Shown here: positions 1-64,000 of the stretch, piece after piece | How positions within the stretch are numbered: position 1 is the first letter of the stretch | How the letters are laid out: the number at the start of each line of letters is the position of its first letter | Sequence record: PP328843.1 | Direction: 5' to 3' (one strand) | From: Escherichia phage 215Ecol030PP | DNA: 64,000 nt | Program-made: the position numbers and the translations under genes | The notes under the pieces: model-generated | Told to the model about the DNA's origin: nothing | The model's database searches: none | Seen by the model: the letters and a program-made list of their open reading frames with translations, nothing else

Positions 1-465
1 AATAACTCGGCAGCGTGACTGAAGCGGTTTAATAATACCATCAATATTGTTAGCAGTAATAATAATACTACAGTTTGAACTATAAGCTTCCATAAAGGAA
101 CGAAGATGTCGCTGAGACTCTGCTAGCCCTGAACGGTCAAATTCATCAATAACGATTACTTTTTGACGACCATCAAATGAAGCTGCACTGGCAAAATTAG
201 TCAAAGGACCGCGAACGAAATCAATTTTACAATCTGATCCATTCACAAACATCATATCAGCATTTACATCATGACACAATGCTTTTGCTACAGTTGTTTT
301 ACCTGTTCCTGGAGAAGGAGAATGAAGAATAATATGTGGAATCTTACCTTTACTTGTAATAGATTTAAAGGTTTCTTTATCAAAGGCGGGAAGAATACAT
401 TCATCGATAGTAGATGGACGATATTTCTGTTCAAGAATGTGTTCTTTTTCATTTACGGTAATCAT
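1..465 (-). CDS. 44: clamp loader large subunit gp44, N-terminal part (gene runs off the window start)
   Basis: Reverse-strand translation from ATG (463..465) reads MITVNEKEHILEQKYRPSTIDE...GTGKTT (Walker A)...IDEFD (Walker B); matches remembered T4 gp44 N-terminus. Confidence 0.85.
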   Translation of the reverse strand, partial: MITVNEKEHILEQKYRPSTIDECILPAFDKETFKSITSKGKIPHIILHSPSPGTGKTTVAKALCHDVNADMMFVNGSDCKIDFVRGPLTNFASAASFDGRQKVIVIDEFDRSGLAESQRHLRSFMEAYSSNCSIIITANNIDGIIKPLQSRCRVI

Positions 466-500
466 AATTTCCTCATTCAAGTTTTAGTGTAAATTATAAA

Positions 501-512
501 GGGCCGAAGCCC
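501..512 (-). promoter_or_regulatory. C(UUCG)G tetraloop hairpin between genes 45 and 44
   Basis: GGGCcgaaGCCC on plus strand gives GGGC-UUCG-GCCC on the minus-strand RNA, directly after the gene 45 stop. Confidence 0.6.
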
Positions 513-516
513 TCTA

Positions 517-1203
517 TTAAAAATCGTGGGTAGAATCAGCTTCAAGAGCTACTACATAATTCGCGTGTTCACCTTCAAATTTAGCAGCGCCTTGTTTACC
601 TTTTGCCCAGAGCAGAAGTTTATAATTTCCTGGTTGCATTTTCATATTTGCCATATTGATAATGAAATTAAATGTATTTTCACCATCATAATCACCAAGA
701 GTCAAAGAATATTTAACACGGGTCAGAGCAGAATCTTCTACTTTATTAAAACCGTTAATTACGATTTTACCTTCTTTTACCGTGATAGCAATTGTATCAA
801 TTTGCAGACCACGAGATACACGCAACAGTTGTTGAAGGTCTTCAGCTTTAATTTCAGTAACAACAGATGCTATCGGGAATGGAATTGGTTTATTAGGAGC
901 AACTACTGTACTCGGATCGGCTGCTGGCCAAAAAATTGTTGAGCGAGCATCAGCAATTTTAATATTACCATCTTCTGACTGGGAAATTTCTGCATCATCA
1001 TTAACTAAAGACAGAATACCGAGAAAACCGTTCAAATCGTAAATCGCTACATCAAAATCAATAACGTCAGAAATATTTGCTTCCGCATAAGTTGTACCAT
1101 TAACTGCGCGAGTCATAATAAATTGACCGGATTTAAGCATAATACCGGAGTTAATAGTAGCGAAATTTTTCAAAATATTCAGTGTATCTTTAGACAGTTT
1201 CAT
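517..1203 (-). CDS. 45: DNA polymerase sliding clamp gp45
   Basis: 228-aa ORF, MKLSKDTLNILKNFATINSGIMLKSGQFIMTRA...; length and sequence match T4 gp45. Confidence 0.9.
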   Translation of the reverse strand: MKLSKDTLNILKNFATINSGIMLKSGQFIMTRAVNGTTYAEANISDVIDFDVAIYDLNGFLGILSLVNDDAEISQSEDGNIKIADARSTIFWPAADPSTVVAPNKPIPFPIASVVTEIKAEDLQQLLRVSRGLQIDTIAITVKEGKIVINGFNKVEDSALTRVKYSLTLGDYDGENTFNFIINMANMKMQPGNYKLLLWAKGKQGAAKFEGEHANYVVALEADSTHDF

Positions 1204-1232
1204 GTAATTTCCTTCAATTCAAATGAGATTTA

Positions 1233-1258
1233 ATTTTATAACTAATTTAATAAAGCAA
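1233..1258 (-). promoter_or_regulatory. candidate MotA-dependent middle promoter for gene 45
   Basis: Minus-strand TTGCTTTA (MotA-box-like) followed about 10 nt later by TATAAAAT, about 30 nt upstream of the gene 45 ATG. Confidence 0.4.
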
Positions 1259-1648
1259 TTAACGATTAAAATCAGCCGCAATTGTTTCCGCAACAATTTG
1301 TGCAGCAACAATTAGACGTTCATCTGCATTACCGCAATAATCATCTTCAAGGCGTTCACCACATGAAGTCATAATAAATTTAGCACCGGCGTTTAGGGAT
1401 TCTGCAGTATGTTTGCGCATTAGTTCAATCCATTTATTACTTACTTCACGATCGATAGCTTCATAATACGCATGACGAGCAGGTGCAGATTTAATTTTGT
1501 TCTGAATAACTTCCATTGCGTTATCAGAAAGAGACAAAACCCATGCTCGACGAATTTTATTTTGGTTTTGTGGATTTGATTCAGAACGCACGTGTTTTGG
1601 CTGAATATCTTTTACGTCAACAGTATAATTCACAGTAATTTTAGTCAT
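1259..1648 (-). CDS. rpbA: RNA polymerase-binding protein RpbA
   Basis: 129-aa ORF in the T4 position between 46 and 45; length matches T4 RpbA. Confidence 0.7.
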
Positions 1649-1657
1649 AATACACCT

Positions 1658-1846
1658 TTAGTCATAATAATCAGTAACAGTCCAAGCTTCATTTCTATTG
1701 GACATTATTTTTGTATATTCTGCTTTAAATGCATTCTTAAGCATAAATTCAGTAACTATATGCTCTTCATTAGAAAAATTATTTCTCAGAATATATCGTT
1801 TTATTTCAGGAATAGTTAATAGATGCTGTCCAGTTGAATATTCCAT
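1658..1846 (-). CDS. hypothetical small protein (62 aa)
   Basis: ORF in co-directional gene series between 46 and rpbA. Confidence 0.5.
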   Translation of the reverse strand: MEYSTGQHLLTIPEIKRYILRNNFSNEEHIVTEFMLKNAFKAEYTKIMSNRNEAWTVTDYYD

Positions 1847-1901
1847 GTTTTTCCTCCATAGAGATTATACTCTAATAAATTAAAGCATAATCTCTTATAA
1901 A

Positions 1902-3584
1902 TTAAACCATTACAGTAAATCGACCAACTTTCTTCATTTGAAGATGCTGACCATATTCTTGTGGGTCATGGTCTTTATGCGAAATTATAAAAACGTTAGT
2001 GTTTTTCATTGAATTTATAATATTAGCTACACCTTTAATACCTTCGGCATCAAATGACCCATCAAACACTTCATCAAGAATTAATGTACTAATACTAACA
2101 CCAGATACGATAGAAGCAATATCACGCCAAGTAAATAAAAGAGCAATATCAATTCTTGCTTTTTCACCTTCACTAAATGAAGCATAACTAAAATCTTCAC
2201 GACCACGGGATTTAATTGTCTCATTAAATTCTTCATCTAATGTAAACACATAATCCGCTTCCATTATTTTAAGATAATGGTTAATCTGCTTATTAAATAA
2301 TGGAATGTACTTTTTAATAATAGCACCTTTAATACCAGAATCTTTGAGCATATCAGTCAAAATTCCTCGGTGGTATTTTTCCATTACTAAATTAGTTTTT
2401 GTCTTAACAATTTTATCAAGTTCTTCTTGAAGCAGTGCTATTTCATCAGCATGGTCAATAAACTCAGAAGATGCTTTTTCTATAGCCGCTTTAACCTTTT
2501 TGGCTTTATCTACCGTCGTGATTAGAGATTGCTTTTTATTGCGAATATCATTTGCCAACGACTGTTGGGTTTTAATATTATCTCGGTATTCATCAACAAG
2601 AACTTTTAAATTATCACGGTGTGTTGAAAGCTGTTCAAACGAATGCGTGCATTCAGAAACTTTATCTTTAATTTTAGAAACAACTTTATCACCGGAACTT
2701 AATTGTGACAAACAGGTTGGACATAATCCACCTTCGTGATACATATTAATGACTTTATTATACGAGTCAATTTTTGATTTAATTAAAAATGCTTCTTGGC
2801 CGATTTTATTAAATGCATCAGTCGGGTCTTCATCCAAAACAATATTAACTAATCTTTCATTAGCTTCTTCTATTTCCGATTTTAGCGTTCTAGCTTCTTT
2901 TGCCAAATCATCATACATATTTTGAAGACGAGTAAGGTTGTCACCCGTTAATTTTTTCTGGCGTTCAACGTTATCATTATATATTTTAATTTGTTGGATA
3001 ATACTATCTTTTTTAACATCAAGCACTTGGTTCTGCGAATTTAATTCGCGTATTAGTGCTTTATTAAGCTTATCCATTTCAGCTAATGTTCCTACCTCAA
3101 GCAGGTCTTCCACAAGCTTTCTTCGCGCAGGGGTCGACAAACCCATGAAAGGGGTATACCCTGCTGTACCAAGGACAACAATCTGCTTGAAACTGGCATA
3201 TGACATTCCGATAAGCTGTTCAAATTCTGCTTGGAAATCTTTACTGCTGGCAGATTCATTAAGACGTGTACCGTTAACGGTGATTTCGAAAACGTTTGGT
3301 TTTTGTCCTCTTTTGATATAATACTTTTTCTCATCATATTCCATCCACAGTTCAACTAAAAGTTCTTTCTTATTTGTGCTGTTTATTAATTGGCCTTTCT
3401 TTACATCACGAAATGGCTTGCCAAAAAGCCCAAATGTGATGGCTTCTAGCATAGTAGACTTACCACCGCCATTTCGTCCAGTAATAAGAGTTTTTTGAAC
3501 CTTATCTAATTGAATGTCAATCCCATTTTGACCAACTGACATTATATTTTTATATTTTACTCTATTAAGTTTAAAATTCTTCAC
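1902..3584 (-). CDS. 46: recombination endonuclease subunit gp46 (Rad50/SbcC-like ATPase)
   Basis: 560-aa ORF; N-terminal Walker A GRNGGGKST, long central coiled coil, C-terminal LILDEVFDGSFD signature/Walker B region; length equals T4 gp46. Confidence 0.9.
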   Translation of the reverse strand: MKNFKLNRVKYKNIMSVGQNGIDIQLDKVQKTLITGRNGGGKSTMLEAITFGLFGKPFRDVKKGQLINSTNKKELLVELWMEYDEKKYYIKRGQKPNVFEITVNGTRLNESASSKDFQAEFEQLIGMSYASFKQIVVLGTAGYTPFMGLSTPARRKLVEDLLEVGTLAEMDKLNKALIRELNSQNQVLDVKKDSIIQQIKIYNDNVERQKKLTGDNLTRLQNMYDDLAKEARTLKSEIEEANERLVNIVLDEDPTDAFNKIGQEAFLIKSKIDSYNKVINMYHEGGLCPTCLSQLSSGDKVVSKIKDKVSECTHSFEQLSTHRDNLKVLVDEYRDNIKTQQSLANDIRNKKQSLITTVDKAKKVKAAIEKASSEFIDHADEIALLQEELDKIVKTKTNLVMEKYHRGILTDMLKDSGIKGAIIKKYIPLFNKQINHYLKIMEADYVFTLDEEFNETIKSRGREDFSYASFSEGEKARIDIALLFTWRDIASIVSGVSISTLILDEVFDGSFDAEGIKGVANIINSMKNTNVFIISHKDHDPQEYGQHLQMKKVGRFTVMV

Positions 3585-3844
3585 AAAAGATTCCTTTTAA
3601 TGTATCTTTTAGACCATTCTATCATATCATCATAATCTAAAAAGTATTCATCAAATTCAGCCATGCAAACAACACCTTGTGCTGCTTTTGATGTGATATA
3701 AATTATTCCAACATATCTAGAATCTTCTTCGGTATAATCAATGTTTGCTATGAATTCATCATTAATGTCAAATGTCGAAAACTTCACAGTATGCATCCTT
3801 AATACAAGATACGGCCATATCTCGCAATGATTTAGGTGTGTCAT
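3581..3844 (-). CDS. hypothetical protein (46.1-like position); true start may be internal
   Basis: 87-aa ORF overlapping the next ORF by 77 nt; an internal Met would give about 71 aa. Confidence 0.45.
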   Translation of the reverse strand: MTHLNHCEIWPYLVLRMHTVKFSTFDINDEFIANIDYTEEDSRYVGIIYITSKAAQGVVCMAEFDEYFLDYDDMIEWSKRYIKRNLL

Positions 3845-4031
3845 TATCTAAAATGTTGAAGTTAAAAGATACAGCCCAGTCAGTGCAGACCGTGACCTTT
3901 TTAATACAATTATCTTCAACCTCTAGCGGTTCAAACCAATATTCAATAATTTCTTTATGCCCAATATCATCTTTTACTTCGCATTCAAAATGCTGACTCA
4001 TCATAACATTTTTAAATTCATCAAAAGTCAT
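3768..4031 (-). CDS. hypothetical protein (46.2-like position)
   Basis: 87-aa ORF translationally coupled to gene 47 stop. Confidence 0.5.
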   Translation of the reverse strand: MTFDEFKNVMMSQHFECEVKDDIGHKEIIEYWFEPLEVEDNCIKKVTVCTDWAVSFNFNILDNDTPKSLRDMAVSCIKDAYCEVFDI

Positions 4032-5047
4032 TGTGTTGCCTCTACATATAGCTGATTTGCATATTGAATAAGTGCTTCGCGATCAGAATCAGTGATGTCT
4101 GGAATTGCATTAATATACTCTTCCATTAATGTCTGAAGCGATTGAACTTCAACTTCTTCACTGTCATCTGACTCGACAGAGTTATCAATCTTTGACACAA
4201 CTCGTAATGAATGCACAACTTTTTCTAGTTCAGATTCGAACTTCGTTAGATTTTTGTCTACTTCAGTTACTATAACACGTACTGATAGATTTGTAAAATC
4301 TTTATAGTCAATTTTTCCTTTAAATGGATAATGAATTCTACGATGCCAAGTAGTGTTGTTTGGAATAAATTCCATTCGTTCTGTTTCTGTATCAAACATC
4401 CAGAACCCACGAGGGTCATTCTCGTCACCTGCAGTTAGTGTCCATGGTGTCCCAATATATCTGACGTTAGCAGCCTCAGAGATAGTATGGAAGTGACCAG
4501 ACCACACTTCTTTATAAGTCTTAAGGAAATCAGGTTCAAGACCGTGAGATTTCATTCCTTTATAAAAATAAAATCCATTCAGTTCCCAGTGACCAACACA
4601 AAAAGAAGCAGATGAAGTTTTGATATGCTCAAGAATTTCACCAGTATTTTCTTCACACATCCAAGGAATTAAATCAATTAAACATCCGTCAAAATCTACT
4701 GTAGTAGGCTTATCATATACTTTAACATTAGGATATTTAGCCAAAAGCTCAGTAGAGGCATTTGGAGTTAAAGTATTTTTAAAGTGCATATCATGGTTTC
4801 CTACAACAGTATGTAGGGTAATACCAGCATCATCAAGCATTTGAACTATTTCACGAGCGAACTCCATAGTTTTATGCGTGATTGCTTTTCGCACATCAAA
4901 AATATCACCATATTGAATCCATACAGTAATTCCATTTTTCTTAGAATATTCTATCGCTTGCTTAATTCCATCAATTTGAATACCGCGAATCCACTCATCA
5001 TCAGCTTTAACGCCTAAATGCCAATCACCTAAATTTAAAATTTTCAT
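4028..5047 (-). CDS. 47: recombination endonuclease subunit gp47 (Mre11/SbcD-like phosphoesterase)
   Basis: 339-aa ORF with calcineurin-like motifs (GDWH, GDIFD, GNHD, GHWE, GHFH); length equals T4 gp47. Confidence 0.9.
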   Translation of the reverse strand: MKILNLGDWHLGVKADDEWIRGIQIDGIKQAIEYSKKNGITVWIQYGDIFDVRKAITHKTMEFAREIVQMLDDAGITLHTVVGNHDMHFKNTLTPNASTELLAKYPNVKVYDKPTTVDFDGCLIDLIPWMCEENTGEILEHIKTSSASFCVGHWELNGFYFYKGMKSHGLEPDFLKTYKEVWSGHFHTISEAANVRYIGTPWTLTAGDENDPRGFWMFDTETERMEFIPNNTTWHRRIHYPFKGKIDYKDFTNLSVRVIVTEVDKNLTKFESELEKVVHSLRVVSKIDNSVESDDSEEVEVQSLQTLMEEYINAIPDITDSDREALIQYANQLYVEATQ

Positions 5048-5207
5048 ATATCAAGAACCGTCATTGAAATGCAAAATAAAATTATTGAAATAAATTCATC
5101 TGGAGTACTAAAGAACCCAATCCAACACGCTCTGGTGAATAGATAAAATGCAAGAAAAAGTATCACATATCCAAGAAATATCATTATATCAAACTCCGCA
5201 TAAAGCT

Positions 5208-5225
5208 AAAGGGCCGAAGCCCTTT
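5208..5225 (-). promoter_or_regulatory. C(UUCG)G hairpin downstream of a-gt
   Basis: AAAGGGCcgaaGCCCTTT palindrome with UUCG loop on the transcribed strand. Confidence 0.6.
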
Positions 5226-6426
5226 ATTTTGTAATAATGTCAAACTGTTCTTTAAAGCAGAAGCTTGAATCTTGATGCTGATACAAAAATTCATATGCTT
5301 TTTCTCGCTCACGGTCATAAAGAGCTCGGTCAGATGACAGTTCTTTAATACGCTCGAATGTTGATTCCATGTCATTTTCATCAAACCAAACGATACCGCT
5401 ATCATGAGAAATTAATGGAGTGTTATCAACACGGAATTTTAAATTTTCGCCTGTAGATTTCCAAAATACCGGAATTGTTCCACATGCACCAAGCTCGAGA
5501 TGAGTATATTCTAAAGAACGTTGTAGATATTTTTTATCTAATTTACTCAGCTGATAACCAAATCCGGATTTACTCATGCGTTCAAGCATTTCGCTATTTA
5601 CATAACGATCGAGAATTTGCGTTGGCAAATTAGGAGCAATTTTAATTTGGTCTACTTGATGAAGACGATAATACTCGTATGGAATTCCTTTTTCTTTAAT
5701 AGGAATGAACGCTGGAGAACGTTCCAGACCTTCCATAATAGTACTCAATCCCGCAGGTTTAAGATGTTTTTCATGAAAATCAAACATCTGATAAAAGCCT
5801 TTCCATGTAGTAGTACGACCAATCCAACGGTTGATATTCATGTTAATTTCAGAAACATCTTTCCAGTAGGTTGATCGAACCTTCGCAATATCCATAGGAG
5901 GCTGAAAGTTATATACGGTCGGTGCTTCTTCAATATCATCAAACAAAGAAACAGTTTCCGGATACCATTCTTTCATTAAAACTTTATTAAAATCACCATT
6001 ATCAGAATGGCTAAAAATAACATCAGCTCGACGAACAGTTTCTTCTAATCCCAAATTTCGACGCAAAGAAAGAGAAGAATGGTCATGCTGATAAACTACA
6101 ACACGAACCGAAGGTTTAATGTTATCAATAATTTTTTTATAGTTATTAATAGTGTCTTCTTCGACTGAAGTAGCAGGAACTGAATTGATAACTAGAATAT
6201 CACAATCATTTACCAGCTTAAGTGTTTTATCGTATTCTTTTGCCAATAAAACCGGAATTGAAAATGATTTATAATCATGCGCGCAATTACGGGTAAATGA
6301 TTTATCTTTAGCATAAACCAAAGTTACTTCATGACCATTTTTAATAAACCAATCACGCTGCTCGAGTGAGAATTTTGTTACACCACAACCTTCAAGACCC
6401 CGAGCCATAAAAATGCAAATACGCAT
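5224..6426 (-). CDS. a-gt: DNA alpha-glucosyltransferase
   Basis: ORF beginning (internal Met) MRICIFMARGLEGCGVTKFSLEQRDWFIKNGHEVTLVYAKDK, matching T4 a-gt N-terminus; about 400 aa. Confidence 0.85.
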   Translation of the reverse strand: MRICIFMARGLEGCGVTKFSLEQRDWFIKNGHEVTLVYAKDKSFTRNCAHDYKSFSIPVLLAKEYDKTLKLVNDCDILVINSVPATSVEEDTINNYKKIIDNIKPSVRVVVYQHDHSSLSLRRNLGLEETVRRADVIFSHSDNGDFNKVLMKEWYPETVSLFDDIEEAPTVYNFQPPMDIAKVRSTYWKDVSEINMNINRWIGRTTTWKGFYQMFDFHEKHLKPAGLSTIMEGLERSPAFIPIKEKGIPYEYYRLHQVDQIKIAPNLPTQILDRYVNSEMLERMSKSGFGYQLSKLDKKYLQRSLEYTHLELGACGTIPVFWKSTGENLKFRVDNTPLISHDSGIVWFDENDMESTFERIKELSSDRALYDREREKAYEFLYQHQDSSFCFKEQFDIITK

Positions 6427-6484
6427 AGTTTTCCTCTTTTCATTCAATAAATCATGTAAATAATATTTTATTTTCTATAAAACG

Positions 6485-7279
6485 CTACGAATAGGCCCAA
6501 ACATATCCATAAGCAATTTTGCTTTTTCCAGATATGCACTTTTTAATATTAGACATGCATCCTTTAACGGATACAGCTGCGTCTTTAATTTTAGGAAATA
6601 CTCGTAATAATTTTCCAGTAGTATCATATTGAAATACTGGCACATTTCTTTTCTGAGTTATCCCACGTTTAGATTTAGACATTTTTTGTTTAGTTGCATT
6701 AGACATCCTAGAGGGCTTTCCTATGTTATCAGAATAATAATATTTCCATTGAAATCCTCCAGCGGTTTTCCTTTTCCCATCTACACATTGTTTAATTGAA
6801 CTTGAACAGCTATATGACATATCTTCTGCAGCATCTGTAATACATCTATATTTGCGAATAAAATTTCCATTTAAATCATATTGATAAATTGGTTTTCCAG
6901 CATTTCGTCTAGCGTTAGACATGTATTTTTTATTATCATCATCTTTCCAGAACTCTTTCATGCCTTCCGATATTGAGGAAGATACGGCTGTTTTAATCCA
7001 TCCATACATTTTATTATTTAGTCTTGTTCCGTCAGAACTATAACACATCATACGAATAGCTAAAGCCAATTTAGGAAGTCTATAAATTTTAAATAATAAT
7101 AAATGCGCGGTAAAATGTTCTTCTGGTGTCAAAAGAACTAAATTAGTTTTATCATCTGTACCACCCATACATCTAGGAATTATATGATGAGTTTCAGTAT
7201 AGTATGTCAAAAGACTTTTATCATTGCCTCTGTTTAGTCCTTTTTCGATCAGTAAATTATATATGTTTAAATAATTCAT
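6485..7279 (-). mobile_element. freestanding HNH homing endonuclease gene (Mob family, mobB-like position) with tandem C-terminal DNA-binding repeats
   Basis: 264-aa ORF: MNYLNIYNLLIEK..., HNH core HHIIPRCMGGTDDKTNLVLLTPEEHFTAH, two C-terminal repeats (IYQYDLNGNFIRKYRCITDAA... / VFQYDTTGKLLRVFPKIKDAA...) typical of intron-encoded-nuclease DNA-binding modules. Confidence 0.8.
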
Positions 7280-7312
7280 TTTAATTATTTTACCAAAAAT
7301 TTATAAAGCAAT

Positions 7313-7332
7313 ATAGGAGCCGAAGCTCCTAT
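7313..7332 (-). promoter_or_regulatory. C(UUCG)G hairpin
   Basis: ATAGGAGCcgaaGCTCCTAT palindrome. Confidence 0.55.
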
Positions 7333-7502
7333 CCACATAATACGCCATATAGAGGCTCATTTGAACTTTTAAATCGAATGGGCTTGTACGTAATAGTTCC
7401 TTCGGCTTTAGCTTTATCATAAGACTCTTTAAAACGTCTCATTCTTTCTGCTTTGCCTTTACGGATTTTATCGAAATTTTCAGAAGTCTGGATGTTCATC
7501 TT

Positions 7503-7709
7503 TCACAGTTGCCACCATTTTTTGACTTGATAAGAATCAACCCACACTTTCATATTAGGGTCTGCTCTTATAATAGGAGGATTAACTTCTTTAATTGAAC
7601 TATCATGGTATTCTTTTTCAGAAATTTTCACACAAAGATGACCGTTCAAAGATTCAGTAAATCCTGCATTAATTTTAAGACGCTTGAATTTTACGTGTGT
7701 AAGCATCAA
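7503..7709 (-). CDS. hypothetical small protein (68 aa)
   Basis: ORF in a-gt/55 intergenic gene block. Confidence 0.45.
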   Translation of the reverse strand: MMLTHVKFKRLKINAGFTESLNGHLCVKISEKEYHDSSIKEVNPPIIRADPNMKVWVDSYQVKKWWQL

Positions 7710-7992
7710 TCATATCCTCAATCTGTGATCTAGTAGTCTTCCAAAGAATACTAATGAGTTCATCGTTATATGGCTGTTTTAGAATATCCCGACTTTTCTT
7801 GATAGCATATTCGTATTGAGCAAAATTATTGTTTTCAGCTGCAATCTGAGCGTGCTTATAAAGACGATTCAGTTCGCGTTTGTTTTTAGACAATAACTTA
7901 TTTGCTTTTCTTTCTGCTTCAAGACGGTTCTTTTCTTCAATAGAAGAAATAAGCTTTTCCACTTCATCATTGATTTCGGGTTTATCAGTCAT
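7675..7992 (-). CDS. hypothetical protein (105 aa)
   Basis: ORF with charged coiled-coil-like composition. Confidence 0.5.
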   Translation of the reverse strand: MTDKPEINDEVEKLISSIEEKNRLEAERKANKLLSKNKRELNRLYKHAQIAAENNNFAQYEYAIKKSRDILKQPYNDELISILWKTTRSQIEDMIDAYTRKIQAS

Positions 7993-7993
7993 A

Positions 7994-8212
7994 TTATTTC
8001 TCTAATATAAAATAAAAATCATCATCTGTTAAATGATACCGATAGTTTAATTCTACACCATTAGATTTAAAAGCGGTATCATATGGATTTTCTGGATCAA
8101 TATCAATGTCAAGAGCTAAAACTTCCCTGAGATACATTTTAAGTAAATAGGGAATAGCTTCAACTTCAGGTATTTCTTCCAAGAATCCGGAGAGGTTAAT
8201 CGTTAGCCTCAT
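7994..8212 (-). CDS. hypothetical small protein (72 aa)
   Basis: ORF immediately downstream of gene 55. Confidence 0.5.
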
Positions 8213-8753
8213 ATAAAAAATCCAAACTAGGAGAATCGTCTACAACACTTTTCTTTTCAGCCCCCGGTGTTCTATAGGTTGATTCTTCGTAATGCGTCAT
8301 TTTATCGTAGATGTCTTGAATAAAAGTTTCATCTACTAACGCAACCATATCGTCGTCACGGCTGTCATAGACATTGTGAACGAAGTAACTATATTTCTTT
8401 GCAACTTCCTTACGTTCTTTTTTAATACGTTGGACGAATGCATTAAAACAAGCTTGAGTTATATACGCATGTGGGTTTTTATATTTCGTTTCATCAAAAT
8501 TATGAAGCCCCTTAATAGAAGCTTCTATACCATCTGCAATCATTTCTTGTTTCCAAGACTGGGTGTATCCTGAAAAGTTGAAACGTTTAGATAAGCCTTC
8601 TGCAATAAGCATAATGGCTAATCCGATAGTATCATTCTGACGAACTACTTTATTTGGGTCTTTATTATTTGCTAATTCTGTTTTCCAATCAATAATAGCT
8701 TGTAAAAGCTCTTTATTGTTTACGTAATTATATTTAGGCTTAGTTTCTGACAT
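8196..8753 (-). CDS. 55: late-transcription sigma factor gp55
   Basis: ORF (start at second Met) [24 protein letters not shown]..., about 185 aa, matching T4 gp55. Confidence 0.9.
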
Positions 8754-8831
8754 TTTCACCTCTTAGCTCAATTCATAGATCTATTATATCATAACATTTG
8801 AAGATCTATCTTAAAGCATAGAGGATATCAG

Positions 8832-9101
8832 TTATCTAAGTAAGCAGTATGCTTGGAATACTTTCTCCATCATCTTTTTAAATTCATGAATATCTATATA
8901 ATGACTAGTTAGATCAGCATGATATAAAAAGTCTAAAAACTTTTCATGTGTGCTAACATATTCGCTTTCATTTAATTCAGAAACATGGCTTTCCCAATAT
9001 CCAACACCAGTCTTATTTGGGAAAAATGAAATTTTCATGTATTGGTCAACATAGAAAATGCCATAATTTTCAATAGTAATAGAAATATTAATAAATTTCA
9101 T
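8832..9101 (-). CDS. hypothetical protein (89 aa)
   Basis: ORF upstream of 55 in co-directional series. Confidence 0.5.
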   Translation of the reverse strand: MKFINISITIENYGIFYVDQYMKISFFPNKTGVGYWESHVSELNESEYVSTHEKFLDFLYHADLTSHYIDIHEFKKMMEKVFQAYCLLR

Positions 9102-9313
9102 ACATTCATCAACTTAGCCGCTTCAAGAGCTGCATCTAGTGAATCAAATTGGTCAACGTATTCAATCAATTCGCCATAATTGGCATATAACCACCATTGG
9201 CTAAATTCATACTCAAGGATGAATCCGTTTCCTTCAATTTGAGTTAAACCAATGCCATTTGTATTTACTTCATATCCAGCAAGACGCAAATCGTTAATAA
9301 GAGCTTCGTTCAT
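9098..9313 (-). CDS. hypothetical small protein (71 aa)
   Basis: ORF, start overlaps upstream stop. Confidence 0.5.
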   Translation of the reverse strand: MNEALINDLRLAGYEVNTNGIGLTQIEGNGFILEYEFSQWWLYANYGELIEYVDQFDSLDAALEAAKLMNV

Positions 9314-9315
9314 AA

Positions 9316-9642
9316 TTATGCCTTAGTAATTTTCAGGTCAGCAAATTTTTTCTTGCGTTGATTTTTCATGCGACGAATAGTTTTATCGGAAATTTCATGC
9401 TTTTGATAAGCTTTAGATTCTACACCAAAAGCTTTAACATCAAATTCTGACAAGATATATTGAACCAACAATTCACGGACAGTATTGCGTCCAATCTTCT
9501 GATCATTCTGTTTCATCGTCTGATGAAGCTCTTTTTCCCATTTATCCAAAATTTGAGGAGTTACAATATCGCCTTTTTCTAGCAAAGAAACTACTTTATC
9601 ATATGCGTAAGAATTAATGACGTTTTTAATTTGAATAGTCAT
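9316..9642 (-). CDS. hypothetical protein (108 aa), basic C-terminus
   Basis: ORF with RBS; lysine/arginine-rich tail. Confidence 0.5.
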   Translation of the reverse strand: MTIQIKNVINSYAYDKVVSLLEKGDIVTPQILDKWEKELHQTMKQNDQKIGRNTVRELLVQYILSEFDVKAFGVESKAYQKHEISDKTIRRMKNQRKKKFADLKITKA

Positions 9643-9680
9643 ACATTATCCTCAATTACGTTAAAATTTTATTATCCAAA

Positions 9681-9696
9681 AAGGGCCGAAGCCCTT
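9681..9696 (-). promoter_or_regulatory. C(UUCG)G hairpin
   Basis: AAGGGCcgaaGCCCTT palindrome. Confidence 0.55.
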
Positions 9697-9895
9697 AGCT
9701 AAACTTTTTGGCACCCTTCCAGCCTTCGTACATCATTGCGACTGACAATGACAAAGCTCCTTCACATGCTGCATACTTATTATTCCAGAACCAATTTAGA
9801 AAAACTTCATCCTCAATACCATTGTGTTTCATGTTCTGGAAAAATTTGGCGCGTTCTTCAGCAATTCGCTGCGATAATTTAGATTCAGGATTCAT
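9695..9895 (-). CDS. hypothetical small protein (66 aa)
   Basis: ORF. Confidence 0.45.
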   Translation of the reverse strand: MNPESKLSQRIAEERAKFFQNMKHNGIEDEVFLNWFWNNKYAACEGALSLSVAMMYEGWKGAKKFS

Positions 9896-10114
9896 TTAAA
9901 TTTCCCACCAATTGCCATTTTCATCAATGAATTTAATCCAGTCATTTACTGACCACTTAGTTGTATCGCCTTTTGGAGTAACATTTAAAGTGTATAACCC
10001 TTGCTTAAAAAGCATTCGTTTGATATTCATATTTTCCTCAGCTGTAACGATAGCACTCGTTTGATTTACGTTTAGCAACTCGTTGAGAAGTATTATAATC
10101 AAAATCATCATCAA
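9896..10114 (-). CDS. hypothetical small protein (72 aa)
   Basis: ORF. Confidence 0.45.
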   Translation of the reverse strand: MMMILIIILLNELLNVNQTSAIVTAEENMNIKRMLFKQGLYTLNVTPKGDTTKWSVNDWIKFIDENGNWWEI

Positions 10115-10331
10115 TGTAAACTGATTTTTTCAACTTTCTTACTTCACTACGTAATTGACGATTTAGCTCATCTTTAACTTCTGAATCAATACCTTTCATT
10201 CTACGCCATTTATCTGAGCGAAAAATGTTTTCAACCATATCTTTATGACTTACACCATCAGGAGCTTTACGCTTTCCGAAATAGTCATAATCACGCACTT
10301 TTAAGTCTTTACGACGATACGTTTTACCCAT
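10038..10331 (-). CDS. hypothetical basic protein (about 97 aa from internal Met)
   Basis: ORF MGKTYRRKDLKVRDYDYFGKRK..., highly basic. Confidence 0.45.
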   Translation of the reverse strand: MGKTYRRKDLKVRDYDYFGKRKAPDGVSHKDMVENIFRSDKWRRMKGIDSEVKDELNRQLRSEVRKLKKSVYIDDDFDYNTSQRVAKRKSNECYRYS

Positions 10332-10506
10332 GGAGTTTAATTTCCTTAGCAACTGAACTAAATACAGCACGATCACAAATCATCTGTTTATGTAACTTGA
10401 GTATAAGATAATAAACTTCAAAACCGTTTACATAAGTAACACGAACAACATTACCATTAATAAAATAATATTGTCCCTTTTTAATTTCTTTATCAACCAC
10501 AACCAT
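10324..10506 (-). CDS. hypothetical small protein (60 aa)
   Basis: ORF directly downstream of an early promoter. Confidence 0.45.
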   Translation of the reverse strand: MVVVDKEIKKGQYYFINGNVVRVTYVNGFEVYYLILKLHKQMICDRAVFSSVAKEIKLHG

Positions 10507-10536
10507 ATCAAATCCTCAAAGGCAATTCATATGTTA

Positions 10537-10566
10537 ATAATACCATAGTTTGAACTTCTTGTAAAC
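10537..10566 (-). promoter_or_regulatory. T4-type early promoter
   Basis: Minus strand AAAGTTGTTTAC (-35 GTTTAC), 18-nt spacer, TGGTATTAT (-10). Confidence 0.6.
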
Positions 10567-10640
10567 AACTTTGTGAAAATTATTTTAGGGAATGATAAGA
10601 AGGGAACAATAGCTTAGAATGGTAATATACAGAATGTGAG

Positions 10641-10661
10641 AAAGAAAGGCCCAGAGGGCCC
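10641..10661 (-). terminator. intrinsic terminator downstream of nrdH
   Basis: GGCCC-aga-GGGCC hairpin followed on the minus strand by UUUCUUUCU. Confidence 0.55.
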
Positions 10662-10664
10662 GTC

Positions 10665-10973
10665 TTAGTCTTCTATGATATCTCTATCATATCCAAGTGA
10701 AATGAGAGTTTCTTTGAAGTGTTTAATGTTCTTTTGTCTAGAATCATTAATGAAAATGACTGGATAACGAATGTTAAGAGATGTGAATCCAGCGCGTTTA
10801 GCAAGAGATACAATCAGCGGACGATCATACTCAATCTTACCATTATTTGTAAGAACTTTATAGAAAGTAAAAGGAGCATTGAGCTCCTTTAGAAGTTTTG
10901 TAACTGATTGACATCCAGGACAACGACCTACTTCATCTGGAATTCCATAGACTTCAATCTTATTTTGTTTCAC
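10665..10973 (-). CDS. nrdH: glutaredoxin-like protein NrdH
   Basis: 102-aa ORF with CPGC redox motif near the N-terminus, adjacent to nrdG as in T4. Confidence 0.75.
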   Translation of the reverse strand: MKQNKIEVYGIPDEVGRCPGCQSVTKLLKELNAPFTFYKVLTNNGKIEYDRPLIVSLAKRAGFTSLNIRYPVIFINDSRQKNIKHFKETLISLGYDRDIIED

Positions 10974-10975
10974 AA

Positions 10976-11188
10976 CTATTCCTTACTAAGAGCAGCATTC
11001 AGCTTGTTAGTAATTTTATCCAGACGCTCACTGAACTCACTGGAAGATAAGCCTTTTTCTGGAGAAATTAAACTAATCACGAAAAATATAGCAATAAAAG
11101 GAATAAGGAAAATAGCTCCAACTGCCATAAACAGAAAGAATGTTACAGTTGTAAGAAAATCAGCTAAACCTTTACGAAATTTATACAT
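10976..11188 (-). CDS. small membrane protein (70 aa)
   Basis: ORF with one long hydrophobic helix (FFLFMAVGAIFLIPFIAIFFVISLI). Confidence 0.5.
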   Translation of the reverse strand: MYKFRKGLADFLTTVTFFLFMAVGAIFLIPFIAIFFVISLISPEKGLSSSEFSERLDKITNKLNAALSKE

Positions 11189-11303
11189 ATTTTACCCTTA
11201 ATTGATTAACCAAGCATTGATAAGCACTAAACTATACTGCGAATAAAATTCTGGACCAAAATGAAAAATCATATCATTTATAGTATCCATAATGCAATTC
11301 AAT

Positions 11304-11774
11304 TTAATCATGTTTCCACACCCCATCGGTATTTGACCAAAGTCGCTGATTATCTGATCCTCGCCACAACTTTTTGGTCGGAAGATTTTTCTCATACTTC
11401 CCATCAATAATAACATCAACATATTTAAGCATTTCTAGTTGTTTAATATCTTCAAACTTATATCCTGTCCACAACCAGATATCTTTCTTCGGAAATCTTG
11501 CTTTAACCCAAGAAACTAAATTTGAAATCTCTTCTCGGTTCTGTGGATAAAGTGGGTCACCACCGGTTAAGGTAAGGCCTTGGATATACGATTTGCTTAA
11601 ATGGGACGCAAGTTCTTTAACGGTATTCATAGTGAATAACTGTCCGTTACGAGCATTCCAAGTACTACGATTATAACAACCTTCGCATTTATGCAAACAT
11701 CCAGTGACGAAGAGAACGACCCTGCATCCAGGACCATTAACAAAGCAGCACGGGTATATTCTATCATAATTCAT
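11304..11774 (-). CDS. nrdG: anaerobic ribonucleotide reductase activating protein NrdG (radical SAM)
   Basis: MNYDRIYPCCFVNGPGCRVVLFVTGCLHKCEGCYN... (CxxxCxxC cluster motif), 156 aa from the Met at 11774. Confidence 0.85.
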   Translation of the reverse strand: MNYDRIYPCCFVNGPGCRVVLFVTGCLHKCEGCYNRSTWNARNGQLFTMNTVKELASHLSKSYIQGLTLTGGDPLYPQNREEISNLVSWVKARFPKKDIWLWTGYKFEDIKQLEMLKYVDVIIDGKYEKNLPTKKLWRGSDNQRLWSNTDGVWKHD

Positions 11775-12396
11775 CTTTATATTTCCAAGTATATCCCTTA
11801 TGAATAGATTGAATTCCTTTGCAACATTTATAAACAGCAGAATGAAAAAATCCTGCATTTCTTATTTCAGTTGCTCCAGTTAGTTCTATTGTATTTCCGT
11901 CTGGTGAATAGCCAATAACCGTTTTGGTGTTAAAGCGATTTCTAGAACTATTTTTGATATGCTCTTTATGACTAGTAGACAAAGTTCTTCCTGTTAGCCC
12001 ATCAGATATCCTTTTTCCAAAATCATCAGGAAGAGTTACTTTAGACCTAGCTATGCTCATTAGCTTCTTAGTTTTATCGCTTCTTTTTGCGCCACGCTGA
12101 TTTTCAAATTTCTTAGCTTTTGCATACGCGTATTGTGAAGAAGTAACTTTTCTATGCTTACTATTACTCATTATCCAATATGCATCATACATCTTTCCAC
12201 CATATATTTTAGCCAATAAATGGTGAGCAGTATAGTGGGCCTTATAAGTTAAAAATACTAAGTTGTCTAAATCATCTGAACCACCCATACTTCTTGGAAT
12301 TATATGATGAAGTTCATACCCGGCTTTAGTTTGACGGGGCTTAGATGGGTGTTCAGCAGAATTAACTAGATTTGAATAGATTCTGTCATAATTCAT
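11764..12396 (-). mobile_element. freestanding HNH homing endonuclease gene (Mob family, mobC-like position between nrdG and nrdD)
   Basis: 210-aa ORF MNYDRIYSNLVNSAEH..., HNH core HHIIPRSMGGSDDLDNLVFLTYKAHYTAH; stop overlaps the nrdG start. Confidence 0.8.
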
Positions 12397-12408
12397 TGGT
12401 GTTTAACC

Positions 12409-13708
12409 CTATGCATGTTTTACTCGTTTTACCATTTCTTTCATTTTACCTAAATTCCATGGAACAACGCTAGGAGTTCCAAGATATCCGCATGTTCTTC
12501 TTATTGTGTTCATCTTTTTAGGATCAGTTTCTCCACAAATAGAACAAACAAATCCGTTTTCAGTAGGAGTCATTTCATGGGTACTTCCACACGTAAAACA
12601 TTTATCTACTGGCATATTAACACCAAAATAATCTAAATGTTGTGCAGCATAATCCCATACAGCCTCAAGACCTTTTAAGTTATTTTTCATATCAGGAAGT
12701 TCAACATAAGAAATGTGACCACCTGTCGCAATGAAATGATATGGCGCTTCACGAGAAATCTTTTCAAACGGAGTAATATTTTCTTCTACTGAAACATGGA
12801 AACTGTTAGTGTACCAACCTTTATCAGTAACATCCTTTACACTTCCATATTTTTCTGTATCGAGTTTACAGAAGCGATAACAAAGGTTTTCAGCAGGAGT
12901 CGAATATAAACTAAAAGCAAATCCAGTTCTTTCAGTCCACTGTTTAAGACGAGCATTCATTTTAGTTAAAATTTCTCGTCCAATATCACGACCGGCAAGA
13001 ATATTCAATTCGTGAATACCAATGTATCCTAGGGACACTGAACTTCTACCGTTTTTAAATAACTCAATTATGTCGTCATCAGGTTTAAGACGAACCCCGA
13101 ATGCACCTTCTTGGTAAAGAATAGGAGCAACAGTCGCTTTAACTCCTTTTAAGGAACTAATTCTACACATCAAAGCTTCAAAACATAAATCCATTCGCTC
13201 ATTGAATAATTCAGTAAATTTCTGTTCATTGAACTGTGTTCCAATATAAGAATCTAACGCGATGCGAGGAAGATTCAGTGTTACAACACCAAGATTATTA
13301 CGTCCATCAAGAATTTCATTACCAGTCGAATCTTTCCATACGCTCAAGAAACTACGGCAACCCATTGGAGAAACAGGAATAGATGAACCAGTGATAGCTT
13401 TATTGTTCTTAGCTGAAATAATATCAGGATACATCCTTTTGCTTGCACACTCTAGAGCAAGCTGCTTAATATCATAGTTCGGATCGTCTTTATAAAGATT
13501 AACACCTTCTTCAACAAACATAACAAGCTTAGGGAAAATAGGAGTTATCCCATCACGACCGAGACCTTTAATACGATTTTTCAGAATTGCTTTCTGAATC
13601 ATTCGTTCAGTCCAGTCAGTTCCCGTACCAAATGTAATTGTTACAAAAGGAGTCTGTCCGTTTGAACTGAAAAGTGTATTTACTTCATCATTATATTCAG
13701 CATGAGTC
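12409..13708 (-). CDS. nrdD: anaerobic ribonucleotide reductase NrdD, exon 2 (5' boundary approximate, +/-15 nt)
   Basis: Translation ...EVNTLFSSNGQTPFVTITFG... to C-terminal glycyl-radical region (RTCGYLG) and Zn-ribbon CFTCGS...CSICG; no credible start codon of its own. Confidence 0.8.
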
Positions 13709-13714
13709 GCAAAT

Positions 13715-13919
13715 TCATGCTCGTTTATATGAAACAACAAAATTTGGATAGTCCATAGATATGCAACGTTCTTTTATAGTGCTAGGATGAAAATTTAGCG
13801 CTTTAGCTGCTTCTATATAAGACGTATACTTAATACCGTCAACAACCACATATTCAGGAACTTTATGAATAGTAGTCTTTATCTTTTATTTTAGTACAAC
13901 GTCTTTTTATCCATTTCAT
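13715..13919 (-). pseudogene. remnant of intron-encoded homing endonuclease (short N-terminal ORF plus out-of-frame C-terminal DNA-binding motif)
   Basis: ATG at 13917..13919 preceded by GAGGTGAAACA gives MKWIKRRCTKIKDKDYYS-stop; in another frame ...VVDGIKYTSYIEAAKALNFHPSTIKERCISMDYPNFVVSYKRA-stop resembles C-terminal helix-turn-helix tails of phage homing endonucleases. Confidence 0.55.
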
Positions 13920-13948
13920 TGTTTCACCTCGTATTCATAAGATAATCT

Positions 13949-13956
13949 TATTTATA
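13949..13956 (-). promoter_or_regulatory. late promoter (TATAAATA) inside the nrdD intron
   Basis: Minus-strand TATAAATA about 30 nt upstream of the intron ORF start. Confidence 0.55.
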
Positions 13957-14169
13957 CAAGATGACTGCTGCATGTCGCCATGCAGATTAGACTATATCTT
14001 CATCTTTCGATGCCGGCCGTTTCGAATAGCATTAGCTTCTATTCTACACCGCTACATTCATCACGGTTAGTCGTTAGGCATTTAGTTCAAAAGAACATTT
14101 AGCACGGGATTGTCTACTAGAGAGGTTCCCCGTTTAGACCGGTTTTACATGAGCCTGAATTAAATTAAC

Positions 14170-14705
14170 TCATACGCCTGGAATGCATCGTATACATCTT
14201 TTTCTGTTTTAGATTGAGCATAATTCAACGCATCAGCGATTTGCCATTTTTCTGCATCCTCAATATGTTTTGCATAGGTGCGTTTAACATAAGGAGAAAG
14301 TACTTTATCTACATTTGCAAAAGTCGTTCCGCCATATTGATGGGAAGCAACCTGCGCAGTAATTTGTGCCATAATTGCAGTAGCAACGCCAATTGATTTA
14401 GGAGTTTCAATCTGTGCATTACCTAGCTTAAATCCGTTCTCAAGCATTCCTTTTAAATCTACTAAACAGCAATTAGTAAATGGAAGAGCAGGGGAATAAT
14501 CAATATCATGGAAATGGATAATTCCGCTTTCATGCGCTTTCATAATAAAAGACGGGACCATATTTTTGGCAATGTGTTTAGACACAATACCAGCCATAAG
14601 GTCCCGTTGAGTTGGAAAAACACGAGAATCTTTATTAGCATTCTCGTTTAAAAGGTCTTTATTAGTTTTATGAATCAATCCTTCAATTTCTTTTTCAATT
14701 GTCAT
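14170..14705 (-). CDS. nrdD: anaerobic ribonucleotide reductase NrdD, exon 1 (3' boundary approximate)
   Basis: MTIEKEIEGLIHKTNKDLL...KDVYDAFQAY then in-frame stop inside the intron; continues in exon 2. Confidence 0.8.
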
Positions 14706-15175
14706 TTTAAACTCTTTCTAAGCTGCTTCTTAAATGAAGCTATTAACTGTGTTTTGGTGTCAGATTCATTATATTCAAATCCTCTTTGAAGCATCTCGGC
14801 CATCATTTCCTCTTTTCCTAAACGAGAAAATTCCTTTGATTTATCTCCAACAAAGTTAGGGTGAATATTATTTTGGGTGTAATCGGATTTTAAATAAGTA
14901 AGTAAATTTTCTAACCATTCAAGATAATCAACACCTTGTCCCTTTAAGCCAGAACGATTAAATTTATGCTTCATTTGACCTTCTGCAGCATTGCAGAGAT
15001 TACAAAGCAATCCACGTATCTTTCCTGCTTTTGGTCCATTTAATTCATGGTCATGATCAAGATGATTAGCTTGAACATCAGGATTTAGTTCTCGTTGGCA
15101 AATTAAGCATTTACCGTTTTGTGCATTATAAAATTTCTGTTTTTCTTCTTTGTATAATTTGCCAGTCAATAACAT
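14702..15175 (-). CDS. 49: endonuclease VII (Holliday junction resolvase) gp49
   Basis: 157-aa ORF with Zn/HNH-like motif CLICQ...HLDHDHELNGPKAGKIRGLLCNLCN; length equals T4 endo VII. Confidence 0.9.
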   Translation of the reverse strand: MLLTGKLYKEEKQKFYNAQNGKCLICQRELNPDVQANHLDHDHELNGPKAGKIRGLLCNLCNAAEGQMKHKFNRSGLKGQGVDYLEWLENLLTYLKSDYTQNNIHPNFVGDKSKEFSRLGKEEMMAEMLQRGFEYNESDTKTQLIASFKKQLRKSLK

Positions 15176-15181
15176 AATAAA

Positions 15182-15206
15182 ACCCTTACCTTAAATAGAT
15201 AAGGGT
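15182..15206 (-). promoter_or_regulatory. hairpin sequestering the gene 49 Shine-Dalgarno
   Basis: Minus-strand ACCCUUA-UCUAUUUAAGG-UAAGGGU followed by UUUAUU-AUG; the AAGGG Shine-Dalgarno lies in the 3' arm. Confidence 0.6.
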
Positions 15207-15217
15207 ATTTATTATTT

Positions 15218-15394
15218 TTAAGTATTGTAAAACATTCGATGCAATCGTTTATACTGTCGAATCATCTTTTTAGTAGGACGAGAATAGGTTCCTACGCAAG
15301 TGGTCATATGAGGGTCCGTAGAATGTCCTTTAATAAAAAGTTTCCAAACCTTACCGCCATTTAACTTTTCAGTATAAACCAATTCGGTTTTCAT
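15218..15394 (-). CDS. small ORF (58 aa) lying between a pair of direct repeats
   Basis: MKTELVYTEKLNGGKVWKLF...IRQYKRLHRMFYNT; shares its last 14 codons with the ORF at 15431..15934. Confidence 0.4.
   Translation of the reverse strand: MKTELVYTEKLNGGKVWKLFIKGHSTDPHMTTCVGTYSRPTKKMIRQYKRLHRMFYNT
15220..15266. repeat. direct repeat copy A (about 47 bp)
   Basis: aagtattgtaaaacattcgatgcaatcgtttatactgtcgaatc, near-identical to copy B at 15433..15479. Confidence 0.7.
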
Positions 15395-15430
15395 TAAAAT
15401 GCCTTGTCAGAAAAAGAATTTTGAGTTTTT

Positions 15431-15934
15431 TCAAGTATTGTAAAACATTTGATGCAATCGCTTATATTGCCGAATCTTTTGGTCAGAAAAAGAAATTTGA
15501 TTTTCAAGCCATTCAATGTATTCTGCGGCAGCTTGCATCAGGTTACCTTCATAGCCATCGTTATTTTCTTGTGCAGCTAATTTAGCTAATGCGTATGAAA
15601 TACGTTCACCTTGAAAATCGGCTTTAGGCTTCTGAACAACTTGATTAGTTTGCTCTACAACTTCTTCAATTTCGCCATTTTCTACTGATTCAGTATTCCA
15701 CAAACACCAATACGTAATTGGTTTATCGTAGATGTTAATAATCTTTCCATCAGAAAGTTCAATTTCAATAATTCCAGTATCAGGTTCTATATCATCTTCA
15801 CATTCTTTTGCAAGTTCACGAACTTTAAAGACAGTACCTGCACTAAGTTCCGGCCAGTAATTACATAGCCCTGTATCAGCACGATTAATTCTAAACCACT
15901 TATCTACTGTAATCATGTCCCATCTCCACATCAA
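15431..15934 (-). CDS. hypothetical protein (167 aa; possibly the T4 pin-position gene)
   Basis: ORF between nrdC and 49; acidic central region; C-terminus duplicated in downstream small ORF. Confidence 0.5.
   Translation of the reverse strand: MMWRWDMITVDKWFRINRADTGLCNYWPELSAGTVFKVRELAKECEDDIEPDTGIIEIELSDGKIINIYDKPITYWCLWNTESVENGEIEEVVEQTNQVVQKPKADFQGERISYALAKLAAQENNDGYEGNLMQAAAEYIEWLENQISFSDQKIRQYKRLHQMFYNT
15433..15479. repeat. direct repeat copy B (about 47 bp)
   Basis: aagtattgtaaaacatttgatgcaatcgcttatattgccgaatc. Confidence 0.7.
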
Positions 15935-16038
15935 TTAAGTCATTTATCGTTGGTTCATTATATACTGTTTCTTCATCAGTGTAAACCGGTTCTTCCGGCT
16001 CTGGCTCTACAGTTTCCCATCTAGCCGCCCACCAAGGT

Positions 16039-16233
16039 TTAACCCCGAAGCTTATTAAGTTCTTCATAACCAATCCAGGATTCTAATCCTGATGGCAGGT
16101 CACATTCAATTTCCCAAAGAAGTTCTTCAATTTTATGAAGACGATCTAATTCTTCAGCTGGAATAGTAACCATTGATGGAGTTCTTGATACACTAATATC
16201 GTAAATCATATTTACCCCAGTTTGACCATGCAA
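16039..16233 (-). CDS. hypothetical small protein (64 aa)
   Basis: ORF. Confidence 0.45.
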   Translation of the reverse strand: MHGQTGVNMIYDISVSRTPSMVTIPAEELDRLHKIEELLWEIECDLPSGLESWIGYEELNKLRG

Positions 16234-16427
16234 TCACCGTATTTCCACTTAGAAATAGACTTTTCACCATTAGAATAATAAACTTCGAGTTTAGCACGAT
16301 TATTTTTAATTTGAATAACCTTGGCTGTCATCAAAGTTCCATACCCATAGTAAACTGCAACTTCATCACCTACATATACCGCGCTTCCGCGGTAATCATG
16401 GATATAATCAGTTCCTTCGAGAATCAT
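16212..16427 (-). CDS. hypothetical small protein (71 aa)
   Basis: ORF, start overlaps nrdC stop. Confidence 0.5.
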   Translation of the reverse strand: MILEGTDYIHDYRGSAVYVGDEVAVYYGYGTLMTAKVIQIKNNRAKLEVYYSNGEKSISKWKYGDCMVKLG

Positions 16428-16687
16428 TTAAAGTATTCCCGCAATTGGTCAAATCCACCAATATGACTTCCATCAGGAGCAAATACCTGAGGCATCGTCA
16501 ATCCGATTTGAGTATCACGACCTAGTTTAGTCAGAAGCTCAGCAATTTTCTCATCATCAAAAACACCTTTTTCCGGCATAATGTTGATAAATTCAAACGG
16601 CTGTTTCTTCACAGTCAAAAGACGTTTTGCATTATCACAATACACACATTTATGAATGTTGCTATCATAACCATATACTTTAAACAT
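16424..16687 (-). CDS. nrdC: thioredoxin/glutaredoxin NrdC
   Basis: 87-aa ORF MFKVYGYDSNIHKCVYCDNAKRLL... with CVYC active site; length equals T4 NrdC. Confidence 0.85.
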   Translation of the reverse strand: MFKVYGYDSNIHKCVYCDNAKRLLTVKKQPFEFINIMPEKGVFDDEKIAELLTKLGRDTQIGLTMPQVFAPDGSHIGGFDQLREYFK

Positions 16688-16688
16688 A

Positions 16689-16931
16689 TTATTCCTTAAT
16701 TCCTAATACTTGTTTAAAAGTCTCGTCGTAATCAAGACTTTGGCCCGTTTGTTCTTTATGTTTGTATATAATATCACTTACTTCTGATAGCATATTTTTA
16801 TATGAACGAGTTAAAGCTGATTTAAGCACGCTGTATCTATCAGGAAATTTACCATGTTCATTATAATAAGCTATTGCTAATTCACGGACTGCCTTTTCAG
16901 CAGTCTCCATATATTCTTTACGCTTGGCCAT
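16689..16931 (-). CDS. hypothetical protein (about 81 aa from internal Met)
   Basis: [33 protein letters not shown]... Confidence 0.45.
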
Positions 16932-17235
16932 TTTCTTCTCGGTCAAATCGGTGTTTACAATGGCGACATTTATAACGAAGATTATTAGTCTGCCAATGGA
17001 CCAATTGCACCTGTTCAGTTCCACATTCAGGGCAATTAGGAACGTTTTTAGAAGCCCTTTCGCGACGTTCAACCATAACCATAATAGCATCCCAGGCTGG
17101 GGGTTTAAAATCTAAATCGTCACAGCCATGAATCTTTCCACGCATTTCCATATCATCTTCCTCACCAGCCATAATAATTTTAATTAGACTAGAATTACTT
17201 GAAGCTGCAATGTCTTCTAATAGACGCTTTTTCAT
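16918..17235 (-). CDS. zinc-ribbon protein (105 aa)
   Basis: C-terminal CPECG...(17)...CRHCKH four-cysteine ribbon. Confidence 0.5.
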
Positions 17236-18158
17236 TTCAATACCTCAATAGCATTACGTAAACCATTTGCTTTTGCATTAAGAGCTTTTAACAATTTGGT
17301 GTGTTCTGCAATTTGGGCTTCAACTTCAATCAAACGAGCATTGAGATATTCGCGTTCTTCACTCAGATTATCAACCTTTTCTACTTTAGGTTCTTTTACA
17401 ACTGGCTTATACGTATTAGGGTTCTTCAGTTTAATTAGAATGCGTGAACTGTATAACATTGAACCATTATCTTCGGTTTCGTCATACATTTCTACTACGT
17501 CCATAATTTTTAACATCATGCGAAGTTTATAAGACAACGAACGAATAGTTTTGTTGTGCTTATTAATTTCTCTAGCTGTCATGGTGCCGAGATTACGTGA
17601 GTAATAATAAGGAACCTGGATATTAATTAATACTGATGAACCACCTGGCTTGTGTGTTACTTCATCAGCAATAACCCAGTCCTTAACATGAACTGTATTT
17701 GTACGGTCATCACCCGCGGTAAACAGTTTGCGAGCATGCTTAAAAAGCATATTCACTTGGGTATTGAATTGACAAGCAAATTTATCAGCAAATTTAGTTT
17801 CAGGAATGGTAGATAACCAATCAGCCAAATGGGTCTTTTTAACATCGTTAACAATAGTAAATTCAACCAAATCGGTTATAGATGTCTCAGATTTAATAAA
17901 GCTCGGCTTCATAAAGTTTTCAATGTTATCACGAGCTACAGTAGAAGATAACATACGAGAACGTTTAAACCATTCAAGCAAATTGCCTAACGAATGAGAA
18001 TAAGCGTTTTGAGTATCTTTACAGATATGATTTTCCTGGCCAACATATTGAAGGAAATCACGAAGAATATTATTAATTACTGCTCTGTGTCCGATCTGAT
18101 AATTGCGGTGTTTAGTAATAAGACTGTCAAAATAATCAATATAATGTTTACGAGTCAT
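17232..18158 (-). CDS. hypothetical protein with C-terminal coiled coil
   Basis: About 308 aa from MTRKHYIDYF...; last 45 residues are a heptad coiled coil. Confidence 0.5.
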   Translation of the reverse strand: MTRKHYIDYFDSLITKHRNYQIGHRAVINNILRDFLQYVGQENHICKDTQNAYSHSLGNLLEWFKRSRMLSSTVARDNIENFMKPSFIKSETSITDLVEFTIVNDVKKTHLADWLSTIPETKFADKFACQFNTQVNMLFKHARKLFTAGDDRTNTVHVKDWVIADEVTHKPGGSSVLINIQVPYYYSRNLGTMTAREINKHNKTIRSLSYKLRMMLKIMDVVEMYDETEDNGSMLYSSRILIKLKNPNTYKPVVKEPKVEKVDNLSEEREYLNARLIEVEAQIAEHTKLLKALNAKANGLRNAIEVLK

Positions 18159-18186
18159 ATTAATCTCCTCAGTAGAAAGTAAGAAC

Positions 18187-18216
18187 ATTATACCACATCC
18201 TTGTGGCAAAGTAAAC
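18187..18216 (-). promoter_or_regulatory. T4-type early promoter
   Basis: Minus strand GTTTAC, 18-nt spacer, TGGTATAAT. Confidence 0.55.
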
Positions 18217-19238
18217 TAGTTCAGTGCATTTAGTGCGTTGTTCAGTTTAGAACGTTGCTTCGTAAGATTTTTGACTTTTTCTTGAGCTTTTTCCAGCATC
18301 TTTTCAGCTTCTAGCACTTCATTGGTCGCTTTAACGAGTTCATCATCTACTGCCTTAAGAGACTTCTCAATCGCATCCGCGTGCCATTTTTCAACAGGTT
18401 TAAGACTCGGATTTTCAATAGGAAGAAAATTCACTTTATTGAATTTCCATGCATCTTTATTACCTGAGCTATACATCCAAAATTTAGGATCGTTTGATGA
18501 GCAATTAGATAAATTTAAGTTATCTTGCACTTCCTGCTTTTTCTCTTGCGGGACTTCATCCTTTCTCAAAAAATCGTATTTAAATGAAACGATCATATCA
18601 AGTTCATACGTTGTTGTATGTTCCCAATTTCGCTCAAAATGAGGTAAAATCTTAGACTGAACAGCGGCAACAACATCCATATACTTAAATGCTTCTGTCA
18701 ACTGTGATTTAAGGCATTCACAAATTGAAAGAGAATTTTTTGTATTAGGTTTAAAGCTAATTCGTGCAGTTCTATTATTTTCTTTTAATGGTCTTACTTC
18801 CATCTGAAGAGTATAACCATCAAATTTCAGGTTCTTTAAGTTAATGTCAGAACCTTTTAATCGACTAGCCGTCGACAAAATTTGCTTTAATTGTTTACGG
18901 AATAGAGCAATAAATCTCCATTCAATACGATAATGATTTGGATTGAAAAATCCAGATGATAAATCGACCTTACTTTGACCAACGCCTTGAACAATCAAAG
19001 GATTTTTATAATCAATAGTTTTACAGAAATCGGTGAGCTGCTCACGAGCAGTCATTTGCGTAATATACCCTGCTTTATTAAAATTACGCACCCATTCACT
19101 GCTATTCTTATACTTAAAGTGATGAATAGTACGATTAACTTTATCAAGGTCTAAATTATTTTCACACAAAAATGTCATAACATCACGAGTATCGCTGGCA
19201 TTACGAACCATATCTTCAATTTGAGAACGAGTTTTCAT
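18216..19238 (-). CDS. hypothetical protein with C-terminal coiled coil (340 aa)
   Basis: ORF; C-terminal 50 residues heptad-rich. Confidence 0.5.
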   Translation of the reverse strand: MKTRSQIEDMVRNASDTRDVMTFLCENNLDLDKVNRTIHHFKYKNSSEWVRNFNKAGYITQMTAREQLTDFCKTIDYKNPLIVQGVGQSKVDLSSGFFNPNHYRIEWRFIALFRKQLKQILSTASRLKGSDINLKNLKFDGYTLQMEVRPLKENNRTARISFKPNTKNSLSICECLKSQLTEAFKYMDVVAAVQSKILPHFERNWEHTTTYELDMIVSFKYDFLRKDEVPQEKKQEVQDNLNLSNCSSNDPKFWMYSSGNKDAWKFNKVNFLPIENPSLKPVEKWHADAIEKSLKAVDDELVKATNEVLEAEKMLEKAQEKVKNLTKQRSKLNNALNALN

Positions 19239-19246
19239 GGTGTTCC

Positions 19247-20155
19247 TTAAGATTTAAGTAAATCAACAATTTTAATTAACTTTTCACGCTCAGATTTAGC
19301 TTTACTACTCAATCCAGATAGTCTGAAAATTTCATCGTCATATTGTTGAATAGAAATATTCAGCTCTTCAATCTGCTTATTAAAATAATCAATTTGTTCA
19401 GAATGTTTTTCGTTACTACGAACTGGTACAGGTTTTGTAGGCAATTTGGTTGAACTGGATTCATCCGGGCGATAAATTAAAATACAACTTGAACCAATCG
19501 GGCATTTTGCCCCAGATGAATATTCTAATGTTCCAGCTTCTTTTAAAACTTCAAAAGCCAAACAGAGATGATGCCCCATATTAACATAATCTGTAGAGCG
19601 AGCTCTGATGTAATAATCATCTCCACGAGTACTAAATTTAAAGCATTTAAGGTCTTCTGTATTATTGGTCTTAAAAATCATTTGTTTATCTAGACCTTTA
19701 GCTAATCGAGCGCCTAATGCTAATAATCGTCGTTGATTTTCCCACAAATCCGCAATCATTTGGTCAAATGATAATTTCGGCATTAGTCTACCATAAAGGT
19801 CATATCCTTTATTATAATTGCGAAGGATTTCACTCGCATTAATACGAGACAACGCTCCAATTTTATTAAGGGCTTTCATGATGCGATTAGATAAACCCAT
19901 TCCAGATCCGTTTGTTCGTTGCAAATGTTTATCTAACCCAAACCCAATATCAACTTTAAATTTATCTAAAATTTCAGCATGAACATCTCTGTCAATAACA
20001 TTCAAATCCAAAGTTGGGTTAAATCTATGAAAAAATTTATCTGGCTCTCCACGACGAAGTACAGTCCATTCATTTAATTTTTTATTAACTAAAGATTTAA
20101 TTACTGCATTGACATTATTAATTACTACTGACATATTTTCCTCACTCAATTTCAA
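19247..20155 (-). CDS. hypothetical protein with C-terminal coiled coil (302 aa)
   Basis: ORF; C-terminal coiled coil. Confidence 0.5.
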   Translation of the reverse strand: MKLSEENMSVVINNVNAVIKSLVNKKLNEWTVLRRGEPDKFFHRFNPTLDLNVIDRDVHAEILDKFKVDIGFGLDKHLQRTNGSGMGLSNRIMKALNKIGALSRINASEILRNYNKGYDLYGRLMPKLSFDQMIADLWENQRRLLALGARLAKGLDKQMIFKTNNTEDLKCFKFSTRGDDYYIRARSTDYVNMGHHLCLAFEVLKEAGTLEYSSGAKCPIGSSCILIYRPDESSSTKLPTKPVPVRSNEKHSEQIDYFNKQIEELNISIQQYDDEIFRLSGLSSKAKSEREKLIKIVDLLKS

Positions 20156-20549
20156 TTTTACTAAATATACAGAATAAGATGGAACAGACTATATAAGCAC
20201 CACACACAGATTGAACTAATACCATTCCAAAGAACCAAACAATATTATCAAACAATGTCTGTTTTACGTCGAAAGGACGTAAACTTACAGTAATATTATC
20301 GCCTTTTTCTATTGAAGAATACATCTCTGGGGAAATATATTCACTAAATCTATAACCGTCTTTGAGTTCATATACGGCAATAAACGATAAACTAGACCCC
20401 TTTCCTTGAGTTCCTATAAGGGTATTAACTACAGTAACATCATAATCTTTATAATGCATATAATCATTAATTGCATAATAACCATATGCAACTACTACAC
20501 ATAAACAACATATCAATAAATTCAATCTTTTAATTATCAACTGTTTCAT
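20142..20549 (-). CDS. membrane protein (135 aa)
   Basis: N-terminal and C-terminal hydrophobic helices. Confidence 0.5.
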   Translation of the reverse strand: MKQLIIKRLNLLICCLCVVVAYGYYAINDYMHYKDYDVTVVNTLIGTQGKGSSLSFIAVYELKDGYRFSEYISPEMYSSIEKGDNITVSLRPFDVKQTLFDNIVWFFGMVLVQSVCGAYIVCSILFCIFSKIEIE

Positions 20550-20604
20550 AATAATCTCAATTAAAAGGGCTTAGAACCATTATACCATCCTTGGTATAAA
20601 GCGG

Positions 20605-21132
20605 TTATGCGAGTACCGTCTTTAACCGTTCTTCAAACTTCCGAAGAGTATTTTGGCGTTCAGCTCTTTGCTTTTTGTAAGTTTCAATACGCTCTGAAAT
20701 GAGAGTGTATCGTTCATTTACTGATTCTTTCATAAAATCAGGAATTTCACGAGAAGCTTTAATCTCGTCAAATTTATCAATAACAGCTTGCTCTTCAGCA
20801 ATTAAGTTATCATACATCAAAATATCTTTCTTGATGAACTCAATATCTTCTTGAGTTACACGAGATAATTTAGATGCTTTATCCTTTTTGTACTGTTCAT
20901 TAGTATCACGAGACCAGTGTAATGTACGATTTTTATTCGTATTTTTGTAAATTTCTACAATACCAATCTCATCGATAATAACGATCCAATTCCAACGAGA
21001 TTTGTAAATTTGTCCTCCATCAACCGTGATTTCACCTCCAATTGAGATGTCATTAAAGAACTTGCTTTGAGCTTCAGATTTAAATTTACCATCATTGTAG
21101 TTTACCAAGTTGAAAATATCTTTAGCATTCAT
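20605..21132 (-). CDS. hypothetical protein with C-terminal coiled coil (about 175 aa)
   Basis: Start at MNAKDIFNLVNYN... preceded by GAGGAACAGAAA RBS. Confidence 0.5.
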   Translation of the reverse strand: MNAKDIFNLVNYNDGKFKSEAQSKFFNDISIGGEITVDGGQIYKSRWNWIVIIDEIGIVEIYKNTNKNRTLHWSRDTNEQYKKDKASKLSRVTQEDIEFIKKDILMYDNLIAEEQAVIDKFDEIKASREIPDFMKESVNERYTLISERIETYKKQRAERQNTLRKFEERLKTVLA

Positions 21133-21160
21133 TTTCTGTTCCTCCGTAGTTGATAGTTGT

Positions 21161-21190
21161 ATAGTACCACAAAGGAACAGTCTTGTAAAC
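21161..21190 (-). promoter_or_regulatory. T4-type early promoter
   Basis: Minus strand GTTTAC, 18-nt spacer, TACTAT. Confidence 0.55.
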
Positions 21191-21192
21191 AA

Positions 21193-21507
21193 CTAAAAGA
21201 AACTTCTTTCACAATTTTTTCCACTGAACCACGCGCTCACCGCTTTCTTAGTCTCAGGAGCAGTGTTATCCATAAACCATTCAAAAGCAGCCTTTTTATG
21301 ATTCTGGAGGGCTTCTCGGGCTTTAATCTGCTCACGGTCTATTAACACTAACATATGAGCCTTTCTTGTCACCATGGGCTTCTTATGATTTTTTGAATAC
21401 TCCCAATCATTTGTCCATCGCATCGTTGTTGCGAACTGAAATACAGCTTCTTTAATCTTAGTTTCGTAAATTTCACGAGCCTTTGAGTATAACATCACTA
21501 CCTCCAT
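21193..21507 (-). CDS. hypothetical protein (104 aa)
   Basis: ORF. Confidence 0.5.
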   Translation of the reverse strand: MEVVMLYSKAREIYETKIKEAVFQFATTMRWTNDWEYSKNHKKPMVTRKAHMLVLIDREQIKAREALQNHKKAAFEWFMDNTAPETKKAVSAWFSGKNCERSFF

Positions 21508-21596
21508 TTACCAGTTTAATTCTAGTCATCTTTTTGATGGCAGTCCATATAATCTATTTCTGAACTGCCTTTTTGTCTTAGAAGGCCTCTTATGAA

Positions 21597-22565
21597 TTAT
21601 TTCAGAAGAGTAACCTCAGCAATTTCTTCCCAACCGTTTTTGTCGGTCATAATAAAGTCAGCAAGATAAAGTGCAGTACGCAGTGAAACATTGCGTAAAC
21701 GGTTAACATTGACTTTCATCCATGATAATGCTTTATAAGTTTCTTCATCAGAAAGACCGCGCTTTTGCATCATGTCGGTTGAAAGAATAACATCTTCAAC
21801 CCTGACCATAATTTCTTCATTAGTGTGAACACCCAAATCTAAATAAACTGAGCGGGACACTAATGCTTGTAAATGTGGAGCGAGTTTAGTACCACGGTCT
21901 AATTCGCGGTCAATATCAACGTTTGTGATAAAAACAATCGTTCCTTTAAATTCAAACTCACGCTCAATGCCTTTTTCTTCTAAGTAAGAAGATGCAGTGC
22001 TCCAGCAGACTTTACGGGTCTCTCCAGTGTCCAGAGCAGCTTTCAGAAGATTAAGAATGTCCATATCAGAGAAAACATCCACATCATCAATCAAAAGGAC
22101 AGAATTCTCTTCACGATTATTCCAAAGCTGCTCATAAAGACCGATACCGGAGATTTTACCATTAATGCTTTTATACTCAATGTATCCAATATCATTTGCT
22201 TTATTCAAAGCTTTATCTAAAGAATACGTTTTACCAATACCTGCCGCACCAGAGATAATTAATGAACGAATGTTTCCGTTAATAATACCATTCGTCATCA
22301 TTCCCATAACATTAAATCTTTTATTAATGCGGGTTTTCATATCTTCATATGATTCTTTAACTTCTTCAACTTTTACACCATCATATGAAATGTCTGATTT
22401 GTAAACCCAAACACCGCGACGCTTACCGTCAATTTCAACAAAAACTTTACCATCTCCTTGTGCATCTACCGGAGCATTATCTGGGAACCATTCACCTAAG
22501 AGCTCAAAAGTTCCAGAGATTTCTTTACCGAAGTAGATACCCTTATTGATAGTTACAGTTTTCAT
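21597..22565 (-). CDS. P-loop NTPase (about 322 aa)
   Basis: Walker A GAAGIGKT and Walker B LLIDDVD. Confidence 0.6.
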   Translation of the reverse strand: MKTVTINKGIYFGKEISGTFELLGEWFPDNAPVDAQGDGKVFVEIDGKRRGVWVYKSDISYDGVKVEEVKESYEDMKTRINKRFNVMGMMTNGIINGNIRSLIISGAAGIGKTYSLDKALNKANDIGYIEYKSINGKISGIGLYEQLWNNREENSVLLIDDVDVFSDMDILNLLKAALDTGETRKVCWSTASSYLEEKGIEREFEFKGTIVFITNVDIDRELDRGTKLAPHLQALVSRSVYLDLGVHTNEEIMVRVEDVILSTDMMQKRGLSDEETYKALSWMKVNVNRLRNVSLRTALYLADFIMTDKNGWEEIAEVTLLK

Positions 22566-22601
22566 TTTATTCTCCAATTTCACATTTGTTTTGATAGGGT
22601 A

Positions 22602-22631
22602 ATAGTATCACACTACTACCCTTCTGTAAAC
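22602..22631 (-). promoter_or_regulatory. T4-type early promoter
   Basis: Minus strand GTTTAC, 18-nt spacer, TGATACTAT. Confidence 0.55.
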
Positions 22632-22634
22632 AAT

Positions 22635-22898
22635 TTATTTTAACGTTCGCCAAATTTTTACTGCTTCACGGCGAGATACTTCTACAGCTCCAAGTTCTAC
22701 AGCTTTTTGGCGTCGGCGAGCGTGTAAGTCATAATGTTTAATGCGTTTATCTTGAAACCAAGAACGTTTCATTCCTATTGCTTCTGCCATTTCATGAAGC
22801 TCTTCAATATCTCCATCAGTGAACATATGACAATTTTTAGTTGGATGACCGCGAAGTTTCCATCCATGATTCATTAAAACATCTACGTAAACTGTCAT
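22635..22898 (-). CDS. hypothetical protein (87 aa)
   Basis: ORF. Confidence 0.5.
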   Translation of the reverse strand: MTVYVDVLMNHGWKLRGHPTKNCHMFTDGDIEELHEMAEAIGMKRSWFQDKRIKHYDLHARRRQKAVELGAVEVSRREAVKIWRTLK

Positions 22899-23081
22899 TG
22901 ATTCTTCTCCAAATAAGTTTCGATAATTTTCTGGGCGAGATAAACCGCGTTATCTTCAGTTGCGTCTTCTAAGAAACTTTCAAAACACTCTGAAATTTCT
23001 TCTGTGTCAATCAACTTTTTTACTTCAATTGGTGTAATTTTCATTTTGTTTTTCCGTTTAAGTGTTTGTTTTGATAGTTGT

Positions 23082-23111
23082 ATAGTACCATAAAGCTTTA
23101 TGCTTGTAAAC
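23082..23111 (-). promoter_or_regulatory. T4-type early promoter
   Basis: Minus strand GTTTAC, 18-nt spacer, TACTAT. Confidence 0.5.
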
Positions 23112-23168
23112 TGTTTTGTGAAAAATTTTTGAAATAAAAAAAGGGACCTCTAAGGCCCCTTTATGCTT

Positions 23169-23654
23169 TTATTCCATTTCTATTATATGCATGTTCTTTT
23201 TGCTATCAAAATATATGTTTTTAACTGTTAACTCCGAATTAATTGGCAATAAAAACTCTCTTTCATAATCTACCATACAAAGGTTATCATAAAGCTTGTT
23301 AAGCTTATCATCGTCAGTTTGGCCAGATTCTTCAACTGCGATTAAATTTTCTAAAATGTCAATCATAGCAGTCGAATAGTCAAAAACGTTTGCATTTTTT
23401 AACACTACTAAAACATTAGTCATATAGCGTTCTGCAGCAAACGTTTCAGCTATATGAGACTCACTGCTAAAGGAAGTTATTCTTTTAAATTTGATTCTCC
23501 TATTAACTTCAAACTTATAAGATAGTACTTCCTCTATTGTAAGTCCTCTAAAAAGCACGTCTTTAATCTCAAGTTTGTCTTTAATGTAATCATTAACACG
23601 CTTATGATTAAAATCATTAATTTTGTTGCCAAGGCATTGCATTAAAATATGCAT
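23169..23654 (-). CDS. hypothetical protein with ADP-ribosyltransferase-like R-S-E motif pattern (161 aa)
   Basis: Ordered motifs VLFRG (Arg), SFSSES (Ser-rich strand), DYEREF (ExE) with spacing seen in R-S-E ADP-ribosyltransferases; motif-level only. Confidence 0.35.
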   Translation of the reverse strand: MHILMQCLGNKINDFNHKRVNDYIKDKLEIKDVLFRGLTIEEVLSYKFEVNRRIKFKRITSFSSESHIAETFAAERYMTNVLVVLKNANVFDYSTAMIDILENLIAVEESGQTDDDKLNKLYDNLCMVDYEREFLLPINSELTVKNIYFDSKKNMHIIEME

Positions 23655-23700
23655 TGTATTCTCCTCAATTTTTAAAGAGCAATTAATTAACTACACGTAT

Positions 23701-23730
23701 ATTATAATATGCTTTGCGGCAGAAGTAAAC
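23701..23730 (-). promoter_or_regulatory. T4-type early promoter
   Basis: Minus strand GTTTAC, 18-nt spacer, TATAAT. Confidence 0.5.
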
Positions 23731-23759
23731 AACTTTGTGACGTCATTTTAAACAAAAAA

Positions 23760-23775
23760 GGAGCCCGAAGGCTCC
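23760..23775 (-). promoter_or_regulatory. C(UUCG)G hairpin
   Basis: GGAGCCcgaaGGCTCC palindrome. Confidence 0.55.
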
Positions 23776-23778
23776 CTA

Positions 23779-24792
23779 TCATTTATAATAACTTCGGTGG
23801 TTTTCAAGATAGACCTTCTCAAGGAAGTCATCCCAGAAACTCATGTCTACTGTTTTAGGCATACCGTTCTTAGAAGCTTCAGTAGATGCTGCTTCTACTT
23901 GATCGACCACATCTTCCAAAAACTCTTGAACTGTTTTAAATGGATGTTTACCCAACTTCACGTCGAGAATAAATGGAGCATCTTGAAGTGGATAGACTAA
24001 GTCACCAGTTTTGTAAATTTCCAATAGTTGGAGTCCACCACGGCAAGCATGACTCAGAGCTTTCCAGTCAATGCCTTCATTGGCTTCGGCCTTACGAGCA
24101 CGTTCACCGTATTCAGCATCTAATTTGTTCAGTGACTGCTTAAGCTCAATAAGAGAAAGCGTTGTCTGATATTTACGACCCAACACAGTGTAGAACATTT
24201 GTGGGCCTGTTTTCTCATGATTATGGAACACCCATTCACAGAATTCGTTTTCTGGAAGACGATGCTTAATATCTTCAACTTTAGTACGACGCTGCTTAAT
24301 GGAACCGTCTTCTTGGTAATCAACCCATTGCTCAGGGATTTGATTAACTACTTTCAATACATCGCGTAATGCAGCCAAACGAGAACCCTTGACACCGTAT
24401 TTAGAAGCTTGCTTGCGAACATATCCTAAATAGGATTTCATGTTAGTCGTATAAAAACGAGAACGGTTGTCTTGAATAAACTTCCACACATCAGGCAAAT
24501 CAGATTTAACCACTAGTTCAGGTGGAGTGTGAAGCATATCCAACGCTACAGTTTCACCATCTGCTGCTAATTTAAAGAAATATTTAAGACTGTATAGTTC
24601 ATGGTCAATATCATCTTTAGTGTTTTTAGATGATGTGTTGTTAGTGTTTTTACTCATGTGCTCTTTGACATTTCCGATAAGAATATCGCGAGCAGGAGGA
24701 ACAAAGATTTCTTTAAAATCTACATCAGATTCTGGGGTAGAAGTTCCATAAAGATGGCTACCAAAATAACTTTTCATTACTGTTTTCATCAT
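23779..24792 (-). CDS. putative Pol-beta-superfamily nucleotidyltransferase (337 aa)
   Basis: N-terminal FGSHLYGTSTPESDVDF fits the NTase signature GS...G...SD[VI]D; a third acidic residue in TVALDMLH follows about 60 aa later. Confidence 0.5.
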   Translation of the reverse strand: MMKTVMKSYFGSHLYGTSTPESDVDFKEIFVPPARDILIGNVKEHMSKNTNNTSSKNTKDDIDHELYSLKYFFKLAADGETVALDMLHTPPELVVKSDLPDVWKFIQDNRSRFYTTNMKSYLGYVRKQASKYGVKGSRLAALRDVLKVVNQIPEQWVDYQEDGSIKQRRTKVEDIKHRLPENEFCEWVFHNHEKTGPQMFYTVLGRKYQTTLSLIELKQSLNKLDAEYGERARKAEANEGIDWKALSHACRGGLQLLEIYKTGDLVYPLQDAPFILDVKLGKHPFKTVQEFLEDVVDQVEAASTEASKNGMPKTVDMSFWDDFLEKVYLENHRSYYK

Positions 24793-25250
24793 TCAGCCTT
24801 ATATTCAATAACAGGACATACTTTAGCTTTACGAGCTTTTAAAAATTCAACGATAATCGATTTCTTGGGTTGAATAGGAGGTAAACCTTTATACGCTCTA
24901 TCAATATTTTCTACGTGTAAAGCATAATCCTTCTTCCATTTATAATCTTTATATTTTTCACGCAAATGTGCAGGAATAACAAATGAACCGATAATAAGTA
25001 AAACAACCAAAAGCGCAAGTATAAATGCTGATGGAAGCAAAGTCCATAAACTACCGAAAATAAGCCAACGTTGTAGACTTTCTGCACAAATAATTGTTAG
25101 CCCTACGAGTATAGTACATCCGAAAAAAGAAACGAAAAATGTAGGAATGGCAATAGACCAAAAGTATGCGCACAGCGTCTTAGGTCGTTGCCATTCATCG
25201 TTAAACAATTTGAATAATTTATAGTGCCAAGAGTTTTCATTAATAATCAT
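24789..25250 (-). CDS. membrane protein (153 aa)
   Basis: Three predicted transmembrane helices; stop overlaps the nucleotidyltransferase-like gene start. Confidence 0.5.
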   Translation of the reverse strand: MIINENSWHYKLFKLFNDEWQRPKTLCAYFWSIAIPTFFVSFFGCTILVGLTIICAESLQRWLIFGSLWTLLPSAFILALLVVLLIIGSFVIPAHLREKYKDYKWKKDYALHVENIDRAYKGLPPIQPKKSIIVEFLKARKAKVCPVIEYKAE

Positions 25251-25252
25251 AA

Positions 25253-25774
25253 TTATCCTTTCATTGAAGGTGTAACAGTTGTTAAATACTTAATCATAGC
25301 TTCAGCTTCTGATTTTGATAATGAAATTTCTTCATTGTTTTGACGAATAGAAATAAAATCCGGATGACGGTCACCACCAGCTTTTAAAACACACATATAA
25401 GTATCAGTTTCATCTTCAATATCTGAAATGATTGAAGCAGTTCCACATGAATGTGGTTTTTGATAAATCAATACAGCTTTTCTTCCACCGTTTGACTGTT
25501 CATAAACTTTTAACACATCAAACAAATCGCTTCTTTTATCAATAGCTAAGATGTTGTTTTCATCTTCAATATTAAATCCTTCGGATACTTCATAAAGTGT
25601 CACCCATAAATCACCAATATCAATAACAGCGTTCACTTTTCCATGACTTTCAAGAGTATGACAAATTTTCTTGATTTCGTCATAACTCATTTTAATAATA
25701 TCATCTCCTTGAATAAGGAAGATGTCATTTTTAAATTCAACACGAATTAAACCACTTCCACTTGAAATAAACAT
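25253..25774 (-). CDS. hypothetical protein (173 aa), paralogue of next ORF
   Basis: C-terminal ...EAEAMIKYLTTVTPSMKG resembles ...DEAIALKTYLDSVIPTMISK of the adjacent ORF. Confidence 0.5.
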   Translation of the reverse strand: MFISSGSGLIRVEFKNDIFLIQGDDIIKMSYDEIKKICHTLESHGKVNAVIDIGDLWVTLYEVSEGFNIEDENNILAIDKRSDLFDVLKVYEQSNGGRKAVLIYQKPHSCGTASIISDIEDETDTYMCVLKAGGDRHPDFISIRQNNEEISLSKSEAEAMIKYLTTVTPSMKG

Positions 25775-25780
25775 ATTTCC

Positions 25781-26338
25781 TCACTTTGAAATCATAGTTG
25801 GAATGACAGAATCGAGATAAGTCTTTAGCGCAATAGCTTCGTCTTTGGTAAATGTGACAATATACGATCGAAAATCATCAATTTGACGAATAGTTAAGAC
25901 ATCACCATCTTCATAGCATTTTGATACGTTTAAAACAGTTTCATCATTCTGATTGCAAGCGTTAGTAATAATAGCATTGCAATTTTTGAGCCATTTTAAA
26001 CTATGTTTTCTTTCATTAGAATAATAAAAATATTTAATCTTATCTATAAAACTATCCCAATGGATAACTGATAAACACATTGACTCACTTTTAATATTAA
26101 ATCCTGGGCATGAAGAATAAAAATGAATTTTGTGCTCATCATTGATGCTTACTATTTTATCAGTATAAGGATATTCAATTTGGGTTAAATGAATGATTTC
26201 ACTAGGCGTAAAATATAGCATATCGTCTTCTTGTGTCAAACGATACATATTATTTACTTTTTCTATAGCTAATTCACCAAAAAGCGGACTAACTTCTAAT
26301 ACTAATCGTTTCATATTGATTCTCTTCGACTCACCCAC
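25781..26338 (-). CDS. hypothetical protein (185 aa), paralogue of previous ORF
   Basis: See 25253..25774. Confidence 0.5.
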   Translation of the reverse strand: MGESKRINMKRLVLEVSPLFGELAIEKVNNMYRLTQEDDMLYFTPSEIIHLTQIEYPYTDKIVSINDEHKIHFYSSCPGFNIKSESMCLSVIHWDSFIDKIKYFYYSNERKHSLKWLKNCNAIITNACNQNDETVLNVSKCYEDGDVLTIRQIDDFRSYIVTFTKDEAIALKTYLDSVIPTMISK

Positions 26339-26668
26339 AATTACATACTCCTTTGAATAATATCAATAATGTTGTTCACCAGATTATAAGTAAACATTGG
26401 ATAATTATATTGAATCATCACATACACAACAAACAAAACTTTCATTCTCTTCTCCTTGGCAGTTGACAAGATTACTATATCATAATCTTGTCAACTTGTA
26501 AACCATTAAATGACGTTTTCAATAAAATTCTGAAGCTTTGTGTGAGCATCAACCATGATTTTCATTTCTTCTTTGGCGAAAGCTGTACCTCTTTCCCGAG
26601 AAGAACACTCATAGTCAGAAACTGCATTAGCATATTCTTCAATTAGTTTCATTAAAAACATCTGCTTT

Positions 26669-26863
26669 TCAGTTTTCATTGTTCCACCTAATCATTTCAA
26701 GATATTGAACTAACTTAGCTTTAGATTTATCCAAATCCTTTTTAGCTGCTTCTATACCATCGTATGAATATCCTTCACAATGCTCAACTGCTAATTGATA
26801 TGAATCTATTTCAATATCACGTGCTAATTTAATGATTTTTTCAAACTGTTCACGTGTTAGCAT
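26669..26863 (-). CDS. hypothetical small protein (64 aa)
   Basis: ORF. Confidence 0.45.
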   Translation of the reverse strand: MLTREQFEKIIKLARDIEIDSYQLAVEHCEGYSYDGIEAAKKDLDKSKAKLVQYLEMIRWNNEN

Positions 26864-26865
26864 AA

Positions 26866-27105
26866 TTAAACTCTCGTATTATGATCGATAATTTCATCAA
26901 GAAACATATCTAACGCTTCTAAAGCATTATCAACTTTAGCTTCAAATTTTTCAATACCTTTATTTGCAATGCCTGCCGAAAACCAAGCAAAGTCACTAAG
27001 TTCCTCATCTGCTTTACGAATTGAAGCCACTAATTCCTTGATTTTATCCGCTTGTTCGATACTAATCATTATTCCACCACATATGAAAGAGAGAACATTG
27101 CACAC
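26866..27105 (-). CDS. hypothetical small protein (79 aa)
   Basis: ORF. Confidence 0.45.
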
Positions 27106-27257
27106 GCCATATGAGTTGCAGCTTCATCACACATATCATAACGTTTCTTAAGAAGTTCTACAAGTTCTTCACTAGTAACTTCATCCATGTCGACGAAAAA
27201 ATCACCATTAATGATGACGTAGATATTTCCTTCTTGATTAAGTGCTTCAATTTTCAT
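27069..27257 (-). CDS. hypothetical small protein (about 62 aa)
   Basis: Start [19 protein letters not shown]... Confidence 0.45.
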
Positions 27258-27285
27258 GATGTTCTCCTCTTTATCCGATAGTTGT

Positions 27286-27315
27286 ATAGTACCACAGCTC
27301 AAACGGAAAGTAAAC
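27286..27315 (-). promoter_or_regulatory. T4-type early promoter
   Basis: Minus strand GTTTAC, 18-nt spacer, TACTAT. Confidence 0.55.
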
Positions 27316-27331
27316 CGGTAAAATGAAAAAA

Positions 27332-27347
27332 GTCTCCCGAAGGAGAC
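27332..27347 (-). promoter_or_regulatory. C(UUCG)G hairpin
   Basis: GTCTCCcgaaGGAGAC palindrome. Confidence 0.55.
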
Positions 27348-27352
27348 TAATG

Positions 27353-27739
27353 TTATTCGAGGGAAAGAAGATACTTACTCTGGTAAAACATTCCAGTAAT
27401 ATCATCTATCGTGCTTTGGATGGCTGGAGGCATTTCTTTATAAATGCTGTTAGATTGGTCTAGTATGCGATCAATCATTTTAATTGTGTCGGTAGGAAGT
27501 TTACTAGCATCTGGAATTGAAGGTGTGTATTTTCTACCAGAATACCCCAAATATCGCTCACCAAATTTATCAATCAAATCTGGCAACTCGGAGAAAATAA
27601 AATCGTATGCTTTGTGTCTAGCATAATTTTTAGTTTCAAAATGTGCAGAATGAAAATAAGCTTGTGCAGCCATTAATAAACCTAAGTATTCATCTGCCTT
27701 TGAAGGTTTTCCACTTTGTGAAAAGTCGCTGAATTTCAT
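27353..27739 (-). CDS. hypothetical protein (128 aa; rI.1 position)
   Basis: ORF downstream of rI. Confidence 0.5.
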
Positions 27740-28029
27740 TCAGTCTCCAATTTAATGTTCATAATTCTAGCGTATGATTGTGCCATCTCCGCGCCTCGTT
27801 CTATACATTCAAAATCAGAAGAGCACGGGTCATTTTTATAGGTCGTTCTCATAAAACTATAGAATTGTTCAGACGATTCTACGCTTTTATTTTCAAAAAG
27901 CATATAAACGTGCCTAATACCAGATTCCATAAATTTATCAAAATGAGGATCGACATTCGCTTCAATCGATGGAGATAAAACAAATGACAATCCTAGCATG
28001 GCAAATAGTGCCGTTGCTTTTAAGGCCAT
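27736..28029 (-). CDS. rI: lysis-inhibition regulator RI (periplasmic antiholin)
   Basis: 97-aa ORF MALKATALFAMLGLSFVLSPSIEANVDPHF... with signal-anchor; matches T4 RI. Confidence 0.85.
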   Translation of the reverse strand: MALKATALFAMLGLSFVLSPSIEANVDPHFDKFMESGIRHVYMLFENKSVESSEQFYSFMRTTYKNDPCSSDFECIERGAEMAQSYARIMNIKLETE

Positions 28030-28041
28030 AAAGGCCTCCTA

Positions 28042-28254
28042 TCATTTTTGCCCTGTATTTACTTTATGCCGATGCACGGCCTTAACTTTATCAAGGTATT
28101 TTTCAAAATTTCGCAATCTAGTATAGTCTGCCGGAGATTGGTTGAGTGATACTTCTCGACGCAAAGCTGAAATGATATTTCCAACTTCCCTACGAATTTC
28201 ATCTAATTGAAGAACGGTAAGATTGCGAAGTTGCTTTTCAGTTAATTGTAGCAT
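28042..28254 (-). CDS. hypothetical small protein (70 aa)
   Basis: ORF upstream of rI. Confidence 0.5.
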
Positions 28255-28296
28255 ATATACCCCTTTAGTTAGATAAACCTATTTATAACTTTTGCA

Positions 28297-28878
28297 CTAA
28301 CCGAGCTTTTTAGTTAATTCATTCCAATGTTTTCTACACAAAGAAACATAAATTTCATCACCAATACAGATTTGATTACCTTCTTTAACTGGTGTTCCAT
28401 CTTCCATTAATCGAGCTGTCATAATAGCTTTTTTACCACAATGACAAACTGCCTTTAGTTCAATAAGTTTATCTGCAATCGCTAAAAGTTCTTTAGAACC
28501 TTCAAACAATTTTCCAGCGAAATCAGTCCTTAATCCATAAGCCATAACAGGAACATTATATGTATCAACAATTCGACTTAATTGATGCACTTGTTCAGTT
28601 TTTAAAAACTGGGCTTCATCTACAAATACGCAATGAATATCTTTTTGTGCTTCAGCCCATTTATAGAACTCGAAAATATCCATATCATCTGTAATAATAT
28701 TTGCTTCCTGCCTAATTCCAATGCGAGAAACGACTTCACAGACAGAATCGCGAGTATCAATAGCAGGCTTAAGAACTAATACACTCATTCCGCGTTCTTT
28801 ATAATTATGTGCAGCAGTCAAAAGAGAAGCAGATTTTCCAGCATTCATTGCTGCATAAGTAAAAATTAAACTCGCCAT
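28297..28878 (-). CDS. tk: thymidine kinase
   Basis: 193-aa ORF with P-loop AAMNAGKS, VDEAQF and C-terminal zinc cysteines (CHCGKK...CRKH). Confidence 0.9.
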   Translation of the reverse strand: MASLIFTYAAMNAGKSASLLTAAHNYKERGMSVLVLKPAIDTRDSVCEVVSRIGIRQEANIITDDMDIFEFYKWAEAQKDIHCVFVDEAQFLKTEQVHQLSRIVDTYNVPVMAYGLRTDFAGKLFEGSKELLAIADKLIELKAVCHCGKKAIMTARLMEDGTPVKEGNQICIGDEIYVSLCRKHWNELTKKLG

Positions 28879-28887
28879 ATCACCTTC

Positions 28888-29073
28888 TTAAAGCGTATTC
28901 ACATAAGCTATTAATTCGTTTTCTTTCTTATCAAACCGATCAGCAAATTCTTCTTGCTGTTCGGGAGATAGCGGGCCGTATTCATCATAAAAGGTGTTTG
29001 CTTCTGTATGCTCATCTAGAAGTTCATGGATAAGCTCAAACAATTTGTCTTTTTGTTCTTTGCTTAGGCTCAT
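28888..29073 (-). CDS. hypothetical small protein (61 aa)
   Basis: ORF. Confidence 0.45.
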   Translation of the reverse strand: MSLSKEQKDKLFELIHELLDEHTEANTFYDEYGPLSPEQQEEFADRFDKKENELIAYVNTL

Positions 29074-29239
29074 ATATTAATTTCCAGAAGTTTTAAAATA
29101 ATTCGCTTTTGCTTAAATATTTCCACAGTTAAATGATCAGTATCTTTTTGACCAATTCCAATGGCAAAACCTTTATTAACAGCGAGTTCAATTAAATTAT
29201 CAAGTTCACGTAACACTTCATATTGTAACTCAGAACTAT

Positions 29240-29467
29240 TCATTTCGGTTTACCTTCTTTAACGAAATCTGGATAAGGATAAAATCCCGAATAAAATCCT
29301 TCACCTTTATGATTGATGCATCCTTTATTAGAACAATAGCACCAATAATCGAAATCACAAGCCATTTCATCATTACATAAAGCAAAAACAACAGGCCATT
29401 TACACTTTTCACAATGGGCATTTTTAAGAATACTAGTTTGGCTCATAACCATGTAACCTTTAAGCAA
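29240..29467 (-). CDS. cysteine-rich small protein (75 aa)
   Basis: ORF with 9 Cys (CEKCKW...CNDEMACDFDYWCYCSNKGC). Confidence 0.45.
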   Translation of the reverse strand: MLKGYMVMSQTSILKNAHCEKCKWPVVFALCNDEMACDFDYWCYCSNKGCINHKGEGFYSGFYPYPDFVKEGKPK

Positions 29468-29655
29468 TATTCTTCTACATGTTGTTTACGACCTTTCTTA
29501 TCAATAAAGGTATATTCAACGAATGTTCCAATGTAGTCTTTATCTACATCATGTGGACTATTAATTGGACATTTAGTACGGCAAATGCGTTCCCATTGAC
29601 GAATAATTTCCACTTTGTTTTTAGGATCAAACGGATGTGGGTAATGTACTTTCAT
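29443..29655 (-). CDS. hypothetical small protein (70 aa)
   Basis: ORF. Confidence 0.45.
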   Translation of the reverse strand: MKVHYPHPFDPKNKVEIIRQWERICRTKCPINSPHDVDKDYIGTFVEYTFIDKKGRKQHVEEYCLKVTWL

Positions 29656-30106
29656 AATCCACCACTATTAAATCAATATCAGGAGTAAACATGTCGATTA
29701 ATTTAGAAACCTTATCCCAATCGCCGCCAGCAATACCACAACCTATGCGTGGAATGTAAATTACTGGTTTAAACAAAAGGGTTTCTGCCTGTAGATTTAA
29801 TTCTATCATGCAGTTTACTAAAGCACCATAATCAAGATTAGGACCTGGTTCGTATTGCGTATACAGGTTATAGCATATACCAAAACCATTAGGTTTATGT
29901 TTAAAAACAATAGACATATCGCCTAATTTATCACGAGAACCGTACTCAGTAGTGGTTTTATCTATTTCTAAAATTTTGGGATAGGCTCTTGCTAATTGAC
30001 CAGCTACACCTGAACCCATAGTATGAAAACAATTGCACCCGTGCGCAATAATATTACCTTGAAGAAATAGGGCGACAATATCGCCCTTGATATATTTTAC
30101 AATCAT
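29627..30106 (-). CDS. macrodomain protein (ADP-ribose binding/processing)
   Basis: 159-aa ORF with macro signatures NIIAHGCNCFHTMGSGVAGQL and glycine-rich GCGIAGG loop. Confidence 0.6.
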   Translation of the reverse strand: MIVKYIKGDIVALFLQGNIIAHGCNCFHTMGSGVAGQLARAYPKILEIDKTTTEYGSRDKLGDMSIVFKHKPNGFGICYNLYTQYEPGPNLDYGALVNCMIELNLQAETLLFKPVIYIPRIGCGIAGGDWDKVSKLIDMFTPDIDLIVVDYESTLPTSV

Positions 30107-30444
30107 CTAGTACTCAATCCTCGATTATAAGAATCTACCAAACGGTCAACCATTGAATGACAAGCGGCTTTATCTTTCTCCTCCGCAACTGAACATTCTA
30201 AGGTATTCCACTTTTTAGCATATCGTTTTAATAAAGTATCATTTTTGTATCTGCTTGATTTATCTCTTTCTCCGTCTTTATATGCATATATTAATTTCTG
30301 CGCAAATTCAGCTTGGCATGCTTTATTTTTCCCGCAATAATCCGCTGCAGTACGGTTTACATACTCTCTAATTTCAGTATATGATGTATCTGCTAACGCA
30401 GAAAATGAAATTAATCCTATACATAAAACCAAAATTTTAGTCAT
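30103..30444 (-). CDS. small secreted protein (113 aa; positional equivalent of T4 vs, identity tentative)
   Basis: N-terminal signal peptide MTKILVLCIGLISFSALA. Confidence 0.45.
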   Translation of the reverse strand: MTKILVLCIGLISFSALADTSYTEIREYVNRTAADYCGKNKACQAEFAQKLIYAYKDGERDKSSRYKNDTLLKRYAKKWNTLECSVAEEKDKAACHSMVDRLVDSYNRGLSTR

Positions 30445-30982
30445 TTACTATTTCCAAAAGTTTATTATTTTTAAGGTAATTAGCCTTTTCTAGGACTTCA
30501 GAAGCATATTTAGAACCAGCTTTAACATTCCATCCCGAATTATAAGAGGATATTGCTTTTCTTATATCGCCCTTATGTATATTTAACCAATAAGAAAGTT
30601 CAATGTACGCCCAGGAAGCTGAATTGGATCGTTTATTCAACATTCTTTTTATTTCAGCATCGGTCATATTATAACCAAGTTCCTTAACTCTTGCTCGCAT
30701 AGTAGGCAAATAATTTTGGAACATTCCATAAGCGTGATGCTTTGGTTTAGATTTTAAATTAACTCCGCCAGAGCTTTCTTGCCATAAAATAGCAGCCATT
30801 ATATGACCTAATCCGCTCTTGTGGATATTTTTGTGTGTTTTATATTTTCCATCCTTAGAAAATTGTTCCCCGAATTGATACGCGTAACGCATGTTATCGA
30901 GTTGGACATTACTGAAAGTATGCTCGGAGCTATGTGCCATCATTGAAATGGCCAATAGACCAGCGAGTAGTGCTTTTCTCAT
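30437..30982 (-). CDS. secreted lytic transglycosylase-like protein
   Basis: Signal peptide MRKALLAGLLAISMMAHS; SLT-domain motifs LWQESSGG, YGMFQN, SYNSGWN. Confidence 0.55.
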   Translation of the reverse strand: MRKALLAGLLAISMMAHSSEHTFSNVQLDNMRYAYQFGEQFSKDGKYKTHKNIHKSGLGHIMAAILWQESSGGVNLKSKPKHHAYGMFQNYLPTMRARVKELGYNMTDAEIKRMLNKRSNSASWAYIELSYWLNIHKGDIRKAISSYNSGWNVKAGSKYASEVLEKANYLKNNKLLEIVND

Positions 30983-30989
30983 GTTTACC

Positions 30990-31451
30990 TCATTGAGTTT
31001 TAATTACTGCTTTAGAAGCCTTTCCTGGTAAACGACGACTGTTGATAATTGCCATCCTACATTGAAGTGACGGGTCTTTGAACTTCGCGTTAGGTTTACA
31101 AACTGTAAATCCAAGCCAAAGATTTCCATCTGTGATTTCTAAACGTCCAGGACGATATTCAACTCCATCAATAAAATCCTCATCAATGTCAGGACGCGGA
31201 GGCATACTCAGGAATTCATTAACTTCTAAAACATGGTCTTTTATTTTATGGAATAATTCAAAAACGTATGTCTCATCAATCTCCCGTTGAATTGCGCGAT
31301 CAAGAAGATGTTGAGAATATTTTAGATGAAACGATGAGACTCCTGCTGCTTTTGATGCCTCACGAATCTCATTGTTAATTTGACGAAACTCCGACTCAAA
31401 GTGACGACGAAGCTTATTTCGACGGATAAAAACTTCTGTATTGATAGTCAT
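30990..31451 (-). CDS. regB: endoribonuclease RegB
   Basis: 153-aa ORF in T4 regB position; length equals T4 RegB. Confidence 0.8.
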   Translation of the reverse strand: MTINTEVFIRRNKLRRHFESEFRQINNEIREASKAAGVSSFHLKYSQHLLDRAIQREIDETYVFELFHKIKDHVLEVNEFLSMPPRPDIDEDFIDGVEYRPGRLEITDGNLWLGFTVCKPNAKFKDPSLQCRMAIINSRRLPGKASKAVIKTQ

Positions 31452-31478
31452 GTTATTCTCCTCTTAACTGATAGAAAA

Positions 31479-31508
31479 ATTATACCACAGTCAAGAGGAA
31501 AAGTAAAC
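31479..31508 (-). promoter_or_regulatory. T4-type early promoter upstream of regB
   Basis: Minus strand GTTTAC, 18-nt spacer, TGGTATAAT. Confidence 0.6.
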
Positions 31509-31510
31509 AG

Positions 31511-31831
31511 TTATTCTTTAAATCTAATCAATTTATTCATAGACTTTGAAACTTCTGCACGAACCTCATGTAGATTTTTGAGCTGTTCAAGACGCTGCTC
31601 ATAGTAAGCAATTTCATCTTCTTCGAGACAGTCCTGTGAATCTTCTTTAAGATAACGTGCATAGTCCTGGAAAGCGTTACGAACTACTTCTTGGAAGTCA
31701 TCAAGACTTTGAATTTTCTTAGGAGCAACAGATACACGACGAGGGGCAGTATAATACTCATAACCAAACCCTGCGCTTAATTGAGCCATTAATATTTTTC
31801 CTCTGGTTGGAACACAGCACGACAAGCCCAC
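31511..31831 (-). CDS. hypothetical protein (about 92-106 aa)
   Basis: ORF; probable start [13 protein letters not shown]... Confidence 0.45.
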
Positions 31832-32091
31832 ATACTGGCTTCTTTGAGTTTCGTTTTAGCAATAGTTAACTGATCAAGACTTTCAGCATAATTCTTCGCG
31901 AATTCACAGTCTTCACAATTATCTAGTGCTTCCCAGAATTCATCATATAAAGCATCAAAGATAAGTCCTAAACGAACTTCAGCGTCTTTGATAGCATTCA
32001 CTTTACCGATTTTCTCTTCAGTATGTGGTTTATAACCCTTAATATCTTCAATCATATTTGACTTCCTCACCAGTGCATAAATCGTATTCAA
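31789..32091 (-). CDS. hypothetical small acidic protein (positional candidate for T4 vs.4/Acb2; unverified)
   Basis: 88-100-aa ORF two genes upstream of the GrcA-like gene; assignment by position only. Confidence 0.3.
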
Positions 32092-32269
32092 CTAAACGAA
32101 TAGGTTCATGAATGCCATATCCCTGAACAGAAATTTCTGTCGTAGGATAAATTCCATCAATATCACCCATATTCCAGGCTTCATTAAATTGCTGTTCGCC
32201 TGAATTACTAAACCACTCGGCGAAAGCATTTAGCACATCTTCAGAACCTTCAATAATTATCTTTGCCAT
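32048..32269 (-). CDS. hypothetical small protein (73 aa)
   Basis: ORF. Confidence 0.45.
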   Translation of the reverse strand: MAKIIIEGSEDVLNAFAEWFSNSGEQQFNEAWNMGDIDGIYPTTEISVQGYGIHEPIRLVEYDLCTGEEVKYD

Positions 32270-32631
32270 TACAAACTCTCGGTAAAGGTACGAGCGATAA
32301 CATCGCGCTGCTGTTCCGGAGTCAGAGAGTTAAAGCGAACTGCATAACCGGATACACGGATGGTCAGCTGCGGATATTTTTCCGGATGCTTAACTGCATC
32401 TTCCAGAGTTTCACGACGCAGAACGTTAACGTTCAGGTGTTGACCACCTTCAATTTTAACTGTAGGTTGTGTTTCAATTTCAATTTCACGGGCATGCAAA
32501 CCATAGAAAATTTCTGGGTCTACAAAAGAGTCCTCTTTAAAGGTTTTAGAAACGATAATTCGTGCTTGAATACCATCTTCAAAATAAATAGTACCTTTAT
32601 GTGTGCCTTCAAGAATTTGATATGCTTTCAT
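32269..32631 (-). CDS. autonomous glycyl radical cofactor (GrcA/YfiD-like)
   Basis: 120-aa ORF ending ...[60 protein letters not shown], the glycyl-radical domain (RVSGY). Confidence 0.8.
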
Positions 32632-32638
32632 ATAAACC

Positions 32639-33019
32639 TCAATTAGAAAATAAATTTATCCAAGATTGTTCTTTAATTAAAAATGGCTCAGAATCATATG
32701 CCATTAAACTCTGTGTGATTAGTCCTTTAAAAGGCCCATCAATAAATTCCATGGTAAAATATGGAATTTTATTCATTAGCCGTGCATTAGGAGCAGTACA
32801 TAAAACTCTGCATCCTTTGAATACACCTTTTTGTAATTTGTATTGCTTGGGATAAAATTCGCTCAAAATGTTATTATTTGCTAAAATTTCAAAATGATTC
32901 ACCAATTTATTTTTAATAGTTTTTGGCGAAAAATAAAGATATTCGAAAAGCTGAGTGTCTGTCATCATTGCATTCCGATTACGAAAAACTGTGGACGAGT
33001 AATACCACCAATACAACAT
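32639..33019 (-). CDS. hypothetical protein (126 aa)
   Basis: ORF. Confidence 0.45.
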
Positions 33020-33552
33020 TTAATATTACAGCAGCAGTGTACAGTGTCAATATGGACACTATAAATCTTATCCATATCAGGAGATTTGACAGGCTCATCA
33101 ATTATATACAAAATTCGCGAAAGCGATAAACCTCTGAACTTGCTTCCTTTATTACCAATAAAACTGCGTACAGAATCAGTAAATAAACGAAAACGTATAT
33201 CATCATTAGAATAACGTGAAAATTCCTTTTTAATGTTATTTGCAGAAATTTTAGCGTAAGCTGAAGTATTAGAAAGAACAATAACTGTTCCGCCATCATA
33301 CAACCAATTAGCAGCAAAGTTAGTCACAGCAATTGATTTACCAGATTGACGTCCACCGTCTAGTCGAAGTGTGCAATACTGTTTAAGTAAGTCTTCAAAT
33401 GGCGGGATATATTCGTTTTTACAAATTTCTTCTACTCTAGCATCAGAATGGTGTGTAAAAGCATTCATCAGGGATAGATAAGGACCAGTTAAAAATGTTC
33501 TCATTTTGTTCTCTCTAGGTTTGGGCCATTCCATGGCGCATGAATTGTCCAT
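32965..33552 (-). CDS. P-loop protein (195 aa)
   Basis: Walker A-like GGRQSGKS. Confidence 0.45.
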   Translation of the reverse strand: MDNSCAMEWPKPRENKMRTFLTGPYLSLMNAFTHHSDARVEEICKNEYIPPFEDLLKQYCTLRLDGGRQSGKSIAVTNFAANWLYDGGTVIVLSNTSAYAKISANNIKKEFSRYSNDDIRFRLFTDSVRSFIGNKGSKFRGLSLSRILYIIDEPVKSPDMDKIYSVHIDTVHCCCNIKCCIGGITRPQFFVIGMQ

Positions 33553-33649
33553 TTCTGTATTTACCCATTACCGCACTTGGGCTCGACCTTATTACAGGTT
33601 GGCGGGAATCCCTCACAGAATCATGAGGTCCAGGTTATTCCCATGTTAT

Positions 33650-34066
33650 TTAAATGTAAATATTTTTGCCGTAATACTTATACCAGTGTGGCTTCATTAA
33701 AATTTTTTCATCGAGTCGTTGTTGACTCAACTTAATAGCTGATTTACATGGATTATAATCATTTTTCCATTCTACTGGAATATCGCTGATGTCAGGAACT
33801 TCAGTATCTTTTATACTGAACCCGCGTTTTAAGCATTCCGTTATAATGTCCGATTGACGCTTTCGCAAAAATTCTAACTTATCGTAAAAGAAAGTAACAT
33901 GACCAGAACCTAAAATAAATTTAGAAGATATTTTAAAATCTTTAACGCGCTTACCGTTTGCCACATGCTTACGAACTATACCAAAAACACGCGGCAATTC
34001 ACGGTATTCTGCGATTAAATGTTGATCAGCAAGTTCAGATACTAAAGTCAAATTAATACGAGTCAT
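33650..34066 (-). CDS. denV: endonuclease V (pyrimidine-dimer DNA glycosylase) DenV
   Basis: 138-aa [32 protein letters not shown]...WYKYYGK; matches T4 DenV with a few substitutions. Confidence 0.9.
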
Positions 34067-34091
34067 TTTATCCCTCCAAGTAACTGTGAAT

Positions 34092-34121
34092 ATACTATCA
34101 CAGTTTTAGGAGAAAGTAAAC
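34092..34121 (-). promoter_or_regulatory. T4-type early promoter upstream of denV
   Basis: Minus strand GTTTAC, 18-nt spacer, TGATAGTAT. Confidence 0.5.
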
Positions 34122-34125
34122 AACT

Positions 34126-34656
<531 letters not shown>

Positions 34657-35112
34657 TTAAAAGAGGTTGTTCATTATTCGGTAAAGTGAAGGACCCATCA
34701 CATATTGCCACTGAGTACGAGGAATAAGAGCAAAAGCGTCCATCTCTGGAATCATAACGCCATCTTTATTTTCAAAATAAGACTCGCAATGGCAATTTCT
34801 AAACATCTCATGCTCTACTGGAATCGTATAATAAAATAACTGTAAGTCTTTATTACTAGAATATTTAAATACACCTAGGTCTTCTAGAAGGTCTGGATTA
34901 TAATCGATAAAACCAGTCTCTTCTGAGCATTCTCTTTTTGCAGCTTCCAGTGCATTCAAATCAGAACTTTCTACACGGCCCTTTGGAATATCCCAGCGAT
35001 GTGCCATCATTCCAGGCTTACGAGAACCAGTAACCCGACCCATAAATAAATCTTTATCTTCTGTCATAAAGATAATACCAGCTGATAGTGTTTTCATTTT
35101 AATTTCCTGCAT
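34657..35112 (-). CDS. nudE: Nudix hydrolase NudE
   Basis: Nudix box GRVESSDLNALEAAKRECSEETG. Confidence 0.85.
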   Translation of the reverse strand: MQEIKMKTLSAGIIFMTEDKDLFMGRVTGSRKPGMMAHRWDIPKGRVESSDLNALEAAKRECSEETGFIDYNPDLLEDLGVFKYSSNKDLQLFYYTIPVEHEMFRNCHCESYFENKDGVMIPEMDAFALIPRTQWQYVMGPSLYRIMNNLF

Positions 35113-35582
35113 TCAGTGATAAAGTTATTTAAATTTTGAGTATATTTCTTTTCATCAAAAATCTTTTGTTGTCTGCGTAAACGCCATGGCATTTCAATGA
35201 ACATACGCCATATTCCTGATAATACTGCTGCTGTAAAAATATTAACAAGTATAGTTAAAAGAACCCAATCTCCTATTCTGTCCATTGGATTTTTTATAAA
35301 AAAGTAAAATACGAACGATGATATAGGAAGACTAATGATATACCACAGAAGAACCTTCTTATCTGTGAACCAATCAGCATTCGTTAACTTAGCGCGACCG
35401 TTTTGAATACATACGAACTTATCATCTGTTACAGTAAATGGCTTAACTGGTTGATATCCCATTCTAAACTCCCTAATCAACAAATTTTTCATATCTTCGG
35501 AACAGCCAGTCCAGTCAACTCTATCAACTGAAATGCCATCATCCCCATCATCTAAATCATACCAGCGAGTTTTTAAAATCAT
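35094..35582 (-). CDS. membrane protein, paralogue family member 1 (162 aa)
   Basis: Two TM helices, basic segment WRLRRQQK, C-terminal ...FITECRKLK. Confidence 0.5.
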   Translation of the reverse strand: MILKTRWYDLDDGDDGISVDRVDWTGCSEDMKNLLIREFRMGYQPVKPFTVTDDKFVCIQNGRAKLTNADWFTDKKVLLWYIISLPISSFVFYFFIKNPMDRIGDWVLLTILVNIFTAAVLSGIWRMFIEMPWRLRRQQKIFDEKKYTQNLNNFITECRKLK

Positions 35583-35941
35583 CTGATTTTCCTACAATCA
35601 CTCACAAACTCTTTCATTGATTCATTTTCAATATAAGACATATAGCTATTATATTCTTTTAATTGTATTTTGTAATCCTTTTTTCTTTGCCAATTTATTT
35701 TAAAATTATCATAATGAAAATATAGTATAGTGCCAAAGAATGAAAATAATGAAATTGCTATAGTAAAACGAAGTTCACTCCAAACCTCTGTTATAATTGC
35801 TGAACCATCGATGTTTAAAATAAAACAGTCAATCATTAATCCAATAAGACTACCCGCAAGAGCTGCAAATACTGACACGGCAAGAATTAACAGTGCCTCA
35901 AGAAACGAATATTTGACTTTATTTAGTTTTGGCTTTTGCAT
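35579..35941 (-). CDS. membrane protein, paralogue family member 2 (120 aa)
   Basis: Two TM helices, WQRKKDYK, C-terminal ...FVSDCRKIR. Confidence 0.5.
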   Translation of the reverse strand: MQKPKLNKVKYSFLEALLILAVSVFAALAGSLIGLMIDCFILNIDGSAIITEVWSELRFTIAISLFSFFGTILYFHYDNFKINWQRKKDYKIQLKEYNSYMSYIENESMKEFVSDCRKIR

Positions 35942-36336
35942 CGTGATTCCTTAACAAATTTCATAATTTCATTAAATTCATACTCAGCAAGTTTAAGCTG
36001 GTGTTCCTTTTTAATCTTTTTACACTGAGCTTTCCAATCACGTACGCGTTTACGATAATGCCTTCCTTGATACCAGTATCCTACCCAATTTACGGGTACT
36101 AATAAAAGTGGAACTATTAATGGAAGAATTAGCATTAACACAAGTATTTCGCCAGAATCAATATCAGTCATAACATCTAAAACACCTCCAATAATCAATA
36201 GAATTACAAATGATATGAGTATAACAGGACCTATTAACACATCAGTAGAAATTATCTGACGCTTTGGTTCATACTTCACAGGTTTACTTGGAAGGTATAG
36301 TGATGGTTTTGACATATTCTCTACATTCCTTAACAA
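35923..36336 (-). CDS. membrane protein, paralogue family member 3 (137 aa)
   Basis: Two TM helices, YRKRVRDWK, C-terminal ...FVKESRCKSQN. Confidence 0.5.
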   Translation of the reverse strand: MLRNVENMSKPSLYLPSKPVKYEPKRQIISTDVLIGPVILISFVILLIIGGVLDVMTDIDSGEILVLMLILPLIVPLLLVPVNWVGYWYQGRHYRKRVRDWKAQCKKIKKEHQLKLAEYEFNEIMKFVKESRCKSQN

Positions 36337-36898
36337 ATTTTTCTAGTAATAAATCACTTTCAAAATTAGGATTTTCCACTAATTTATCAAAAAGATCATC
36401 AACAATATTCAAGATATTTCTTTTACTAAGAATACGTTTATTTTCATGCTTCGTTTCAGAATCAACTATAAGAGTAAAGAAATATTTCTTGCCCTGAAAT
36501 TTTACAGTAGTATCAATATAAAATAAATTTGACTTTTGTAAATTACGTTTAAACCATGCGTCACTTAAACTATAAACACCGAGATAATCAAAATCGTCGT
36601 TTAAATAACAAACCGTCCATTCAGGAGAAATGAAATCAGTAAATTCAACATCAAAATCACACGTCAATGAATGAATTGATTCAATACTGTTAATAAGTAT
36701 TCCAGGACGTATTAAAGACTTTTTACCTCTGGAAAATCTTCCAGAAAGACTTTCATCAGTTTCATATGAAGACCCCCAATAGTAATTACGTCCTTCTGCC
36801 ATGCGTTTAAGAGCATTTAGTAATTGGTCTGGAACATCAACCTGTCTTTGGAACTCTTCAAACATTGAATTGAAATCACTTTGCATTTTCATTTTCAT
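36284..36898 (-). CDS. hypothetical protein (204 aa)
   Basis: ORF. Confidence 0.5.
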   Translation of the reverse strand: MKMKMQSDFNSMFEEFQRQVDVPDQLLNALKRMAEGRNYYWGSSYETDESLSGRFSRGKKSLIRPGILINSIESIHSLTCDFDVEFTDFISPEWTVCYLNDDFDYLGVYSLSDAWFKRNLQKSNLFYIDTTVKFQGKKYFFTLIVDSETKHENKRILSKRNILNIVDDLFDKLVENPNFESDLLLEKFVKECREYVKTITIPSK

Positions 36899-36915
36899 TC
36901 CTATTTACTCCAAGT

Positions 36916-36937
36916 ATAAGGGGCCGAAGCCCCTTAT
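36916..36937 (-). promoter_or_regulatory. C(UUCG)G hairpin
   Basis: ATAAGGGGCcgaaGCCCCTTAT palindrome. Confidence 0.55.
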
Positions 36938-36939
36938 CA

Positions 36940-37533
36940 TTATTTCAGAGAATTAATGTATTCCTGAACATCGGCAGAGGTAGTTTCAACCCCAGAAATA
37001 TTACCGTTAAAGGTTTCAACTCGAGCAAGGGTATCTTCAATATCAACCTTAGTCAGCGCTGCAATTTCAACTACATCATCAGCAGTACTAATTCCAAGGG
37101 CATTCGCTGCACGAGTTTCACGGATATATTCCAATTTAACTGCAAGTTCTTGGCGAGCATCATCTAACTCAACTACTTTCTTAGCGATTTCAATTCGCAT
37201 TTCAGCATAACCATCAGCTTTAGTAGTCAACTGCTCAGCTGTTCGACGATATAGTAAACCGAGTTTAGCATGCATTGTTACATCTTGACCTTCGGAAAGA
37301 AGCTTGCGAATTTCACGCTCTTTTGATTCAGCCTGTTTATTCTTTTCAACGATAAGTTCACGAATACGCTTTTCTTCATTAATAGATTTAACGGAAGCAG
37401 TTTTTAGATCTTTAATTTTATCAAGTAGTTTTGCTGCCGCAGCAGTATACTGTTCTTCAACAGATAGATTTTTAGCCATAGCAGAACCAAGTTTAGTGCG
37501 AATAAACTCAACAATTTTCTTCAGTGTGTTCAT
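36940..37533 (-). CDS. coiled-coil protein (197 aa)
   Basis: Long charged heptad-rich helices. Confidence 0.5.
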
Positions 37534-37824
37534 AGTATTTCCTTAGGTTAATTAAGGGTTTTATAATCCATGGGAGTATTATACTCCGGATAGTTTGTAA
37601 ACTATTTCAACATCGCCTTTTGCTGCTTTATAACCTTCAGCCCAAGATACAACCGAGTTTTTATCCGAAGATTCAAATTCTGGCATTGGGCTTTCGCCAA
37701 TGTTCACGCAGTATGTTTCTTCATTTTCGTCGAACCAAATAATTAAAGTAGTCATTTATTTCTCCGTTTTCTGTATTTGTTTTGATAAGTCTATAATAAC
37801 ACCGTCCTTGGCGTTTGTACACAA

Positions 37825-38100
37825 TTATTTCATATTATTGAAATATTCTTCTGCGATTTCATCGTTATCATGGTAAACTTTAGAAGACAGTTTAACATAA
37901 CCTTCAGCAGTGAACATGTTAATCACAACCTTTACAGTATACCACTGACCATCTTCATTACCCATTACTGCGTAAGTTTCAAACATCGGATGATCAGGAC
38001 CGATAACTTTAATATCATTCACTGTACGACCAAAATCTTCTGAAACGCATTTCATAAAGAAGTTGAACAGTTCGCCGTAATTATCCATTTCGTTCTCCAA
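37825..38100 (-). CDS. hypothetical protein (91 aa)
   Basis: ORF downstream of an early promoter. Confidence 0.5.
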   Translation of the reverse strand: MENEMDNYGELFNFFMKCVSEDFGRTVNDIKVIGPDHPMFETYAVMGNEDGQWYTVKVVINMFTAEGYVKLSSKVYHDNDEIAEEYFNNMK

Positions 38101-38131
38101 GTTGTTTTCTGTATCAGTAGTTGATAGTTGT

Positions 38132-38161
38132 ATAGTACCATAGAAGAACAGGGATGTAAAC
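38132..38161 (-). promoter_or_regulatory. T4-type early promoter
   Basis: Minus strand GTTTAC, 18-nt spacer, TACTAT. Confidence 0.55.
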
Positions 38162-38295
38162 CGTTTTGTGAAAAATTTTTTAAAAAGTTTTGGGGGAATT
38201 CTAGGGCAGGGAGGGGCAATTAAAGGATAGGATAATATATTATAAAGGATAGAAACTAAATGATGCCTAGAGAGGCCCGGAAAGGCCTAGATACC

Positions 38296-38322
38296 AAAAA
38301 GCCCCAACCTTTTGGTCGGGGC
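38296..38322 (-). terminator. intrinsic terminator (twin copy 1)
   Basis: Minus-strand GCCCCGACC-AAAA-GGUUGGGGC then UUUUU. Confidence 0.7.
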
Positions 38323-38330
38323 TAAGAATG

Positions 38331-38804
38331 TTATTTGATTTGTTTAGCAGACCAAATGCGGTCTTTAATAATTTTTTGGATGTCTTCAACATACTCAAGA
38401 GAGTGAACATGTGGATTATCTTTGAAACTATAAGCACGGGCTAACTTTTGGCCTTCGGTTTTGATTACTAAAAGCTCTTTAAGGATAGCTTCATATTTGG
38501 AGATAATTCCTTTAACAATATTTTTCTCTTGTGTGACTTTAGGATCTGCTTTAGGAGCAGGTTTACCTGAAGCCTTTGCAAAAGCAGCTCCAGTAGCAAC
38601 TAAACTTTTCCAAGCCATACTAACTGCATTCCCTGTAAATCCTTCGGCTTTCATATCACGAGCAAATTGGAATCGTGATTCATCGGAAGCATCTTTATAG
38701 GAATATTTACCCGCGGCAATGGCAGCTTTTGCAACAGCTTGAATTTCAGTGCTAGATGCTTCATTTAACACCGCTTCATTTAAAAATTGAGTATATGATT
38801 TCAT
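38331..38804 (-). CDS. internal-protein-like protein with capsid-targeting-sequence-like N-terminus (157 aa)
   Basis: Start MKSYTQFLNEA... resembles the T4 internal-protein leader MKTYQEFIAE; RBS AGGAAA; late promoter immediately upstream; flanked by twin terminators. Confidence 0.5.
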   Translation of the reverse strand: MKSYTQFLNEAVLNEASSTEIQAVAKAAIAAGKYSYKDASDESRFQFARDMKAEGFTGNAVSMAWKSLVATGAAFAKASGKPAPKADPKVTQEKNIVKGIISKYEAILKELLVIKTEGQKLARAYSFKDNPHVHSLEYVEDIQKIIKDRIWSAKQIK

Positions 38805-38842
38805 CTTATTTCCTGTTTTAATTCGGGGTTTTAATATACTAA

Positions 38843-38850
38843 TATTTATA
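38843..38850 (-). promoter_or_regulatory. late promoter (TATAAATA) for the internal-protein-like gene
   Basis: Plus-strand tatttata about 40 nt upstream of the ATG at 38804. Confidence 0.55.
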
Positions 38851-38852
38851 CT

Positions 38853-38879
38853 AAAAAGCCCCAACCTTTCGGTCGGGGC
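38853..38879 (-). terminator. intrinsic terminator (twin copy 2)
   Basis: Minus-strand GCCCCGACC-GAAA-GGUUGGGGC then UUUUU; differs from copy 1 by one loop base. Confidence 0.7.
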
Positions 38880-38886
38880 TAAGCCT

Positions 38887-39196
38887 TGCGGCAACCTTGT
38901 CGGGGTTCCACCTGCTAAGGCAAGTGTTTGTACGAAACGCCGGGATTCGAACCCGGTTATTAAGCAGTTGACGCTACTCAATATTTTTAAAAGGCCATAT
39001 CTCGACCATATCCGAACGTTCCGTCAAAAACGCTACTCGGCTTATGGCAAAGATATTTCCTCGAATCGATAATTCGGTGCGCCGTTTCTGCTGTGATATA
39101 AGGGGGCATTAACAAAACATAAAGATTTATTAATGCCAGTCCTTAAACAGGGAACATCAGTCCGACGACTTGCCGGTAGCGACCCGGCTTCTTGTC
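38887..39196 (-). ncRNA. structured RNA region downstream of tRNA-Arg (positional equivalent of the T4 small stable RNAs)
   Basis: About 310 nt non-coding between tRNA-Arg and the terminator; tRNA-like T-arm CCGGG-TTCGAAT-CCCGG at 38941..38956 but no full cloverleaf. Confidence 0.35.
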
Positions 39197-39272
39197 TGGT
39201 CGAGGCAGTAGGGATCGAACCTACGACCCAGGACTTAGAAGGTCCTTGCTCTTCCTTCTGAGCTATGCCCCG
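39197..39272 (-). tRNA. tRNA-Arg (anticodon UCU)
   Basis: Hand-folded cloverleaf: acceptor CGGGGCA/TGCCTCG, anticodon loop CTTCTAA, T-loop TTCGATC, CCA encoded. Confidence 0.8.
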
Positions 39273-39276
39273 TAAT

Positions 39277-39352
39277 TGGGGTGACCGATGGGAGTCGAAC
39301 CCATGACTACGAGAATCACAATCTCGAGTTCTACCAACTGAACTACGGCCAC
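39277..39352 (-). tRNA. tRNA-His (anticodon GUG), no encoded G-1
   Basis: Acceptor GTGGCCG/CGGTCAC, anticodon loop TTGTGAT, discriminator C73, CCA encoded; base at -1 is U. Confidence 0.75.
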
Positions 39353-39466
39353 ATTAATACCTACTCCAACAATCAAGATGTCTTCACACGAAATTAAGAG
39401 AAGAGTGATCAGTTCAACCCCTATAATCGCGTCAAGTAGATATTAATGTGACAGTTGTCACAAATT

Positions 39467-39541
39467 TGGCGGACGTGATAGGATTCGAACCTATAACCAA
39501 TCGCTTAACAGGCGATCGCTCTGCCATTGAGCTACACATCC
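39467..39541 (-). tRNA. tRNA-Asn (anticodon GUU)
   Basis: Acceptor GGATGTG/CACGTCC, D-arm GCTC..GAGC, anticodon loop CTGTTAA, T-loop TTCGAAT, CCA encoded. Confidence 0.8.
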
Positions 39542-39545
39542 AAAT

Positions 39546-39632
39546 TGGTGGGGAGTGATGGAGTCGAACCACCCGAGTCGCAATGACAATGGATTTACAG
39601 TCCACACCGCTACCTCTACGGGATAACTCCCC
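39546..39632 (-). tRNA. tRNA-Tyr (anticodon GUA), long variable arm
   Basis: Acceptor GGGGAGT/ACTCCCC, anticodon loop CTGTAAA, about 14-nt variable arm, T-loop TTCGACT, CCA encoded. Confidence 0.75.
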
Positions 39633-39645
39633 TTAATTCTTAATT

Positions 39646-39720
39646 TGGTGGCCCTGGGTGGAATTGAACCACCATCTGGCGATTATGAGTCGCTTGCTTG
39701 AACCTTCCAGCTACAGGGCC
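39646..39720 (-). tRNA. tRNA with anticodon CAU (probably Ile, lysidine-type, as in T4; Met by naive reading)
   Basis: Acceptor GGCCCTG/CAGGGCC, anticodon loop CTCATAA, T-loop TTCAATT, CCA encoded. Confidence 0.7.
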
Positions 39721-39728
39721 AAATTTTC

Positions 39729-40214
39729 TTATTTTATGTAATATTTATTTAAAAACTTTCTAGCTTGAGTATGGCTAACATTTATAGCGTTTGCATAATT
39801 TTTAATAAAACCTCGTTCATCCATATTAAAATTTTCTAATATTTTTAATCGTCTAGTTATCTCATCTTGACTTAAGGTACTTGCATTATTTTTAGAAATT
39901 TTTTCTAAGGACTGTGCCGAGTGTTTTCGACCATTAAAATTAAAATTTTTAGATTTTGGAGGAAATCTAGCATTTAATCTCGCATCTTTTGTATTTTGAT
40001 TATTAGTTGCGCAATATATGTTATTTAATGAATATGGTCCTTTATCGCCGAAACGGCACATGCAGTATTCATGACCCTTTCTTCCACGCTTATCATAATT
40101 TCCCGTTGATTTCCACCAATGCAGCCATTCATCAAAAGTTAAATTCCATTCAATGTTTCTACGTATAGCAGAATTCCGCTGAGAAATATATTTTGCATAA
40201 TCTTCTTTCATCAC
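39729..40214 (-). CDS. hypothetical basic protein inside the tRNA cluster (segB position), possible DNA-binding/nuclease-like; family unresolved
   Basis: 161-aa ORF; no GIY-YIG or HNH motif recognised; Cys/His cluster GHEYCMCRFGDKGPYSLNNIYC and C-terminal helix-turn-helix-like tail. Confidence 0.45.
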   Translation of the reverse strand: MMKEDYAKYISQRNSAIRRNIEWNLTFDEWLHWWKSTGNYDKRGRKGHEYCMCRFGDKGPYSLNNIYCATNNQNTKDARLNARFPPKSKNFNFNGRKHSAQSLEKISKNNASTLSQDEITRRLKILENFNMDERGFIKNYANAINVSHTQARKFLNKYYIK

Positions 40215-40258
40215 AAATTTCTCTACTTATTCAATACACTGAGCTAAATCAGCAAAAC

Positions 40259-40348
40259 TGGCGGAGGCGATAGGATTTGAACCTATGAGTCGCCGGAGCG
40301 ACTGCCGGTTTTCAAGACCGGTGCATTAAACCACTCTGCCACGCCTCC
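40259..40348 (-). tRNA. tRNA-Ser (anticodon UGA), long variable arm
   Basis: Acceptor GGAGGCG/CGCCTCC, anticodon loop CTTGAAA, long variable arm, CCA encoded. Confidence 0.8.
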
Positions 40349-40350
40349 AG

Positions 40351-40424
40351 TCTCCGCGGCAGGATTTGAACCTACGACATTCTGCTCCCAAAGCAGACGC
40401 TCTACCAAACTGAGCTACACGGAG
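40351..40424 (-). tRNA. tRNA-Pro (anticodon UGG)
   Basis: Acceptor CTCCGTG/CGCGGAG, D-arm GCTC..GAGC, anticodon loop TTTGGGA, T-loop TTCAAAT. Confidence 0.8.
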
Positions 40425-40434
40425 TAAATTAAAT

Positions 40435-40508
<74 letters not shown>

Positions 40509-40513
40509 AAATT

Positions 40514-40600
40514 TGGTGCGAGAAGTGGGACTCGAACCCACAAGGAAATCATTCCGCAGCATTTTAAGTGCTGTGCCTTTACCAATTTGGCCATTCTCGC
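40514..40600 (-). tRNA. tRNA-Leu (anticodon UAA), long variable arm
   Basis: Acceptor GCGAGAA/TTCTCGC, anticodon loop CTTAAAA, long variable arm, T-loop TTCGAGT, CCA encoded. Confidence 0.8.
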
Positions 40601-40601
40601 G

Positions 40602-40674
40602 CTGGGAATAAAGGACTCGAACCTTTGCATCCTGGAATCAAAATCCAGTGCCTTACCAACTTGGCTAATTCCCA
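40602..40674 (-). tRNA. tRNA-Gln (anticodon UUG)
   Basis: Acceptor TGGGAAT/ATTCCCA, anticodon loop TTTTGAT, T-loop TTCGAGT. Confidence 0.8.
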
Positions 40675-40771
40675 ATTATTAACAAAGGCTCTTAAGCAAG
40701 AACCCTTGATGATAGAGGGTATTAATCAGTGCGATATGAGTTAATAATAACAAATAATTCTTAAAGCATAT

Positions 40772-41059
40772 TTACCATTTATAATAATACATATTTACGA
40801 TGCATTCAAGACCCAAAGGATTCTTGAAAATATCATATTCAAGAGGACCTTTTTCTGTTTCAATAAAGAAATCAAAATTTACTGTATTAAATTTACGTTC
40901 TTCCTTCACTAATTTAACTTGAGAAGATGAACGGTCAATGTAAACCTTTTCAACTTCAAAACATGTTAAAATGCCATAATCATCAATCAAAGCTTTAGCC
41001 GCGTCTTGATCATATTTATATCCATTTTCAACGGACGATACTTTCGCATAAAGAATCAT
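40772..41059 (-). CDS. hypothetical protein (95 aa)
   Basis: ORF upstream of the tRNA cluster. Confidence 0.5.
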   Translation of the reverse strand: MILYAKVSSVENGYKYDQDAAKALIDDYGILTCFEVEKVYIDRSSSQVKLVKEERKFNTVNFDFFIETEKGPLEYDIFKNPLGLECIVNMYYYKW

Positions 41060-41061
41060 TA

Positions 41062-41460
41062 TCAGCCTTCATCAACAATAGTGTGAGTATTAGCATTTAC
41101 GATTTGCCACCAATCAAAGCGATTAGAATCCATCGGTTTGTTTTCATTTTCTTTGATAATGTCACGGAGTTCATCTTCAGAGAATGCTTTAGCAATTAAA
41201 TCGGTATACCCACCACGGGGATAATAATTATCACCTGCAAACAAAAGGAAATTTACCTTCCCGGAAGCAACATATGCTTCCTTAGGATACTTGTTTCCTG
41301 CGTGGTCAACCACTTCAATATAACGGTAAGGAATATCGGTTCTTTCAACCCATTGCCATGCCGCCGCAGGGGAATCGAAAGCATCTACACCTAAACGATT
41401 ATCTTCATCTTTAGACGGATTATTTTCGTAATCCGCATATACATAATATTCAACGTTCAT
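41062..41460 (-). CDS. hypothetical protein (132 aa)
   Basis: ORF. Confidence 0.5.
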   Translation of the reverse strand: MNVEYYVYADYENNPSKDEDNRLGVDAFDSPAAAWQWVERTDIPYRYIEVVDHAGNKYPKEAYVASGKVNFLLFAGDNYYPRGGYTDLIAKAFSEDELRDIIKENENKPMDSNRFDWWQIVNANTHTIVDEG

Positions 41461-41645
41461 TATTCACCTTTAGAAATTTTATCCATAACAATAGCAATTA
41501 AACCAATTAAAAATGCTACTACAAGTGAAAAAACATTTTCTGCCGTAGTCAATAATCCGCATATAAATCCAACAAACATTGAAAAACTGAAAGCGGAAGC
41601 AGAAATTGCAATAGCAACATTTCGAATTAATTCACAACGTTTCAT
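41460..41645 (-). CDS. small membrane protein (about 61 aa)
   Basis: MKRCELIRNVAIAISASAFSFSMFVGFICGLL..., two hydrophobic helices. Confidence 0.45.
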   Translation of the reverse strand: MKRCELIRNVAIAISASAFSFSMFVGFICGLLTTAENVFSLVVAFLIGLIAIVMDKISKGE

Positions 41646-41673
41646 TTTATTCTCCTCAGTAGTAGATAGGGTA

Positions 41674-41703
41674 ATAGTATCACTACCCCATCTAAAAGTA
41701 AAC
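41674..41703 (-). promoter_or_regulatory. T4-type early promoter
   Basis: Minus strand GTTTAC, 18-nt spacer, TGATACTAT. Confidence 0.55.
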
Positions 41704-41937
41704 TTATTTTTTACGAAAAATTGATTTATTTTCTGCTGCCCATTTTTCAATAACTGCAGCAGGACCAGTAACAACAATTTTATCACCGTAATCTTCTGCG
41801 GCGAGTTGACCGAAATTATCTAATGCATCACGAAGAACTCCATGAGGCATTTCACCCATTTTATCTTTCTTGCCAGTGTAAATAAACTCAACTTTTACAT
41901 CAGCAGTTTCAGCAATAAATTCTTGGTAAGTTTTCAT
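41704..41937 (-). CDS. internal protein with canonical capsid-targeting sequence (77 aa precursor)
   Basis: Begins MKTYQEFIAE, the T4 internal-protein leader, followed by a small acidic protein; adjacent to 57B as ipI is in T4. Confidence 0.65.
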   Translation of the reverse strand: MKTYQEFIAETADVKVEFIYTGKKDKMGEMPHGVLRDALDNFGQLAAEDYGDKIVVTGPAAVIEKWAAENKSIFRKK

Positions 41938-41971
41938 TTTGATTTCCATTTGGTTTTGTTTTGATAGGGTA

Positions 41972-42001
41972 ATAGTATCACAACTAAAACCCTATGTAAA
42001 C
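41972..42001 (-). promoter_or_regulatory. T4-type early promoter
   Basis: Minus strand AAAGTTGTTTAC, 18-nt spacer, TGATACTAT. Confidence 0.55.
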
Positions 42002-42013
42002 AACTTTGTGAAA

Positions 42014-42271
42014 TTATTTTAAATCTTCTAATCGTTTCTTCATCTTAGAGCCATTTTTAGCAATTTCTCCTGCATCGGAGCATAATGCTAAAAGTGCTTT
42101 AACTTTAGTTTGGTCTCCTTTAAAAGATGAAGGATCGACCGCAGCAGCAAGTTCTTTAATACGAGAGAAAAGACGCTCAGCTTCAGCTAAAGCCATTCCA
42201 AGCTTTACTTCCATACCGTGGGAAGATTCAGTGATAGTAGTTTTTGTAGCAAACTCTTTGAAAGTTTTCAT
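42014..42271 (-). CDS. second internal-protein-like protein with variant capsid-targeting sequence (85 aa)
   Basis: Begins MKTFKEFATK, a variant of MKTYQEFIAE. Confidence 0.5.
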   Translation of the reverse strand: MKTFKEFATKTTITESSHGMEVKLGMALAEAERLFSRIKELAAAVDPSSFKGDQTKVKALLALCSDAGEIAKNGSKMKKRLEDLK

Positions 42272-42302
42272 TTTTATTTTCCTAATTAATTTTGATGAGG
42301 TA

Positions 42303-42332
42303 ATAGTATCACTACCTCATCAGTATGTAAAC
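42303..42332 (-). promoter_or_regulatory. T4-type early promoter
   Basis: Minus strand AAAGTTGTTTAC, 18-nt spacer, TGATACTAT. Confidence 0.55.
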
Positions 42333-42344
42333 AACTTTGTGAAA

Positions 42345-43029
<685 letters not shown>

Positions 43030-43030
<1 letters not shown>

Positions 43031-43743
43031 TATAGTACCTTTAGTGTATTTTTAATTTTAGAAAAAAGTTCTTCAAGAGAACCATCGTTTGTAATTACTA
43101 AATCGCCATCACGAATTGGCAATCCAGCTTCTGTAATATGAGTATCATTGGATTTTTGACCAGAACGAACTACATGAATTACTGTAGCACCCATCGCCCT
43201 AGCCGCATCCATTTCATGATCTTGACGAGTATCAGGAACGATATAATAATCATAACCTGAGTTAAATTTATCAAGATAATCTAAAGCAAATAATTTTACC
43301 CAATACATGCGGTCGAAGTTATTAACAATCAAATCCGTACCTAGGGCTTGCATCAGACGACGGACTGACCATTGATCTTCAATATTATTTATAACGTCAG
43401 TAATCTTATTAAATGCTACGAAATTAACTGCGTCATCAAAAACAAACACACCCTTAATTGGGCTTTTACCGTTAAGATAGCAAAATGCTTGTTCCATAAT
43501 CGTGATTACTTCTGATTTAGTCAGATTTAAATTAGTCTCACGATCATAGTCAATTCCTTCAAACTCTTTACGAGTTAAGCAAGGATAGTCAGTGTTTGCT
43601 GCAAATACTCCCCATGCATAAGCCAATGCATCCTTAATAGGACCAGCAAGTTGGTATTTAACTGCAGAATAATTGCTCATGATAAAATCAGCAGTAGTAT
43701 CTTTTCCACTACGCTTTACGCCGCTTAAAAAGATTAGTTTCAT
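43030..43743 (-). CDS. 1: deoxynucleoside monophosphate kinase gp1
   Basis: MKLIFLSGVKRSGKDT (P-loop) start; about 237 aa; T4 gp1. Confidence 0.85.
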
Positions 43744-43792
43744 ATGTTTCTCCTCAAATTTAATTAAGATTATAACACACAAAACTGAAGCA

Positions 43793-44323
43793 TTAAACTT
43801 CTGCTATAATTTTACCATCTTTTTCTACTTGAAAATAGGTGTAAGGAATCGTAGCTGTACATACTAAAGCCGGGTCTGAATCTTCTGTGTAGCTAAATTC
43901 TACTTCAGATAGGTCAGAAACCCAAGGCTTATAAAAATTTATTGACATCACGATTTCAGTTTTGCTATTATCTAAGATGTAAAGCGTAATGTACTCAGGA
44001 CCTGTTTTTTGGGCAGTATTTTCACCTGTAAGATAGTTGCTAGTTCCTAGCATCCATTCATACATTCCTATCCATGACTTAAGTTCTTCATCAACTATAA
44101 ATCTCACAATGAGTGGATCATACTCAAATGTAACACCTGGACGTTGTGCTCGGCCCAGTCCAAACGGCCCAGTCACGGTATCAGTAACAGGTATTCTAAT
44201 TCCTGGAATAGGAACTGACTGAGCATTTAAAGTAAAAGCAGATGTAGTATTACTATGTGGTATTGATACTACAAAGTTAGTTGTATTTGCTTGGTTAAAA
44301 ATTTGTTGCAGAGCTTGCGACAT
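43793..44323 (-). CDS. 3: tail sheath stabilizer/terminator gp3
   Basis: 176 aa from MSQALQQIFNQ...; T4 gene order 1-3-2-4. Confidence 0.75.
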   Translation of the reverse strand: MSQALQQIFNQANTTNFVVSIPHSNTTSAFTLNAQSVPIPGIRIPVTDTVTGPFGLGRAQRPGVTFEYDPLIVRFIVDEELKSWIGMYEWMLGTSNYLTGENTAQKTGPEYITLYILDNSKTEIVMSINFYKPWVSDLSEVEFSYTEDSDPALVCTATIPYTYFQVEKDGKIIAEV

Positions 44324-44429
44324 ATATTCCTCATAATGCTTTATAATTGTTGGTGGTATAATGGGTCTAAGTCCCTTCCATTCAATTCCATTTAGAACAA
44401 ACAACAGAAAAGAATGGAAGATAATAGAA

Positions 44430-45254
44430 TTAGATATTTGACCAGACTTTGTTTGCAGAGAAACGTTTTCCTTTGGAGTAGAAGCTTTGGAGTGGCATCA
44501 ACACAACGTTCGCCCAGTCTTTCGGGGCGATTTCAACAAGGCTACCCATAATATTACCAGGTATATATGCCTTAATCATTTGGTCTGCACCCCTAAATCC
44601 TTTCACTTGACTCCAATCAATTTTTAATTTCGTTTTATTAGTAATAGTAGGTGTATTTGCATATTGCTTTAAAAGCTCTTCTAGAAACTGTTGACGAGCT
44701 TTAGGTGGAATATAGTGCAAGTTTAATCCGTACATTAAATTATGCTTACCTAAACCAAGGTAAATTATCAAAGGAAATTTATCCCAGTAAGGAAGAGTTT
44801 CCTTGTGTTTAGCGTCATAAACAAAAGCATATATTCGTCCCGGCTGCGGGCGAACAACTTTATGTCCTTTTACTTGCTTAATAGTTTCAGCAAACCACTT
44901 TCTGGTTTTATTATTAATTGCTGCGCCTTCATTACGAATTTTATCACGCAATGTTTGCCTGAATGAATTTATCATAAGCAGTTGTCTTTCTTGCTTATTG
45001 AGTTTATTCATTGGTTTTGATTCAAGTTTTTGAATCTTTTCAGCTGTTTTAATTCCTGAAGCATATTTTGACATTGCTGAAGTAAACGTAGAGTATTTAA
45101 TTCCTCTTTCTTCAGCAAATTGCTTTCCTGTCATTCCTTTTGCTTTGGCCTTTTTATATTCAAGACCTATCTGAATCCATTTCTTTTCGTTTAATGATTG
45201 CTTAACCTTTGGAACTTGGGGAGTGCTTTCATTAATTATTTGAAAAATAGCCAT
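44430..45254 (-). CDS. 2: DNA end-protector protein gp2
   Basis: 274-aa basic ORF; length equals T4 gp2. Confidence 0.8.
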
Positions 45255-45706
45255 TATGCCCCCTTAAAGCCAAGAGCTCGTAATCCATCTTCTGTTAAAA
45301 TTCTAAATTTTATTCCACGCTTTTCAGCTAAAGCTTGCGCTGCTTTCCATTTGTCAGTATTAACGGAATATGTATAAATTTCATTCATAAATCTTTTCTT
45401 CGCTGCGGTTGTTAGATGTGCTGGTTTAACTGGTGGTTGTGTTTCTTTTTTAGGTTTTATTTCAATAAAAAATTCTTGTCCAGAAGAATCTTTCATCCAA
45501 ATATCCATGAAGTATCTACGTTTTTTCCCTTCTGCATTACAAAAATAAGGAATTACTGCTGTTTCACTACCCCATGCAATAATTTCTGGATTTTTATCTA
45601 ACCATTCAAAAAAGAATTTTTCCCAATTTGATCTATACGTAATTTTTTTAGGGTCACCTCTATACTTTGATATATTTTTAGGAACCCATTTTCCAGAATA
45701 TGCCAT
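45254..45706 (-). CDS. 4: head completion protein gp4
   Basis: 150-aa ORF; length equals T4 gp4. Confidence 0.8.
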
Positions 45707-45717
45707 TGGATTCTCCT

Positions 45718-45725
45718 TATAAATA
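45718..45725 (+). promoter_or_regulatory. late promoter (TATAAATA) for gene 53
   Basis: TATAAATA 29 nt upstream of the gene 53 ATG. Confidence 0.6.
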
Positions 45726-45732
45726 GATAATA

Positions 45733-45740
45733 TATTTATA
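45733..45740 (-). promoter_or_regulatory. late promoter (TATAAATA) for gene 4, divergent from the gene 53 promoter
   Basis: Plus-strand tatttata; about 27 nt upstream of the gene 4 ATG on the minus strand. Confidence 0.55.
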
Positions 45741-45753
45741 AACAGGAGGGCCC

Positions 45754-46344
45754 ATGCTCTTTACATTTTTTGACCCGATTGAATATGCGGCCAAAACGGT
45801 TAATAAAAACGCGCCGACTATTCCTATGACAGATATTTTTAGAAACTATAAAGACTATTTCAAACGTGCTCTTGCGGGATACCGCTTACGTACTTATTAT
45901 ATTAAAGGTTCACCCCGCCCGGAAGAATTAGCAAATACTATATATGGAAATCCACAGCTGTATTGGGTTTTATTGATGTGTAATGATAATTATGATCCAT
46001 ATTATGGATGGATTACTTCACAAGAAGCTGCTTATCAAGCATCTATACAAAAATACAAAAATGTAGGTGGAGACCAGATAGTATATCATGTGAATGAGAA
46101 CGGTGAAAAATTTTATAATTTAGTATCATACGATGATAATCCATATGTTTGGTATGACAAAGGCGATAAAGCTAGAAAATATCCTCAATATGAAGGAGCA
46201 CTTGCTGCGGTAGATACGTATGAAGATGCTGTTCTTGAAAATGAAAAACTTCGTCAAATAAAAATAATAGCAAAATCAGACATCAATTCATTTATGAACG
46301 ACCTTATACGTATAATGGAGAAATCTTATGGAAATGATAAGTAA
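45754..46344 (+). CDS. 53: baseplate wedge protein gp53
   Basis: 196-aa ORF; length and T4 gene order. Confidence 0.85.
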   Translation: MLFTFFDPIEYAAKTVNKNAPTIPMTDIFRNYKDYFKRALAGYRLRTYYIKGSPRPEELANTIYGNPQLYWVLLMCNDNYDPYYGWITSQEAAYQASIQKYKNVGGDQIVYHVNENGEKFYNLVSYDDNPYVWYDKGDKARKYPQYEGALAAVDTYEDAVLENEKLRQIKIIAKSDINSFMNDLIRIMEKSYGNDK

Positions 46345-48058
46345 TAACCTTAATTGGTTTGTTGGTGTTGTTGAAGATAGAATGGACCCATTAAAATTAG
46401 GTCGTGTTCGTGTTCGTGTGGTTGGTCTGCATCCACCTCAAAGAGCACAAGGCGATGTAATGGGTATTCCAACTGAAAAATTACCATGGATGTCAGTTAT
46501 TCAACCTATAACTTCTGCAGCAATGTCTGGAATTGGAGGTTCTGTTACTGGACCGGTAGAAGGAACTAGAGTTTATGGTCATTTTTTAGACAAATGGAAA
46601 ACTAACGGAATTGTCCTTGGCACGTATGGTGGAATAGTTCGCGAAAAACCGAATAGACTTGAAGGATTTTCTGACCCGACTGGGCAATATCCTAGACGTT
46701 TAGGAAATGATACTAACGTACTAAACCAAGGCGGAGAAGTAGGATATGATTCGTCTTCTAACATTATCCAAGATAGTAACTTAGACACTGCAATAAATCC
46801 CGATGATAGACCACTATCAGAGATTCCAACCGATGATAATCCAAATATGTCAATGGCTGACATGCTTCGCCGTGATGAAGGATTAAGACTAAAAGTTTAT
46901 TGGGATACCGAAGGATATCCGACAATTGGTATTGGTCATCTTATCATGAAGCAGCCAGTTCGTGATATGACCCAAATTAATAAAGTTTTATCAAAACAAG
47001 TTGGTCGTGAAATTACCGGAAATCCAGGTTCTATTACAATGGAAGAAGCGGTAACTTTATTTGAACGCGATTTGGCTGATATGCAACGTGACATTAAATC
47101 ACATTCTAAAGTTGGCCCAGTTTGGAAAGCAGTTAATCGTTCTCGTCAAATGGCGTTAGAAAATATGGCATTTCAGATGGGTGTTGGTGGTGTAGCTAAA
47201 TTTAACACAATGTTAACTGCTATGTTAGCCGGAGATTGGGAAAAAGCATATAAAGCCGGTCGTGATTCATTGTGGTATCAACAAACAAAAGGCCGTGCAT
47301 CCCGTGTTACCATGATTATTCTTACGGGGAATTTGGAATCATATGGTGTTGAAGTGAAAACTCCAGCTAGGTCTTTATCGGCAATGGCTGCTACTGTAGC
47401 GAAGTCTTCTGACCCGGCTGACCCTCCTATTCCAAATGACTCGAGAATTTTATTCAAAGAACCAGTTTCTTCATATAAAGGCGAATATCCTTATGTGCAT
47501 ACAATGGAAACTGAAAGTGGACATATTCAGGAATTTGATGATACCCCTGGGCAAGAACGATACAGATTAGTTCATCCGACTGGAACTTATGAAGAAGTAT
47601 CACCATCAGGAAGAAGAACAAGAAAAACTGTTGATAATTTGTATGATATAACCAACGCTGATGGTAATTTTTTGGTAGCCGGCGATAAAAAGACTAACGT
47701 CGGTGGATCAGAAATTTATTACAACATGGATAATCGTCTTCACCAGATAGATGGAAGTAATACAATATTTGTACGTGGCGATGAAACTAAGACAGTTGAA
47801 GGTAATGGAACTATCTTAGTTAAAGGTAATGTTACTATTGTAGTTGAAGGTAATGCTGACATTACAGTTAAAGGAGATGCTACCACTTTAGTTGAAGGAA
47901 ATCAAACTAACACAGTAAATGGAAATCTTTCTTGGAAAGTTGCTGGGACAGTTGATTGGGACGTTGGTGGTGATTGGACAGAAAAAATGGCATCTATGAG
48001 TTCTATTTCATCTGGTCAATACACAATTGATGGTAGCCGTATAGACGTAGGTTTATAA
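46328..48058 (+). CDS. 5: baseplate hub/tail lysozyme gp5
   Basis: 576-aa ORF MEMISNNLNWFVGVVED...; T4-lysozyme-like middle domain (DMLRRDEGLRLKVYWDTEGYPTIGIGHL) and C-terminal beta-helix repeats (VEGNGT..VKGNVT..VEGNAD..). Confidence 0.95.
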   Translation: MEMISNNLNWFVGVVEDRMDPLKLGRVRVRVVGLHPPQRAQGDVMGIPTEKLPWMSVIQPITSAAMSGIGGSVTGPVEGTRVYGHFLDKWKTNGIVLGTYGGIVREKPNRLEGFSDPTGQYPRRLGNDTNVLNQGGEVGYDSSSNIIQDSNLDTAINPDDRPLSEIPTDDNPNMSMADMLRRDEGLRLKVYWDTEGYPTIGIGHLIMKQPVRDMTQINKVLSKQVGREITGNPGSITMEEAVTLFERDLADMQRDIKSHSKVGPVWKAVNRSRQMALENMAFQMGVGGVAKFNTMLTAMLAGDWEKAYKAGRDSLWYQQTKGRASRVTMIILTGNLESYGVEVKTPARSLSAMAATVAKSSDPADPPIPNDSRILFKEPVSSYKGEYPYVHTMETESGHIQEFDDTPGQERYRLVHPTGTYEEVSPSGRRTRKTVDNLYDITNADGNFLVAGDKKTNVGGSEIYYNMDNRLHQIDGSNTIFVRGDETKTVEGNGTILVKGNVTIVVEGNADITVKGDATTLVEGNQTNTVNGNLSWKVAGTVDWDVGGDWTEKMASMSSISSGQYTIDGSRIDVGL

Positions 48059-48084
48059 ATTTACATCATTAGAGAATTCAACAA

Positions 48085-48621
48085 TTGGCTAATATACTTC
48101 CAATGAGCGCTGATTTAGGAGAATCCATGGAAGGTTCTTCTATCGACGTCACCTTTACCGCTCAATTAGAAACAGGTGAAACGTTAGTATCTATAAATAT
48201 AACTAGTTACGAAGAAACTCCTGGGGTTTTAGTAGAAGAAAATCGCTTATACGGAACATATGAATCTGTGTTTGGATTTGGAAATGACGCGTTGAAATAT
48301 CGTTTAGGCGATGAATTTAAAACTGCTGCTTCATGGGAAGAACTTCCTACTGATTCTGATACTCAGTTGTATTTATGGAAAGCTCCTCAAAACCTCCAGA
48401 AGACATTCACTTACGAAGTAACATTAATATATGACTACCAAGAACAAAGTGAATCTGGAGGTTCTGGCAGTAATTCTAGGTCATCTTCTGATACTACTGA
48501 ACCGACAGATCCTCCTGCTCCAGTAAGAAAAACTCTCGTTAAAAATTATACTAAAACTATAGTTGGAAATTGGAGTCGTTGGGCTAATAAATTAAGAAGC
48601 TATGTGTATGAGAGGTCATAG
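48085..48621 (+). CDS. hypothetical protein (5.1 position, 178 aa)
   Basis: ORF between 5 and 5.4. Confidence 0.55.
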
Positions 48622-48915
48622 ATGTCAGGATTAAGTTATGATAAATGTGTTACTGCTGGTCATGAAGCATGGCCTCCAACAGTTGTGAATGCTACACAAA
48701 GTAAAGTATTCACTGGAGGAATTGCTGTTCTCGTAGCAGGTGATCCAATTACAGAACATACAGAAATTAAAAAGCCATATGAAACACATGGCGGAGTGAC
48801 ACAACCCAGAACTTCTAAGGTATATGTCACTGGAAAGAAAGCTGTTCAAATGGCTGATCCAATATCATGCGGTGATACTGTGGCTCAGGCATCATCTAAA
48901 GTATTCATTAAATAG
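48622..48915 (+). CDS. 5.4: PAAR-type spike tip protein gp5.4
   Basis: 97-aa ORF; length and position equal T4 gp5.4. Confidence 0.8.
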
Positions 48916-48923
48916 GATTTAAA

Positions 48924-50906
48924 ATGGCAAATACCCCTGTAAATTATCAATTAACAAGAACAGCAAATGCTATTCCCGAGATATTCGTCGGGGGTACGTT
49001 TGCTGAAATAAAACAAAACCTCATTGAATGGCTTAATGGCCAAAATGAATTTTTGGATTATGATTTTGAAGGCTCAAGATTAAACGTTCTGTGTGACCTT
49101 TTAGCTTATAATACATTGTACATTCAACAGTTTGGTAATGCTGCTGTGTATGAAAGCTTTATGCGTACTGCTAACTTACGAAGTTCAGTTGTTCAAGCTG
49201 CACAAGATAACGGATATTTACCTACTTCAAAATCCGCTGCGCAGACCGAAATTATGTTAACATGCACCGACGCATTGAATAGGAATTACATTACTATTCC
49301 TCGCGGAACTCGCTTTTTAGCATATGCAAAAGATACTTCTGTTAATCCATATAACTTCGTTTCTACCGAAGACGTTATTGCTATTCGTGATAAAAATAAC
49401 CAATATTTTCCGCGTTTAAAATTGGCCCAGGGACGTATAGTAAGAACTGAAATCATTTATGATAAATTAACACCTATTATCATTTATGATAAAAATATTG
49501 ATAGAAACCAGGTTAAATTATACGTTGATGGAGCAGAATGGATTAACTGGACAAGAAAGTCAATGGTTCATGCTGGTTCTACATCGACAATTTACTACAT
49601 GCGTGAAACTATTGATGGAAATACTGAATTCTATTTTGGTGAAGGTGAAATTTCTGTTAATGCTTCTGAAGGAGCTTTGACCGCTAATTATATCGGAGGT
49701 CTTAAACCTACTCAGAACTCTACGATTGTTATTGAGTACATCAGTACTAATGGTGCTGACGCGAACGGAGCAGTCGGATTTTCATACGCAGATACATTAA
49801 CAAATATAACTGTCATCAATATTAATGAAAATCCAAACGATGACCCAGATTTTGTTGGGGCAGATGGCGGCGGTGATCCAGAAGATATTGAGCGTATCCG
49901 CGAATTGGGTACTATTAAACGCGAAACCCAGCAACGCTGCGTAACTGCGACTGACTATGATACATTCGTTTCAGAGAGATTTGGTTCTATTATTCAAGCA
50001 GTTCAGACTTTCACTGATTCTACTAAACCTGGTTATGCATTTATTGCTGCTAAACCTAAATCAGGTCTGTATTTAACTACTGTACAGCGTGAAGATATTA
50101 AAAATTATCTCAAAGACTATAATTTAGCTCCTATTACGCCATCAATTATTTCTCCTAATTATCTTTTTATTAAGACTAATTTAAAAGTCACATATGCTTT
50201 AAATAAGCTGCAAGAATCCGAACAGTGGCTCGAAGGTCAAATAATTGATAAAATTGATCGTTATTATACCGAAGACGTAGAAATTTTTAATTCATCTTTC
50301 GCTAAATCTAAGATGTTGACATATGTAGATGATGCAGATCATTCTATCATTGGCTCATCAGCGACAATTCAAATTGTTCGTGAAGTACAAAACTTCTATA
50401 AAACGCCTGAAGCAGGTATTAAATACAATAATCAAATAAAAGATCGTTCTATGGAATCTAATACGTTTTCATTTAATTCTGGACGAAAGGTTGTAAATCC
50501 TGATACTGGTTTAGAAGAAGATGTATTATATGACGTTCGCATAGTATCAACAGACCGAGATTCTAAAGGAATTGGTAAAGTTATTATTGGTCCATTTGCT
50601 TCTGGCGATGTTACAGAAAATGAAAACATTCAGCCATATACAGGCAACGATTTTAACAAATTAGCAAATTCTGATGGACGCGACAAATACTATGTTATCG
50701 GTGAAATAAATTATCCAGCTGATGTGATTTATTGGAATATCGCTAAAATTAATTTAACATCTGAAAAATTTGAAGTTCAGACCATCGAATTATATTCTGA
50801 CCCAACCGATGATGTTATCTTTACTCGCGACGGTTCACTGATTGTATTTGAAAATGACTTACGTCCACAATACTTAACTATCGATTTGGAGCCTATATCA
50901 CAATGA
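48924..50906 (+). CDS. 6: baseplate wedge protein gp6
   Basis: 660-aa ORF; T4 order and length. Confidence 0.85.
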   Translation: MANTPVNYQLTRTANAIPEIFVGGTFAEIKQNLIEWLNGQNEFLDYDFEGSRLNVLCDLLAYNTLYIQQFGNAAVYESFMRTANLRSSVVQAAQDNGYLPTSKSAAQTEIMLTCTDALNRNYITIPRGTRFLAYAKDTSVNPYNFVSTEDVIAIRDKNNQYFPRLKLAQGRIVRTEIIYDKLTPIIIYDKNIDRNQVKLYVDGAEWINWTRKSMVHAGSTSTIYYMRETIDGNTEFYFGEGEISVNASEGALTANYIGGLKPTQNSTIVIEYISTNGADANGAVGFSYADTLTNITVININENPNDDPDFVGADGGGDPEDIERIRELGTIKRETQQRCVTATDYDTFVSERFGSIIQAVQTFTDSTKPGYAFIAAKPKSGLYLTTVQREDIKNYLKDYNLAPITPSIISPNYLFIKTNLKVTYALNKLQESEQWLEGQIIDKIDRYYTEDVEIFNSSFAKSKMLTYVDDADHSIIGSSATIQIVREVQNFYKTPEAGIKYNNQIKDRSMESNTFSFNSGRKVVNPDTGLEEDVLYDVRIVSTDRDSKGIGKVIIGPFASGDVTENENIQPYTGNDFNKLANSDGRDKYYVIGEINYPADVIYWNIAKINLTSEKFEVQTIELYSDPTDDVIFTRDGSLIVFENDLRPQYLTIDLEPISQ

Positions 50907-53900
50907 CAGTAAAAGCACCTTCAGTCACTAGTCTCAGAATTTCCAAGTTATCCGCAAATCAGGTGCAAGTACGCTGGGATGACGTTGGTGCTAATTTCTA
51001 CTATTTTGTAGAAATCGCTGAGACAAAAACGAACTCGGGGGAAAATCTCCCGAGTAATCAATACAGATGGATTAACTTAGGATATACTGCAAATAACAGC
51101 TTCTTTTTTGATGATGCTGACCCATTGACATCATACATTATCAGAGTAGCTACAGCTGCGCAAGATTTTGAGCAGTCTGATTGGATTTATACCGAAGAGT
51201 TTGAAACTTTTGCTACAAATGCTTATACATTTCAAAACATGATTGAAATGCAATTAGCCAATAAATTCATTCAGGAAAAATTTACTCTTAATAATTCTGA
51301 TTATGTTAATTTTAACAATGACACTATAATGGCTGCATTGATGAATGAATCATTTCAATTCAGCCCATCGTATGTTGATGTTTCATCAATAAGTAATTTT
51401 ATTATTGGTGAAAATGAGTATCATGAAATACAAGGTTCTATTCAGCAAGTATGTAAGGATATTAACCGAGTTTATTTGATGGAATCAGAAGGAATTCTAT
51501 ATCTTTTTGAGCGCTATCAACCTGTAGTTAAAGTATCCAATGATAAAGGACAAACCTGGAAAGCCGTAAAGCTCTTCAATGACCGTGTAGGATATCCTTT
51601 ATCTAAGACAGTATATTACCAATCTGCGAACACAACATACGTTCTAGGATACGACAAGATTTTCTATGGCCGTAAATCGACTGACGTTAGATGGTCAGCA
51701 GATGATGTCAGATTCAGTTCGCAGGATATAACATTTGCTAAACTTGGCGACCAGTTACATTTAGGATTTGATGTAGAAATCTTTGGTACTTATGCGACTT
51801 TACCAGCGAATGTATATCGTATAGCTGAAGCCATTACTTGTACGGATGATTATATCTATGTTGTTGCCAGAGATAAAGTTAGATATATAAAAACGAGCAA
51901 TGCACCTATAGATTCTGATCCATTATCTCCAACATATTCGGAAAGGCTATTTGAATCTGATACAATGACTATAACTGGAAATCCTAAAGCAGTATGCTAT
52001 AAAATGGATTCTATTGGTGATAAAGTTTTTGCTCTTATTATCGGTGAAGTTGAAACATTAAATGCTAATCCTAGAACGTCAAAAATAATTGATTCTACTG
52101 ATAAAGGAATATATGTTTTAAATCATGACACAAAAACGTGGAAAAGAGTTTTTGGCAACACTGAAGAAGAAAGAAGACGTATTCAACCTGGGTATGCGAA
52201 TATGTCAACTGATGGTAAATTAGTTTCTCTATCTTCGAGTAATTTTAAATTTTTAAATGATAACGTTGTTAATGACCCTGAAACTGTAGCAAAATATCAG
52301 TTAATCGGTGCCGTTAAATATGAATTTCCTCGTGAATGGTTAGCTGATAAGCATTATCATATGATGGCATTTATAGCAGATGAAAAGTCTGATTGGGAAA
52401 CTTTTACGCCTCAGCCAATGAAATACTACGCAGAACCGTTCTTTAATTGGTCTAAAAAATCTAACACACGCTGTTGGATAAACAACTCTAATAGAGCTGT
52501 AGTAGTTTATGCTGATTTAAAATACACTAAAGTTATAGAAAATATTCCGGAAACATCACCAGATAGATTAGTTCATGAATACTGGGATGATGGTGATTGT
52601 ACGATAGTAATGCCAAATGTTAAATTCACGGGATTTAAAAAATATGCGTCTGGGATGCTTTTTTATAAATCTTCTGGTGAAATAATTTCTTATTATGATT
52701 TTAACTATCGAGTGAGAGACACGGTTGAAATAATTTGGAAGCCAACTGGAATATTTTTAAAAGCATTTTTACAAAACCAAGAGCGTGAAACTCCTTGGTC
52801 ACCGGAAGAAGAGCATGGATTAGCTGATCCTGATTTAAGACCATTGATTGGCACAATGATGCCTGATTCTTATTTACTACAAGATTCGAATTTTGAGGCA
52901 TTTTGCGAAGCATATATTCAATATCTTTCTGATGGATATGGAACTCAGTATAACAATTTACGAAATTTAATTCGTAACAAATATCCACGAGAAGAGCATG
53001 CATGGGAATATTTGTGGTCAGAGATATATAAAAGAAACATTTATTTAAATGCTGACAAACGTGATGCTGTTGCAAGATTTTTTGAATCACGTAGCTATGA
53101 TTTTTATTCTACTAAAGGAATTGAAGCATCATACAAGTTTCTTTTTAAAGTTCTTTATAATGAAGAAGTTGAAATTGAAATTGAATCTGGGGCTGGTACT
53201 GAATATGACATAATCGTTCAATCTGATTCTTTGACTGAAGATTTAGTAGGACAAACGATTTATACAGCCACAGGAAGATGTAATGTTACTTATATAGAAA
53301 GAAGTTATTCTAATGGTAAATTGCAATGGACCGTAACTATTCATAATCTTTTGGGAAGATTAATTGCTGGTCAAGAAGTTAAAGCAGAAAGACTCCCTAG
53401 TTTTGAAGGCGAAATTATTCGTGGCGTTAAAGGAAAGGATTTGCTTCAAAACAATATAGACTATATTAATAGAAGTAGATCATACTATGTAATGAAAATT
53501 AAATCCAATTTACCTTCTTCCCGCTGGAAATCTGACGTTATTCGTTTTGTTCATCCAGTAGGATTTGGATTTATAGCAATTACCCTTTTAACAATGTTTA
53601 TTAATGTTGGTTTAACTCTTAAACATACAGAGACTATAATTAATAAATACAAAAACTATAAATGGGATTCTGGATTGCCTACTGAATATGCTGATAGAGT
53701 AGCTAAATTAACTCCAACTGGTGAAATTGAGCATGATTCAGTAACAGGCGAAGCAATTTATGAGCCTGGCCCAATGGCTGGTGTAGAATATCCTCTTCCT
53801 GATGACTATAATGCTGAAAATAATAATTCAATATTTCAAGGTCAATTGCCGTCTGAACGACGTAAATTAATGAGTCCCCTATTTGATGCTTCTGGAACAA

Positions 53901-54001
53901 CATTTGCGCAATTTAGGGATTTAGTTAATAAACGTCTAAAAGATAATATAGGAAATCCAAGAGACCCTGAAAATCCAACACAGGTTAAAATAGATGAATG
54001 A
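50903..54001 (+). CDS. 7: baseplate wedge protein gp7
   Basis: 1032-aa ORF; T4 order and length. Confidence 0.85.
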   Translation: MTVKAPSVTSLRISKLSANQVQVRWDDVGANFYYFVEIAETKTNSGENLPSNQYRWINLGYTANNSFFFDDADPLTSYIIRVATAAQDFEQSDWIYTEEFETFATNAYTFQNMIEMQLANKFIQEKFTLNNSDYVNFNNDTIMAALMNESFQFSPSYVDVSSISNFIIGENEYHEIQGSIQQVCKDINRVYLMESEGILYLFERYQPVVKVSNDKGQTWKAVKLFNDRVGYPLSKTVYYQSANTTYVLGYDKIFYGRKSTDVRWSADDVRFSSQDITFAKLGDQLHLGFDVEIFGTYATLPANVYRIAEAITCTDDYIYVVARDKVRYIKTSNAPIDSDPLSPTYSERLFESDTMTITGNPKAVCYKMDSIGDKVFALIIGEVETLNANPRTSKIIDSTDKGIYVLNHDTKTWKRVFGNTEEERRRIQPGYANMSTDGKLVSLSSSNFKFLNDNVVNDPETVAKYQLIGAVKYEFPREWLADKHYHMMAFIADEKSDWETFTPQPMKYYAEPFFNWSKKSNTRCWINNSNRAVVVYADLKYTKVIENIPETSPDRLVHEYWDDGDCTIVMPNVKFTGFKKYASGMLFYKSSGEIISYYDFNYRVRDTVEIIWKPTGIFLKAFLQNQERETPWSPEEEHGLADPDLRPLIGTMMPDSYLLQDSNFEAFCEAYIQYLSDGYGTQYNNLRNLIRNKYPREEHAWEYLWSEIYKRNIYLNADKRDAVARFFESRSYDFYSTKGIEASYKFLFKVLYNEEVEIEIESGAGTEYDIIVQSDSLTEDLVGQTIYTATGRCNVTYIERSYSNGKLQWTVTIHNLLGRLIAGQEVKAERLPSFEGEIIRGVKGKDLLQNNIDYINRSRSYYVMKIKSNLPSSRWKSDVIRFVHPVGFGFIAITLLTMFINVGLTLKHTETIINKYKNYKWDSGLPTEYADRVAKLTPTGEIEHDSVTGEAIYEPGPMAGVEYPLPDDYNAENNNSIFQGQLPSERRKLMSPLFDASGTTFAQFRDLVNKRLKDNIGNPRDPENPTQVKIDE

Positions 54002-54998
54002 TTCAAGTGTTATCTATCGTGCGATAGTTACTTCAAAATTTAGAACAGAAAAAATGTTGAATTTTTATAATTCAATTGGAAGTGGTCCGGATAAAAACAC
54101 TATCTTTATTACATTTGGAAGATCAGAACCGTGGTCATCAAACGAAAATGAGGTGGGATTTGCCCCACCTTATCCCACCGATTCTGTGTTAGGTGTAACT
54201 GACATGTGGACTCATATGATGGGAACCGTGAAGGTTCTTCCATCTATGCTTGACGCAGTTATTCCTCGTCGAGATTGGGGAGATACTAGATATCCGGATC
54301 CATACACATTTAGAATTAACGATATTGTAGTGTGTAACTCAGCTCCTTACAACGCTACTGAATCAGGCGCAGGCTGGTTAGTATATCGTTGTTTAGATGT
54401 TCCTGATACCGGAATGTGTTCAATCGCATCTTTAACTGATAAGGATGAATGCCTTAAATTAGGCGGAAAATGGACACCTTCTGTTAGGTCAATGACTCCT
54501 CCTGAAGGTCGAGGAGATGCTGAAGGAACAATTGAACCTGGGGACGGGTATGTATGGGAATATCTATTTGAGATTCCACCCGATGTATCTATAAATAGAT
54601 GCACGAATGAATATATCGTGGTTCCTTGGCCTGAGGAATTAAAAGAAGACCCAACTAGATGGGGGTATGAAGATAATCTCACTTGGCAACAAGATGATTT
54701 TGGATTAATTTACCGGGTTAAGGCAAATACTATCCGTTTTAAAGCATATTTAGATTCAGTTTACTTTCCTGATGCTGCATTGCCAGGAAATAAAGGATTT
54801 AGACAAATATCAATAATCACGAATCCTCTTGAAGCTAAAGCTCATCCAAATGACCCAAACGTTAAAGCTGAAAAGGATTATTATGATCCAGAAGATTTAA
54901 TGAGGCATTCGGGTGAAATGATTTATATGGAAAATAGGCCACCTATTATCATGGCAATGGATCAAACAGAAGAAATCAATATTCTGTTTACATTTTAA
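53994..54998 (+). CDS. 8: baseplate wedge protein gp8
   Basis: 334-aa ORF; T4 order and length. Confidence 0.85.
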   Translation: MNDSSVIYRAIVTSKFRTEKMLNFYNSIGSGPDKNTIFITFGRSEPWSSNENEVGFAPPYPTDSVLGVTDMWTHMMGTVKVLPSMLDAVIPRRDWGDTRYPDPYTFRINDIVVCNSAPYNATESGAGWLVYRCLDVPDTGMCSIASLTDKDECLKLGGKWTPSVRSMTPPEGRGDAEGTIEPGDGYVWEYLFEIPPDVSINRCTNEYIVVPWPEELKEDPTRWGYEDNLTWQQDDFGLIYRVKANTIRFKAYLDSVYFPDAALPGNKGFRQISIITNPLEAKAHPNDPNVKAEKDYYDPEDLMRHSGEMIYMENRPPIIMAMDQTEEINILFTF

Positions 54999-55003
54999 AT
55001 TAA

Positions 55004-55029
55004 GGGAGCCCATGGGCTCCCTTTTTCTT
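55004..55029 (+). terminator. intrinsic terminator after gene 8
   Basis: GGGAGCC-CATG-GGCTCCC hairpin followed by TTTTTCTTT. Confidence 0.7.
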
Positions 55030-55037
55030 TATAAATA
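55030..55037 (+). promoter_or_regulatory. late promoter (TATAAATACTAT) for gene 9
   Basis: Exact TATAAATACTAT 25 nt upstream of the gene 9 ATG. Confidence 0.7.
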
Positions 55038-55061
55038 CTATAAACTCATAAGGAAACCGCT

Positions 55062-55928
55062 ATGTTCATTCAAGAACCAAAGAAATTGATTGATACCGGC
55101 GAAATTGGTAACGCTTCTACTGGTGATATCTTATTCGACGGTGGTAATAAAATTAATAGTGATTTTAACGCAATTTATAATGCGTTTGGCGATCAGCGTA
55201 AAATGGCAGTAGCAAATGGCACTGGAGCAGATGGTCAAATTATCCATGCTACTGGATATTATCAAAAGCACTCTATCGCGGAGTACGCAACTCCAGTGAA
55301 AGTTGGCACTAGACATGATATTGATACCTCTACTGTAGGTGTTAAAGTTATTATTGAAAGAGGAGAACTTGGCGATTGTGTTGAATTCATTAACTCTAAT
55401 GGATCAATATCAGTTACTAATCCTTTAACGATTCAGGCTATTGATTCAATTAAAGGCGTTTCAGGTAATTTAGTAGTAACTAGCCCATATAGTAAAGTAA
55501 CTTTACGCTGTATTTCATCTGATAATTCTACATCGGTTTGGAATTATTCTATTGAAAGTATGTTTGGACAAAAGGAATCACCAGCTGAAGGTACATGGAA
55601 TATTTCTACATCCGGATCAGTTGATATTCCACTATTTCATCGCACTGAATACAATATGGCTAAATTGCTAGTTACGTGCCAATCAGTAGATGGAAGAAAA
55701 ATTAAAACAGCAGAAATAAATATTCTTGTAGATACTGTTAATTCAACGGTCATTTCTTCTGAATATGCTGTCATGCGGGTTGGGAATGAAACCGAAGAAG
55801 ACGAAATCGCTAATATTGCATTTAGTATTAAAGAAAATTATGTAACGGCGACTATAAGTTCTTCAACTGTCGGTATGAGAGCAGCAGTTAAAGTTATCGC
55901 TACGCAGAAAATCGGGGTGGCTCAATAA
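55062..55928 (+). CDS. 9: baseplate wedge/long-tail-fibre socket gp9
   Basis: 288-aa ORF; T4 order and length. Confidence 0.85.
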   Translation: MFIQEPKKLIDTGEIGNASTGDILFDGGNKINSDFNAIYNAFGDQRKMAVANGTGADGQIIHATGYYQKHSIAEYATPVKVGTRHDIDTSTVGVKVIIERGELGDCVEFINSNGSISVTNPLTIQAIDSIKGVSGNLVVTSPYSKVTLRCISSDNSTSVWNYSIESMFGQKESPAEGTWNISTSGSVDIPLFHRTEYNMAKLLVTCQSVDGRKIKTAEINILVDTVNSTVISSEYAVMRVGNETEEDEIANIAFSIKENYVTATISSSTVGMRAAVKVIATQKIGVAQ

Positions 55929-57733
55929 TGAAACAAAATATTAATATCGGTAATGTTGTTGATGATGGTACCGGTGACTACCTGCGTAAAGGTGGTATAA
56001 AAATAAATGAAAACTTTGATGAACTTTATTATGAACTTGGCGATGGAGATGTTCCATATTCAGCCGGTGCCTGGAAAACTTATAATGCTTCATCCGGTCA
56101 AACATTAAAAGCTAAGTGGGGAAAATCATACGCTATTAATACCTCTTCTGGAAGAGTAACTTTACAACTTCCTAAAGGAACTGTTAATGATTATAATAAA
56201 GTAATTAGAGCTAGGGATGTATTTGCAACATGGAACATTAATCCAGTTACTTTAGTAGCTGCTTCTGGGGATACAATTAAAGGGTCGTCATCGTCAGTTG
56301 AAATTAATATTCAATTTAGTGATTTAGAGCTCGTTTATTGTGCTCCAGGACGTTGGGAATATGTCAAAAACAAACAAATTGACAAAATTATTAGTTCAGA
56401 TATTAGTAATGTAGCACGTAAAGAATTTTTAGTCGAAGTTCAAGGACAAACAGACTTTTTAGATGTTTTCCGCGGAACTAGCTATAATGTTAATAACATC
56501 CGAGTAAAACACCGCGGTAATGAATTATATTATGGCGATGTATTTAGTGAAAACAGTGACTTTGGCTCTCCTGGGGAAAATGAAGGAGAATTGATTCCTC
56601 TTGATGGATTTAATATTAGGTTAAGACAGCCTTGTAATATTGGTGACACTGTTCAAATTGAAACATTTATGGATGGTATATCACAATGGAGAAGTTCATA
56701 TACAAGACGCCAAATAAAAGTATTAGATTCAAAATTAACGTCAAAAACTTCTTTAGAAGGAAGTATTTACGTTACTGATTTATCAACAATGAAATCAATT
56801 CCATTCTCTGCATTTGGATTAATTCCTGGAGAACCTATTAATCCTAATTCTCTTGAAGTTCGTTTTAATGGAATTTTACAACAACAAGCTGGAACAGCAG
56901 GATATCCTCTGTTTTTGTGTGAAGGTGCTAACTCAGATACGCAAGCAGGATGTATATCTCTTGGTGGTGAATGGAAAGAATCGAACACAGATTATTCTAT
57001 AGAATATGAAGATGGAAAACCTACCAGTCTTTTATTTGATAGAAAATTTGAATCAGGTGATATAATCGTTATAACATGGTTTAATAATGATTTAGGAACT
57101 CTTTTAGAAAAAGATGACATTATTGAATTAACTGATGACCGTTATGTTAGTAAAGGATCATCTACTGAAGTTACTGGGGATGTAGCCTTAACAGATTTTG
57201 ATAAAATCGGTTGGCCAAATGTTGAAAAAGTTGATTCTTATACTAGAACGTATAATTCAATATCATCTATTTTCGATAGCATTTATCCCGTAGGTTCAAT
57301 TTATGAAAATGCTATAAACCCAAATAATCCGGTGACTTATATGGGGTTTGGTTCGTGGAAATTATTTGGTAAAGGACAAGTTTTAGTAGGATGGAATGAT
57401 GATGTTACGGATCCAAACTTTGCTTTAAACAATAATGATTTAGATTCTAGCGGAAATCCTTCACACACTGCCGGTGGAACAGTTGGAACAACGTCAGTAA
57501 CGCTTGAAAATGCAAATCTTCCTGCGACTAAAACTGACGAAAGAGTTTTAATTGAAGATGAAAATGGATCAGTTATTATTGGAGGTTGTCAATATGACCC
57601 AGACGAAACTGGTCCTATATATACAAAATATCGTGAAGACTACGCAACAACAAACTCTTCACATACTCCTCCTACTAATATTAGTAATATTCAACCGTCT
57701 ATTACTGTATACCGTTGGATAAGGATTGCATAA
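55928..57733 (+). CDS. 10: baseplate wedge protein gp10
   Basis: 601-aa ORF; T4 order and length. Confidence 0.85.
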
Positions 57734-58392
57734 TGAGTTTACTTAATAATAAAGCGGGAGTTATTTCCCGCTTAGCAGATTTTCTTGGTTTTAGAACTAA
57801 GAAAAATGATATTTCGGTTATGAATAATCAGCCAGTAGGCGCTGTAACAATTTCACAAATAGCAAAAGGTTTTTATGACCCGAATGTAGAATCTGCTATC
57901 AATGATGTTAGAAATATGGCAGAGCAACCGGTTGGAGCTGTATTAGTTAATATAAGCGGCGTATCTCCTACTGGCGTGCAACAAACCGACTATTGGTCAT
58001 TTGAAGGAACTGTTACTGATACTTCAGTCAAATCAGGTGACCCAGTTATTGTTAACATGTTTGGTATTCCAGTTAAAGCTACTAATGGAATGACTTCAAT
58101 TGAATTTACTAGTGCCGTTAGAATAGCTCTACAGGAAATGGTTGTAAAATTTATTGCAATTGATTCATTTGAAGACCATCCTACCATAGGAAATAAAATA
58201 CAAGTTAAGTATTTAGATAACCAAGAACATATCTTAGAACAATACTCTGATAAAGGAATTACTTTCAAACAGGAAATAATTTCTCCTTCTAAACCTGGGT
58301 ATGGAACTTGGCAATTATTAGGTGCGCAAACTGTTACGCTAGATAGTCACACACAACCTACAGTATTTTATTATTTTGAGAGAGTAGCATGA
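57733..58392 (+). CDS. 11: baseplate wedge protein gp11
   Basis: About 219 aa from [20 protein letters not shown]; ATG overlaps gp10 stop (TAATG). Confidence 0.85.
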
Positions 58393-59939
58393 GTAACAAT
58401 ACATATCAGCACGTATCAAATGAATCAAAATATGTTAAATTCGATCCTACTGGATCGAATTTTCCTGGCACTGTTACGACAGTACAGTCTGCATTATCAA
58501 AAATAAGTAATATCGGCGTAAATGGTATTCCTGATGCAACTATGGAAGTTAAAGGAATAGCAATGATTGCGTCAGAGCAAGAGGTTTTAGATGGAACTAA
58601 TAATTCTAAAATCGTTACACCAGCTACATTAGCAACAAGATTATTGTATCCAAATGCTACTGAAACTAAATATGGTTTAACGCGTTATTCAACAAATGAA
58701 GAAACATTAAAAGGCTCAGATAATAATTCATCAATAACACCACAAAAACTGAAATACCACACTGACGATGTGTTCAAAAATAGATATTCGTCTGAGTCAT
58801 CAAACGGGGTTATTAAAATATCATCTACACCTGCAGCTTTGGCTGGAGTTGATGATACTACTGCGATGACTCCGCTAAAAACCCAAAAACTTGCAATAAA
58901 ATTAATTTCGCAAATAGCTCCTTCAGAAGACACTGCAACAGAATCGGTGAGAGGAGTAGTTCAATTATCTACTGTTGCACAAATTCGTCAAGGAACTCTC
59001 CGCGAAGGATATGCAATTTCCCCGTATACCTTTATGAATTCTGTTGCAACACATGAATATAAGGGTGTTATACGCCTAGGAACGCAGACTGAAATTAATA
59101 ATAATTTGGGTGGTGTTGCAGTAACAGGTGAAACACTAAATGGTCGAGGAGCTACCGGTTCTATGCGTGGAGTAGTTAAATTAACGACGCAAGCCGGTAT
59201 TGCCCCTGAAGGTGATAGCTCTGGAGCATTAGCATGGAACGCAGATGTAATTAATACTCGTGGTGGACAAACTATTAATGGTTCTTTAAATTTAGACCAT
59301 CTTACAGCAAATGGAATTTGGTCACGCGGTGGAATGTGGAAAAATGGCGATCAACCTGTTGCCACTGAAAGATATGCGTCCGAACGAGTTCCGGTTGGAA
59401 CTATTATGATGTTTGCGGGTGATTCAGCACCTCCAGGTTGGATTATGTGTCATGGTGGAACCGTGTCAGGTGACCAATTTCCTGATTATAGAAACGTAGT
59501 TGGAACAAGATTTGGTGGCGATTGGAATAATCCTGGCGTTCCTGATATGCGGGGTCTTTTCGTCAGAGGAGCCGGCACAGGCGGTCATATTTTAAATCAA
59601 CGTGGACAAGATGGCTATGGAAAGGATAGACTGGGCGTAGGATGTGACGGAATGCATGTTGGTGGTGTTCAGGCACAACAAATGTCATACCATAAACATG
59701 CTGGTGGTTGGGGTGAATATAACAGAAGTGAAGGCCCATTTGGCGCGTCAGTTTATCAAGGATATCTTGGAACTAGAAAATATTCCGACTGGGATAATGC
59801 TTCATACTTCACTAATGATGGATTTGAATTAGGTGGACCGAGAGATGCTCATGGTACACTTAATCGTGAAGGATTAATTGGTTATGAAACTAGACCATGG
59901 AATATATCATTAAACTATATTATTAAAGTTCATTACTAA
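58389..59939 (+). CDS. 12: short tail fibre gp12
   Basis: 516-aa ORF with Ser/Thr-rich fibrous repeats; T4 order. Confidence 0.85.
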
Positions 59940-59948
59940 GGATTACAA

Positions 59949-61406
59949 ATGATTGAATTAAAAGAGTTACCTTTTGTTGATAGCGTTCCTGACGAAGGTC
60001 AGGAACGTATTTCATGGATTAAAAATGGTGAAGAAATATTAGGAGCTAGTACTAAGTATGGAAATGATGGATCAATGAATAGACCAATTGTTTCCGTGTT
60101 TAAAAACGTCGAAGTTCTTGATGAAAATGTGGGAATTCTTAAAACTGCCATTGAAACATCACAGAAAGATATTAAAACAATTCAAGGAGTTTTAGATGTA
60201 TCAGGAGATATAGAAGCACTATCGCAGATCAGTGTTAATAAAAATGACATATCGAATTTAAAGACACTTACCAGTGAACACACTGATATATTAACTGGAA
60301 CTAATAATACAGTTGACAAAATTATTGCTGATATAGGTCCATTTAATGATGAAGAAAACTCTGTTTATAGAACAATTAGAAATGATTTATTGTGGATTAA
60401 ACAGGAATTAGGACAATATTCTGGCCAAGACATTAACGGTCTTCCTGTTGTTGGTAATGCTAGCACAGGAATGAAACACAGAATAATAACAAATAGTACA
60501 TTATTATCTTCACAAGGCATTCGTTTAAGCGAATTAGAAAATAAATTTACTGAATCTGACGTAGGATCATTAACTGTTGAAGTTGGTAAATTACGTGATG
60601 AACTTGGTAATAAACCAGTAGATTTTGGGCCAAATATTTATAATAGATTAAACACTATAGATGATAAACAAACTTTAATAAATTCTGATATAGCAGAAAT
60701 TAAATCTTCTATTGGATACCCAGAAAATGTTTCTATAATAACAGAAATTAATAATAACAAAAGTAGCATTGAAGCTATTAATAATGAATTAAATCAGAGT
60801 GAAGGTGTTAAACAGCGCTTAACGGCTATTGAAACTTCTATAGGTTCAGATGATATTCCTTCTAGTATTAAAGGAAAAATTAAAAATCACACAACTTCTA
60901 TTGAGTCTTTAAACGGAATTGTTGGTGAAAACACTTCGTCTGGATTAAGAGCGAATGTTTCGTGGTTAAATCAAATTGTTGGAACTGACTCTAGCGGAGG
61001 ACAGCCATCTCCTTCTGGATCTCTATTAAATAAAGTTTCAGTGATTGAAGGAGAAGTTTCAGTTTTAAACAATAATGTTCAAAATATACAAGTTGAAATA
61101 GGAAATAATAGAACAGGAATTAAAGGTCAAGTTATTGAACTTACTTCACTTATAAATGGAAATAATCCTGACGGATCAACTGTTGAAGAACGAGGATTAA
61201 CTAATTCTATAAAAACGAATGAAACCAACATTGCGGCAGTCACACATGAAGTAAATACAGCTAAAGACAATATATCCTCTTTACAGAGCAGCGTTCAAGC
61301 TCTACAAGAAGCAGGTTATATTCCTGAAGCTCCAAAAGATGGCCAAGCTTACGTTCGTAAAGACGGCGAATGGGTATTGCTTTCTACCTTTTTATCACCA
61401 GCATAA
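59949..61406 (+). CDS. wac: fibritin (whisker) Wac
   Basis: 485-aa coiled-coil ORF ending in the foldon [27 protein letters not shown]. Confidence 0.95.
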
Positions 61407-61409
61407 CAT

Positions 61410-61425
61410 GGGGCCGCAAGGCCCC
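61410..61425 (+). promoter_or_regulatory. stable GNRA-loop hairpin between wac and 13
   Basis: GGGGCC-GCAA-GGCCCC; no clear U-run after it, so more likely a processing/stability element than a terminator. Confidence 0.5.
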
Positions 61426-61437
61426 AAAGGATTTTAA

Positions 61438-63948
<2,511 letters not shown>

Positions 63949-63989
63949 TAAATATTATAAACTAATTAAAGCCCAGATTAGGAGAAATC

Positions 63990-64000
63990 ATGTTTGGTTA
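63990..64000 (+). CDS. 15: start of tail sheath stabilizer gp15 (gene runs off the window end)
   Basis: RBS GGAG then ATGTTTGGTTA (MFGY...), matching the T4 gp15 N-terminus. Confidence 0.6.

Follow-up and report, generated by a model that had tools for sequence, protein, structure and literature searches.

A divergent RlaP-family nucleotidyltransferase gene and a mobile ModA/ModB-type ADP-ribosyltransferase cassette, probably neighbors by chance, in a T2-like Tequatrovirus

Anatomy of the nrdC.11 region

The window analyzed here is a 64,000-nucleotide stretch of Escherichia phage 215Ecol030PP (PP328843.1). Both open reading frames described in the initial annotation are present on its minus strand with the motifs quoted there: one of 337 residues at positions 23779-24792, which is the T4-family gene nrdC.11, and one of 161 residues at positions 23169-23654, which encodes an ADP-ribosyltransferase (ART). 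Upstream of nrdC.11, on the same strand, lies a 153-residue membrane-protein gene (24789-25250; phrog_944 'membrane protein', E = 1e-49). Its stop codon overlaps the nrdC.11 start codon by ATGA (gctgaATGAtgaaa), in agreement with the translational coupling that had been noted previously. The membrane-protein gene and nrdC.11 form a transcription unit from which the ART gene is excluded, and nrdC.11 would thereby be both transcribed and translationally coupled with its upstream neighbor.

The nrdC.11 stop codon is abutted by an intrinsic-terminator stem-loop (23758-23777, minus strand; AGGGAGCCTTCGGGCTCCTT followed by a T-run). The ART gene has its own T4-type early promoter, as had been claimed, at 23701-23729 on the minus strand (TTTACT-N17-TATAAT, 10 of 12 matches in the promoter scan), a GAGGAG Shine-Dalgarno sequence (23661-23666, minus strand), and flanking terminators. 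This promoter matches the PST/T4 consensus TTTACW-N17-TAYWAT of promoter-early stem-loop (PeSL) units (PMC4122927), which are mobile cassettes of T4-type phages (PMC2839356, PMC4122927). The second intrinsic terminator (23140-23162, minus strand; AAAGGGGCCTTAGAGGTCCCTTT followed by a T-run) abuts the 3' end of the ART gene, and the next early-type promoter found in the scan (23082-23110, minus strand; TTTACA-N17-TACTAT) closes the cassette and drives the small ORFs that follow. The upstream PeSL unit is thus composed of 23777-23758 and 23729-23701, and the downstream unit of 23162-23140 and 23110-23082. Bounded by these two units, the ART gene would be expressed as a monocistronic cassette from its own early promoter and terminator. 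T2, ACG-C40, and Moon share this promoter, and the promoter, the strong Shine-Dalgarno sequence, and the terminator are all kept across genera.

NrdC.11 and the RlaP family

The 337-residue protein, which the initial annotation did not recognize as a T-even function, is a direct orthologue of T4 and T2 NrdC.11 (98% identity to the T2 protein). By sequence, nrdC.11 is an ordinary T4-family gene for a divergent RlaP-family, Pol-β-type nucleotidyltransferase. The protein is encoded in 1518 phage records and is near-universal across T4-like phages, many records of which name it 'thioredoxin' or 'hypothetical'. The Pfam RlaP model (PF10127) matches residues 7-135 (E = 3.1e-11), and the score of 43.9 bits exceeds the gathering cut-off of 23. 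All NrdC.11 homologues carry a precomputed PF10127 label, and T4 NrdC.11 has been assigned to PF10127 cluster 5 (PMC12776372).

In an alignment of 60 homologues with identities down to 34%, residues G11, S12, G16, S22, D23, D25, and D63 never vary; D61 and D85 are almost invariant. The Pol-β-type nucleotidyltransferase (NTase) motif read earlier at the N-terminus (MMKTVMKSYFGSHLYGTSTPESDVDF) is therefore upheld by the invariance of the GS pair and of three aspartates, and the fold call drawn from it was right. The third acidic residue had been placed about 60 residues past the DVD. A third conserved aspartate does exist, but it is D63, which lies 38 residues beyond D25 on a β-strand of the predicted model; the residue indicated earlier, D85, has as its aligned counterpart in RlaP the Glu of the 'EWL.SP' motif. 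In the profile–profile alignment, D63 corresponds to the third conserved Asp of canonical RlaP, and, as judged from alignment and model, it is most likely the third catalytic carboxylate. The predicted catalytic residues are thus G11-S12, D23, D25, and D63.

Profile–profile comparison was needed because the NrdC.11 and canonical RlaP clades are far apart: an HMM of the NrdC.11 clade picks up only one of 13 neighboring canonical RlaP proteins. The GS, the DxD, the third Asp, and the [D/E]xLxxP motif all align between the two clades, over an alignment that spans only the first ~90 residues and ends at residue 91. The confident predicted model of NrdC.11 comprises an N-terminal α/β NTase domain (residues 1-96) followed by helical domains, with a β-rich insert at residues 155-209. 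The crystal structure of PfRlaP contains an N-terminal NTase domain and a C-terminal helical domain, the last helix of which packs back on the NTase domain (PMC12776372). [quoted passage not shown] In contrast, NrdC.11 is ~70 residues longer, carries the β-rich insert, and has a different helical C-terminus. Because the C-terminal two thirds of the protein, including this insert, are clade-specific, the NrdC.11 substrate could differ from that of canonical RlaP.

The nearest solved structures to the NrdC.11 model are HalB and kanamycin-NTase-type enzymes. The initial annotation had suggested nucleotide signaling on the basis of a CD-NTase/OAS-like motif. In a broader form of this reading, NrdC.11 would be a signaling or signal-mimicking enzyme, either CD-NTase/OAS-like or a HalB-like oligonucleotide maker, that might subvert Hailong- or CBASS-type defense rather than repair RNA ends. 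We consider this reading unlikely. The CD-NTase, OAS, and Mab21 families give no match to NrdC.11 (Pfam, E ≤ 0.1; NCBIfam, E ≤ 1; PADLOC, E ≤ 0.01), and there is no cGAS, OAS, or CD-NTase structure among the top structural matches of the model. Identity to HalB is just 15%, and that to HalB and kanamycin nucleotidyltransferase together ranges from 9 to 15%, with no relationship by sequence profiles; searches of PDB chain sequences with NrdC.11 and with the 60-sequence NrdC.11 profile returned nothing useful. The substrates of these enzymes (dATP for polymerization by HalB and aminoglycosides for kanamycin nucleotidyltransferase) also differ from that proposed for NrdC.11. The significant family match is instead to RlaP, and the cellular relatives are found in repair operons with Pnkp, Hen1, Rtc, or RlaP genes and not in defense operons with effectors. 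A defense-system match in PADLOC is likewise absent for both NrdC.11 and the 161-residue ART.

The cellular context was sampled in 80 loci that encode full-length NrdC.11 relatives. In roughly a quarter of these loci, canonical RlaP, Pnkp, Hen1, RtcA, RtcB, a T4-Rnl1-type ligase, or Ro60 is encoded within two genes; in about three quarters, an RNA-repair neighbor is not apparent. Canonical RlaP lies directly downstream of the NrdC.11-type gene in 12-13 of the 80 loci, and Pnkp is the immediate neighbor in seven. Since the NrdC.11-type gene in bacteria often adjoins canonical RlaP, the two types are not redundant copies. In the phage window, RNA-repair genes, including a ligase, are not adjacent to nrdC.11.

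The bacterial enzymes PfRlaP and PaRlaP add one to two NMPs to an RNA 3'-OH with a preference for Mn2+ (2025 preprint, PMC12776372), and phage RlaP enzymes have been predicted to restore nucleotides ahead of ligation (PMC7824862). By analogy with this family and the cellular gene context, the likely substrates of NrdC.11 would be tRNA halves that lack a nucleotide removed by a RloC-type host anticodon nuclease. Following nucleotide addition, phage 5'-phosphate RNA ligases and Pnkp could reseal a functional tRNA. If NrdC.11 is indeed an RlaP-type RNA 3'-end nucleotidyltransferase, it would fill the missing nucleotide-restoring step of T4 Pnkp/Rnl1 tRNA repair against RloC-type anticodon nucleases.

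A compact ModA/ModB-type ADP-ribosyltransferase

The 161-residue protein shares 28% identity with T4 ModA (BLASTP, E = 2e-10) and 30% identity with T4 ModB (E = 3e-15), and it is matched by phrog_832, 'RNA polymerase ADP-ribosylase' (E = 9e-24). Because of these scores, the resemblance of its motifs to those of R-S-E ADP-ribosyltransferases reflects homology rather than chance. The LFRG (R36), SFSSES (S61), and YEREF (E131/E133) motifs fall in columns that are conserved with T4 ModA and ModB. The 13 aligned Mod family members all have R36, G37, and S61, with at least 90% conservation of E131 and E133. R36 aligns with R73 of ModB, the residue mutated to inactivate that enzyme (R73A); the roles of the catalytic residues proposed here were assigned from this alignment together with the results for ModB R73A. 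Neither the protein nor T4 ModA/ModB is matched by the Pfam and NCBIfam models searched here, and membership in the Mod family was based on BLASTP, PHROGs, and precomputed PF26816 (Mod_ADP_RT) labels. The protein had been regarded as not belonging to the recognized T-even functions, but its T2 and ACG-C40 orthologues are already annotated in RefSeq as 'RNA polymerase ADP-ribosylase'.

A search of PDB chain sequences with the 161-residue protein returned nothing useful. The AlphaFold2 model has a pLDDT of 90.3 and a pTM of 0.83, and a Foldseek search of the PDB with this model gave 82 matches at E ≤ 1e-3, led by C3bot, Tre1, ExoS, Certhrax, and Vip2. The top matches are all R-S-E ARTs of the C3, Tre1, ExoS, or Vip2 type. 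Together with the ModA/ModB homology, this result confirms the motif-level ART assignment of the initial annotation, and the structural comparison proposed there recovers an ART fold for the shorter ORF and an NTase fold for the longer one, so neither fold call was refuted. The C3 exoenzyme, Tre1, and ExoS toxins share the fold of the model with a Foldseek probability of 1.00 and TM scores of about 0.45-0.6, and the Tre1 ART domain is of similar size. However, at 8-16% sequence identity, these toxins are structural analogues within the clade and not close relatives.

The closer comparison is with T4 ModA and ModB, which are arginine-specific R-S-ExE mono-ADP-ribosyltransferases. The 28-30% identity extends over the whole catalytic core, with the R, G, S, and ExE residues in the same columns, and all are early genes that share a public product name. 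In contrast to these 200-207-residue enzymes of the modA-modB operon, the protein has 161 residues and is encoded in the gap between nrdC.10 and nrdC.11. It begins at a position equivalent to approximately residue 38 of ModA and is without the ~40 N-terminal residues of ModA/ModB. By sequence and predicted structure, it is a compact, supernumerary ModA/ModB-type ADP-ribosyltransferase and represents a third paralogue in the Mod family (PF26816). T2, ACG-C40, and HY01 carry the gene as well as modA and modB, which lie ~40 kb from it. An extra ART as compensation for a broken modB, which is split in T2, was ruled out: in ACG-C40 and HY01, which have the extra gene too, modA and modB are both intact.

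The shortened N-terminus could also be a sign of decay, with the protein a decaying or catalytically dead Mod remnant that has no function of its own. The sporadic distribution of the gene (43 records) would be in keeping with such a loss, as would truncated Mod genes elsewhere, namely the split modB of T2 and P0128, a 157-residue ModA fragment. The T2, Moon, and ACG-C40 copies, compared with one another, have a dN/dS of ~1, which points the same way, with very few substitutions behind this figure in these nearly identical genes. In deeper comparisons, between the window copy and those of T2, Moon, and ACG-C40, dN/dS is instead 0.13-0.21. Furthermore, no orthologue has lost R36, G37, S61, E131, or E133, and the relatives with 53% and 62% identity, which keep a length of 161-162 residues, retain them as well. 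The confident model contains a complete ART core of a size like that of Tre1, and the conservation across genera of the gene's own promoter, strong Shine-Dalgarno sequence, and terminator also argues against a remnant. Decay is thus judged to be an improbable explanation.

If the compact ART is an active enzyme, as these features suggest, its ExE motif would predict arginine specificity, and its target early in infection would be a host protein, modified with NAD+ or possibly NAD-capped RNA as the co-substrate. A more specific proposal, which we put forward tentatively and with some doubt, is that the protein acts as a third Mod enzyme ('ModC') with a function of its own, a minimal arginine ADP-ribosyltransferase or RNAylating enzyme that is horizontally mobile and has a host target unlike those of ModA/ModB. 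In this event, the target could be a defense or stress-response protein, and the cassette would give its carrier phages a host-range or counter-defense advantage. A search of the literature for a third Mod enzyme under a name of its own returned nothing relevant. As a natural minimal version of ModA/ModB, the compact paralogue could also help to define target choice or RNAylation ability in the family.

A mobile cassette next to nrdC.11

The ART gene resembles PeSL cassettes in having a stem-loop terminator and a TTTACW-N17-TAYWAT promoter on both sides and in a presence that varies between close relatives. Orthologues are found in 43 phage records, and T4 is without the gene. In a pangenome study, a rare 'ModB ADP-ribosylase' was classed as a Tequatrovirus 'cloud gene' (PMC10236363). 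In T2, the ART gene is flanked by a 54-nt direct repeat (72% identity) made up of the two promoter/stem-loop units; in the window, the upstream spacer has diverged, and the repeat is no longer recognizable. Relative to Citrobacter phage Moon (Moonvirus), the ART cassette has 93% nucleotide identity, compared to 67% for nrdC.11 and 76% for nrdC.10. Like PeSL mobile cassettes, the ART cassette is therefore far better conserved across genera than its flanks; a mini-circle mechanism is a feature of the PeSL systems. The cassette would accordingly have moved horizontally between phage genera, and it may serve as a neat illustration of gene flow mediated by PeSLs.

Based on these results, nrdC.11 and the ART gene are probably two independent early genes, an RlaP-family nucleotidyltransferase gene and a mobile ModA/ModB-type ART cassette, that have become neighbors by chance within a hyperplastic part of a T2-like Tequatrovirus genome. 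The initial annotation had instead viewed the pair as one host-takeover or counter-defense module, which might, for example, join a second-messenger synthase or sponge to a protein modifier. The two genes are indeed adjacent in the window, T2, and ACG-C40, and two further lineages, Moon and the metagenomic locus L087, repeat this order, with the ART gene downstream of an nrdC.11 homologue. The macrodomain protein that had been reported at 29627-30106 is also encoded in the same genome, as its ORF matches Pfam Macro (E = 6e-8). However, the record counts are far from parallel (1518 for NrdC.11 and 43 for the ART), T4 carries nrdC.11 alone, and the two genes, with a terminator and a promoter between them, belong to different transcription units. 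The 93% and 67% identities to Moon point to differing histories, a 62%-identical ART relative is located between regA and gene 43 (DNA polymerase, gp43), and PeSLs bound the locus, as they do at insertion hot spots of an already described type (PMC4122927). A single module is thus highly improbable. Because both genes are already annotated as known types in public phage genomes, the pair is also not a new signaling or counter-defense module, and the value of these findings lies in a better annotation of NrdC.11, in ~1500 sequenced T4-like phages, and of the Mod paralogue, with current understanding not overturned. Finally, the ART gene is found again downstream of nrdC.11 in Moon and L087, which leaves a small probability of a loose functional link between the two genes.

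Organization of the nrdC-to-tk early region

The region shares 95-96% nucleotide identity with T2-like Tequatroviruses, among them vB_EcoM_ACG-C40 and T2. It is the counterpart of the nrdC-to-tk early region, and its genes lie on the minus strand. In order of transcription, these are two y05I-like genes, a gene for a 153-aa membrane protein, nrdC.11 (23779-24792), a 161-aa ADP-ribosyltransferase (ART) ORF (23169-23654), a 49-aa ORF, a DUF4031 gene and nrdC.10. The coordinates that the initial annotation gave for the nucleotidyltransferase (NTase)-like and ART-like ORFs hold, as does its proposal that the membrane protein gene is translationally coupled to nrdC.11: the stop and start codons overlap as ATGA. 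Directly after nrdC.11 lies a terminator (stem-loop and T-run, 23777-23758, minus strand). The early promoter proposed for the ART gene is present on the same strand (TTTACT-N17-TATAAT, 23729-23701), followed by a GAGGAG Shine-Dalgarno sequence and the start codon (ATG) of the 161-aa ORF. Downstream of this ORF come another terminator (23162-23140) and, past it, a further promoter (23110-23082), both on the minus strand.

The two neighbouring genes had been proposed as a plausible signalling or protein-modifying module. Such a module is not supported, and the evidence speaks against a pair. NrdC.11 is encoded in 1518 phage records across Straboviridae, versus only 43 for an ART orthologue of at least 90% identity (tblastn); in T4, nrdC.10 directly adjoins nrdC.11 with no ART gene between them; and the ART gene is its own transcription unit. 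Moreover, positions 23105-23739, from the ART promoter through the terminator and as far as the next promoter, share 93% nucleotide identity with Citrobacter phage Moon, a member of a different genus, whereas the flanking nrdC.11 and nrdC.10 genes are 67% and 76% identical, respectively. This difference is a clear signature of lateral transfer of the ART cassette. In T2, a stem-loop and -35 region together form a 54-nt sequence that recurs as a direct repeat on both sides of the ART gene, matching the promoter-early stem-loop (PeSL) elements known from hyperplastic regions of T4-type phages (PMC4122927). One ART relative, of 62% identity, maps between regA and the gene for DNA polymerase; another, of 53% identity, is found two small ORFs downstream of an RlaP gene, the arrangement also seen in Moon. 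The recurrent position near nrdC.11 is best explained by an insertion hot spot, although a loose functional link between the two genes is formally conceivable.

NrdC.11 and the RlaP nucleotidyltransferase family

The 337-aa NrdC.11 protein is 98% identical to its T2 counterpart and about 98% identical to that of T4. It matches RlaP (PF10127), an RNA 3'-end nucleotidyltransferase family, above threshold (Pfam, E=3e-11, residues 7-135), and phrog_388 "nucleotidyltransferase" covers its full length (PHROGs). An exhaustive HMMER search returned relatives in 3508 clusters at 50% identity, 832 of them with E<=1e-30, and the 150 best-listed relatives are mostly full-length. In the structural model, which was built from 60 diverse sequences and is confident (pLDDT 91.7, pTM 0.74), an N-terminal alpha/beta NTase domain is joined by long helices and a beta-rich insert (residues 155-209). 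Among the top structural matches to this model, neither listing contains a cGAS, OAS or CD-NTase structure, and no CD-NTase/OAS-type family in Pfam, NCBIfam or PADLOC matches the protein. Of the Pol-beta/CD-NTase/OAS assignment made initially, the palm domain is therefore right and the CD-NTase/OAS flavour unsupported. The motifs quoted for both the NTase and the ART are present and lie in conserved columns. A third acidic residue had also been placed about 60 aa past the DVD motif; the residue there, D85, aligns with the Glu of EWL.SP, a motif of RlaP. The third aspartate that is invariant is instead D63, located on a beta-strand of the model and matched in the alignment to the third Asp of canonical RlaP. 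NrdC.11 is a near-universal, ordinary T4-family gene product that is now assignable to the RlaP RNA-repair NTases. In public records, its orthologues are widely mislabelled "thioredoxin", in one case "HNH homing endonuclease", and small mobD.x ORFs carry the name [quoted passage not shown]; these propagated errors apparently stem from gene-name confusion.

In a December 2025 preprint, two Pseudomonas RlaP enzymes were reported to extend RNA, not DNA or protein, by one or two NMPs at its 3'-OH, with a preference for Mn2+ and damaged-tRNA mimics (PMC12776372). RlaP could restore aminoacylation of a tRNA lacking one anticodon-loop nucleotide if acting before ligation, and was proposed as an antidote to nucleotide-excising ribotoxins such as RloC; the same work assigned T4 NrdC.11 to PF10127, sequence similarity network (SSN) cluster 5, without known function (PMC12776372). 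The same role had been predicted for phage RlaP enzymes in an earlier comparative study (PMC7824862).

In a profile-profile comparison, the NrdC.11 clade matches canonical RlaP over residues 4-91 only (92.9% probability, E=3.7e-7), and the remainder is clade-specific. Gene neighbours were scanned at 80 loci, bacterial and archaeal, that encode full-length NrdC.11 relatives (33-53% identity). A canonical 250-280-aa RlaP gene lies directly downstream on the same strand at 12-13 of these (loci L009, L019, L031, L038, L055, L058, L061, L065, L069, L074, L079 and L082), often overlapping the longer NTase gene. Bacterial Pnkp is encoded nearby at 7 of the 80, and other neighbours include Hen1, RtcA, RtcB, a T4-Rnl1-type ligase and Ro60. 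In L061 and L082, a Pnkp gene directly precedes the two-NTase pair. These neighbours support involvement of the NrdC.11 clade in RNA repair and show it to be a distinct partner of canonical RlaP, not a duplicate. The tandem arrangement is that of a two-NTase RNA-repair operon and suggests that the clades have different, cooperating roles. Because RlaP requires and leaves a 3'-OH, which suits 5'-phosphate ligases, and because the classic phage repair system combines T4 RNA ligase 1 with Pnkp, a coherent pathway can be envisaged: following damage by an anticodon nuclease, Pnkp would heal the ends, NrdC.11 would restore the nucleotide and Rnl would seal the break.

A compact Mod-type ADP-ribosyltransferase

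The 161-aa protein aligns over nearly its whole length with the T4 ADP-ribosyltransferases ModA (28% identity, E=2e-10) and ModB (30%, E=3e-15; BLASTP). Its R36-G37 align with R73-G74 of ModB, the residues mutated to inactivate that enzyme, and in the same alignment S61 and E131-x-E133 correspond to the S and ExE motifs. Among 13 Mod-family members, R36, G37 and S61 are invariant, and conservation of the two Glu is 90% or higher. The PF26816 Mod_ADP_RT label is common to this protein and ModA/ModB in a large protein database, and PHROGs returns "RNA polymerase ADP-ribosylase" (E=9e-24). PDB neighbours of the confident AF2 model (pLDDT 90.3, pTM 0.83) are exclusively R-S-E ARTs (TM 0.45-0.6, probability 1.00), namely C3 exoenzymes, Tre1, ExoS/T, XopAI, Certhrax, Vip2, SpvB and CDTa. 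The R-S-E ART call, initially made at the motif level, is borne out by this homology, the conserved triad and the structural neighbours. From its ExE motif the enzyme is predicted to be specific for arginine, in line with what is established for the ARTC clade; ModA and ModB are likewise described as Arg-specific R-S-ExE enzymes.

Unlike ModA and ModB, the compact protein lacks their ~40 N-terminal residues, and its gene is encoded in addition to modA/modB. Both are intact in ACG-C40 and HY01, T2 combines modA with a split modB, and a single ModB-like gene is present in Moon. T2 modB, annotated in the reference genome as two ORFs, 129 bp and 429 bp long, versus the 624-bp T4 gene (NC_054931 11151-11772; locus L088 1652-2273), appears to be disrupted. 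The ART gene is a rare "cloud" gene in the Tequatrovirus pangenome (PMC10236363), its orthologues are already named "RNA polymerase ADP-ribosylase" in RefSeq, and the literature search found no functional study of the compact ART. It is a rare, mobile, compact third member of the ModA/ModB family. Both genes are already annotated in public records, as nrdC.11/RlaP-type and Mod-type, with functions that are predicted, and the chief point of interest is what the compact Mod paralogue modifies.

Comparison of the window copy with those of T2, Moon and ACG-C40 gives dN/dS values of 0.13-0.21. Among the latter three near-identical copies (loci L001, L002 and L004), nonsynonymous changes (7.5-10.5) exceed synonymous ones (0.5-2.5), for a dN/dS of about 1 or higher; this could reflect relaxed or diversifying selection, on counts too small to decide. 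Every copy compared retains all the catalytic residues.

Other features of the window

The ART cassette is separated from nrdC.10 by the 49-aa ORF (phrog_6888) and the DUF4031 gene (22635-23044, minus strand), which have their own promoter at 23110-23082. They are present in ACG-C40 and absent from T2, the Moon DUF4031 gene occupies another position in the same region, and the pair looks like another shuffled cassette. NrdC.10 (328 aa, 21597-22583, minus strand) contains a Walker-A-like motif, GAAGIGKT; its matches to NTPase families of the AAA/STAND type are all below threshold (for example AAA_14, E=6e-5). The tandem y05I-like putative transcription factor paralogues (25253-26338, minus strand; PF24449 and PF24448), together with the membrane protein gene, fill the site of the homing endonuclease gene mobD in T4. 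Ten tRNA genes (Arg, His, Asn, Tyr, Met, Ser, Pro, Gly, Leu, Gln) are clustered at 39197-40674 (minus strand), at a local G+C peak (0.40); T4 has eight, a partly different set. Finally, a macrodomain protein encoded at 29627-30106 (minus strand; Pfam Macro, E=6e-8) matches the PADLOC model of DarG over residues 4-152 (E=4e-7). DarG is a macrodomain antitoxin that reverses DNA ADP-ribosylation by DarT, and the phage protein could be an ADP-ribose-removing counter-defence enzyme.

What the first reader, a model, noticed from the sequence alone, without database searches (positions are those of the whole stretch)
29627..30106. Macrodomain protein in the tk-regB interval
A 159-aa macrodomain (ADP-ribose binding or hydrolysing) is encoded between tk and vs. 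Phage macrodomains can reverse host ADP-ribosylation-based defences or process NAD-derived signals. Together with the ART-like ORF at 23169..23654 it hints at an ADP-ribosylation writer/eraser pair.
Basis: partly seen in the sequence, partly recalled or inferred. Interest (0 to 1): 0.4.

Follow-up and report, generated by a model that had tools for sequence, protein, structure and literature searches.

The report
T4 Tk.4/AdfM-type phage macrodomain gene
This is a real macrodomain gene, the counterpart of phage T4 gene tk.4, which a 2025 preprint showed protects T4 against the bacterial DarTG2 DNA-ADP-ribosylating defence, so the finding is correct but already known.

Summary

The window is a T4-like Tequatrovirus. 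The gene lies between vs and the tk.3 homologue, exactly where T4 has tk.4, long annotated "phosphatase, A1pp motif". A November 2025 preprint renamed T4 tk.4 adfM: its knockout sensitises T4 to DarTG2. The most likely function is removal of DarT2-made ADP-ribose from thymidines in phage DNA.

Three details go beyond the annotation:
- **Divergent allele.** The protein is only 57% identical to T4's, although the flanking genes are 97-99% identical in DNA.
- **Active site.** An invariant Gln84 replaces the catalytic Lys of DarG and TARG1, as in Streptomyces SCO6735.
- **Second characterised relative.** The family also contains Vibrio phage Gary Adpp (38% identity), a proven ADP-ribose-1''-phosphate phosphatase. 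A second or alternative activity cannot be excluded.

The proposed writer/eraser pairing with ORF 23169..23654 is not supported. That ORF is a ModB-like ADP-ribosyltransferase, but it is rare, absent from T4, and probably arginine-specific.

The parts
29627..30106 (-). Macrodomain gene (159 aa), positional orthologue of T4 tk.4 / adfM
30029..30043 (-). Codons for H22-G-C-N25-C26, the first active-site loop. H22 corresponds to SCO6735 His24, and N25 to SCO6735 Asn27 and DarG N22.
   Evidence: H22, G23, N25 and C26 are invariant in 51 family members. Codons read from the sequence. Roles of the equivalent residues.
30008..30016 (-). Codons for G31-S32-G33, the GxG ADP-ribose-binding loop. S32 occupies the position of SCO6735 Lys34.
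   Evidence: G31 is near-invariant and G33 invariant. Position 32 is Ala or Ser in all 51 sequences. Alignment to BT1257 'WGKGF'.
29855..29869 (-). Codons for N80-L-Y-T-Q84. Gln84 occupies the position of the catalytic Lys of TARG1 (K84) and DarG (K80), and of the essential Gln85 of SCO6735.
   Evidence: N80, Y82 and Q84 are invariant. The profile alignment places Q84 on TARG1 K84 and on the BT1257 Gln. Equivalence of K84, K80 and Gln85.
29717..29752 (-). Codons for P119-R-I-G-C-G-I-A-G-G-D-W130, the phosphate-binding loop. A126 occupies the position of TARG1 D125, and G124 corresponds to SCO6735 G128.
   Evidence: P119, G122, G124 and W130 are invariant. The same motif is PRIGCGLAGGTW in SCO6735 and PRIGCGLAGGKW in BT1257.
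29627..29986 (-). Divergent allelic block (codons 41-159), only 57.8% nucleotide identity to T4
   Evidence: Alignment A1 and per-segment identities. By comparison tk is 97.6%, vs 96.8% and vs.1 99.3% identical.
30103..30444 (-). vs (valyl-tRNA synthetase modifier), the upstream neighbour. Its stop codon overlaps the macrodomain ATG.
29443..29655 (-). tk.3 homologue (DUF7202), the downstream neighbour. It overlaps the macrodomain 3' end by 29 nt.
31479..31507 (-). Best sigma-70-like promoter match (TTTACT-17-TATAAT with TG) upstream of regB. It is a candidate start of the transcription unit that contains the gene.
   Evidence: Consensus scan only. Overall, promoter-like sites are not enriched over shuffled sequence.
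27331..27348 (-). Terminator-like hairpin followed by a T-run, downstream of the rI.-1 homologue. It is a candidate end of the unit.
   Evidence: A terminator is annotated at the same place in phage R5505.

Best explanation
The gene encodes a small stand-alone macrodomain enzyme, the allelic counterpart of T4 Tk.4 (AdfM). It is made as part of the regB-vs-tk gene cluster.

Proposed mechanism: the host toxin DarT2 (of the DarTG2 system) attaches ADP-ribose to thymidines in single-stranded phage DNA and blocks replication. The phage macrodomain binds the ADP-ribose moiety in its Gly-rich cleft (GxG and PRIGCGIAGGDW loops). It hydrolyses the ribose-C1''-to-thymine bond, restoring normal DNA and releasing ADP-ribose. 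It thereby acts as an orphan antitoxin.

Catalysis is inferred to follow the SCO6735 mode, not the DarG/TARG1 mode. There is no nucleophilic Lys. An invariant Gln84, held by Asn25, positions the distal ribose for attack by water.

What is shown here: the fold, the conserved residues and the orthology by position. What is shown by others for T4: the knockout phenotype. What is inferred: the enzymatic step, both for T4 and for this 57%-identical allele.
For: - **Orthology.** The gene sits in the same slot between vs and tk.3 as T4 tk.4. It is 57% identical with E 1e-69, and the flanks are 97-99% identical.
- **Function of the orthologue.** tk.4 was the single transposon-screen hit on a DarTG2 host, and a clean knockout sensitised T4 to DarTG2 (bioRxiv 10.1101/2025.11.20.689424). 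T4 lacking adfA and adfN remained DarTG2-resistant, which had predicted such a factor.
- **Chemistry is plausible with Gln.** SCO6735 has Gln85 at the Lys position, cleaves DarT-modified thymidine faster than DarG, and is dead as Q85A/E and nearly dead as N27S. The same Gln, Asn, His and Gly residues are invariant in 51 family members.
Against: - No enzymatic assay exists for T4 Tk.4 or for this allele. The preprint itself infers hydrolysis only by analogy.
- This allele is only 57% identical to the tested one.
- The DNA-positioning lysines of SCO6735 are not both conserved: Lys34 corresponds to Ser/Ala32 here. The protein is acidic (pI 5.25, against 8.4-8.9 for BT1257 and TARG1).
- A 38%-identical relative with the same active-site residues, Gary Adpp, is a proven ADP-ribose-1''-phosphate phosphatase.
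- The DarG NCBIfam model scores 27.8 bits against a cut-off of 250.
Confidence: 0.7

Rival explanations
1. Its main substrate is the small molecule ADP-ribose-1''-phosphate, as the old 'A1pp phosphatase' annotation says. It would convert this product of RES-type NAD+ cleavage (aRES defence), or of RNA 2'-phosphate removal, into ADP-ribose, like phage Adpp and yeast Poa1p. This could also be a second activity of the same active site.
For: - Gary Adpp (KNV71_gp137) is 38% identical to the window protein and 35% to T4 Tk.4. It shares H22, CNC, MGxG, D49, N80-x-Y-x-Q84 and PxIGCGLAGGDW.
- Purified Adpp converts ADPR-1''P to ADPR.
- Poa1p is among the best PDB matches.
- T4 tk.4 and PHROG 335 are annotated 'phosphatase'.
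- Both reactions break a bond at ribose C1'' (inference).
Against: - Adpp is useful only together with Adps and Namat (NARP1), which flank it in Gary and Athena. Here the neighbours are vs and tk.3.
- Adps homologues listed for Escherichia phages were in genomes of about 87 kb and 147 kb, not in Tequatrovirus-sized genomes (a sampled listing, not exhaustive). T4 has no NARP1 genes (my own knowledge of the T4 gene list).
- The only phenotype reported for T4 tk.4 is DarTG2 sensitivity.
Confidence: 0.2
2. It is the eraser for ADP-ribosylation written by the phage itself. The writer would be the ModB-like ORF at 23169..23654, or Alt/ModA/ModB.
For: ORF 23169..23654 is a ModB-like ADP-ribosyltransferase with R36, S61-x-S63 and E131-x-E133 conserved against SP18 ModB. 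Phage genomes often carry both ARTs and macrodomains.
Against: - Distribution does not match: 43 records carry the ART ORF, against 281 and 2773 for the macrodomain, and T4 lacks the ORF.
- The two genes are 6 kb apart and not adjacent.
- R-S-ExE enzymes of this type modify arginine (my own knowledge). Characterised relatives of this class act on thymidine-, Glu/Asp- or phosphate-linked ADP-ribose. An Arg-specific macrodomain (MavL) is described as a separate type (title).
Confidence: 0.05
3. It protects mainly without catalysis, by binding and blocking DarT2 or by sequestering ADP-ribosylated sites. The allelic diversity would then reflect co-evolution with DarT2 variants.
For: Catalytically dead SCO6735 Q85A inhibits DarT in vitro, more strongly than DarG K80A or TARG1 K84A. 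The gene body is replaced by a 58%-identical allele between near-identical flanks.
Against: Every residue needed for catalysis in SCO6735 that could be mapped is invariant across 51 divergent homologues. That pattern is expected for an enzyme. The DarG macrodomain alone does not inhibit DarT when inactive. The neighbouring tk.1/tk.2 segment is also mosaic, so cassette exchange here need not be specific to this gene.
Confidence: 0.05

Closest known systems
Phage T4 Tk.4 = AdfM (anti-DarT factor Macrodomain), NP_049723, bioRxiv 10.1101/2025.11.20.689424
   Same: Same genomic slot between vs and tk.3. Same length class (155 versus 159 aa). 57% identity, with the N-terminal 40 residues nearly identical. 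All family-invariant residues are shared.
   Different: The gene body (codons 41-159) is only 58% identical in DNA, while the flanks are 97-99% identical. The C-terminus is 4 aa longer and overlaps tk.3 by 29 nt instead of 4 nt. This allele has not been tested.
Streptomyces coelicolor SCO6735 (PDB 5E3B) and Bacteroides BT1257 (PDB 2FG1/2AFC): Gln-type ALC1-like macrodomains
   Different: The window protein lacks the roughly 6-residue longer 'mobile loop' that defines that subclass. Lys34 corresponds to Ser/Ala here. The protein is acidic rather than basic. Identity is 26-29%.
Vibrio phage Gary Adpp (KNV71_gp137), ADPR-1''-phosphate phosphatase of NARP1-AP
   Same: 38% identity and the same invariant residues, including Gln84. 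Also a phage counter-defence protein of about 158 aa.
   Different: Adpp sits between Adps and Namat and has a 7-residue longer loop after the Gln. Its shown substrate is a small molecule and its target is aRES, not DarTG2.
DarG antitoxin macrodomain (T. aquaticus 5M31/5M3E, M. tuberculosis 5M3I)
   Different: No catalytic Lys80 (Gln instead). No C-terminal DarT-binding domain and no adjacent darT. The NCBIfam DarG score is far below cut-off.
PhiKZ gp104, also named AdfM (Cell Rep 2026, PMC13309987)
   Same: A phage stand-alone macrodomain that counters DarTG2. In vitro it removes DarT2-made ADP-ribose from DNA.
   Different: Only about 23% identical. It carries a DarG-like T-K-x-x-W motif, so it appears to be Lys-type. 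The register of the alignment in this strand is uncertain. It is probably an independent acquisition that shares only the name.
Yeast Poa1p (PDB 6LFQ) and human TARG1/OARD1 (PDB 4J5S)
   Different: The TARG1 Lys84/Asp125 dyad is replaced by Gln84/Ala126. Both are cellular proteins with other roles.

Membership tests
Macrodomain superfamily (Pfam PF01661) | Profile HMM score above the curated gathering threshold | tested here: met
   33.1 bits against a cut-off of 22, E 6.2e-8, covering profile positions 2-117 of 118.
Macrodomain superfamily (Pfam PF01661) | Three-layer alpha/beta/alpha fold with a central mixed sheet | tested here: met
Macrodomain superfamily (Pfam PF01661) | Gly-rich ADP-ribose-binding loops (GxG after strand 2, second Gly-rich loop) and the conserved Asn | tested here: met
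   G31-x-G33, G122-C-G124-I-A-G-G and N25 are invariant or near-invariant in 51 homologues.
T4 Tk.4/AdfM orthologous group | Position between vs and tk.3 in a Tevenvirinae genome | tested here: met
T4 Tk.4/AdfM orthologous group | Full-length sequence homology to T4 Tk.4 | tested here: met
   57% identity over 155 aa without gaps, E 1e-69.
T4 Tk.4/AdfM orthologous group | Confers resistance to DarTG2 | not testable with these tools
   Shown only for T4 itself, by knockout.
DarG antitoxin (NCBIfam NF048014 equivalog) | Score above the curated cut-off | tested here: not met
   27.8 bits against a cut-off of 250.
DarG antitoxin (NCBIfam NF048014 equivalog) | Catalytic lysine (TaqDarG K80) | tested here: not met
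   Invariant Gln84 at the aligned position.
DarG antitoxin (NCBIfam NF048014 equivalog) | C-terminal DarT-binding domain and an adjacent darT gene | tested here: not met
   The protein is 159 aa with a single domain. Its neighbours are vs and tk.3.
SCO6735/BT1257 subclass of ALC1-like macrodomains | Gln in place of the catalytic Lys, with the supporting Asn27, His24 and Gly128 equivalents | tested here: met
   Q84, N25, H22 and G124 are invariant.
SCO6735/BT1257 subclass of ALC1-like macrodomains | Mobile loop about 5 residues longer than in DarG and TARG1 | tested here: not met
   BT1257 has a 6-residue insertion relative to the family profile after the Gln, while TARG1 aligns without a gap. 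Some family members, and Adpp, do carry an insertion there.
SCO6735/BT1257 subclass of ALC1-like macrodomains | Lys34 and Lys89 that position the DNA | tested here: not met
   The Lys34 equivalent is Ser/Ala32 in all 51 sequences. The Lys89 equivalent could not be mapped reliably.
SCO6735/BT1257 subclass of ALC1-like macrodomains | Hydrolysis of thymidine-linked ADP-ribose on DNA | not testable with these tools
   Biochemical assay needed.
Adpp / Poa1p-type ADPR-1''-phosphate phosphatase | Sequence homology to a characterised enzyme, with shared active-site residues | tested here: met
   38% identity to Gary Adpp with shared invariant residues. Poa1p gives E 1e-9 to 1e-15.
Adpp / Poa1p-type ADPR-1''-phosphate phosphatase | Location inside a NARP1 operon (Adps-Adpp-Namat) | tested here: not met
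   The neighbours are vs and tk.3. Compare the Gary and Athena operons.
Adpp / Poa1p-type ADPR-1''-phosphate phosphatase | ADPR-1''P phosphatase activity | not testable with these tools
   LC-MS assay needed.

The most novel reading that the evidence does not exclude
The Gln-type phage macrodomain family (T4 AdfM, Gary Adpp, and more than 2700 phage homologues) could be one broadly specific 'C1'' cleaver'. The same active site would both strip DarT2-made ADP-ribose from thymidine in DNA and dephosphorylate the ADPR-1''-phosphate made by RES-type NADases. A single small gene would then counter two unrelated NAD+-based defences. The cassette-like allele replacement seen here would tune substrate preference or evade a host factor.
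Probability: 0.25. Interest if true: 0.5.

Novelty: already known. Interest (0 to 1): 0.2.

Why it matters
On its own the finding matters little. The gene is the well-annotated T4 tk.4 macrodomain, and its role against DarTG2 was reported for T4 in 2025.

It is useful as a worked example of three points:
- Two phage proteins now both called AdfM (T4 Tk.4 and PhiKZ gp104) seem to use different catalytic residues, Gln versus Lys.
- T4-type AdfM is a close relative of the ADPR-1''-phosphate phosphatase Adpp. Annotation by homology alone cannot decide between 'DNA de-ADP-ribosylase' and 'phosphatase'.
- T-even phages carry very different alleles of this gene between nearly identical flanks.

Each point can be tested with simple assays.

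Tried and rejected
- **SCO6735 (5E3B) residue-by-residue alignment.** I queried the PDB with the C-terminal 109 aa. Only the PRIGCG loop aligned. The Gln equivalence therefore rests on the TARG1 and BT1257 alignments plus the published equivalence.
- **PhiKZ gp104 alignment.** MAFFT and hhalign put the T-K motif two residues out of register with T-Q, in a low-confidence stretch. The Lys-type assignment of gp104 is therefore an inference from its DarG-like TKxxW motif.
- **CmdTAC paper and the NAD-ADPr virus survey.** Neither says anything specific about tk.4.
- **Bacterial homologue P0090 (Pelagimonas).** It is a stand-alone chromosomal gene with no darT or NARP1 nearby, so it gave no functional clue.
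- **PDB sequence search with the 161-aa ART-like ORF.** No meaningful hit.
- **Adpp mutated residues.** The residues mutated by Osterman et al. are not named in the held text.
- **tblastn of Gary Adps/Namat against the window.** This failed because loci L002 and L007 were not exported to the sandbox. Absence of NARP1 from this phage therefore rests on the sampled listing and on knowledge of the T4 gene list.
- **Unused resources.** The representative-protein search, metagenome scans and RNA tools were not needed.

Full report
**Observation**

The ORF listing shows an ATG-initiated ORF of 159 aa at 29627..30106 on the minus strand. Its start codon overlaps the stop codon of the upstream ORF at 30103..30444, and its last 29 nt overlap the start of the downstream ORF at 29443..29655. 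All genes in the neighbourhood are on the minus strand. Megablast of 29000..31000 finds 726 phage records, the best at 99% identity. All are T4-like Tequatrovirus phages of Escherichia, Shigella and Citrobacter. In these records the ORF is annotated 'hypothetical protein', 'phosphatase' or 'macro domain protein'. The stated coordinates, length and location between tk and vs are correct.

**It is a macrodomain**

- Pfam Macro (PF01661) scores 33.1 bits against a cut-off of 22.
- PHROG 335 'phosphatase' gives E 1e-71.
- The sequence alone hits PDB macrodomains: BT1257 (1e-10), yeast Poa1p (1e-9), SCO6735 (8e-8), M. tuberculosis DarG (2e-5) and TARG1 (8e-3) (chain 5M3I is identified as DarG).
- A 51-sequence family profile raises these hits to between 1e-19 and 1e-10.
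- An AlphaFold2 model built on that alignment has mean pLDDT 94.4.

The protein therefore belongs to the ALC1-like/TARG1/DarG/Poa1p branch of macrodomains, not the MacroD or viral nsP3 branch.

**It is the counterpart of T4 tk.4**

In the T4 reference genome the gene between vs and tk.3 is tk.4 (NP_049723). It is annotated 'phosphatase; contains A1pp phosphatase motif'. The window protein is 57% identical to it over its whole length, with E 1e-69.

The DNA alignment shows a mosaic pattern:

| Segment | Nucleotide identity to T4 |
|---|---|
| tk | 97.6% |
| vs | 96.8% |
| vs.1 | 99.3% |
| tk.3 homologue | 91.5% |
| macrodomain codons 1-40 | 86.7% |
| macrodomain codons 41-159 | 57.8% |

The tk.1/tk.2 segment is also replaced, and it contains an extra zinc-binding-domain ORF. 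This is therefore a distinct allele of tk.4 sitting in a recombination-prone stretch. By tblastn, 281 phage records carry this allele at 95% identity or more, and 2773 records carry some homologue.

**What is known about the function**

A bioRxiv preprint of November 2025 (10.1101/2025.11.20.689424) screened a T4 transposon library on a DarTG2 host. It found tk.4 as the single hit and showed that a clean knockout sensitises T4 to DarTG2. It renamed the gene adfM. Hydrolysis of ADP-ribose from DNA was proposed there by analogy with DarG and was not assayed.

Earlier work had shown that T4 lacking adfA and adfN (gene 30.3, a NADAR enzyme specific for DarT1-modified guanosine) is still DarTG2-resistant. 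That result predicted a further factor. [quoted passage not shown]

**Active-site analysis done here**

Invariant positions in 51 homologues spanning 38-79% identity are G8, H22, G23, N25, C26, G33, A35, D49, N80, Y82, Q84, P119, G122, G124 and W130.

The profile alignment to TARG1 places Q84 on the catalytic K84 and A126 on D125. The alignment to BT1257 places Q84 on its Gln. So the Lys/Asp dyad of TARG1 and the Lys of DarG are absent.

This is the situation described for Streptomyces SCO6735, which is 54% identical to BT1257:
- Gln85 sits at the Lys position.
- Q85A and Q85E are inactive, and N27S is nearly inactive.
- The enzyme removes DarT-made ADP-ribose from thymidine faster than DarG does.
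- A water-mediated mechanism was proposed.

The equivalents of SCO6735 His24, Asn27, Gln85, Gly126 and Gly128 are invariant here. The PRIGCG[LI]AGGxW loop is shared.

Differences from SCO6735/BT1257:
- The longer 'mobile loop' that defines that subclass is missing.
- Lys34 corresponds to Ser/Ala32 here.
- The protein is acidic, with pI 5.25.

My reading is that the protein works like SCO6735 (Gln-type hydrolysis of thymidine-linked ADP-ribose). It is not a member of the DarG family in the strict sense: the NCBIfam DarG score is 27.8 against a cut-off of 250, there is no C-terminal domain, and there is no darT neighbour.

**A second characterised relative**

A bioRxiv preprint of January 2026 (10.64898/2026.01.28.702374) describes Adpp, a Poa1p-like Macro protein of Vibrio phage Gary. 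It is encoded between Adps and Namat. The purified enzyme converts ADP-ribose-1''-phosphate, the product of the aRES NADase, to ADP-ribose.

I retrieved that gene (KNV71_gp137). It is 38% identical to the window protein and 35% to T4 Tk.4. It shares the H-x-CNC, MGxG, D49, N-x-Y-x-Q and PxIGCGLAGGDW elements.

The family therefore contains one member with genetic evidence for countering DNA ADP-ribosylation and another with biochemical evidence for a small-molecule phosphatase activity. Both have the same apparent active site. Both reactions break a bond at ribose C1'', so dual activity is chemically reasonable. This is an inference.

For the window gene, two things favour the DarTG2 role: orthology by position with T4 tk.4, and the absence of NARP1 neighbours. 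Adps homologues in Escherichia phages appeared in genomes of about 87 kb and 147 kb rather than T4-sized ones, in a sampled listing.

PhiKZ gp104 is also named AdfM and was shown in vitro to de-ADP-ribosylate DNA. It is only about 23% identical and has a DarG-like T-K-x-x-W motif. The two 'AdfM' proteins are probably independent recruits.

**The writer/eraser suggestion**

ORF 23169..23654 is on the minus strand and 161 aa long.
- It matches PHROG 832 'RNA polymerase ADP-ribosylase' at E 9e-24.
- It is 32% identical to SP18 ModB, with the Arg (LFRG), Ser-x-Ser (TSFSS) and Glu-x-Glu (EREF) motifs conserved.

It is therefore a plausible ADP-ribosyltransferase. It lies, together with a DUF4031 ORF, in an insertion between the nrdC.10 and nrdC.11 homologues that T4 lacks. 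Close orthologues occur in only 43 phage records, T2 among them.

The distribution, the 6-kb distance and the likely arginine specificity of ModB-type enzymes (my own knowledge) all argue against a dedicated pair. Characterised relatives of this macrodomain class act on thymidine, Glu/Asp or phosphate linkages.

**Expression context**

The best promoter-like match on the minus strand lies upstream of regB (31507..31479). A terminator-like hairpin lies after the rI.-1 homologue (27348..27331). This fits one transcription unit covering regB to rI.-1. These are consensus matches only, and promoter-like sites are not enriched over shuffled sequence.

**Verdict**

The gene is already known, both as a long-annotated T4 gene and, since late 2025, as an anti-DarTG2 factor. 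The added value here has three parts: the Gln-type active site, the kinship with Adpp, and the mosaic allele. Interest is low (0.2). The most novel reading still open is a dual-substrate counter-defence enzyme (probability about 0.25).

Noticed in passing
window 23169..23654 (-) and 22635..22898 (-): A 161-aa ModB-like ADP-ribosyltransferase (R36, S61-x-S63, E131-x-E133 intact; 32% identical to SP18 ModB) and an 87-aa DUF4031 protein form an insertion of about 1.1 kb between the nrdC.10 and nrdC.11 homologues. T4 lacks this insertion. Close orthologues occur in only 43 phage records, including T2. Target and function are unknown.
   Followed up: partly
window 28888..29467 (-): The tk.1/tk.2 segment is replaced relative to T4 (43-60% nucleotide identity, many gaps). 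It holds three small ORFs: a DUF7438 protein, a 57-aa ORF with no family, and a phage zinc-binding-domain protein (PF23895) that has no counterpart at this position in T4.
   Followed up: partly
window 30069..30087 (both strands): A perfect 7-8 bp GC-rich hairpin (AGGGCGACAATATCGCCCT) lies 20-38 nt inside the macrodomain coding region. The terminator scan scores it on both strands. It is identical in T4. It could affect translation or mRNA processing, or be chance.
   Followed up: no
window 29627..29655: The macrodomain gene overlaps the tk.3 homologue by 29 nt, against 4 nt in T4. This is linked to a 13-nt deletion relative to T4 just after the tk.3 start codon.
   Followed up: partly
window about 30395 (within vs, 30103..30444): vs carries a 6-nt (two-codon) deletion relative to T4 in its signal-peptide-like N-terminal region (113 aa against 115 aa).
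   Followed up: no
L006 (Vibrio phage Athena) 2632..5638; L007 (Vibrio phage Gary) 201..3231: The Adps-Adpp-Namat operon is conserved at 92-100% identity in 49 Thalassavirus records. Its macrodomain is a 38-39% identical homologue of the window protein, with the same Gln-type active site.
   Followed up: yes
phage database hits: Homologues of the window macrodomain occur in Felix O1-like (~87 kb), Pakpunavirus (~92 kb) and rV5-like (~150 kb) phages. The same groups also carry Prs-like Adps homologues. Many family members outside T4-like phages may therefore be Adpp rather than AdfM.
   Followed up: partly
PhiKZ gp104 sequence (PMC13309987): The chimallivirus protein named AdfM has a DarG-like T-K-x-x-W motif, whereas T4 AdfM has T-Q-[YF]-x-P-G. 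The same name appears to cover two mechanistically different macrodomain lineages.
   Followed up: partly
L003 6001..6459 (Pelagimonas phthalicica chromosome): A 40%-identical bacterial homologue is a stand-alone chromosomal gene with no darT, NARP1 or prophage genes nearby. In this it resembles the orphan SCO6735.
   Followed up: partly

Follow-up and report, generated by a model that had tools for sequence, protein, structure and literature searches.

A short conserved C-terminal tail is shared by the neighbouring early proteins e.2, e.3, e.4 and e.5 of a T4-like phage and overlaps the ribosome-binding site of the next gene

The stretch of DNA analyzed here (hereafter the window) comprises 64,000 nucleotides of Escherichia phage 215Ecol030PP (PP328843.1), a T4-like phage (Tequatrovirus), and the DNA of the region is 97.9% identical to that of Tequatrovirus phages. 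Three consecutive open reading frames on the minus strand are the orthologues of the T4 genes e.2, e.3 and e.4 (earlier msp7, msp6 and msp5, respectively). These genes and their neighbours are as follows.

34126-34620: endolysin gene e, about 500 nt downstream of e.2-e.4
34657..35112, minus strand: nudE (e.1), Nudix hydrolase (PF00293, E=4e-13), the end gene of the coupled run
35094..35582, minus strand: e.2 orthologue (T4 e.2/msp7), 162 aa; phrog_2203, E=1.7e-78, full length
35579..35941, minus strand: e.3 orthologue (T4 e.3/msp6), 120 aa; phrog_2330, E=5.1e-56, full length
35923..36315, minus strand: e.4 orthologue (T4 e.4/msp5), 130 aa, frame open to TTG 36336; phrog_2604, E=3.9e-70, full length
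36284..36898, minus strand: e.5 orthologue (T4 e.5/msp4), 204 aa; phrog_2607
36916..36937, no strand assigned: GC-rich palindromic hairpin (transcript GGGGC-UUCG-GCCCC) between e.6 and e.5
36940..37533, minus strand: e.6 (msp3), 197 aa, predicted long helical hairpin, listed as context and as a candidate partner

For e.4, the homologues favour the ATG at 36315 over the TTG at 36336 (open reading frame 35923-36336). The start of nudE is either the ATG at 35112 or that at 35097 (MKTLSAG), and the latter is better spaced from the Shine-Dalgarno sequence. The order e.5, e.4-e.3-e.2, nudE-e, on one strand and with overlaps, is the same in T4 (NC_000866), in GenBank L13089 and in six further Tequatrovirus records. 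The stop codon of e.3 overlaps the start codon of e.2 (ATGA), e.4 and e.3 overlap by 19 nt, and e.5 and e.4 by 32 nt; e.5-e.4-e.3-e.2-nudE is a run of overlapping, translationally coupled genes. Between T4 msp3 (e.6) and msp4 (e.5), the spot orthologous to that of the hairpin, a putative stem-loop is annotated in L13089. The e.2, e.3 and e.4 proteins are 66-98% identical to their Tequatrovirus homologues, and T4 and the window agree in gene order, gene overlaps and tails. They differ in e.2, intact (162 aa) in the window but cut to 102 aa by a frameshift in the T4 reference, and in ipII and ipIII, which lie between denV and e in T4 and are absent from the window.

In T4, e.2, e.3 and e.4 (msp7, msp6 and msp5 in L13089; UniProt P32273, P32274 and P39222) are annotated as 'conserved hypothetical, predicted membrane protein'. 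They are already catalogued, uncharacterised genes, and merely finding them is ordinary; since the T4 genes have no known function, orthology names the genes of the window but does not explain them. Searches of Pfam, NCBIfam and PADLOC gave no family match for e.2-e.4 beyond PHROG groups of no assigned function. In precomputed Pfam assignments, homologues of e.2 and e.4 are labelled PF26896 and PF26873, respectively. A scan of IMG/VR with the e.3 profile yielded only 11 loci. Some records label e.3 or e.4 as 'sulfurtransferase', and nothing supports this name.

A Kyte-Doolittle scan found two hydrophobic helices in each of the three proteins. In e.2, they are at aa 78-96 (nt 35295-35351) and aa 106-129 (nt 35196-35267), with a short acidic loop between them, and are preceded by an N-terminal part of about 76 aa, predicted to be a cytoplasmic domain. 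In e.3, they are at aa 17-35 (nt 35837-35893) and aa 57-75 (nt 35717-35773), and in e.4 at aa 31-49 (nt 36169-36225) and aa 57-75 (nt 36091-36147), again with an acidic loop between them. The N-terminus of e.3 is basic (MQKPKLNKVK), and that of e.4, read from the ATG at 36315, is MSKPSLYLPSKP. Behind the second helix comes a basic stretch, RLRRQQK in e.2, WQRKKDYK in e.3 and RHYRKRVRDWK in e.4, and then the C-terminal tail, so that the two helices, basic stretch and tail that the first-pass annotation had reported for each gene are indeed seen. From the charge distribution read off the sequences, the positive-inside rule predicts that both ends of e.2-e.4 are cytoplasmic and that the acidic loop of about 10 residues is periplasmic. 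An AlphaFold model of e.2 had a mean pLDDT of 51 (29-41 over most of the N-terminal domain) and was too poor for a fold search.

The tail is the best conserved portion of each of e.2, e.3, e.4 and e.5. The three membrane proteins end with the consensus F-[IV]-x-[ED]-[CS]-R, in the tails NNFITECRKLK (e.2), KEFVSDCRKIR (e.3) and MKFVKESRCKSQN (e.4). The motifs FITECRKLK, FVSDCRKIR and FVKESRCK, quoted in the first-pass annotation, are all present in them. The same motif, KFVKECREY (EKFVKECREYVK), is found 11 residues before the stop of e.5, a copy that the annotation had missed. Conservation is not confined to the motif, but reaches 30-50 residues upstream of it. The Cys is not kept in e.4-type proteins, which have S, I or V in its place. 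The amphipathicity of the tail was not significantly above that of shuffled versions.

Among the six-frame segments of the 64-kb window that are at least 40 aa long (526 segments), F[IV]x[ED][CS]R has five copies, four of which are the C-termini of the four adjacent genes. When HMMs built from the tails only were compared with 917 segments of the window, the best non-self matches were e.3 to e.2 (E=0.024), e.3 to e.5 (E=0.053) and e.5 to e.2 (E=0.032). In T4 positions 1-63 kb, no copy of the motif is located at a C-terminus. The related pattern F[IV]..C[RK], searched for in 1613 six-frame segments of six genera, has 20 matches, and in 18 of these the C-terminus is no more than 16 residues away. 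Chance or composition-only similarity is ruled out by the motif counts, the tail HMMs and the T4 comparison; what the proteins share beyond hydrophobic composition is this C-terminal motif. Moreover, proteins encoded at the corresponding positions in five other Tevenvirinae genera (Mosigvirus, Gaprivervirus, Jiaodavirus, Winklervirus and Kanagawavirus), some of them membrane proteins and others soluble, end in this tail as well.

The three membrane proteins had been described as tandem paralogues. A common architecture and terminal motif were borne out for all three, but similarity over the whole length was not. Pairwise BLASTP matches were weak (E=0.012, 0.029 and 0.13) and limited to the tails. 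With hhalign, e.2 and e.3 were aligned over 19 tail columns (P=81%, E=1.3e-5) and e.3 and e.4 over 41 columns covering the juxtamembrane stretch and the tail (P=67%, E=5e-5), and the comparison of e.2 with e.4 was not significant (P=1%). The full-length e.2 HMM matched e.3 only at E=1.4, the membrane domains were not aligned in any profile comparison among the three, and PHROGs places the proteins in three separate families. Whole-length paralogy of all three is unsupported by these results. By their sequences, only e.3 and e.4 seem to be genuine tandem duplicates; these two also have in common an N-terminus M-x-K-P-x-L and, upstream of their starts, an identical 16-nt junction. Except for the tail, e.2 has nothing detectable in common with them. 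A two-helix protein of Winklervirus (CHI14 gp134) failed to bridge e.3 and e.4 because only the tails were aligned. The same tail is found on soluble, unrelated proteins, and sharing it is therefore no proof of whole-gene duplication.

The codons of the motif are located as follows.

35106..35123, minus strand: e.2 motif codons TTT ATC ACT GAA TGC AGG (F I T E C R); AGG AAA is the Shine-Dalgarno sequence, 5 nt before the nudE ATG at 35097
35591..35608, minus strand: e.3 motif codons TTT GTG AGT GAT TGT AGG; AGGAAA is the Shine-Dalgarno sequence, 5 nt before the e.2 ATG
35941..35958, minus strand: e.4 motif codons TTT GTT AAG GAA TCA CGA; AAGGAA is the Shine-Dalgarno sequence, 5 nt before the e.3 ATG
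36320..36337, minus strand: e.5 motif codons TTT GTT AAG GAA TGT AGA; AAGGAA is 10 nt before the e.4 ATG at 36315

The purine-rich codon pairs for K-E (AAG GAA) and R-K (AGG AAA) also serve as the Shine-Dalgarno sequence of the next cistron. This overlap of the motif with the ribosome-binding site and start of the next gene was missed in the first reading of the DNA. An exact 16-nt repeat, AAATTTGTTAAGGAAT (repeat D9), is present at the e.4 and e.5 junctions (35946-35961 and 36325-36340), and the e.3 motif region pairs with 35100-35123 in an imperfect 24-nt direct repeat (D1). Conserved RNA structure at the junctions was looked for and rejected (z-scores from -0.5 to +1.3).

One reading of this arrangement is that the tail has no protein function, but is a by-product of nucleic-acid constraints, namely the initiation region of the downstream gene and a junction repeat spread and homogenised by recombination. 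An AU-rich UUU AUU, followed by AAGGAA or AGGAAA and a spacer, would then make up the initiation region of the overlapping gene. In agreement with this, the Shine-Dalgarno sequence lies inside the motif at nearly all junctions, 5-10 nt before the next ATG, and switches between the K-E and R-K codons, tracking the location of the ATG. The spacing between the F codon and the next ATG varies little (17-26 nt), while that between the motif and the stop of its own gene ranges from 0 to 15 codons. Both repeats mark the junctions, the junction RNAs are unstructured, as open initiation regions should be, and the same tail is carried by unrelated soluble and membrane proteins.

Natural recombinants, in which the crossover falls inside the motif codons, also favour the by-product reading. 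At locus L010, recombination has joined e.3 and nudE exactly (e.3|nudE) by a crossover that lies within TGCAGGAAA, and at least 12 phage records have the same junction, in which e.2 is exactly lost by crossover within the C-R-K codons. In L013 and L015-L017, the e.5 tail is followed directly by the start of e.3, without e.4, and P0051 has an in-frame e.4::e.2 fusion. The repeated junctions are substrates for unequal recombination, by which genes of the array are deleted or fused. Many isolates and Mosigvirus are without e.2, L013-type phages without e.4 and phage UFV05 without e.3; as each member can thus be absent on its own, an obligate complex of all members is unlikely. Two papers describe PeSL cassettes (PMC2839356, PMC4122927), conserved promoter and stem-loop motifs at gene boundaries by which modules are shuffled in variable regions of T4-type genomes. 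The e.2-e.5 junctions resemble these cassettes in having short boundary repeats within a variable region that act as recombination points for the addition and removal of genes. However, the e.2-e.5 repeat is neither a promoter nor a stem-loop; it lies inside the coding sequence (the last codons and the Shine-Dalgarno sequence) and is translated into a conserved peptide.

The pattern of substitutions bears on whether nucleic acid or protein is conserved. Synonymous changes in the tails have accumulated at a normal rate (dS 0.16-0.25), but replacements are nearly absent (dN/dS 0.05, 0.13 and 0.18). In the membrane and loop parts, dN/dS is relaxed (0.44-0.63), and the sequences of e.2-e.4 vary mainly in the helices and the periplasmic loop; being below 1, these ratios gave no sign of positive selection on the loops or membrane parts. 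The tail is under strong purifying selection acting on the protein. This argues against the by-product reading, as do several other observations. The amino acids are kept although the conserved Arg is encoded by five synonymous codons (AGG, AGA, CGT, CGA and CGC) and the Cys by both of its codons (TGT and TGC). When the Shine-Dalgarno sequence shifts between the two codon pairs, the remaining residues of the motif are retained. The protein at the e.5 position of Gaprivervirus, whose body is unrelated to Tequatrovirus e.5 except for 15 tail residues, keeps FIAECREY although its motif codons GCT GAA TGT CGC do not resemble a Shine-Dalgarno sequence, the best match to which is four codons later. 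The 30-50 residues upstream of the motif are conserved as well. We therefore consider that the by-product reading, despite the points in its favour, is unlikely, although part of the motif conservation could stem from a role in the translation-initiation region.

Another explanation that would account for the kept amino acids, for the location at the ends of unrelated proteins and for the always close start of the next gene is a nascent-peptide effect: in the exit tunnel of the ribosome, the tail would slow termination and so allow re-initiation at the overlapping start (peptide-assisted translational coupling). However, the motif is 0-15 residues from the stop and would be at different depths of the tunnel at termination, and this possibility seems very remote to us.

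Data for T4 agree with the placement of these genes in an early region by the first-pass annotation: the RNAs of e.2-e.5 are classed as early, and all four proteins were detected (PMC9697503, supplement). In a CRISPRi-ART study, T4 e.2-e.5 were 'Not Fit', that is, knock-down had no fitness effect in the laboratory (PMC11879866, supplement). The frameshift in the T4 reference copy of e.2 was also counted toward dispensability. No functional study of e.2-e.5 was found in the literature searched.

Tandem diversified small membrane proteins in an early region had been regarded by the first-pass annotation as typical of superinfection-exclusion or host-membrane-targeting functions. Such proteins would cause an Imm-like change in the inner membrane that blocks the DNA uptake of a later phage. 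The e.2-e.4 proteins are small, early, dispensable and predicted to be in the inner membrane, they vary mostly in the helices and the periplasmic loop, and members of the array are gained and lost between isolates, all of which would fit exclusion. T4 Imm (83 aa) is likewise a small inner-membrane protein that is dispensable in the laboratory, and by inspection of its sequence also appears to have two hydrophobic stretches. However, it is encoded at another locus, does not have the F-x-x-E-C-R tail, and showed no sequence or profile similarity in hhalign (P=5.0% for e.3, 0.2% for e.4 and 0.3% for e.2); the comparison with T4 Sp, made for e.4, gave P=1.2%. Sequence kinship to Imm and Sp was rejected on these values (P 0.2-5%). 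No exclusion or defence family was matched in PHROGs or PADLOC, the loops have only about 10 residues, and dN/dS is below 1. Exclusion phenotypes of T4 are attributed to imm and sp, which counts against this role for e.2-e.4, and we know of no exclusion phenotype for the latter. The conserved part is predicted to be cytoplasmic and is common to a soluble protein, which an exclusion model leaves unexplained. We regard exclusion as an improbable explanation, albeit one with several features on its side.

Small size, two helices with both termini on the cytoplasmic side and a charged C-terminal tail characterise class II holins, whose genes usually adjoin that of the endolysin. The e.2-e.4 proteins are similar to them in size, predicted topology and basic C-terminal region, and are encoded near gene e (34126-34620), so that a holin- or antiholin-like role in the regulation of lysis could be proposed. 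However, the T4 holin is the product of gene t and the antiholins are those of rI and rIII, all encoded elsewhere, a search of PHROGs and Pfam with E up to 1 matched no holin family, and the tail is also present on soluble proteins. Furthermore, the RNA is early rather than late in T4 (PMC9697503), and knock-down is without effect on fitness (PMC11879866). A role in lysis is thus highly unlikely.

Upstream of e.4 are the genes of e.5 and of e.6, a candidate partner of the tail. The e.5 protein (204 aa) is soluble, without a hydrophobic helix, and an exhaustive HMMER search of 1.84 billion representative proteins found only six relatives, among them no distant one of known function. Sequence searches against solved structures gave no match for e.5, the e.2 profile or e.6. 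Five genera keep an arrangement in which e.6 is followed by a soluble protein with the tail and next by two-helix proteins with the tail. In Mosigvirus and Gaprivervirus, e.6 is 75-88% identical, and its tail-bearing neighbours there are about 25-55% identical. The e.6 gene is also present in many phages, such as RB43, in which the proteins adjacent to e.6 do not have such a C-terminal tail.

The best explanation that we can offer, on the basis of the conservation and the gene order, takes the tail to be a cytoplasmic peptide for docking or assembly that the proteins share; we hold this tentatively, as a reading that falls just short of probable. According to this explanation, a single conserved partner in the cytoplasm would be bound through this short peptide, both by membrane anchors that can replace one another and by a soluble protein. 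By position, e.6, the highly conserved coiled-coil protein encoded just upstream, would be the best candidate. The binding would assemble an accessory inner-membrane module early in infection and leave adaptation to the host or to competitors to the variable helices and loop. Against this explanation speak the loss of single members, the ordinary amphipathicity of the tails, the low confidence of the e.2 model, the replacement of the Cys in e.4-type proteins, the share that translation initiation could have in the conservation, and the phages such as RB43 in which the neighbours of e.6 have no such tail.

A model of e.6 predicted from its single sequence (pLDDT 74) gave Vipp1/PspA chains as the top 11 PDB matches in Foldseek (best E=1.4e-4, 213/214 columns), and the fold of e.6 may be PspA/Vipp1-like. 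By sequence, no relation to PspA_IM30 was detected in Pfam, in a sequence search of the PDB or by hhalign against E. coli PspA. In the Psp system of the host, PspA, a coiled-coil protein of the ESCRT-III superfamily, has the small membrane partners PspB and PspC. The likeness is that e.6, a predicted helical hairpin of about 200 aa, likewise has small, putative inner-membrane proteins with cytoplasmic helical tails encoded close by, just downstream of it. PspB and PspC differ in having one helix each, e.6 has no sequence similarity to this system, and we take the likeness as a lead only. A bolder version of the docking explanation would make the tail a portable tag by which changing anchors and soluble proteins recruit e.6 as a PspA/Vipp1-like protein. 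The e.6-e.2 block would then be a phage module for membrane maintenance or remodelling, analogous to PspA with PspB and PspC, and the tag would double as a ribosome-binding site and as a recombination joint for the exchange of cassettes. We consider this version, taken as a whole, to be quite doubtful.

Neither the shared tail, nor the triple use of its bases, nor the possible fold of e.6 was found in the literature searched. If the tail were a mere by-product of the initiation region, it would be a curiosity of overlapping coding. A tail shared by four neighbouring early proteins, and present in five other genera, hints at a common partner, and pull-downs with the tail would be a handle on this part of the 'dark matter' of T4. 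In addition, about 20 bases are in triple use, as a protein motif, as the Shine-Dalgarno sequence of the next gene and as a crossover site at which genes are cleanly removed or fused. This is a compact example of how genes in a variable region of T-even phages can be shuffled with translational coupling left intact. A possible partner in e.6, perhaps with a PspA/Vipp1-like fold, would be a third useful point.

The window comes from a myovirus of the T4 type. A 2.3-kb stretch around e.2-e.4 shares 97.9% identity with Escherichia phage vB_EcoM_G2540-3, and 513 phage records match it, nearly all of them Tequatrovirus. The minus strand carries, in order, denV, the lysozyme gene e, nudE, the three membrane-protein ORFs and two further ORFs. 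By the T4 reference record, the five ORFs after nudE are the already known e.2, e.3, e.4, e.5 and e.6 (older GenBank names msp7, msp6, msp5, msp4 and msp3, respectively). In the window, denV runs straight into e (34066-34126), and ipII and ipIII, located between these genes in T4, are absent. Several database names have no Pfam, NCBIfam or PHROG support: 'sulfurtransferase' for e.3 and e.4 (several records), 'DNA primase' for e.3 (one record) and 'host specificity protein' for e.6 (several records). The three membrane-protein genes are as follows.

35094-35582, minus strand: e.2, 162 aa
35579-35941, minus strand: e.3, 120 aa
35923-36315, minus strand: e.4, 130 aa, ATG at 36315

All of the e.4 homologues begin with MSKPSL, and e.4 therefore probably starts at the ATG at 36315; the boundary of the original finding, a TTG at 36336, is just the open-frame end.

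The first-pass annotation had described three tandem paralogues, each with two transmembrane helices, a basic juxtamembrane stretch and a conserved C-terminal tail, and this observation was confirmed and extended. A hydropathy scan predicted two hydrophobic helices in each of e.2, e.3 and e.4 and none in e.5. Both e.3 and e.4 have a basic N-terminus, all three proteins have a basic stretch following the second helix, and the interhelix loops (about 10 residues) are acidic; thus, by the positive-inside rule, both ends of each protein are predicted to be cytoplasmic. All of the quoted tails were found. Across the 64 kb, 526 six-frame segments reach 40 aa or more, and they hold five copies of F[IV]x[ED][CS]R, four of which are the C-termini of four consecutive genes; the best non-self matches of tail-only HMMs against 917 segments were neighbours (e.3 to e.2, E=0.024; e.3 to e.5, E=0.053; e.5 to e.2, E=0.032). 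No motif copy at a C-terminus was found at T4 positions 1-63 kb. By these three measures, the likeness among the tails of e.2, e.3 and e.4 is more than chance. The fourth carrier, overlooked in the first pass, is the soluble e.5, ending ...EKFVKECREYVKTITIPSK.

Full paralogy, however, did not hold. BLASTP similarities among the three were weak (E=0.012, 0.029 and 0.13). With family profiles that included orthologues of Mosigvirus JS09, Gaprivervirus VR7 and UPEC07, and Kanagawavirus PEi20, hhalign aligned 19 tail columns between e.2 and e.3 (P=81%, E=1.3e-5) and 41 columns between e.3 and e.4 (P=67%, E=5e-5), whereas the alignment of e.2 with e.4 was not significant and the helices were not alignable in any pair. 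PHROGs place the three in separate families. Furthermore, e.3 and e.4 have in common the N-terminus M-x-K-P-x-L and an exact 16-nt repeat upstream of their starts, and e.2 has an additional N-terminal domain of about 76 residues. From the profile alignments, the common N-terminus and the repeat, it is plausible that e.3 and e.4 are tandem duplicates, and we regard e.2 as related to them through the tail only.

Comparison with other phages indicates that tail conservation reaches far past the window phage. A scan of six genera (1613 six-frame segments) gave 20 copies of F[IV]..C[RK], and in 18 of these a C-terminus lay no more than 16 residues away. Serratia phage CHI14 (Winklervirus) has four tail-bearing proteins, gp135, gp134, gp130 and gp129, and Klebsiella phage Merci (Jiaodavirus) has three, the soluble gp21, the two-helix gp20, and gp14. 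In Gaprivervirus, the protein in the place of e.5 has a body unrelated to Tequatrovirus e.5 and still keeps RFIAECREYAK.

Table. Tails in other phages
e.2, VR7 (Gaprivervirus): SFIEECRK
e.2, PEi20 (Kanagawavirus): SFIKGCRNGRN
e.3, JS09 (Mosigvirus): NFIKECRK
e.3, VR7 (Gaprivervirus): TFIKECKS
e.4, JS09 (Mosigvirus): EFVKEIRCKSLNS
e.4, Gaprivervirus: EFIKEVRNGTA
e.5, JS09 (Mosigvirus): QFIMECREYVK...
CHI14 gp135, soluble, 273 aa: ...EFVKMCRTK...
CHI14 gp134, two helices: ...YFIKECR
CHI14 gp130, e.2-like: ...DFIKGCRK
CHI14 gp129, two helices: ...DFIRGIRS

Two short adjoining Merci ORFs, gp18 and gp17 (L030, 5870-6195), jointly resemble CHI14 gp129 and look like a frameshifted copy with a degenerate tail (...LSWIKEMK). 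In the more distant phage RB43, ORF268w (L032, 4280-4897; 205 aa), shortly after the e.6 homologue, contains the motif-like EKFIHSCKK about 24 residues from its C-terminus.

At nearly every junction, the Shine-Dalgarno sequence lies within the motif codons and the next ATG follows after 5-10 nt. It is AAG GAA (K-E) where the protein ends soon past C-R-K, and AGG AAA (R-K) where two extra residues follow (e.3 and e.2 of the window). From these positions, we conclude that the purine-rich codon pairs of the tail are exploited as putative ribosome-binding sites. All of the genes from e.5 through nudE overlap, by 32, 19, 4 and, if nudE is taken to start at the ATG at 35097, 4 nt; overlaps of this kind fit translational coupling. 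The junction RNAs showed no structure. A nascent-peptide effect of the tail on such coupling is a rival reading, and we consider it very improbable. In its longest form, the nudE ORF begins at 35112 (MQEIKMKTLS); the alternative ATG at 35097 (MKTLSAG) is 5 nt behind the AGGAAA of the e.2 tail and shares the overlap ATGA with the e.2 stop, and public records are divided between the two. We conclude that the peptide itself is also under selection, because arginine in the motif is encoded by five codons and cysteine by both, and tail dN/dS is low (0.05 in e.2, 0.13 in e.3 and 0.18 in e.4, with ordinary dS of 0.16-0.25; twelve Tequatrovirus loci). In the same loci, dN/dS of the helix-loop-helix is 0.44-0.63. 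Moreover, the motif codons at the Gaprivervirus e.5 position are not Shine-Dalgarno-like, the best match being four codons downstream. Taken together, the comparisons indicate that both protein and nucleic-acid constraint act on the tail.

The junction repeats also recombine. The locus L010 matches the T4 e.3-e.2 junction exactly up to TGCAGGAAA, and then the T4 e.2-nudE junction exactly, which makes it a precise e.2 deletion whose crossover fell inside the C-R-K codons. At least 12 deposited phages, Yersinia phage PST and Escherichia phage PP01 among them, match this junction without interruption. In four IMG/VR loci (L013, L015-L017), the e.5 tail is followed directly by the e.3 start, without e.4; phage UFV05 has an in-frame fusion, e.4(1-31)::e.2(89-162), without e.3; and in Mosigvirus, e.2 is absent at the corresponding position. 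The T4 reference e.2 (NC_000866, 4653-4961) is frameshifted and cut to 102 aa, and e.2 of the window and most relatives is intact (162 aa). Downstream of the T4 frameshift, a leftover tail ORF (...NNFITECRKLK) persists. Since e.2, e.3 or e.4 is missing or broken in natural isolates, each member is individually dispensable in nature. P0193, a 97-aa protein from an ENA contig of 703 nt, joins the first ~33 e.4 residues to sequence with the helix-turn-helix domain PF08279 and probably reflects a chimeric assembly or a rearranged fragment. That the shared tail is purely a by-product of the initiation region or of recombination would agree with these exchanges and the Shine-Dalgarno placement, and runs against the signs of selection on the peptide; we consider it unlikely.

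In T4, e.2-e.5 RNAs are classed as early, as had been proposed for this region, and all four proteins were detected (PMC9697503 supplement). Knocking down each gene in turn left fitness on laboratory E. coli unchanged (PMC11879866 supplement). The T4 section of the HIDEN-SEQ transposon study does not name e.2-e.5, nor do these gene names occur in its main text. Two near-identical, strong terminator-like hairpins (minus strand, 38857-38880 and 38300-38323, 557 nt apart; AGCCCCGACC-GAAA/AAAA-GGTTGGGGCT, then a T run) are present upstream of the e.x genes, and might form a repeated regulatory cassette on either side of a gene. No match for e.2-e.4 was found in Pfam, NCBIfam or PADLOC, the e.2 structure model was of poor quality, and a set of 1.84 billion representative proteins holds almost no relatives of e.5; by every search here, e.2-e.5 appear to fall in no known functional family. 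Of the earlier interpretation as superinfection-exclusion or host-membrane-targeting proteins, the membrane, early and shared-motif parts hold. Exclusion by e.2-e.4 is compatible with these features and yet is doubtful, somewhat more so than the by-product explanation; no likeness was found to T4 Imm (e.2, e.3 and e.4 compared) or Sp (e.4 compared). A holin-like function, for which the two-helix topology might speak, has very little probability beside the lack of a knock-down effect.

No functional study of e.2-e.5 was found in the literature searched, where the shared, dual-coded, recombinogenic tail also appears undescribed. In our working model, the tail, conserved and predicted to be cytoplasmic, would serve as a peptide for docking. 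The candidate partner by position is e.6, directly upstream of the tail-bearing genes in Tequatrovirus, Mosigvirus, Gaprivervirus, Jiaodavirus and Winklervirus. Its conservation (75-88% identity) is far above that of its neighbours, its predicted fold is a long helical hairpin, and the best Foldseek matches of this model are Vipp1/PspA. Through the docking tail, a soluble protein and a set of exchangeable membrane anchors would all bind the same conserved partner.

Follow-up and report, generated by a model that had tools for sequence, protein, structure and literature searches.

What does a single gene encode that stands between two nearly identical terminator hairpins in a T4-like phage, and how does the site come to be occupied here and empty in T2, T4 and T6? 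The locus (38291-38883) lies on the minus strand of a 64,000-nt stretch of DNA from Escherichia phage 215Ecol030PP (PP328843.1), which was analysed as a whole and is called the window below. The window is from a Tequatrovirus; among about 1,100 matching phage records, the best is that of phage Ozark (97.4% identity over 2.2 kb). Our main reading, to which we give a probability of about 60%, is that the gene encodes a previously unannotated internal protein (IP) of the T4 type, that is, one packaged in the head and injected, and that it occupies a third IP locus, between rnaC and e.8.

Along the minus strand, the end of rnaC is followed by a hairpin with a U-run, the motif TATAAATA, the sequence AGGA, the ORF, a second hairpin with a U-run and then the promoter region of e.8. 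Sequence and fold prediction define the upstream stem-loop as AGCCCCGACC-GAAA-GGTTGGGGCT plus U-run (38880..38857) and the downstream one as AGCCCCGACC-AAAA-GGTTGGGGCT plus U-run (38323..38300). Both are contained in a 36-nt direct repeat that comprises the intrinsic-terminator hairpin and its U-run; the upstream copy (38848..38883) is the terminator of the tRNA-rnaD-rnaC operon, and the downstream copy (38291..38326) was identified by repeat comparison. The copies are identical at 34/36 positions and are spaced 557 bp apart. The hairpins have predicted RNA energies of -24.9 and -19.7 kcal/mol (z = -5.1 and -3.3), and none of 200 shuffles was as stable as either. The upstream hairpin is homologous to the single hairpin that follows rnaC in T4, which is annotated as a potential stem-loop/terminator in the T4 record X03016. 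The motif TATAAATA, the T4 late-promoter consensus (38843..38850), sits 2 nt past the U-run and 38 nt before the ATG. As read from the sequence, the Shine-Dalgarno AGGA (38811..38814) is placed 6 nt before the ATG, and the 38-nt 5' UTR is predicted to be unstructured. The coding sequence (38331..38804, ATG at 38804) starts MKSYTQFLNEAVLNEASS, encodes 157 aa and falls in phrog_2280. An earlier note on this DNA had described a single gene between twin, almost identical hairpins with a late promoter straight after the upstream terminator; this description holds, and the note was right about the coordinates, the sequences of the hairpins, the start and length of the protein and the promoter motif.

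According to annotated relatives and T4, the minus-strand gene order is 57B - ipI - tRNA.4/.3/.2 - tRNA cluster - rnaD - rnaC - [cassette] - e.8 - e.7 ... nudE - e - denV. It is this order, which the earlier note does not give, that identifies the upstream terminator as that of the tRNA/rnaC operon. Immediately upstream of the cassette lies rnaC (species 1 RNA; 38931..39069), preceded by rnaD (about 39076-39196), both assigned from a 96% alignment to the annotated T4 rnaC/rnaD, and by tRNA-Arg (39197-39272), assigned by tRNA annotation; Rfam returned zero family matches in the intergenic stretches or over rnaC/rnaD. The next gene downstream is the e.8 homologue (37825..38088), recognised by comparison with relatives and T4, near which a sigma-70-like promoter, TTTACA..TGnTACTAT, can be read (38160..38132). 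All of these features are on the minus strand. The cassette is located in neither of the classical IP loci, 57B-tRNA.4 and denV-e, a criterion that is historical rather than mechanistic. The gap between denV (33650-34066) and e (34126-34620) measures 59 bp and holds no ipII or ipIII, in line with the observation in the earlier note that this interval is only about 60 bp and that the cassette must be elsewhere. The classical ipI locus, which goes unmentioned in the earlier note, is only about 3 kb from the cassette and contains, also on the minus strand, two genes whose products carry the same type of N-terminal leader as the 157-aa protein: one of 77 aa (MKTYQEFIAETADV; 41704..41937; phrog_8111, 'internal virion protein') and one of 85 aa (MKTFKEFATKTTITE; 42014..42271; phrog_3499, 'internal head protein').

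The number of TATAAATA copies in the window (13 versus 11 expected) is not significant on its own. Judged by sequence comparison, what makes the motif significant is that related phages also have it immediately behind the hairpin: inspection of 13 related loci showed an exact junction of hairpin, U-run and TATAAATA in 8, those of RB27 and KpV477 among them, and 7/8 variants in most of the others. The motif search also recovered a pair of TATAAATA directly upstream of gene e, where T4 late promoters are known. No sigma-70-like site was present in the sequence upstream of the 157-aa gene. The classical IP genes of T4, of Yersinia phage fD1 and of the window are preceded by PeSL-type elements (TTTACA, stem-loop, -10); in contrast to these early-promoter/stem-loop flanks, the flank of the cassette consists of an intrinsic terminator and TATAAATA. 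We predict that the cassette is shielded from the early/middle tRNA transcript and that its expression is exclusively late: the upstream terminator would stop early and middle transcription arriving from the tRNA operon, and the gene would be transcribed at late times alone, from its own TATAAATA. Late-only expression would suit a component of the prohead.

In an alignment of the window with T4, both flanks matched and the sole difference was a clean 557-bp segment consisting of the gene and one hairpin copy, which supports the self-contained, repeat-bounded one-gene module that the earlier note had envisaged. The note had also proposed to look across T-even genomes for a presence/absence polymorphism bounded by the hairpin, and such a polymorphism was found: T4, T2 and T6, as well as RB3 and RB10, have an empty site with one hairpin and no gene. 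Most records, in proportions that refer to a sample of them, carry the 157-aa gene (A) in a configuration of ~855 bp. RB14 has an unrelated 187-aa ORF, RB14ORF136c (B), at the same rnaC-e.8 site, and JB75, fPS-90 and others carry A and then B, with a hairpin ending each. Every junction, whether at empty, A, B or A+B sites, falls at the end of the hairpin U-run, where ...GGGGCTTTTTAG is joined to TATAAATA when A follows, ...TTTTTAG to TTTGAATC when B follows, and ...TTTTTGG to TATCTAGG on the e.8 side.

By tblastn, 511 phage records contain A and 165 contain B. Carriers of A include RB51, RB18, RB27, PP01 and HY01. Matches to A fell into identity tiers of at least 95%, about 75% and below 60%, and in RB27, JK45 and the Klebsiella phage KpV477 (Jiaodavirus) A likewise lies between the tRNA genes on its upstream side and the e.8/e.6 block on its downstream side. 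From these sequence comparisons, A is probably old at the rnaC-e.8 site. As homologues hold the same position in another genus, it is most likely that T2, T4 and T6 lost the cassette, rather than that this phage gained it. The B protein is 95-99% identical in all but one of its records. RB69 is a far more divergent phage; there, B is 97.6% identical and split in two ORFs (RB69ORF148c-149c). Protein identity of this degree in all but one of the 165 records, RB69 included, suggests recent horizontal spread of B into the site.

How might cassettes enter and leave? We propose that gain and loss would proceed via homologous recombination between the terminator copies. A competing explanation, which we regard as possible if rather doubtful, is that the twin hairpins are a mere tandem duplication of the operon terminator with no role in mobility, the gene being an ancestral resident and the polymorphism the outcome of simple deletions. 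In both Tequatrovirus and Jiaodavirus the gene follows the tRNA genes in synteny, as this explanation would have it, and the two hairpins show no consistent co-variation within genomes. Moreover, the flanking hairpins are unlike each other in KpV477 and at three further loci (L015, L016 and L018), so that the identity of the twins is lineage-specific. However, a deletion between repeats would itself be hairpin-mediated recombination, the near-uniform B protein points to recent horizontal arrival at the site, and all four locus states have common junctions at the U-run. We also considered whether the two hairpins of a genome evolve in concert and rejected the idea, as genomes with non-matching pairs exist.

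Exchange through the terminator copies, our preferred reading, would bring the cassette close to the PeSL cassettes, in which an ORFan lies between two promoter-early stem-loop motifs and is excised by recombination between them (Arbiol et al. 2010, PMC2839356; Comeau et al. 2014, PMC4122927). In both systems a single ORF is located between two repeat copies that hold a terminator stem-loop, and the empty site of relatives keeps exactly one copy. In contrast to PeSL, the repeat described here is a GC-rich terminator hairpin and U-run without a sigma-70 early promoter, and the adjoining promoter is of the late type, TATAAATA, and lies outside the repeat. This terminator-plus-late-promoter design suggests that T4-like phages also shuffle genes between repeated regulatory elements other than PeSL motifs.

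Codons 1-15 of the gene (38760..38804, minus strand) specify a capsid-targeting-type leader, MKSYTQFLNE, followed by AVLNE. [quoted passage not shown] T4 IPII and IPIII start MKTYQEFIAE/A and IPI starts MKTFKEFTST...ITE/A. The 157-aa protein reads MKSYTQFLNE/AVLNE/ASS, and its Y4, F7, L8 and E10 correspond to all four positions mapped in IPIII, which confirms the resemblance to the T4 leader that had been noticed earlier. With Y4 and F7, both targeting determinants are present; family members have Y or F at position 4, and all of them have F at position 7. The gp21 motif occurs twice, as L8-N9-E10 before A11 and as L13-N14-E15 before A16, and is conserved in homologues. The protein thus has in common with T4 IPI, IPII and IPIII a leader with Y/F4, F7, L/I8, E10 and a small residue (PMC12373910; PMC9026906).

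The leader was also the most constant part of the protein. The pattern M-x-x-[YF]-x-x-F-[LV]-x-E was kept in every relative found in sets of 5.8 billion and 1.84 billion proteins; the body of the protein diverges greatly, down to profile E-values of ~1e-4 for the weakest relatives, and indels cluster right after the leader. A relaxed pattern, MK[STAK][YF]xx[FLIVM][ILVM]x[EQ], gave two matches in the six-frame translation of the window versus 0.01 in shuffles. All other proteins with this leader in the window, T4 and fD1 belong to families annotated as internal virion proteins. We propose that the leader would dock the protein onto the scaffolding core of the prohead and that gp21 would then trim 10 or 15 residues, after L-N-E, to yield a basic product of about 15.5-16 kDa, which would be injected with the DNA. 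We consider packaging quite probable.

The predicted mature form (15.5-16.1 kDa) is lysine-rich and has a pI of 9.5, compared with 9.0-9.65 for T4 IPI*, IPII and IPIII. Like the T4 IPs, it is small, basic, non-essential and variably present among T-even phages, and it is encoded by a single gene with its own regulatory flanks. It differs from them in its locus and in its mature part, which has no sequence or fold similarity to theirs; in a direct comparison with IPI*, neither sequence nor fold similarity was detected. In the AlphaFold model, residues 4-15 (pLDDT <50) run ahead of a folded helical body. The predicted layout is a leader, a three-helix N-domain (about residues 18-71), a PAPKADPK linker and a C-terminal helical hairpin (88-154), and the model of the N-domain contains the conserved motifs AGKYSY, ESRFQFARD and AWKS. 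A word search of 5.8 billion proteins and an exhaustive profile search of 1.84 billion representatives returned 13 proteins or clusters each, all of them unnamed or 'hypothetical', with the named ones coming from T4-like phages. PHROGs lists phrog_2280 as 'unknown function', NCBIfam gave zero matches, and a Pfam match to Shikimate_dh_N was rejected as below threshold; no fold, Pfam, NCBIfam or PDB relative hinted at an activity. The ORF is under purifying selection (pN/pS 0.05-0.20). The diversifying selection that arms-race proteins often undergo is not apparent in it, which counts against our reading.

The orthologue in fD1, g140, is located at the same site and its product is identical at 155/157 residues. 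This protein, Gp140, is listed as particle-associated at the strict threshold in LC-MS/MS of ultracentrifuge-purified virions, in a set that scores 113/277 phage proteins (PMC8309999, Table S3). The other two leader-bearing proteins of fD1, g129 and g146, are listed likewise, and the neighbours g138 and g139 (e.8) went undetected (PMC8309999, Table S3). The dataset is unspecific, as the phage proteins scored amount to 41% of the total and are accompanied by 672 host proteins, and enzymes such as DenV and dNMP kinase are included (PMC8309999). The listing of Gp140 in a set of such low specificity is consistent with packaging and is no proof of it.

What would a packaged protein of this kind do? 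The T4 IPs were long regarded as dispensable and were then found to be specific inhibitors: Ip1, Ip2 and Ip3 each block one distinct GmrSD-type type IV restriction enzyme (PMC12373910). The leader alone is common to the three (PMC12373910; PMC3012670). With all three T4 IPs shown to be injected inhibitors of type IV restriction enzymes (PMC12373910), any further family that bears the leader becomes a concrete anti-defence candidate. By analogy with Ip1, Ip2 and Ip3, the most likely job of the 157-aa protein would be to neutralise a specific host defence at DNA entry. Provided that the protein is packaged, we consider such a specific role fairly likely, and the analogy makes the protein, which is missing from T2, T4 and T6, a good candidate for a new counter-defence factor of the injected type, a role that the earlier note had raised as possible.

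The main alternative to an anti-defence role is that the protein is packaged and has no specific defence target, acting instead as a generic basic, DNA-associated IP in charge neutralisation, DNA condensation or help with ejection. It would then be redundant with other IPs, which would explain why the gene can be lost. The high pI and the many lysines would suit such a protein, as IP lysines contact DNA phosphates in T4 heads (PMC3012670), and so would strong purifying rather than diversifying selection and a position that is syntenic across genera. However, all three T4 IPs proved to be specific GmrSD inhibitors (PMC12373910), and the locus is a hot spot of presence/absence and cargo swapping, which is typical of accessory counter-defence genes; we therefore regard a purely generic function as unlikely. 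It is more improbable still that the protein stays unpackaged as a late cytoplasmic accessory protein, the first ~30 nt and the flanks being kept because they offer homology for recombination or a translation-initiation region common to the cassettes: A and B do have only their first 10-11 codons in common and the proteomic support is unspecific, but the leader is kept at the amino-acid level, exactly at the mapped positions, in relatives too divergent for nucleotide homology, its other bearers in the window, T4 and fD1 are all from annotated internal-virion-protein families, and it is predicted to be disordered and to end in L-x-E plus a small residue followed by an indel-prone spacer, as in a cleaved propeptide.

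With an injected counter-defence protein as the preferred reading, the cassette is in part of a kind that is already known, namely leader-bearing IPs in polymorphic loci whose shuffling relies on repeated regulatory elements (Repoila 1994 as cited; Arbiol 2010). As cited in PMC12373910 and PMC3012670, Repoila et al. 1994 (EMBO J 13:4181) reported that leader-bearing ORFs vary in number and identity at the T-even IP loci. According to the same two citing papers, conserved stem-loop regulatory sequences separate the IP ORFs there, and shuffling by recombination was proposed (PMC12373910; PMC3012670). In contrast to the polymorphic ipI and ipII/ipIII loci, rnaC-e.8 would be a third locus, empty in T2, T4 and T6. 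As such it appears to be new, with the proviso that the six PCR loci of Repoila 1994 may include the region; the literature consulted refers only to ipI and ipII/ipIII, and a Nature Communications paper from 2025 continues to count 'the two Ip loci' (PMC12373910). The two cargo families likewise appear to be new, being 'hypothetical' in every sampled database row and of 'unknown function' in PHROGs, whereas other IP families are annotated. A flank made of a terminator plus a late promoter also appears to be new. A literature search for the RB32, RB14 and RB69 ORF names found no paper. Plausibly, the cassette was overlooked because it is absent from T2, T4 and T6.

A bolder version of this reading, which we offer tentatively and hold to be no better than possible, is that rnaC-e.8 is a third IP hot spot, strictly late and terminator-insulated, and that both of its cargos are injected inhibitors of defences outside the range of Ip1-3, be it new GmrSD clades or other immunity acting at the stage of DNA entry. 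If true, the hot spot would help to explain differences in host range between wild Tequatrovirus isolates and the laboratory T-evens. About 500 sequenced T4-like phages, among them many candidates for therapy, carry family A, and about 165 carry B; the model phages have neither. The leader as a criterion, the map of the locus and the clean empty site of T4 make the cassette directly testable as a counter-defence candidate.

The comparison of the two cargos bears on the locus as a whole. B (the RB14ORF136c / RB69ORF148c-149c family) resembles A in its locus, in the type of its leader (MKTYAEFLTEA) and in having a similar size and pI, and both are in phrog_2280. Past the leader, no homology between A and B was detectable by BLASTP or hhalign, and only the first 10-11 codons are common to them; the relationship hinted at by the shared PHROG was set aside as unsupported beyond the leader by either method. 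B, too, ends in a terminator hairpin, but unlike in A, this downstream hairpin has a different stem, and in place of the exact TATAAATA B has GATAAATA.

Homologues of the 157-aa candidate internal protein encoded by the cassette vary among relatives. In Klebsiella phage KpV477 (locus L006, 1995-2700), the first 78 codons of the homologue are followed by an in-frame stop, and the remaining reading frame runs on 3' of it. The KpV477 copy is therefore probably a pseudogene, or else the stop is a sequencing error. An intact form of 177 aa (P0010) is present in the related phage KP01. Aplg8 also has the 157-aa gene (94.9% by tblastn; locus L001, about 3330-3800), which is unannotated in its record although the adjoining terminator is annotated. 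A further variant, P0013, is a chimeric 94-aa protein on a 2.9-kb Logan contig, whose first part is the N-terminal portion of a homologue of window ORF 41062-41460 and whose C-terminal end consists of the last ∼28 residues of the 157-aa family (window 38331-38420), joined at ...IIKEN|PHAHSLEYVEDIQKIIKDRIWSAKQIK. This chimera implies a natural deletion that takes out the whole tRNA/rnaC region.

The alternative gene at the rnaC-e.8 site, RB14ORF136c, is found in related phages at 2724-3287 of locus L008 and 2714-3277 of locus L009, as well as in RB69 (match H199), where the homologue is broken into two ORFs, 148c/149c. Across 165 records, with a single exception, its protein identity is 95-99%, in RB69 too, which suggests that this gene spread laterally in recent time. 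Instead of an exact copy of the late-promoter motif TATAAATA, RB14ORF136c has GATAAATA, and the hairpin that follows the gene is built on another stem, CCCTATC/GATAGGG.

Genes with a T4-type capsid-targeting leader were also present in the window at the classical ipI locus, as a tandem pair on the minus strand encoding products of 77 aa (MKTYQEFIAETADV...; 41704-41937) and 85 aa (MKTFKEFATKTTITE...; 42014-42271). Both are bordered by PeSL-type elements (TTTACA-stem-loop-(-10)), whereas the rnaC-e.8 cassette differs. As the denV-e interval spans only 59 bp (34067-34125), ipII and ipIII are missing from the window. In fD1, the leader-bearing gene g129 (MKTYQEFITEAAINS...) lies on the opposite side of denV, between denV and vs.8; in contrast, the denV-vs.8 stretch of the window (33553-33649) contains no leader-bearing gene.

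Within the tRNA cluster, a 161-aa minus-strand ORF (39729-40214; phrog_16521, unknown function), without a match in Pfam or NCBIfam, is flanked by tRNA-Met/Ile2(CAT) and tRNA-Ser. Its position is occupied by tRNA-Thr in Ozark, Aplg8, RB14 and RB27, and tRNA-Thr was not among the tRNAs called in the window's cluster. The ORF may represent a homing-type insertion, its placement being similar to that of T4 segB, which interrupts the T4 tRNA cluster.

As a positive control, the TATAAATA motif scan recovered two minus-strand motifs (34634-34641 and 34647-34654) whose starts are 13 bp apart. They immediately precede the lysozyme gene e, whose ATG is at 34620, and agree with the late-promoter layout known for this gene in T4.
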